DNA from: a virus
Lineage: Duplodnaviria; Heunggongvirae; Uroviricota; Caudoviricetes
Strand: one strand, 5' to 3'
IMG/VR virus record: IMGVR_UViG_3300020576_002769
Coordinates: 1 to 17,984 of that record
DNA: 17,984 nt
The translations under genes were made by a program, and so were the position numbers. Of this stretch, positions 1-17,984 are shown one piece after another (within the stretch, counting starts at the first letter, position 1; the number at the start of each line of letters is the position of its first letter). Below the pieces are notes generated by a model. That model was not told the DNA's origin, ran no database searches, and worked only from the letters and a program-made list of their open reading frames with translations.

Positions 1-773
1 GTCAAACCTATAGTACCACCATTTATTCGTTTTGTTAATTGAGTTACAACATCAGTTGTTGCTCCCTTATCACAAATAAACCATAATTTATTTGACTCGA
101 AAAAGAACGCAGCTGATGCTAATTGATATTTTGTGGCAACTAAATCAGGATTACTAATTAAATCCACACCTAAAAAATCACCCAATTTTTTATAATTCTC
201 TTTACCTGTGGTTTGTAATGCTCCTCTTCCACGAAATTTATAACCTTCTTTTGTTGATTCATCACCATTACCCATTCTTCCACCATAAACCTTTGAGGCA
301 ATCTTTTCAGGTTGTCTAGCATAACTTTCGGCTAAATTACCGGGGAAATATTTTGGAAATATTTTTTTAAGACCATCCGCAGAATAATTCAAATTTTCTT
401 GAAATACCTTAAACCCACCTGATTCGTGGTTGCATTGGGATAAGAAATGTGCTAATCTTAATTGAGTGTTTATTTTGAATTTTTCTGCAACCTCAGGAAT
501 CTGAGCGATAACTGAATCCGGAACGTGTCCTTTTAATTTTTCTAATTTTAATTGACCATCTGTTGGAATTACAACGTCTTCTTTAATAACAGAACCAAAC
601 ATTTTTTTCCAAGTACCGTCACCAACAATTCCATCAGCGGTTAATCCATTTTTGGTTTGCCATTCTTTAACCAATTTTTCTGTACCAGGTCCGAACACAC
701 CATCCGCCGTCGTTCCTAATTTTGTTTGTAGTTTTTTAACATCGTCACCTTTTGACCCTACCTTTAGTATCAT
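1..773 (-). CDS. Endolysin: N-terminal peptidoglycan-binding domain (PG_binding_1) + glycoside hydrolase family 19 domain; 3' end outside window
   Basis: Manual translation from ATG at 773: MILKVGSKGDDVKKLQTKLGTTADGVFGPGTEKLVKEWQTKNGLTADGIVGDGTW (PG-binding), then LAHFLSQCNHESGGF, ENLNYSA, GYKFRGRGALQTTGKENY, VTQLTKRINGG (GH19 motifs). The frame is open to the window edge. Not in the supplied ORF track. Confidence 0.93.
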   Translation of the reverse strand, partial: MILKVGSKGDDVKKLQTKLGTTADGVFGPGTEKLVKEWQTKNGLTADGIVGDGTWKKMFGSVIKEDVVIPTDGQLKLEKLKGHVPDSVIAQIPEVAEKFKINTQLRLAHFLSQCNHESGGFKVFQENLNYSADGLKKIFPKYFPGNLAESYARQPEKIASKVYGGRMGNGDESTKEGYKFRGRGALQTTGKENYKKLGDFLGVDLISNPDLVATKYQLASAAFFFESNKLWFICDKGATTDVVTQLTKRINGGTIGL

Positions 774-839
774 AAAAAAAAATATTTATAAGTTTATCAC
801 CTATAAATATTTCTTACTCTTAATTTATTTACTCGTAAA

Positions 840-1265
840 TTAATTTATACTATCTAAAGTTTGTTTAGTTGAAGTTGAATCGATAGTCTCAACACTTTGA
901 ACATCCGATTTAGTTTTTATTGTTTTTTTCTCTCTACCCCAAAAACTTTTTTTAGTTTCAATAAATACAGTATCAATTCTCACCTTTTGTTTAGATACTT
1001 TTAATTCTCTTGATAATTGTAGTTTTTCAATTTTCAATTTCTCAACAGTGTTGTTTAAATATTTAATTTTAGTTATAACTTTACCTACTTTTTCTTGTGT
1101 AATTGAATCACTTACTCGTTGTACCGTATCACAAACTTTGATATTATTAACACTATTAACCAATACTGAATCTGAACTATTAACTAAATTATCACTCGTT
1201 TTATTACTTTCCTTGGGTGAACAAGAAATCAATAAAACAAACATAATAAGTAATATTTTTTTCAT
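840..1265 (-). CDS. Lipoprotein with coiled-coil segment, putative o-spanin
   Basis: MKK + hydrophobic stretch + lipobox-like LISC (Cys15); heptad segment KIKYLNNTVEKLKIEKLQLSRELK; lies immediately upstream of the endolysin. Spanin role is inferred from architecture and context. Confidence 0.55.
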   Translation of the reverse strand: MKKILLIMFVLLISCSPKESNKTSDNLVNSSDSVLVNSVNNIKVCDTVQRVSDSITQEKVGKVITKIKYLNNTVEKLKIEKLQLSRELKVSKQKVRIDTVFIETKKSFWGREKKTIKTKSDVQSVETIDSTSTKQTLDSIN

Positions 1266-1268
1266 ACT

Positions 1269-1571
1269 TTATTTTATTTTACCTAATTCTTGTAGAACTT
1301 TTATTTTTGATGTTGCCGCGGATAAATCACTATCGGATTTTCTCAACTGAAGTGTTAATTGGTCAACTTTAACCTCTAACAATTCAATTTTTTTATTTTG
1401 ACCCTCTTGAATTTCTTTATTTGATAATTTAATATCAACATAAAGATACCCTATCGCCAATAATACGATGAATAGTAATCCTTTTACCGGGTCTTTTGAA
1501 AATTATTTAAAACTAATTGGTGATTTGATATCACCTACCTCCGAATCAACCGCTGTTTTTCTTCCTGCCAT
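1269..1571 (-). pseudogene. Single-TM coiled-coil protein (i-spanin-like) interrupted by in-frame TAA at 1503-1505
   Basis: ATG at 1571 reads MAGRKTAVDSEVGDIKSPISFK*FSKDPVKGLLFIVLLAIGYLYVDIKLSNKEIQEGQNKKIELLEVKVDQLTLQLRKSDSDL...GKIK in one frame. The ORF track starts inside the TM helix at a TTG (1460). Confidence 0.6.
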
Positions 1572-1651
1572 TTTTGTTTGTTTAAGATTATTAAGATTTA
1601 TTTTACTCTAATAATAAATATTCAAAAATGTTAATTAGAATCAATATTGTT

Positions 1652-1686
1652 AAAATAAAAAAGGTTACTTTTTTAGAGTAACCTTT
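1652..1686 (-). terminator. Intrinsic terminator
   Basis: 10-bp stem AAAGGTTACT/AGTAACCTTT followed on the minus strand by TTTATTTT; overlaps the stop codon of the 58-aa gene. Confidence 0.75.
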
Positions 1687-1841
1687 CTTGTGACTTTTTT
1701 TGTTTTAGGAACCGGTTTTTTATATTTTATTTCAACCTCGTATGGACCAAATGTTGTTTTTGATGTGTCATACTTCCATATAACAGTTTCATCCTCATCT
1801 TCGTAAACCTGTTCCCATTTTCTCCCTAATTCTTTTGCCAT
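1665..1841 (-). CDS. Hypothetical 58-aa protein (missed by ORF track)
   Basis: MAKELGRKWEQVYEDEDETVIWKYDTSKTTFGPYEVEIKYKKPVPKTKKVTRKVTLKK; its ATG overlaps the upstream stop codon (TAATG at 1843-1839). Confidence 0.8.
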   Translation of the reverse strand: MAKELGRKWEQVYEDEDETVIWKYDTSKTTFGPYEVEIKYKKPVPKTKKVTRKVTLKK

Positions 1842-2440
1842 TAGTATCCGTAATAAATTAATAAATCATTTTCCCAATCAAATTTTTTATAGATATATAC
1901 CAATTCAAAAATGGAATATTCATATTTCCAACTTGTAGTTATGTTGTCTTTTTTTTCTAAGTTGTATGGTAATGAATCTTCAAACCATCCGGACACTCCC
2001 CACTCTAAAGCCATACTCCTACAATGTTCAATACATTCCATAGCACCTTTTTTACTTTCAGGAGAATCTAACGATTTAATATCAAATCGTCCATTATCAT
2101 CTAAGAATGATTTTAACATACTAGAATAATACGATTTTACTTTTTGACTATAATGTTTAATAATCAACTCTAAAAATTCCTTACCTACAATGTGAAAATC
2201 GTGGTCACCATTATAATATTCCTGTGTTTCAGTATTTCTGAAAAAAGGTGTGTAATATTTTTCATCATCAAACTCGGTATATTTCCCAAATTCATAAAGT
2301 TCTTCACAAATATCAGTCATACTAACCCATCCATCTTCCGGGTCTTCATCGTGTAGTTTATACAATTCCTCTTTTGATAAATCGGTAATTTTTTCCCATT
2401 CGGTTTTTGATATCTTAGCGATATATGTTCTGTATCCCAT
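1841..2440 (-). CDS. Hypothetical protein
   Basis: Long ORF, probable start MGYRTYIAK at 2440, downstream of a TAnnTTTG element. Confidence 0.85.
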   Translation of the reverse strand: MGYRTYIAKISKTEWEKITDLSKEELYKLHDEDPEDGWVSMTDICEELYEFGKYTEFDDEKYYTPFFRNTETQEYYNGDHDFHIVGKEFLELIIKHYSQKVKSYYSSMLKSFLDDNGRFDIKSLDSPESKKGAMECIEHCRSMALEWGVSGWFEDSLPYNLEKKDNITTSWKYEYSIFELVYIYKKFDWENDLLIYYGY

Positions 2441-2455
2441 ATTTTTTATTTTATA

Positions 2456-2486
2456 CAAAAATAGGTAAAAAAAATAAAACCCTCAA
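2456..2486 (-). promoter_or_regulatory. Bacteroidota-type sigma70 promoter (-33 TTG / -7 TAnnTTTG)
   Basis: Minus-strand TATTTTTG at 2463-2456, with TTG 20 nt upstream (2486-2484). Confidence 0.6.
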
Positions 2487-2497
2487 GTCCGAGGGTT
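2467..2497 (-). terminator. Intrinsic terminator after AsnRS-like gene
   Basis: Stem AACCCTC/GAGGGTT, 6-nt loop, followed by a T-rich tract on the minus strand. Confidence 0.75.
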
Positions 2498-2502
2498 AAA
2501 TT

Positions 2503-3315
2503 TTATTTTTGAATCATCTGATAAGCTCTTGCCATTCTCGTCATTCCAATTCCACCACCAAATCTTGGGAAGAAATCGTGAGACAAAAATTCTTCAAGTT
2601 CTTTTTCAACTCTATCTTTACCGAATAATTCAAATAATTTTTCACAATATTTACCATCCTCAATTGAATAGAACATTTCTCTCATTTTTTCAACATCACA
2701 ACTTCTTTCCGCAGACCCAATAGTTTCTTGACCGAATAATATCACATCAACCTTATTGAATATCTCACCGTTATTGTGTTTCATATTCCAAAATGGATTT
2801 GTTCTTCTTGGGAAATATTGTAAAGATATGTTATGTCCTTTTTCTTCCCACATTCTAGTTTCGTGTTCGTTTTCTAAAATCGGAACTCCACCATATTCCT
2901 CACACACCTCATCATATTTAACTTCCACCGGTGTTCCAAACCCAAGGTATTCAAGTAAATCCTGTTCCAATTTCAACATAGTATTAATATCACCTTTGGA
3001 TTCAAATTCAAACATTGGGAAGATTAATTCGTGACGACCCGGGATTGGGTTTTTCTCTTCTCTATATGAAGTTGATATACAAAACACACCATCCCATTCA
3101 GGATTCTGTAATAACTCATATTCCAACCACATCTGACCGGTTTGTGGTAACGGCCAAATTTCACCACTATACTCAAATGTTTTAACTGAGTGTGGATTTT
3201 CGCAAGCAGCTAAGATTGATAATCTACTTTGTGTAGGGACTTCCTTGAAGTTTCTTTCAAGGAAAAATGTTCTCATTTTTTGTACCAATTCGTGGTAAGT
3301 TTTTGTGTCTCTCAT
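2503..3315 (-). CDS. Class II aaRS catalytic-core-only protein (Asp/Asn/Lys subclass), probable ammonia-dependent asparagine synthetase of the truncated-AsnRS type
   Basis: Motif 1 FFLERNFKEVPTQS, LPQTGQMWLE, motif 2 YREEKNPIPGRHELIFPMFEFE, ETIGSAER, motif 3 RFGGGIGMTRM. 270 aa with no N-terminal anticodon-binding OB fold. Confidence 0.8.
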   Translation of the reverse strand: MRDTKTYHELVQKMRTFFLERNFKEVPTQSRLSILAACENPHSVKTFEYSGEIWPLPQTGQMWLEYELLQNPEWDGVFCISTSYREEKNPIPGRHELIFPMFEFESKGDINTMLKLEQDLLEYLGFGTPVEVKYDEVCEEYGGVPILENEHETRMWEEKGHNISLQYFPRRTNPFWNMKHNNGEIFNKVDVILFGQETIGSAERSCDVEKMREMFYSIEDGKYCEKLFELFGKDRVEKELEEFLSHDFFPRFGGGIGMTRMARAYQMIQK

Positions 3316-3351
3316 AGTTTTATATTTAATTTTAATTGTTTACGTATGGGC

Positions 3352-3382
3352 AAAAAAAATCCCTTCAATAGAGAAGGGATTT
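3352..3382 (-). terminator. Terminator hairpin in the 5' leader of the AsnRS-like gene (attenuator candidate)
   Basis: Perfect 10-bp stem AAATCCCTTC/GAAGGGATTT, loop TCTATT, then a T-tract. Lies between the leader ORF and the ATG at 3315. Confidence 0.85.
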
Positions 3383-3387
3383 ACTTT

Positions 3388-3432
3388 TTAAGTAATATTA
3401 TTGTTTGGCGTGTATAATTCATATCGTTTCAT
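3388..3432 (-). CDS. Putative leader peptide MKRYELYTPNNNIT (14 aa, three tandem Asn codons)
   Basis: ATG AAA CGA TAT GAA TTA TAC ACG CCA AAC AAT AAT ATT ACT TAA. ATG lies 5 nt after a TATTTAT motif; the stop lies 5 nt before the terminator stem. Confidence 0.7.
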   Translation of the reverse strand: MKRYELYTPNNNIT

Positions 3433-3507
3433 TGGTAATAAATATACTATATTAAGATAAAAAATCAAGATGTTTAATAATTTTATTTTTGAGTTATATT
3501 TATTGAT

Positions 3508-3744
3508 ATGAAGAAAGTAATTAAACTAACCGAATCTGATTTAGCTCGTATTGTAAAACGAGTTATTATGGAACAAGACCATTTTAAACCGGACCAATTA
3601 TATAGACGTGAGTCGGCAATTGCAAGAATTAAACGTGGTCCTAAATTTATTCACAAATACGCTAAAACTTTACCTAAATTAAAAAAGGAAGGTTCCGATG
3701 AAGTTTGGACTAAAATACCCCAAGTGGTTTGGCAAAATTGGTAA
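3508..3744 (+). CDS. Hypothetical protein with N-terminal MKKVIKLTESDLARIVKRVIMEQ motif
   Basis: ORF preceded by TATTTAT-TGAT-ATG; the N-terminus resembles a motif recurrent in large-phage proteins. Confidence 0.85.
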   Translation: MKKVIKLTESDLARIVKRVIMEQDHFKPDQLYRRESAIARIKRGPKFIHKYAKTLPKLKKEGSDEVWTKIPQVVWQNW

Positions 3745-3745
3745 T

Positions 3746-4390
3746 ATGAATTTTATTATAACTGAAAGTAAATTAGAAAAAACTATTATCCAATGGTTAA
3801 ATAAAAATTATGGCCATTTAAACTTATTTAAAAGTAAAAAACAATTTCAGTATATTTTTTTTATTAAAGATAAAAATGTGATTATTTTTTATGATACTGA
3901 AACCGAAGTATTATATGTTCCAAACGACCATATTGGTTATGTTTTAAAAGAAATGTTGGGTATTGAAAAATACTATGCCGAGTTATTAATTAATATATGG
4001 GTAACACAGAAATATAACATACACATAAAACAAGTTTCTTTTGGTAATTTCAAAAATTTACCTAAAATTAATGATTATGAACCCATTATAACTGAAGAAC
4101 AATATAAACGAATTGGTAGATACGAAACTTGTCCTACTCAGGTCACTTTTGAAGTTTTTACACGAATAACTGCTCGTTGGAAACAAAGAACAAGATGTGT
4201 TAGTGATGAGTTTTATCAATTAATACAAGAATATCAGGATAATAAATTCGAAAATAAGGCCATTCCGGAACAATTACGGGAATTAATTGAAGAATATTAT
4301 TATGAAACCTACTACCTCAATCCTGATGAATATGATATAAGTTTTATAACCGGAAATAAGATTAGTGTAAAAGTGAAACCCCACCGTTAA
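3746..4390 (+). CDS. Hypothetical protein (start MNFIITES), apparently two IITE-motif genes fused
   Basis: True start is probably the ATG at 3746, right after the upstream TAA. An internal copy of the start sequence sits at 4077 (atgaacccattataactgaa vs atgaattttattataactgaa) and is one base short. Confidence 0.7.
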   Translation: MNFIITESKLEKTIIQWLNKNYGHLNLFKSKKQFQYIFFIKDKNVIIFYDTETEVLYVPNDHIGYVLKEMLGIEKYYAELLINIWVTQKYNIHIKQVSFGNFKNLPKINDYEPIITEEQYKRIGRYETCPTQVTFEVFTRITARWKQRTRCVSDEFYQLIQEYQDNKFENKAIPEQLRELIEEYYYETYYLNPDEYDISFITGNKISVKVKPHR

Positions 4391-4403
4391 GATGGGGTTT
4401 TTT
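4376..4403. terminator. Bidirectional intrinsic terminator between convergent genes
   Basis: AAACCCCA/TGGGGTTT stem with T-tract. Confidence 0.8.
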
Positions 4404-4404
4404 G

Positions 4405-5106
4405 TTATAGAAACTCAACTTCGTTTGTTTCCGGGTTCCAATCGATGGTCATTGGTTTTTGAGTATAGATGTATCTTTCATCCAACACTGAACCGTTAAA
4501 GTGGTGAGTATCTCCTTTTCTAACGTATCCTCGACCAGTATGAATATGACCACAAAGATGTATTTTTGGATTAATTACTTGTAATCTTTCAGCCAATAAC
4601 TCACACCCTAAATTATCATATCTTCTACCATCTACAGTATCCAATATTCCAAATGCTGGTCCGTGAGTAAGTAAGATGTCAGTATCTTCAGGGATTGCTT
4701 CCCATTTACTCATTAATCCCGGTCCGTTTTTAGGTAAATTAAATGCCCAATCGTGAAACCAAGGTTGCCAAGGTGACCCGTAGATTTTCACTTCTCTTTC
4801 ATCACCAACTTTGATTACCAATTCACTATCCTGAAGGTATGTGATTCCGGAATAGAATTCTAAAATCTCTTTTACTTTCTCAACGTTTTCTTGGAATCCC
4901 CAATCGTGGTTTCCGGCAATGAATACCTTGTGAGTGTAACCTTCTATGTTGTTGAACCACTTACAGAACTCTCTGATTTCGTGTTCGTATCCCATAGATG
5001 TTAAATCTCCACTATGTATCAACAAATCACCTCCCGGTAAATCACCGGTTATTTGTTTGTGTTTGTTGTGTGTATCCGACAAAAGCGTCACTCTAATATT
5101 TCCCAT
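4405..5106 (-). CDS. Calcineurin-like metallophosphoesterase (MPPED/239FB-like)
   Basis: Motifs SDTH, HSGD, IAGNHD, LLTHGP, CGHIH. Confidence 0.93.
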   Translation of the reverse strand: MGNIRVTLLSDTHNKHKQITGDLPGGDLLIHSGDLTSMGYEHEIREFCKWFNNIEGYTHKVFIAGNHDWGFQENVEKVKEILEFYSGITYLQDSELVIKVGDEREVKIYGSPWQPWFHDWAFNLPKNGPGLMSKWEAIPEDTDILLTHGPAFGILDTVDGRRYDNLGCELLAERLQVINPKIHLCGHIHTGRGYVRKGDTHHFNGSVLDERYIYTQKPMTIDWNPETNEVEFL

Positions 5107-5109
5107 AAT

Positions 5110-5166
5110 TTATTTATTTTTACAATTTTCAAAATGCCATTGTTTCATAGCGTTCCCACCACCTTC
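5110..5166 (-). pseudogene. Remnant of a homing-endonuclease C-terminus
   Basis: Intergenic frame reads *EGGGNAMKQWHFENCKNK*, resembling the (CxxCGK)xGGxxxMKRWHFxNCK tail of many phage HNH/GIY-YIG endonucleases. Recognised by eye. Confidence 0.55.
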
Positions 5167-5216
5167 TTAATAGTTTGAGAATATTGAAAGTAGGTGGTTT
5201 CGTTAAAAAAGTTCGC

Positions 5217-5852
5217 TCAATCCCACCATTTTTCTATTTCCGACTCCATTATTTTGAATAACAACTTTCTTGCTCTATCGTGATTGATATACCCAATATT
5301 CATTGCAATTATTTGTTTATCATCTTCACGACCATCTCTATCAAAAATACCCTCACCATTCATTACTCTTTTGTAAATTAATGGGTATTTTTTGAAATAA
5401 TCGTCAAAATTTTCTTCTAATAATTTAGATTCCCAAGATGATAATGTTGGTCTATCAGGTACCGGTTCAAACCAATGTTTAGTTTTATGGTAATCTGAAT
5501 ATTCAGACGAATAAAACTCATCTTGAACCAATTTCATCAATTTCACACACAATCTCATTCGTTTAGCATCCAATTGTGCTCGTGTGTGTATGTCTCTACC
5601 ACCGATATATTCAGCTTGAGCCGATAATTTGTGTTTCATTATCTCAAAGATGTAATGACTATCCCAATTTCGGTCTTTCCATATGATTGGGAACCAATAA
5701 ATGAGGTTTTTAACACCTGTTTTAAACATTTTATGATAATACTTACCTTCGTGATTCCACCATAGAGGAATTAATTGTATTTTCCTAACAATCCAAGGTT
5801 TTTTAGCTCTTTCATCCGCCCATTGGTCAAATATGTCTTTTTCCGGTTCCAT
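5217..5852 (-). CDS. Hypothetical protein
   Basis: 211-aa ORF, Trp/aromatic-rich, ends at TGA. Confidence 0.88.
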   Translation of the reverse strand: MEPEKDIFDQWADERAKKPWIVRKIQLIPLWWNHEGKYYHKMFKTGVKNLIYWFPIIWKDRNWDSHYIFEIMKHKLSAQAEYIGGRDIHTRAQLDAKRMRLCVKLMKLVQDEFYSSEYSDYHKTKHWFEPVPDRPTLSSWESKLLEENFDDYFKKYPLIYKRVMNGEGIFDRDGREDDKQIIAMNIGYINHDRARKLLFKIMESEIEKWWD

Positions 5853-5853
5853 T

Positions 5854-6063
5854 TTATAGTATATTAATATTAAGTTGAGGTAAAAAGAATGAAATTATTA
5901 CTGAAAAAAGAAAACAGAACAAAGCTGAGAAATTAAACCCAACTGCCACATTTCTACAATCAATAGAATATCCAAATCTTCTTTCGGCGTGACCACTTCT
6001 AAAATACAAACTAACTAAGAATAAAACCCACCCGATAATCGTTAAAATAACTGAAATTTTCAT
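5854..6063 (-). CDS. Small membrane protein (two TM helices)
   Basis: Two hydrophobic segments flank a short polar loop; TATCTTTG element at 6090-6083 upstream. Confidence 0.75.
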   Translation of the reverse strand: MKISVILTIIGWVLFLVSLYFRSGHAERRFGYSIDCRNVAVGFNFSALFCFLFSVIISFFLPQLNINIL

Positions 6064-6082
6064 AATATATTTAATTTTGGGA

Positions 6083-6090
6083 CAAAGATA
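6083..6090 (-). promoter_or_regulatory. Bacteroidota-type -7 element TATCTTTG
   Basis: Matches TAnnTTTG about 20 nt before the ATG at 6063; no clear -33 element. Confidence 0.5.
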
Positions 6091-6106
6091 ACACTTATTT
6101 TTGAAT

Positions 6107-6147
6107 AAAAAAAGGAATTAGTGAAAAACTAACTCCTTTTTTTTTTT
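6107..6147 (-). terminator. Intrinsic terminator
   Basis: Minus-strand stem GGAGTTAGT/ACTAATTCC (a G-U pair works only on the minus strand) followed by a long T-run. Confidence 0.8.
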
Positions 6148-6226
6148 GGGGAAAGATATGTAGGCACTCAGATGTGAGTGATAGAACTTATAAATATATA
6201 CTAAAATGGAAAAAATTACCTCTAAA

Positions 6227-6452
6227 TCACATCATAGAGTGATTTTTTTCGATTTTTTCGATAATTTCAGTTTTTATACCTATAAAATCATACAAAAATG
6301 TGTTTTTTTGGTCTTCATTTAGTATCCCGTCCCATTTTTTTTATGAAAAAAGACAATATTTTATCAGACATATTAATATGCGATATCGTTTTTGACGATT
6401 TTAAGATTTTTACAACCCATTCATACTCATATTGAACACCAAAAACATCCAT
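6227..6452 (-). pseudogene. Hypothetical ~74-aa protein with a 1-nt frameshift in an A8 run (6335-6342)
   Basis: ATG at 6452 gives MDVFGVQYEYEWVVKILKSSKTISHINMSDKILSFFIKK then an early stop. Removing one A continues WDGILNEDQKNTFLYDFIGIKTEIIEKIEKNHSMM* and fills the gap. Confidence 0.6.
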
Positions 6453-6454
6453 AA

Positions 6455-6685
6455 TTACTTTTTACCCATCATTTTTGTCATTTGATTCAATTGTTTCATC
6501 ATTTCACCCATATCCGGGATTTGACCAAATGGATTTGGCGTTCCCGATTGTCCCATTGGTGACTTTTTTAAATCTAAAAAAGACTTAACAAGGTCTCTTC
6601 CATATTTATCCCACCATTTGTAGATTAATACCATTGTGGTAACTTGGACTAACACAAAAATTGTTAAGATTACATTTAAATACAT
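6455..6685 (-). CDS. Small protein with N-terminal TM helix and Met/Gly-rich tail
   Basis: Hydrophobic residues 3-23; a consensus sigma70 promoter lies immediately upstream. Confidence 0.82.
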   Translation of the reverse strand: MYLNVILTIFVLVQVTTMVLIYKWWDKYGRDLVKSFLDLKKSPMGQSGTPNPFGQIPDMGEMMKQLNQMTKMMGKK

Positions 6686-6700
6686 AATTTTTTTTTCTTA

Positions 6701-6729
6701 ATTATAGATTATCCAATTGGATATGTCAA
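6701..6729 (-). promoter_or_regulatory. Canonical sigma70-type promoter TTGACA-N17-TATAAT with palindromic spacer
   Basis: TTGACA 6729-6724, TATAAT 6706-6701; the spacer contains the perfect palindrome TATCCAATTGGATA (6710-6723). Confidence 0.7.
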
Positions 6730-6753
6730 ATTTTACTCGTATATTTATTAGAT

Positions 6754-7023
6754 ATGAAACGAACTTTTGAATTTTGCTTAAATAACTTTAGTAGAACTGA
6801 AATTAACTCACTTTTTGGTGAAGGTAGTGTTATTGAGGTAAATCATATAAAATATTCAACAAATAATAAAACGTTCAATGTAGATTGTAAATTACTAGCA
6901 ACTGACCCGGAAGAATGTTTGGAAACATATCCCGTAGGTTTAGAATTATTGGTAAGTAATAGTTGGAAATGGATGGGTGTTGATTATAGTATCACATTAA
7001 CCCATTCAATAGACCTTAAATAA
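6754..7023 (+). CDS. Hypothetical protein
   Basis: 89-aa ORF preceded by TATTTAT-TAGAT-ATG. Confidence 0.82.
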   Translation: MKRTFEFCLNNFSRTEINSLFGEGSVIEVNHIKYSTNNKTFNVDCKLLATDPEECLETYPVGLELLVSNSWKWMGVDYSITLTHSIDLK

Positions 7024-7210
7024 ATAAATGTAAGTCAGTTTGAATCATACCATTATTTACAAACTCTTCAAACACGTATTCAACAACCTCGTACATATCT
7101 TTTAATGGGTTGTTTTTTTTAAATTCAACTATTTCATATGAAAATTCATTAAACACCCCTGATTGGTGGGCAAAATAATACATTTCCTCAACGTGTTGTT
7201 CGTTCGACAT
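7016..7210 (-). CDS. Hypothetical protein
   Basis: 64-aa acidic ORF, convergent with a short overlap. Confidence 0.75.
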   Translation of the reverse strand: MSNEQHVEEMYYFAHQSGVFNEFSYEIVEFKKNNPLKDMYEVVEYVFEEFVNNGMIQTDLHLFI

Positions 7211-7283
7211 AAAAATAATAGGGTTTTAATAGGTTAGTTATTAATATAATTATATCGATTTTTGAAAAAAAAATAAATATAAT

Positions 7284-7312
7284 TTGATTCTATAAAATTT
7301 TATGTTTATAAT
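7284..7312 (+). promoter_or_regulatory. Sigma70-type promoter TTGATT-N17-TATAAT
   Basis: -35 at 7284-7289 and -10 at 7307-7312, upstream of the FKBP ATG. Confidence 0.6.
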
Positions 7313-7331
7313 TGATAAAAACATTTAATTT

Positions 7332-7757
7332 ATGAAAAAAGTAGAAACAAACAGTAACGTAAAAGTTAATTACACAGGAAGATTAGAAGATGGAACCGTT
7401 TTTGATACATCGATTGTTGAAGGTCGCGAACCATTAGAAGTACAATTAGGTCAAGGTCAATTAATTGTTGGTTTTGAGAATGGATTAATTGGTATGGGTG
7501 AGGGTGAAACTAAGACAATAGAAATTGAATCTATTGAAGCTTACGGTAACCCTAATCCGGAATTCATTAATGAAATCCCAAAAGCAAACGTTCCCGAGGG
7601 AGTTCAAGTCGGAGAATCATTACAAGGTATGGGACCAATGGGACCTGTTAATGTTAAAGTTATTGCAGTTAATGAAGATAGTGTAACATTAGACGCAAAC
7701 CATCCTTTGGCCGGAAAAAAATTGATTTTTGATTTAGAAGTTGTTGAGATTTCATAA
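7332..7757 (+). CDS. slyD: FKBP-type peptidyl-prolyl cis-trans isomerase (SlyD/SlpA-like, no His-rich tail)
   Basis: VKVNYTGRLEDGTVFDTS, GQGQLIVGFENGLIGM, insert-in-flap domain, VTLDANHPLAGKKLIFDLEVV. Confidence 0.93.
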   Translation: MKKVETNSNVKVNYTGRLEDGTVFDTSIVEGREPLEVQLGQGQLIVGFENGLIGMGEGETKTIEIESIEAYGNPNPEFINEIPKANVPEGVQVGESLQGMGPMGPVNVKVIAVNEDSVTLDANHPLAGKKLIFDLEVVEIS

Positions 7758-7787
7758 AAAAAAAGGACAATAAGTCCTTTTTTTTTT
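7756..7787. terminator. Bidirectional intrinsic terminator
   Basis: A-run, GGAC-AATAA-GTCC, T-run between convergent genes. Confidence 0.8.
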
Positions 7788-8175
7788 ATTTATACATCTT
7801 TTTTTTATCTTTGGGGTATTTCTTTTCATACTTCTTCATTATAGCTCCGGATAACGCATTTGCTTCATTTTCATTTTTACCACCAATATCCGAACCTTTT
7901 GAACGTTTCAAAATGGTTCTTTGATATTCGTGTACCCATTCGTGGGCAAGTGTTCTCAAAATGTCTCTATTCATTCTATTTTTAGATAAAACCAACAATT
8001 CATCCTTTGAATTTCTTTGACCGGTAGTCATATCACCTTCACGTTCACCAACAAATTTAATTGTTACGTCGTGTTTTAAAGGATATAGAGATTGTAAATA
8101 TTTTATAAAATTATTGAAGAACTCATAATTCTCCTTTGGAACTTCAGAATCGATATGTTTAATAGTAACTTTCAT
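7786..8175 (-). CDS. Zincin-like metallopeptidase (HEXXH)
   Basis: LRTLAHEWVH with downstream ENEANA, which supplies a candidate third zinc ligand. Confidence 0.75.
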   Translation of the reverse strand: MKVTIKHIDSEVPKENYEFFNNFIKYLQSLYPLKHDVTIKFVGEREGDMTTGQRNSKDELLVLSKNRMNRDILRTLAHEWVHEYQRTILKRSKGSDIGGKNENEANALSGAIMKKYEKKYPKDKKKMYK

Positions 8176-8218
8176 ATTGATAAATATATCAATGTTTGTT
8201 AGTATTTATATATAAAAG
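8176..8218. promoter_or_regulatory. Divergent TATTTAT-type putative phage promoters
   Basis: Minus-strand TATTTAT at 8186-8180, 4 nt before the ATG at 8175; plus-strand TATTTATATATAAAAG at 8203-8218, before the ATG at 8228. Confidence 0.55.
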
Positions 8219-8227
8219 TATTTTCAA

Positions 8228-8791
8228 ATGTCTAAAAGAATAATAATTAGTGAAGAAGAGAAAAATGATATTAAATCATTATACAACATTAACGAACAAG
8301 GTGCCGGTGATGTCTTAAAAGATTTAATGACTGACCTTATTTTCGGAACCGGTGATGATGACGATAAAACTACCACTACATCAACCGGGAATATTTCATC
8401 CGATGACGAATTTTACAAATCAATCTTGAAATGTATTGGTGCCGAGCCAACAAGAGAGAATTTATTATTTATGTATGCTTGGAGGCAGGCCGAAGGTGGT
8501 AATGCCAAAAACAATCCATTTAATATCACTCAAAAATATCCCGGGGCTTCCGACTATAATAAGGTTGGTGTGAAAAATTATCAAACTGAGGAAGACGGAA
8601 TACAAGCAACTTGTAAAACACTAAAAAATGGTAAGTACGATAGAGTAATCCAAGCCTTTAAAAATAACTCCGGATTATCTGCTTTATCAGACGCGGTTAC
8701 AAGTTCACCTTGGGGTACTAAAAGTTTATTGACTCGAATTACCAATGATTATATTGCGGGAGTAACTCCCAAACCACAATCCATCGCATAA
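8228..8791 (+). CDS. Lysozyme-like (glucosaminidase-type) cell-wall hydrolase with N-terminal MSKRIIISEEEK...INEQ motif
   Basis: AWRQAEGG, NNPFN, GVKNY.TEEDGIQAT..TL, SPWGT; assignment by motif resemblance. Confidence 0.6.
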   Translation: MSKRIIISEEEKNDIKSLYNINEQGAGDVLKDLMTDLIFGTGDDDDKTTTTSTGNISSDDEFYKSILKCIGAEPTRENLLFMYAWRQAEGGNAKNNPFNITQKYPGASDYNKVGVKNYQTEEDGIQATCKTLKNGKYDRVIQAFKNNSGLSALSDAVTSSPWGTKSLLTRITNDYIAGVTPKPQSIA

Positions 8792-8794
8792 AAC

Positions 8795-8822
8795 AAAAAA
8801 CCGACATTACGTCGGTTTTTTT
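8795..8822. terminator. Bidirectional intrinsic terminator
   Basis: AAAAAACCGAC-ATTAC-GTCGGTTTTTT between convergent genes. Confidence 0.85.
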
Positions 8823-9090
8823 ATTTAAAATATTGTTTGTCTTTACCTTCGTATAAGGTTGCTATGTTAATTTTTCCTTCAGTTGCTGCAAATTGGTCTA
8901 AAAAATCAAGTTTAACTTGTTTATTCAGTTCTAATAAATTCATCTTATCCAATTCTGTTGTTGTGAATTGTTCTCCTGTTGTTTCACACAGATAATGGTG
9001 GTGAATCACATCATATGTCTTACCCTTATAATCCATAGTGGATGGTTCCGACACTAATTTCATTTCTCTCCCGGTTAATGGACTTTTCAT
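8821..9090 (-). CDS. MqsA/YgiT-type antitoxin N-terminal domain, stand-alone (no HTH)
   Basis: MKSPLTGREMKL...YLCETTGEQFTTTELD resembles the N-terminus of Bacteroidota MqsA-family antitoxins. Confidence 0.6.
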   Translation of the reverse strand: MKSPLTGREMKLVSEPSTMDYKGKTYDVIHHHYLCETTGEQFTTTELDKMNLLELNKQVKLDFLDQFAATEGKINIATLYEGKDKQYFK

Positions 9091-9091
9091 A

Positions 9092-9397
9092 TTAATTACT
9101 TAAAGGTGCTTTAATTGTTGGGTGTGATTGATAGTTTTCAACAACTATCTCTTTTACTGAGTAGTATGGTAATACATCACCTTCTCTCCATTTGACTTCG
9201 GATTCAATTTTTAATATTGGTAATGGGTAAGGTTCTCTTGTTGTGTGAGGAATTTTATATGAATCATAATATTCACTTAACCCACCACCGAACGGCATTA
9301 ATTCATCAACCACTTTATTATAATGTTCTTCACCCATCGATTGTTTTAACAATTCTTTTCTTTCTTCGTGGGTATATTTTCTTATATTCTGTTCCAT
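9092..9397 (-). CDS. Hypothetical protein
   Basis: 101-aa ORF tightly packed in the operon. Confidence 0.78.
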   Translation of the reverse strand: MEQNIRKYTHEERKELLKQSMGEEHYNKVVDELMPFGGGLSEYYDSYKIPHTTREPYPLPILKIESEVKWREGDVLPYYSVKEIVVENYQSHPTIKAPLSN

Positions 9398-9402
9398 ATT
9401 TT

Positions 9403-10347
9403 TTATTCTTTATATTGGTAATTATTAAATTTATCTGACTTTAATCTACCTTTAATTGTCATAGGGTGGAGGTTAAGTTTTTTACTCGCGTCTTTTAACG
9501 TTCTGTATTCTACTTCATCGATGTAAAATGGTTTATTATGGTTTCTTTTCTTTCCTATTTGTGAAATACTGAATCGTTTTTTTTGTTCATCTTCGGTATA
9601 TATCGTATTTTCATTATTTTTGAATTGATAATTTTTATATTTAGGGTTTTTACTTAAAACTCTCCATCTAATAGTATTAAAATTAATATTTAATTTTTTA
9701 GATGCGTCTTGATAAGACTCGTATTCAATATTATCTATAATAATATTATGTTTATTATTGTGTCGGCAAATTCCTTTGTTAATTTCACTTAAATAATTTA
9801 ATACTTCTTGGGTGTGTTTTTTACCAAAAAAAGGATTTTTATCACCATCAGTTTTATAACATAACCTACAAGTGTCATTTGACGGAGATATTTCTTTACC
9901 ACAACCACAATATTTTTTACTCACACCACCTTTCCAATTTGGGTTATTTTGTCCTGGTCGGGAATAAATTGAATCTATTTCTTCCTTACTCATTTTGGAA
10001 TATCTTAATTTTAAACCTTCACTAATATTTTTCACAATATTATTCCTGTTGGGGTTATTTGAGATGTTATCACCACCTGATGATTTAATACCGATGTTGT
10101 ATTTGGGTTTTAAATCTAAGTATTTTTGTTCTGTTGATAATAAGTTATTTATATCACATTTTTCAACTAAAATAAATTCAAAATTTTCTTCCCCATATTT
10201 ATTCCAAGCTCTTTGTAAAATTGAGTTATGGTGAGAACCTCGTTTTAATTCATAAGTGTGTCTGAACCATCTTTTTTCAATATTAATTGATGACCCATAA
10301 TAACAATCACCATTAATGTTATTCATAATTTTATAAATTCCTGTCAT
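9403..10347 (-). mobile_element. Free-standing GIY-YIG homing endonuclease
   Basis: GIYKI..YYGSS..RWFRH..HHN..LQRAWNKYG..F.F..VE catalytic domain; NPNWKGG; CxC..CxxC zinc knuckle; NUMOD3-like KNPFFGKKHT; two terminal HTH-like repeats (IDNIEYESYQDASKKLN / IDEVEYRTLKDASKKLN). Confidence 0.92.
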
Positions 10348-10409
10348 AATATTCTTTTATATATAAATATCACGATAGGGAGAAAAACTAATATACCTAC
10401 CTAAAAAAA

Positions 10410-11240
10410 TTATATACCTAATTCTAATTTTGAATTTATTTTTGTAATATTATCAGTACCCATAATTAAAAAATCATCAATAGAATAATTATAAAAATTT
10501 TTATTTTCTTTTAATATTAATTTTGGAAAATCGTTTAATGGTTTCTTTTCTAATAATTCATTTGCCGCGTCGTAATGCCTATCGTATATGTGTAAATTTT
10601 GAACGAAATGACAAAATTTACCTACTTTATAATCACAATGACCCGCAACCATTAGTAATAATGAAAAATATTGGGTTTTATTAATTTGATTTGCTACAAT
10701 ATAATCTGATGACCTTTGAATTAAAGTCATATCTAAAAACATAACACCTTTAACTTTTCTAACCGACCAAATTGTTTCGTAAGCACAAGGATGTAATCCT
10801 TTGGTGTCTTTCAAATCTTGATATTGGTATAGATTTATAATATGTCGTCTTGAAAATGGGTCATTTTTTAATCCATCCAATAAATCATTCATTAAATCAT
10901 ATTTCGATACGGTCGCACCATATCTTTGACCTATGGTATCATCACCAACATTCCAATCATCCCACCATAAAATACCCTTTTCTCTTGCGGTAACCAAAGA
11001 ACTATCCTGTGATTGGTAAATCCATAATATCTCTTTAATTCCGGTCTTAATCGCAGTGTTTCGTAGTGTTGTGATTGGGAACTCACCTTTTGAAATATCA
11101 TATTCCTCAAAAACTTGGGTGATGAATTTACTATGTGCGGGTGTTCCATCAACATATTTTGGTCTAGGGTCTTCATCTAAACAACCTTCAGATAATATCT
11201 TCCGGAGATTATCTACATAGTATTTATCAGCCTTATTCAT
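10410..11240 (-). CDS. thyA: Thymidylate synthase
   Basis: Catalytic LHPC, SRRHII, QRSSD, conserved Asn (QINKTQ), HFVQNLHIYDRH; uninterrupted ORF. Confidence 0.96.
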   Translation of the reverse strand: MNKADKYYVDNLRKILSEGCLDEDPRPKYVDGTPAHSKFITQVFEEYDISKGEFPITTLRNTAIKTGIKEILWIYQSQDSSLVTAREKGILWWDDWNVGDDTIGQRYGATVSKYDLMNDLLDGLKNDPFSRRHIINLYQYQDLKDTKGLHPCAYETIWSVRKVKGVMFLDMTLIQRSSDYIVANQINKTQYFSLLLMVAGHCDYKVGKFCHFVQNLHIYDRHYDAANELLEKKPLNDFPKLILKENKNFYNYSIDDFLIMGTDNITKINSKLELGI

Positions 11241-11637
11241 AAATCTCTTGAATTTGTCCGTTATAGTTTATTGTTGTGAGTTTGGTCGGACATAATGGTT
11301 TCATACCAAATATTATATCGGAAGTGGAGTGTTCTACCCAAAAACATTCGTCTGATGATTCACTAAAATAAAAATATCTACCCACTTCGTCTTTTTTCCA
11401 TTTAGTTTTTGATTCAATATTTGTATAAAAATAATTAATAATTTCATCATTACTCAACTCTCTTGTCTCAATTGTAATACCCCACCTTTTAGAGAACTCA
11501 TCACGGGTTCTTATCCAATAAATGAATTCAGGTTGTGATAGATATTTTCCATCTAAAGTTGGTTCGGAAGTTTCTACATAATCCTTATAACATTCACCAA
11601 TAAGGTCTATTTGTTTATCTGTTGTATTCATTTTCAA
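11233..11637 (-). CDS. Hypothetical protein with EF..TxDEF..WG motif
   Basis: 134-aa ORF (start may be the Met at 11631); LSQPEFIYWIRTRDEFSKRWG. Confidence 0.8.
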   Translation of the reverse strand: MKMNTTDKQIDLIGECYKDYVETSEPTLDGKYLSQPEFIYWIRTRDEFSKRWGITIETRELSNDEIINYFYTNIESKTKWKKDEVGRYFYFSESSDECFWVEHSTSDIIFGMKPLCPTKLTTINYNGQIQEIYE

Positions 11638-11791
11638 AAGTATCTACGTAATAATTATCGGTGTTATAACCATATTTTTCTCTGTAATGTTCCGCCTCTT
11701 CTTTAGTTTTGAAAGGAGCCAATATTACATTATGTTCTTTACTTCCGTGTGCCGGTGATTTTTCATACACCGCATAAAGTTTATTCTCCAT
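11615..11791 (-). CDS. Hypothetical protein (start MENKLYAV)
   Basis: ATG at 11791 overlaps the end of the upstream gene. Confidence 0.72.
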   Translation of the reverse strand: MENKLYAVYEKSPAHGSKEHNVILAPFKTKEEAEHYREKYGYNTDNYYVDTFENEYNR

Positions 11792-12287
11792 CCCACTCTT
11801 TTTGTCTTCCTTCATCAACTTTTTTGTCAATATATTCACGAAGTTCTTTCATTGACTTCAGAAAATACAATCTCAACCGGTGAAATTCTTTATCTTTAAT
11901 TTCATCCCAATGACTATAACTCTCAAAACAATAATCAAACCCTTCTTCATCCATTCTATATTGGACGGCCTCCCAAAGTTCCAAATCATCTTCCTCTTCC
12001 AATTCCAAAGAAGACAATCCCAAGAAACTTCTTAATTGTTCTTCAGACGGTCTTGCGTTTTGATGTTCATTCGGAATAGTATAAGTTCTACCATAACTTG
12101 TTGTTAGAGATTTTCCTCCATTCATAATGTAAATCAGACCTTTTGTATTGGTCATCTCAATAATTTCGTGATGGTCATCCACAATTACGTATTCAGACGT
12201 ATCAAGTTTGTATGCTCTGAGTACATCACCCTCAAAATTTAATAATCCTAAATAAGGTTTTCTGTCTTTATTCTCGTACTTCGCCAT
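11781..12287 (-). CDS. Hypothetical acidic protein
   Basis: 168-aa ORF within the operon. Confidence 0.85.
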   Translation of the reverse strand: MAKYENKDRKPYLGLLNFEGDVLRAYKLDTSEYVIVDDHHEIIEMTNTKGLIYIMNGGKSLTTSYGRTYTIPNEHQNARPSEEQLRSFLGLSSLELEEEDDLELWEAVQYRMDEEGFDYCFESYSHWDEIKDKEFHRLRLYFLKSMKELREYIDKKVDEGRQKEWDGE

Positions 12288-12498
12288 TTGCGTATTTTAT
12301 TATAGTTCTGTTTATTTTTCCTATTTTATTGAAACTATCCGCCCATTCTGCGTGGGTCTTTGGTTCACCAAATATATCCAAATATATCTCTTTTGATAAA
12401 GGTAGTAATTTTGAATAATATTTCCAACTATTATAGTCAGGTTTTTCTATAATAGTTTCGATTGGTTGGTTTATGAAGTTTTGTATCTTATTCTCCAT
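12268..12498 (-). CDS. Hypothetical protein
   Basis: 76-aa ORF overlapping both neighbours. Confidence 0.75.
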   Translation of the reverse strand: MENKIQNFINQPIETIIEKPDYNSWKYYSKLLPLSKEIYLDIFGEPKTHAEWADSFNKIGKINRTIIKYANGEVRE

Positions 12499-12799
12499 TC
12501 TTTTTTCTATTAAAAATACTAATTGTGGTTTCGTAAATACATCTATCAGGATTTATTAAAGAAAATTTACCGGAACGAACATTAATTGGAAGTGATAATG
12601 TTTTGGAATACTCTTTTATCCCATAATTTATCCATCCGGAATCTTGATAATCCGGGTCGGTATATAATTGAGTGAATCTAACATTAACGTGAGTATCATC
12701 AATCCATTTTGTATGTGTGTCCCATAATTCCCAACCTAATATTTTTTGTCGTTTCAAATCGGAAATTAATGTTTTTAACTTTTCTTTTTTCTTATCCAT
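12488..12799 (-). CDS. Hypothetical protein (start MDKKKEK)
   Basis: ATG at 12799 overlaps the upstream KENG* end. Confidence 0.75.
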   Translation of the reverse strand: MDKKKEKLKTLISDLKRQKILGWELWDTHTKWIDDTHVNVRFTQLYTDPDYQDSGWINYGIKEYSKTLSLPINVRSGKFSLINPDRCIYETTISIFNRKKNGE

Positions 12800-13292
12800 T
12801 TTCTTTTTCATATTTAACAAAAAATTGACACATCGTTGAATGTACTAACCCATCAAATTTAACCTCACACATATACGAAGAACCTCTCCCAAACGCGTGT
12901 AAGTCAGACCAACATTTGGTAACAACACCTTTTTTACCACGATAATCTTTGAAAGGTCTTAAATCAAGAAATGTATCTTCTAAAAACTCACCAACAGAAT
13001 CAAAATAACTATCCGGTAAATCGGGTGCAAACATAACCTCTTCACCCTCTCCAAAATAATAATCCCATTCTCTTTCTTCCATCGGGGTTTTTGGGTTTGG
13101 TAATAATTGAGTATCATCCTCAAAACATCTACCATTTGGCCATCTAACATCGTACTGACCTTCATCTAGTTCAAATGGGGGTTCAACAATTACACCATCA
13201 CCAATACCTCTACCCCAACCATCAAAATCGTTGGGTATCCATCCTTCAGGATTTTTTATAACCCTATCACCGATATTAAATTTTTTATCCAT
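12792..13292 (-). CDS. Hypothetical protein (start MDKKFNIGDRV), possibly two small beta-barrel (SH3/KOW-like) modules
   Basis: ATG at 13292 overlaps the upstream EANG* end. FNIGDRV..G.V..YDVRW and FGEGEEV..GVV..EVKF patterns. The ORF track's 13436 start is an over-extension. Confidence 0.75.
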   Translation of the reverse strand: MDKKFNIGDRVIKNPEGWIPNDFDGWGRGIGDGVIVEPPFELDEGQYDVRWPNGRCFEDDTQLLPNPKTPMEEREWDYYFGEGEEVMFAPDLPDSYFDSVGEFLEDTFLDLRPFKDYRGKKGVVTKCWSDLHAFGRGSSYMCEVKFDGLVHSTMCQFFVKYEKENG

Positions 13293-13476
13293 TTGCTTCT
13301 TCATAAATTTTATAATCAAAATACCAAGGACTTGGTTCATTCTCGTTTTCGTTTTTAACAATTTCTTCGGCAGCAGCCTTGGCATCCTCGTAGCTATAAT
13401 ACGATTCCAAAAATTGACGAGAATCCACATCAACAAATGGTTCCCGGTGACTATTTCTCCAAACTATGATATACAT
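13285..13476 (-). CDS. Hypothetical protein
   Basis: 63-aa ORF coupled to its neighbours. Confidence 0.78.
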   Translation of the reverse strand: MYIIVWRNSHREPFVDVDSRQFLESYYSYEDAKAAAEEIVKNENENEPSPWYFDYKIYEEANG

Positions 13477-13700
13477 TTTTCAATATTTTTGTTTTCTAAA
13501 TTATTCCAATTTTGATTAAACTCATCATCGGTTAATAATTTATTACTAAATTCCCCTTCAACCAACAAATCATTCTTATCCAAATATAAATTGGGGTATT
13601 TACCATATGGTGAATTTTTAACCTTAGAATTATGCGAATCAAATAATCTACCACATTTCTCTAAATAATTCTTGTGTAATTTTTCTATACTATACAACAT
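13464..13700 (-). CDS. Hypothetical protein with EF..TDDEF..W motif
   Basis: EGEFSNKLLTDDEFNQNW; TAATG coupling. Confidence 0.75.
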   Translation of the reverse strand: MLYSIEKLHKNYLEKCGRLFDSHNSKVKNSPYGKYPNLYLDKNDLLVEGEFSNKLLTDDEFNQNWNNLENKNIEKCIS

Positions 13701-14296
13701 TACTCAACGATTTTATTCGACAAATCACCCCACGTTTTATTAAACTCATCGTCAGTTTTTAACTTCTTAATAAATTCATCTTTGGTCATTCGGTTATAAT
13801 GACCCGGTGGTGATATATGAGTTTCACTACCATCATCGTTTTTAATAACTTTTGTTTCGGTGTACTTCTCATACAAATCACCATAATTTTCCTCAATCTC
13901 TACAACCTTACCAACCATTTTAGATAATCCGGAAAACATTGTCTTTCTTTTTTCATCATACAACTTTTTCAAGTCATCTTGTCTCCCATCATCAATTAAA
14001 GTTTTACTGACTAAATTTGTAAGAGTATTATATAATTTTTCTTTAATACTCATCGGTGAAGATTCAATTGGTATGAAGATAATTTTCTCAACATCATACT
14101 TATCAAATTTGAAGTTAAATTTTACTGACCGGGTGTATTTTTCAATAACTTCCAACTCAACATTCATATAAACCGTCGGACCTAATTTAGTCCAAAAAAG
14201 TTTACCATCTTCGTGTGGATGAGGTAGTTGAACCCTAATGTTGGAACTAATAACGTTTTTCAACATAAAATCTATGTATTTTTCTCTTAATTCCAT
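13700..14296 (-). CDS. Hypothetical protein with C-terminal EF..TDDEF..WG motif
   Basis: MTKDEFIKKLKTDDEFNKTWG; TAATG coupling. Confidence 0.82.
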   Translation of the reverse strand: MELREKYIDFMLKNVISSNIRVQLPHPHEDGKLFWTKLGPTVYMNVELEVIEKYTRSVKFNFKFDKYDVEKIIFIPIESSPMSIKEKLYNTLTNLVSKTLIDDGRQDDLKKLYDEKRKTMFSGLSKMVGKVVEIEENYGDLYEKYTETKVIKNDDGSETHISPPGHYNRMTKDEFIKKLKTDDEFNKTWGDLSNKIVE

Positions 14297-14616
14297 TATT
14301 TAATTTTTACAAATTCACCTTTGTCGATTGCCTTTGAAATCCATCTGTTAAGGTCTGAACCTTTCATTTCCGCTTCAAAGGTTGTTGTTCCTAAATCTTC
14401 AGATAATTGAATTGTTACTACATCATCAATATTACTAACACCGTCGTCAGATATTGCAACAGTATATGTTGTTCCTTCTTCTACCGTTGCAATTGGAAAT
14501 TGATATGTCCCATCTGTTAATTCCACGTTGTAATATAAATTACCACTTACATAATGACTTAATTTAGCCATATTCTTTGACTTATACAAGTCCTTTTTTA
14601 CTTCGTTCTTATCCAT
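14296..14616 (-). CDS. Hypothetical phage protein
   Basis: 106-aa ORF (GNLYY, YQFPI, EDLGTTTF, RWI.KAI). Confidence 0.85.
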   Translation of the reverse strand: MDKNEVKKDLYKSKNMAKLSHYVSGNLYYNVELTDGTYQFPIATVEEGTTYTVAISDDGVSNIDDVVTIQLSEDLGTTTFEAEMKGSDLNRWISKAIDKGEFVKIK

Positions 14617-14617
14617 T

Positions 14618-15175
14618 TTATTTTAATTTTCTTTTTGGTGTTGGTTCCCAATATGGGTCATCAAAGTTAATTGTATGAAGGGTTTTATCATCATTATATT
14701 CAAATCCGGTTTCATAGTTATTACTGAACCACAATTTATATCTCTCTCCGTAAGTCAATTCCTCACAACAATCCTCACCCCACTTTTGGTAGAAGTCGTC
14801 ATCAAATAACACTTTGTCAATAAATTCCACTTTATTATAACAAACTTCATAATGTGGTGCTGAGAAAGGAGGGTTTTCTTTCATCCAATTTTGTTCGTAA
14901 TTACTATACAACTCATCAACAATCTTTGTCATATTTTTCAATTGATTTACAATTTCCATATCAATTTCGTTTTGAACTTCCTTGAATATTTCAGAAGTTA
15001 ATTCATCGTGTTCTTTTTGTTTTTGAATTGCATTTTCAAAAGTTTCCGGAGTTAATTGATGTAATGAATCAATATGGAAATGTTGGGTTGGAATTGTAAA
15101 AACTCTATACCCGTCTATCGGATTACCGTCAATTGTAATTCCGTGTTTTATATATTCATAAATTGCGTTATCCAT
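14618..15175 (-). CDS. Hypothetical protein with EF..DDDF..WG motif
   Basis: KVEFIDKVLFDDDFYQKWG..ELTYGER. Confidence 0.82.
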   Translation of the reverse strand: MDNAIYEYIKHGITIDGNPIDGYRVFTIPTQHFHIDSLHQLTPETFENAIQKQKEHDELTSEIFKEVQNEIDMEIVNQLKNMTKIVDELYSNYEQNWMKENPPFSAPHYEVCYNKVEFIDKVLFDDDFYQKWGEDCCEELTYGERYKLWFSNNYETGFEYNDDKTLHTINFDDPYWEPTPKRKLK

Positions 15176-15479
15176 TTTTTTCTTCTAAATATTTTAATGC
15201 TTTATCAATCATATCAAATCGTTCCCAACTGTCATTCCACTTTTTAATTTCTTTATCCACAACATCTTCGGGAGCTTTATCAACGAAATTTTTGTTTTCC
15301 AACTTAGATTTCAGTTTCAACATAAAACCCCATAGATAATCACGTTCCTTTTCTAATTTAGAGGTATCAATCTCTTGTATCATATCTCTACCGGGAACAT
15401 TCACAAAAACTTCACCAACACCTTTAACATAAAAAGACCAACCTGCCAAACGATGTAAAATCTTTTCTTCTTCGGTCAT
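15168..15479 (-). CDS. Stand-alone valyl-tRNA synthetase C-terminal coiled-coil arm-like protein
   Basis: ID...LEKERDYL...KSKLENKNFVDKAPEDVVDKEIKK matches the ValRS tRNA-binding arm signature KLxNxxFVxKAPxxVVxxE. Start MTEEEK at 15479. Confidence 0.75.
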   Translation of the reverse strand: MTEEEKILHRLAGWSFYVKGVGEVFVNVPGRDMIQEIDTSKLEKERDYLWGFMLKLKSKLENKNFVDKAPEDVVDKEIKKWNDSWERFDMIDKALKYLEEKNG

Positions 15480-15682
15480 TACCCTAATCTTTTTTGTAAA
15501 GTCTACCAATAACCTTCTTCATTACGATACCTACGTACCACCTCAACCTCATTTGGAAACCCTAATGAAAGTTTTTTTTCATTTGTAATGTCCGAACTCA
15601 TAATGGTTTTAAATAAATTTGTCGTAAAAGACCCTGATGTACCTCTCATAAAGTACAAAAATTCGATTTCTGCTTGTTCCAT
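15479..15682 (-). CDS. Hypothetical 67-codon protein with in-frame TAG at codon 60 (missed by ORF track)
   Basis: MEQAEIEFLYFMRGTSGSFTTNLFKTIMSSDITNEKKLSLGFPNEVEVVRRYRNEEGYW[TAG]TLQKRLG[TAA]; the final TAA overlaps the next ATG (TAATG). Confidence 0.75.
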
Positions 15683-15687
15683 AATTG

Positions 15688-16005
15688 TTAATATAAATCT
15701 TCAGAAAATAATCTTGTTGTTTCTTCTTTAATTTGTCCGGATTCAAATGCTATTTTTGCCGCCTCTTCTCTACTAACAAATCTATCAGTATTGGTTAAAA
15801 ACCCTTGTTCCTCCGTATTCATTAATTTTAAACCATTTTCATCATAAGGGAAACCAACCATTAATGCAAATGTATTGATACAATTATGATGTCTTCTCCC
15901 ACAGATAACAAAACCTGTTTCAATATTTTTAGGACAATGAATATGTTTTACACCATCGTCGTAATGATTTGCAGCGCATAAAATATACTCTTTTTTATCA
16001 CTCAT
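15688..16005 (-). CDS. Hypothetical phage protein with Cys/His cluster
   Basis: ILCAANHY, ICGRRHHNC, EQGFLTNTDRFVSREEA, LFSEDLY. Confidence 0.88.
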   Translation of the reverse strand: MSDKKEYILCAANHYDDGVKHIHCPKNIETGFVICGRRHHNCINTFALMVGFPYDENGLKLMNTEEQGFLTNTDRFVSREEAAKIAFESGQIKEETTRLFSEDLY

Positions 16006-16279
16006 TATTTAACTTTATTTTACTATTAAATTTTCTAATACTTAATCCACCATCAATATTAACTTCGTGTCCTGTCATATCGGTCATCATTTGACTTAGT
16101 CGTGCAAATTCAACACTATTAATATTTTCAAGATAACTTATAGATAAAAATATGGCAGGTGTGTCAGGTACCCATTCGTTATTCTCGTTTAATTGATTCC
16201 TTGGTAAAACTTCATACGTTAAAATTTTACTACCGGGAATCATTATATTTAAGACTTTTTCAAATAACTCGATTTTCAT
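15998..16279 (-). CDS. Hypothetical protein
   Basis: First gene of the long minus-strand operon; TACCTTTG lies 4 nt upstream of its ATG. Confidence 0.8.
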   Translation of the reverse strand: MKIELFEKVLNIMIPGSKILTYEVLPRNQLNENNEWVPDTPAIFLSISYLENINSVEFARLSQMMTDMTGHEVNIDGGLSIRKFNSKIKLNNE

Positions 16280-16283
16280 CCGA

Positions 16284-16346
16284 CAAAGGTAAGAATAAAT
16301 TTTTAATAAAAAAAGTTGTCTGATAAAATTTTTTATATTACTTTTG
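16284..16346. promoter_or_regulatory. Divergent Bacteroidota-type promoters
   Basis: Minus-strand TACCTTTG (16291-16284); plus-strand TTG (16316-16318), a 20-nt spacer, then TACTTTTG (16339-16346). Confidence 0.68.
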
Positions 16347-16381
16347 TACCAACAAAAAAAAGTAACCTAAATTTTTAAAAA

Positions 16382-16606
16382 ATGGGAAAAACAAATTCAA
16401 AAGGTAAGTATGTCGTTAAAGTAAATCATCACGACATTTATGTATTGGCAACCTCAAAAGCCGATTCAACAAAAAAACACGGATATTCTATGACCTATGA
16501 CTATAGAATATACAAGAATGGAAAATTAATCGAAAAAGGGTTGAAGTCGAAAGAATCCGCTATGGAGAAAGCTTCAACTATAACACCAAAAAAAGAAAAA
16601 GCGTAA
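16382..16606 (+). CDS. Basic hypothetical protein
   Basis: 74-aa Lys-rich ORF; TAATG coupling to the next gene. Confidence 0.8.
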   Translation: MGKTNSKGKYVVKVNHHDIYVLATSKADSTKKHGYSMTYDYRIYKNGKLIEKGLKSKESAMEKASTITPKKEKA

Positions 16607-16827
16607 TGAGTGAGAATGTAACTAACACCGGGTTTGATGTATTAGTTGATTTGGATTTAAGTAAAGTTAAATCTAAACTAAGACGTAAAATCCTAAAACA
16701 AATTATGAAAGAAAACCTTCAAGTAATAATCAATGTTGATGTCTATGGTGCCGAAGAAGGTTCAATCGATATCTTAACAGATGCGGTGGTAACCGTAAAA
16801 CGTAAAAAAAGAAAAAACAAAAAATAA
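16606..16827 (+). CDS. Hypothetical protein with basic C-terminus
   Basis: 73-aa ORF in the operon with clpP. Confidence 0.75.
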   Translation: MSENVTNTGFDVLVDLDLSKVKSKLRRKILKQIMKENLQVIINVDVYGAEEGSIDILTDAVVTVKRKKRKNKK

Positions 16828-16828
16828 T

Positions 16829-17566
16829 ATGAATTACGGAAAAGAGTTTAGAAAATTCGCAATGAGTGAGAAAGGTGTGTCCGGACTTAACTTAGATTAT
16901 TTTGAAAAACATATGGAGAACTCACTAACTCCTTATATTTTAGAAGAAAGAGAAATGAGGGCAACTCAAATGGATATCTTTTCAAGATTACTTATGGATA
17001 GAATCATTTGGGCGTCAGGTCCGGTAGATGATAGAATGGGTGATATTATCCAATCTCAATTAATATTTCTTGAAACGATTGATAAAAAAGATATAAATCT
17101 CTATCTTAATAGTCCGGGTGGGTCGGTAATGAATGGACTTGGAATTAGAGATGTTATGAATTATATTAAACCTGATGTATCAACAACCAACCTCGGTATG
17201 TGTGCATCTATGGGTTCTATTTTATTATCCTCAGGAGCTAAAGGTAAAAGAAATTCATTAATTTTTTCTAAAGTTATGACTCACTTTGTGAGTTATTCAA
17301 CTGGTGGAAATATCCAAGACACTCGTATAAGTCATATGGAGGCGGAAAAATATAACTATATGTTATTTAAAATTTTATCTCAAAATTGTAATAAAACTTT
17401 TGATGAAATTTATGAATTATCAAGAAGAGATAAATGGTTTAATTCTGAAGAAGCAAAGGAAATTGGGTTAGTTGATAATATTATTGGATTGGAAAGAAGT
17501 CCATCAATTAATGAAATGATGGAAGGGTTCGATGATTATTATTCAAATGAAATTTATAAAACATAA
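16829..17566 (+). CDS. clpP: ATP-dependent Clp protease proteolytic subunit
   Basis: PYILEE, MDIFSRLLMDRII, YLNSPGGSV, GMCASMG (Ser), VMTH (His), RRDKWF (Asp), EAKEIGLVD. Confidence 0.95.
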   Translation: MNYGKEFRKFAMSEKGVSGLNLDYFEKHMENSLTPYILEEREMRATQMDIFSRLLMDRIIWASGPVDDRMGDIIQSQLIFLETIDKKDINLYLNSPGGSVMNGLGIRDVMNYIKPDVSTTNLGMCASMGSILLSSGAKGKRNSLIFSKVMTHFVSYSTGGNIQDTRISHMEAEKYNYMLFKILSQNCNKTFDEIYELSRRDKWFNSEEAKEIGLVDNIIGLERSPSINEMMEGFDDYYSNEIYKT

Positions 17567-17569
17567 ATG

Positions 17570-17597
17570 AAAAGTCCGGTTAAACCCGGACTTTTTT
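17570..17597. terminator. Bidirectional intrinsic terminator
   Basis: 10-bp stem AAAAGTCCGG/CCGGACTTTT between convergent genes. Confidence 0.85.
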
Positions 17598-17984
17598 ATT
17601 TAAGAAATCACCCCAACCATTCCATATTTTTCTATAAGTCCAATCAGGACTACCAGGGACTCGAATATCTTTATTTTTATTTTTAATAAAATTACGCCAT
17701 TCAGTCCTTGATTTAATATTTTCATTTATCACAATTATTTTTATTTGGTTTAAGGAATAATAAAAATCTTCACCACCTTTATTAATACCATCATTTAAAA
17801 AATCACAATAATTAAAATTATCAAAAACTCTTTCAGGTTTTTTAGGAATTTCAAATGGTAATTTATTTTCTTTACATAATTGTCTAAATTTTTGTGCAGT
17901 CATAACCCCATAATTTTTACGAAGAAACTCTTTACACTTATTATAATCCCAATATTCTCCTTTCATATATTTACCCCCACTAAC
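17580..17984 (-). CDS. C-terminal part of a protein with two 'integrase-repeat'-like (W..F..IP..P...Y..W..W.DFL) units; probably starts outside the window
   Basis: The frame is open from the window edge (VSGGKY-MKGEYW...). Repeats ...IPKKPERVF..NYCDFL and ...VPGSPDWTY..WNGWGDFL are typical of DNA-binding tails on phage nucleases/helicases. Confidence 0.65.
   Translation of the reverse strand, partial: VSGGKYMKGEYWDYNKCKEFLRKNYGVMTAQKFRQLCKENKLPFEIPKKPERVFDNFNYCDFLNDGINKGGEDFYYSLNQIKIIVINENIKSRTEWRNFIKNKNKDIRVPGSPDWTYRKIWNGWGDFLNKKVRV

Follow-up and report, generated by a model that had tools for sequence, protein, structure and literature searches.

A Candidate Asparagine-Sensing Leader-Peptide Attenuator Preceding an AsnRS-like Gene in Uncultured Phages

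Introduction

A short reading frame with three consecutive Asn codons, followed by a putative terminator and by the gene for an AsnRS-like protein, raises the question of whether a phage can sense the decoding of one amino acid by the ribosomes of its host. The locus is found on the minus strand of the window, the 17,984-nucleotide stretch of phage DNA analyzed here (IMG/VR record IMGVR_UViG_3300020576_002769). The initial annotation described the locus as a candidate asparagine-sensing attenuator, and every minus-strand feature that it listed was recovered when the sequence was re-read. Its caveat that Asn is common in AT-rich DNA was fair, and 14 codons with three Asn at 30% GC are unremarkable alone. 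Weight beyond chance was obtained from the comparison of related loci, rather than from a single window.

Results

Organization of the Leader

The phage-type promoter box, TATATTTATT, is located at positions 3437–3446 of the minus strand and contains the TATTTAT motif (3444–3438) of the initial annotation. The box lies 6 nt 5′ of the ATG (3432–3430) of the short frame, so a leaderless or nearly leaderless message is predicted. The same box is found 5–6 nt before the ATGs of the long ORFs at 3508, 6754, and 8175 of the window, and TATTTA-N4–7-ATG precedes 23 long ORFs in the 115-kb contig. The box-N6/7-ATG start context of the short frame is identical to that of these 23 long genes, and the spacer between box and ATG is 6–7 nt in 32 of 47 distinct leaders. 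The 5′ leader would therefore contain a short ORF whose start permits translation, as the leaders of classical attenuators do.

The 14-codon upstream frame, MKRYELYTPNNNIT plus TAA, spans positions 3388–3432 of the minus strand, with the TAA at 3390–3388. Its three Asn codons, AAC AAT AAT (3397–3405), begin 24, 21, and 18 nt before the AATCC of the terminator stem, and position 3381 at this AATCC was used as the zero point for all hairpin-relative positions. The TAA ends 5 nt 5′ of the first stem base (3382). The putative intrinsic-terminator hairpin (3357–3382, minus strand) is formed by a perfect 10-bp stem, AAATCCCTTC/GAAGGGATTT, with a 6-nt loop, TCTATT, and a calculated energy of −12.6 kcal/mol. 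It is followed by a T8 tract (3359–3352), the first three residues of which are paired within the stem, and by a conserved GCCC (3351–3348). An A-rich spacer (3316–3347) separates the terminator from the ATG at 3315 of the AsnRS-like gene (2503–3315, minus strand), which encodes 270 amino acids. The cassette is closed 3′ of the gene by a terminator at 2478–2497 of the minus strand. The next gene has a host-type TAnnTTTG box past this terminator. The fold of the 151-nt leader has an energy of −20.9 kcal/mol, compared with −12.3 ± 2.8 kcal/mol for shuffled sequences (z = −3.1).

Identification of the AsnRS-like Protein

The 270-residue protein matches PF00152 (E = 6e-12) and phrog_29758, and its AF2 model has a pLDDT of 97.6. 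When the model was used for structure comparison, AsnRS catalytic domains ranked first in the PDB and made up most of the best matches there, and they filled the first 19 places among the Swiss-Prot matches. The pocket motif QTGQMWLE aligns with QSSQLYLE of AsnRS, for which the AspRS counterpart is QSPQLYKQ; the ETIGSAER motif also aligns to AsnRS, and R204, R251, and R260 are at least 90% conserved in the family. Motifs 2 and 3, the predicted fold, and the Asx-type pocket point to a class II synthetase core of subclass IIb (Asp/Asn/Lys). The N-terminal anticodon-binding OB domain is absent from the protein, which aligns solely to AsnRS residues of about 130–410. Given the AsnRS-like pocket motif, Asn may be a substrate of the enzyme.

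The predicted fold is also compatible with an asparagine synthetase of the AsnA or AS-AR type. No match to PF03590 (AsnA) was obtained for the protein. The archaeal asparagine synthetase A (AS-AR, PDB 3P8T/3REU), an AsnRS paralog without the anticodon-binding domain, is likewise a stand-alone AsnRS-type core of similar size, and the TM scores by target were 0.67–0.71. It differs in that the phage family is nearer to true AsnRS by profile score (E = 1e-15, versus 1e-6 for AS-AR), and the phage enzyme looks like a separate truncation. The database names for the family are generic (“tRNA ligase-related”). The family is widespread and mainly viral and is also found in CPR bacteria, DPANN archaea, and intracellular bacteria.

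Conservation of the Terminator

A hairpin followed by a T-tract was found in 86 of 109 distinct regions upstream of the AsnRS-like gene and in 1.7% of the shuffles. The 86 terminator-bearing regions contain 38 distinct stems, which suggests that the terminator is conserved with covariation. The hairpin energies range from −10 to −15 kcal/mol across the leaders. An intrinsic terminator between the leader ORF and the gene, as in classical attenuators, is thus predicted. The GCCC is found directly after the T-tract in 45 of the 86 regions and is replaced by ACCC in 7; the other terminators of the window do not carry it. This element may enhance polymerase pausing.

The gap between the end of the hairpin and the ATG is merely 16–28 nt in several relatives (L009, L022, and L048). 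In these relatives the spacer is too short and too featureless for a promoter, so transcripts of the AsnRS-like gene must cross the terminator. A jumbo-phage subgroup carries the AsnRS-like gene with A10 after its 5′ hairpin, an arrangement that does not make a terminator.

The Short Frame in Related Phages

Short frames of 8–43 codons were identified in about 47 distinct leaders, homologous and nonhomologous. The stop codon lies at −14 to +15 of the hairpin start in 43 of the 47, and the remaining four frames, which have few Asn codons ahead of the hairpin, run through it. A leader ORF that ends beside or inside the terminator, with no antiterminator, is the arrangement of pyrBI-type leaders. 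Variable codon columns with synonymous changes only account for 17 of 51 in frame and 13 of 93 out of frame (p = 0.0095); the synonymous switches include AAT/AAC, CGA/AGA, and TTA/CTA. The short frame thus has a coding signature, which suggests that it is translated. A KLRN / RNYEN core recurs among the leader families. The initial annotation had proposed a search of homologous loci for a conserved short Asn-run frame and terminator, and a short Asn-rich upstream frame with a terminator is indeed conserved across many phage lineages, with synonymous changes present.

Enrichment and Position of the Asn Codons

The Asn codons were counted in the frame set by the box-proximal ATG. Across 23 leader families, which share ancestry and therefore amount to fewer than 23 independent trials, Asn accounts for 67 of 300 codons (22%) in this frame, compared with 25 of 293 (8.5%) and 12 of 293 (4.1%) in the other two. 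Dinucleotide-preserving, stop-free shuffles gave 38.4 ± 5.4 Asn codons (z = 5.2), and 67 was reached by 0 of 2000 shuffles. The pair NN is present in 10 of the 23 families (3.8 ± 1.7 expected). The N-termini of real box-ATG genes contain 9.9% Asn.

The Asn share depends on the distance from the hairpin: it is 30% at −36 to −13, 9.9% farther upstream, and 14% at −12 to +5 (p = 1.5e-4). There is no enrichment at −12 to −7, and two to five non-Asn codons are always found between the Asn cluster and the stop. Asn columns are conserved in 21 of 26 cases and other columns in 58 of 87, a trend that is not significant (p = 0.23). The NNN run emphasized in the initial annotation is present at 3405–3397 and is not conserved as such, since the seven closest leaders carry NNY, with the third Asn changed to Tyr. 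Sensing of NAY codons of the queuosine type was ruled out; Tyr is not enriched in frame. The codon–enzyme pairing is considered cognate because the closest folds of the regulated gene product are AsnRS catalytic domains. Enrichment of the cognate codon before an AsnRS-like gene is a further property shared with classical attenuators.

Structure of the Leader RNA

The leaders are essentially unstructured, with an average energy of −1.6 kcal/mol. The best structure in the RNA preceding the 3′ arm of the terminator averages −2.3 kcal/mol, and the 5′ arm is unpaired in most leaders. Neither an antiterminator (2:3) nor a pause (1:2) helix was found among the leaders folded; an internal helix occurs in the L046/L050/L193 subfamily only, and a pause hairpin is not visible in most leaders. 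The device does not belong to the trp type: an antiterminator helix, the alternative structure that could capture the 5′ arm of the terminator, is missing from every leader. The assignment of the locus to the classic trp, his, and thr type in the initial annotation was consequently abandoned. The small hairpin across the stop codon, previously named as the one competing structure, coexists with the terminator in the minimum-energy fold and is kept solely in the window's own leader family.

A search of the window leader against Rfam gave nothing near threshold; the weak matches ride on the hairpin, with Phe_leader at 23 bits (55 needed). No T-box or other Rfam family was found in 20 cellular loci. 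A T-box riboswitch was rejected for the phage leaders, which are unstructured, 50–90 nt long, and devoid of a specifier stem and a T-box sequence.

Distribution and Genomic Setting

The module recurs in many uncultured phages, a large group whose hosts are of the Bacteroidota type; the relatives in IMG/VR number more than 599. Within the scanned sequence of about 650 kb, every box–short frame–terminator module lies directly before an AsnRS-like gene. No conserved partner genes were found around the cassette, the commonest neighbor family being present in 17 of 81 loci. Since the neighbors are not conserved, the AsnRS-like gene and its leader appear to travel as one cassette. Many phages keep the AsnRS-like gene without the short frame, as do cellular relatives. 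The loci retrieved with the distant homologue queries P0002, P0009, and P0051 are few and all without the leader, and the gene is placed in tight operons. No tRNA genes were found in the 115-kb contig. The stretch is contained in six RNA-labelled wastewater runs as assembled contigs, which are silent on transcript starts, ends, and levels.

Discussion

Proposed Mechanism

We propose, tentatively and at somewhat less than even confidence, that the leader is a two-state transcription attenuator in which ribosome position reports Asn decoding and the AsnRS-like gene is turned on under Asn-tRNA shortage. A phage-type promoter would start the message at, or a few bases from, the AUG of the short frame. 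The last 13–36 nt of this frame before the terminator are dense with Asn codons, and its stop is located at the base of the stem or within the hairpin. The AsnRS-like gene, without a promoter below the terminator, would be made only on polymerase readthrough. The position of the first ribosome while the polymerase sits on U8-GCCC would then decide whether the hairpin acts. If Asn-tRNA(Asn) is scarce, the ribosome would stall on hungry Asn codons at most about 27 nt from the hairpin and would hinder it, and the gene would be transcribed. If Asn-tRNA is plentiful, the ribosome would finish the frame and be released at the stop, the hairpin would fold, and transcription would end. Translation of the frame, termination at the hairpin, Asn decoding as the signal, and the direction of the switch are all what we infer from the comparison of the loci.

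For the E. coli terminator tR2, termination fell from about 90% to under 10% when the stop codon was moved from 28 to 5 bp before it and was restored by uncoupling of translation despite the stop 5 bp away; in the fitted model, a ribosome up to 27 nt away keeps the terminator repressed (PMC4824070). Leader-peptide attenuation has been reported in Flavobacterium, from the same phylum as the likely hosts (PMC9723704). It counts against the proposed mechanism that a ribosome would have to load on a leaderless AUG and catch the polymerase within 60–90 nt, with no pause hairpin visible in most leaders. The Asn-poor leaders, the nonsignificant trend in the conservation of Asn columns, the shared ancestry of the leader families, and the phages and cells that keep the gene without the short frame also weigh against it.

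Alternative Explanations

The same device may operate in the inverse sense, as a “licence” attenuator of the pyrBI kind that turns the gene on only when Asn-tRNA is plentiful, a reading that we regard as somewhat unlikely. A pacing ribosome would reach the stop at the hairpin foot and mask the 5′ arm, allowing readthrough, and a ribosome slowed on the Asn codons 13–36 nt upstream would lag, so that the hairpin folds and the gene is off. This direction would suit a consumer of asparagine better than a supplier, and the AsnRS-like pocket motif points to Asn as a possible substrate. The stops at −14 to +15 fall where a terminating ribosome covers the stem, the four longer frames run through the hairpin like the pyrBI leader, no antiterminator is present, and the Asn cluster is set apart from the stop by two to five other codons, with no Asn excess at −12 to −7. 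If the ribosome simply covers ∼12 nt past its A site, it would miss the stem when stalled at −30 to −13 and touch it when at the stop, which also favors the inverse direction. However, every known cognate-codon leader peptide to our knowledge, pheM before pheST included, turns its gene on under shortage. Moreover, ribosome and polymerase would be uncoupled by a delay at any point of the frame, but the Asn codons keep to its last 36 nt, and the conserved, pause-like G past the U-tract would be expected to oppose readthrough. The tR2 experiments bear on both directions: a stop 5 bp away nearly abolishes termination and uncoupling restores it, as the inverse direction would have it, but the model has a ribosome within 27 nt still repressing the terminator (PMC4824070). 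Taken together, these considerations lean modestly toward the classical direction.

Other explanations were also considered. The hairpin could be a constitutive leaky terminator that either holds the enzyme at a low, unvarying level or serves to insulate the cassette. The start would be incidental, the ATG being kept because messages from this class of promoter begin there, and the short frame, translated or not, would sense nothing. Short open frames are indeed common at 30% GC (13–57% of shuffles of these frames remain open), and some leaders, such as MITKKKFTK and MSKNLQHI, are poor in Asn. The same hairpin-T8-GCCC is used as an ordinary gene end in L016, L023, L035, L061, and L099, where it lies 6–13 nt past the end of a normal upstream gene, and 34 of 78 cellular relatives have an upstream hairpin and T-tract, none with an Asn-rich frame. 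This explanation is judged unlikely, as it leaves unaccounted for the frame-specific Asn excess and its position relative to the hairpin, the synonymous-change signature, and the restriction of the module to the AsnRS-like gene. Post-transcriptional control, in which the hairpin-U8 affects the stability, processing, or translation of a long message under modulation by the ribosome, is quite improbable. U8 could find a pairing partner in the A-rich beginning of the gene, the GCCC is conserved as a sequence rather than as a stem partner, which suggests a factor or a processing site, and the hairpin of the jumbo-phage subgroup is a non-terminator, but a GC-rich stem followed by 7–9 U is a canonical intrinsic terminator, kept through the 38 stem variants, and no test pointed specifically to a processing or translational role. 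Least probable of all is that the short frame is itself the product, an Asn/Lys-rich micropeptide that perhaps serves as the enzyme's substrate. The tiny ORF, intrinsic terminator, and adenylating enzyme mirror mccA-mccB (PMC4231749), but the peptides range in length from 8 to 43 residues and share neither an end nor any motif apart from Asn richness, the enzyme is a class II synthetase core (PF00152) and not of the MccB/ThiF type, the surroundings contain no conserved partner gene for export, immunity, or any other role, the enzyme is kept without the peptide in many phages and cells, and, in contrast to mcc, the hairpin meets no interference from sequence upstream of it. A microcin C-type operon was rejected on the variable peptide ends, the PF00152 enzyme, and the nonconserved neighbors.

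Significance

If the attenuator works as proposed, phages keep track of a single charged tRNA in the cell that they infect and adjust an auxiliary gene to it. Charged-tRNA sensing has been described for bacteria, and no description was found for viruses. The design, with a leaderless AUG, a frame of 9–26 codons, one hairpin, and no competing helix, would be minimal, a natural case of termination controlled by ribosome position alone, which has so far been studied mainly with engineered constructs. The leader would tie an orphan “tRNA ligase-related” enzyme family to asparagine and flag a link to asparagine supply for its members in CPR bacteria, DPANN archaea, and intracellular bacteria. The leader may also provide a compact regulatory part for Bacteroidota, where few are known.

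Comparison with Known Systems

No Asn leader peptide and no phage leader-peptide attenuator were found in the literature searched, which does not prove their absence. We see an even chance that the locus represents the first viral and the first asparagine example of an amino-acid-sensing leader-peptide attenuator, the simplest known in design, which moves together with its orphan AsnRS-like enzyme as one self-contained unit. Among the closest known systems is pheM-pheST, in which the regulated gene itself encodes a class II tRNA synthetase. Here, as in the trp, his, thr, leu, and ilv leaders, a short frame rich in one amino acid is followed by a terminator and the cognate gene. The phage leader differs from the pheM type in having neither an antiterminator nor a 1:2 pause helix, in its (near-)leaderless start from a phage promoter, in being virus-borne, in the amino acid, which is Asn, and in the regulated protein, which is the synthetase core only.

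The two-state logic, in which a close ribosome blocks the terminator hairpin, is shared with pyrBI / pyrE and with tR2 (Li et al. 2016, PMC4824070). The leader frames of pyrBI / pyrE likewise end at or enter the terminator, with no antiterminator. The signal is different: pyrBI senses UTP through polymerase pausing and not through codons, whereas the frame-specific signal of the phage leader is the Asn codons. T-box riboswitches likewise sense one charged tRNA and act via a terminator before a synthetase-type gene; the phage leader has neither their specifier stem nor the T-box sequence.

The order mccA–terminator–mccB also combines a tiny ORF, a ribosome-controlled intrinsic terminator, and the gene of an adenylate-forming enzyme (PMC4231749). 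In the mcc operon, the terminator after the tiny mccA keeps the peptide message above the enzyme message and is controlled by the ribosome on mccA, the peptide of which ends in Asn (Zukher et al. 2014, PMC4231749). There, however, the RNA upstream has a weakening effect on the terminator, which the ribosome reverses, and the peptide serves as a substrate with a fixed C-terminal Asn (PMC4231749). In the phages, by contrast, the peptides are unconserved, the enzyme belongs to another family, and the partner genes are absent.

Architecture of the Leader

The minus strand of the window was re-read upstream of the 270-aa AsnRS-like gene (ATG at 3315, end at 2503), where the initial annotation had placed an asparagine-sensing attenuator; all of its leader coordinates are correct. 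The promoter box TATATTTATT (3446-3437) stands six bases before the ATG of the short frame MKRYELYTPNNNIT (ATG at 3432, TAA at 3390-3388), and five bases separate the stop codon from a perfect 10-bp hairpin with the loop TCTATT (3382-3357). The T8 tract runs to 3352 and is directly followed by GCCC (3351-3348) and an A-rich spacer of 32 nt that reaches the gene ATG. The gene also has its own downstream terminator (2497-2478, minus strand). The 151-nt leader folds better than its shuffles (z = -3.1). Positions 3316-3507 form a divergent intergenic region; the plus-strand ORF on its far side begins at 3508 and has another copy of the box ahead of it. For the gene that follows downstream (minus strand, 2437-2465), the probable start is the ATG at 2437 and not the TTG at 2458; this ATG is preceded by TATTTTTG, which matches the TAnnTTTG -7 box of host type. 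The phage-type box thus alternates with a host-type promoter within 1 kb.

Six copies of TATATTTAT appear in the window. The box lies 5-6 nt ahead of the ATGs of 78-, 89-, and 129-aa ORFs (3508, 6754, and 8175, respectively) and ahead of the short frame, and TATTTA-N4-7-ATG precedes 23 ORFs of at least 50 aa in the 115-kb contig. The start context of the short frame is therefore that of real genes. The Flavobacterium sigma-A -7 box occupies -12 to -5 (PMC9723704), and by this geometry the message would start 0-3 nt ahead of the AUG. On the minus strand, an additional TATATTTAT box (6198-6190) has no ATG after it. Behind it come a small helix (CACTCA/TGAGTG), an A11 run, and a terminator-like hairpin and T-tract (about 6136-6105), the last of these some 40 nt ahead of the minus-strand gene starting at 6063. 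This element (6100-6200) may represent another leader or else a small RNA roughly 75 nt long.

Terminator and Cassette in Related Loci

More than 599 relatives of the gene are present in IMG/VR. Three scans provided 236 loci having 200 nt or more of upstream sequence, corresponding to 109 distinct upstream sequences. A terminator was scored where a perfect hairpin and a tract of six or more T lay no further than 100 nt from the ATG; 86 of the 109 have one, compared with 1.7% of shuffled sequences. The terminators have 38 distinct stems, with AATCC/GGATT frequent in the lower part and covariation in the upper part. Whatever the stem sequence, GCCC comes next after the T-tract in 45 of the 86 regions with a terminator and ACCC in 7; GCCC does not follow the T-tracts of the other terminators in the window. 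The conserved G after the U-tract and the G ten bases upstream presumably resemble the consensus elemental pause. The gap between hairpin and ATG is just 16-28 nt in several relatives, which leaves no room for a promoter, and transcripts of the gene must therefore cross the hairpin.

The module (box, ATG frame of 5-34 codons, terminator at the stop) was searched for on both strands of about 650 kb, comprising 80 loci with 3-kb flanks and the whole contig. Every match adjoins this gene, directly upstream. No conserved neighbor genes were found; the most widespread family is present in 17 of 81 loci. The unit that moves as a single cassette thus comprises promoter, mini-frame, terminator, gene, and a second terminator. 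In wastewater runs X7 and X11, a strain variant parts from the window sequence precisely at 3433, one base ahead of the mini-frame ATG. This strain (dominant, depth about 40) continues with a stretch resembling 1943-1966 (21/24 bases) and so is without the cassette at that place. A second strain variant appears in wastewater runs X17 and X18, where a contig skips 330 nt (3754 to 4085) within the plus-strand ORF 3698-4390.

Asparagine Codons in the Short Frame

Downstream of the box, about 47 distinct peptides were found, 8-43 residues in length with a median of 14; the box-ATG spacer is 6-7 nt in 32 of their leaders and 16-22 nt in one clade. The stop codon falls within the hairpin or at its foot in 43 of the 47, and the other four frames run through the hairpin. 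The peptides form some 20 families that resemble one another little or not at all. A KLRN or RNYEN core recurs in several, and the families are therefore not fully independent. Many phages of the jumbo-phage and cyanophage-like clades, as well as the cellular relatives, have the gene and no mini-frame.

Asn codons were counted in one representative from each of 23 families, Asn-poor families included, using the frame set by the first ATG after the box, which is independent of Asn content. Asn accounts for 67 of 300 in-frame codons (22%) and for 8.5% and 4.1% in the other two frames; Lys and Ile have no frame preference of this kind. Dinucleotide-preserving, stop-free shuffles of each frame gave 38.4 ± 5.4 Asn codons (z = 5.2), and 67 was reached in 0 of 2000. 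NN occurs in 10 families, with 3.8 ± 1.7 expected from the shuffles. A 17-family version of the Asn test gave the same answer. For comparison, Asn makes up 9.9% of the first 14 codons of 23 real box-ATG genes and 7.2% of the whole proteins. Relative to the hairpin (zero at 3381), Asn frequencies are 30% at -36 to -13, 14% at -12 to +5, and 9.9% further upstream (Fisher p = 1.5e-4).

In the seven alignable families, variable codon columns are synonymous-only in 17 of 51 cases in frame versus 13 of 93 in the other frames (odds ratio 3.1, p = 0.0095), with switches that include AAT/AAC, CGA/AGA, TTA/CTA/CTG, TAT/TAC, and CCA/CCG. Asn columns are more often invariant than others, though not significantly so (21/26 vs 58/87), and some leaders are Asn-poor. 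An Asn-rich frame with synonymous changes is retained in relatives, and the exact NNN run of the initial annotation is not: the closest relatives of the window read MKRYELYTPNNYIT, without the third Asn.

Two variant leaders were observed. The subfamily of loci L046, L050, and L193 has frames of 25-26 codons and an internal helix just ahead of the terminator with compensating changes (AAAGGT/ACCTTT vs AACGGT/ACCGTT); a second Asn pair coincides with the start of the terminator stem, and the stop codon is in the loop. The subfamily seems to carry an elaborated form of the device. Seven loci on jumbo-phage contigs of 150-460 kb (L013, L014, L043, L045, L051, L065, and L070) carry a different conserved leader in the 140 nt upstream of the same gene: a GATATATAC-like box, a variable hairpin, and A10-TTTC-N1-2-ATG. 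This hairpin is followed by A and not T, and is therefore not a terminator on the strand of the gene.

Identity of the Enzyme

The 270-aa protein matches Pfam PF00152 and PHROG 29758 (unknown function). A profile of 56 relatives searched against the PDB returned AsnRS first (E = 1e-15) and then archaeal-type AspRS; the archaeal AsnRS-derived asparagine synthetase reached just 1e-6. The AlphaFold model has a pLDDT of 97.6. In Foldseek, AsnRS is the top match and most of the best matches in the PDB, and the top 19 matches in Swiss-Prot are AsnRS catalytic domains. Members of the family conserve the arginines of motifs 2 and 3. The pocket segment QTGQMWLE resembles QSSQLYLE of AsnRS; the AspRS counterpart is QSPQLYKQ, whose Lys binds the Asp side chain. 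At the position of this Lys the enzyme has L64, at least 90% conserved, which points to an AsnRS-type pocket. An anticodon-binding domain is absent from the enzyme. The enzyme may synthesize Asn, like the archaeal paralog, or activate Asn for another acceptor.

Relatives of 55-62% identity (L244-L323) occur in MAGs of Saccharibacteria, other CPR, DPANN (Woese- and Pacearchaeota), Coxiellaceae, Weeksellaceae, chlamydiae, and Dependentiae, some on contigs of 0.7-2.6 Mb; their database names are generic only. Apart from Weeksellaceae, where the enzyme copies have an N-terminal extension, these cellular carriers of a "viral" family are organisms with reduced genomes. Several Saccharibacteria loci carry hairpin-T7/8-GCC(C), often with a second hairpin beginning at GCCC, and the Coxiellaceae loci have the upstream palindrome TTTGCGCGCAAA in common.

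Folding and Proposed Mechanism

The terminator hairpins of 48 leaders have folding energies of -10 to -15 kcal/mol. In RNA made before the 3' arm the best structure averages -2.3 kcal/mol, with the 5' arm mostly left unpaired, and the leaders themselves average -1.6 kcal/mol. The three-helix logic of a trp-type attenuator, to which the initial annotation had assigned this leader, is therefore absent. The small helix across the stop codon, put forward there as a competitor, is restricted to the leader family of the window itself and is no rival to the terminator. No device for synchronizing ribosome and polymerase is visible in most leaders. A single terminator, the lack of a competing helix, and a frame ending at the foot of the hairpin leave the position of the ribosome as the one variable available.

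Ribosome position suffices in E. coli: placing the stop codon 5 bp ahead of tR2 cuts termination from about 90% to under 10%, and termination is restored on removing translation; the fitted range of ribosome repression is 27 nt, and constructs at 17-18 bp differ widely (PMC4824070). The Asn codons of the phage leaders lie 10-33 nt from the stem, essentially within this range, and are thinner beyond it. To our knowledge, leaders with cognate codons turn genes on under shortage as a rule. This placement and this rule favor the classical direction, in which a ribosome parked on hungry Asn codons would hinder the hairpin and a ribosome that finishes the frame would be released, so that the hairpin could act. 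In the inverse direction, the gene would be read through only with a ribosome reaching the stop codon at the hairpin, as when Asn-tRNA is plentiful. Two observations favor this inverse direction: a plain ribosome footprint extends about 12 nt beyond the A site, by which a ribosome at -30 to -13 would miss the stem and one at the stop codon would touch it, and non-Asn codons always lie between the Asn cluster and the stop. The classical direction appears somewhat the more probable, and the inverse keeps a substantial share of the likelihood.

Comparison with Known Systems

The evidence is comparative, and it is strong for conservation and for codon bias. No description of an Asn leader peptide or of a phage-borne leader-peptide attenuator was found in the literature searched. 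The leader is predicted to work like a leader-peptide attenuator; it differs from the classical family of these in having no antiterminator. The nearest known system is pheM-pheST in logic and pyrBI in structure.
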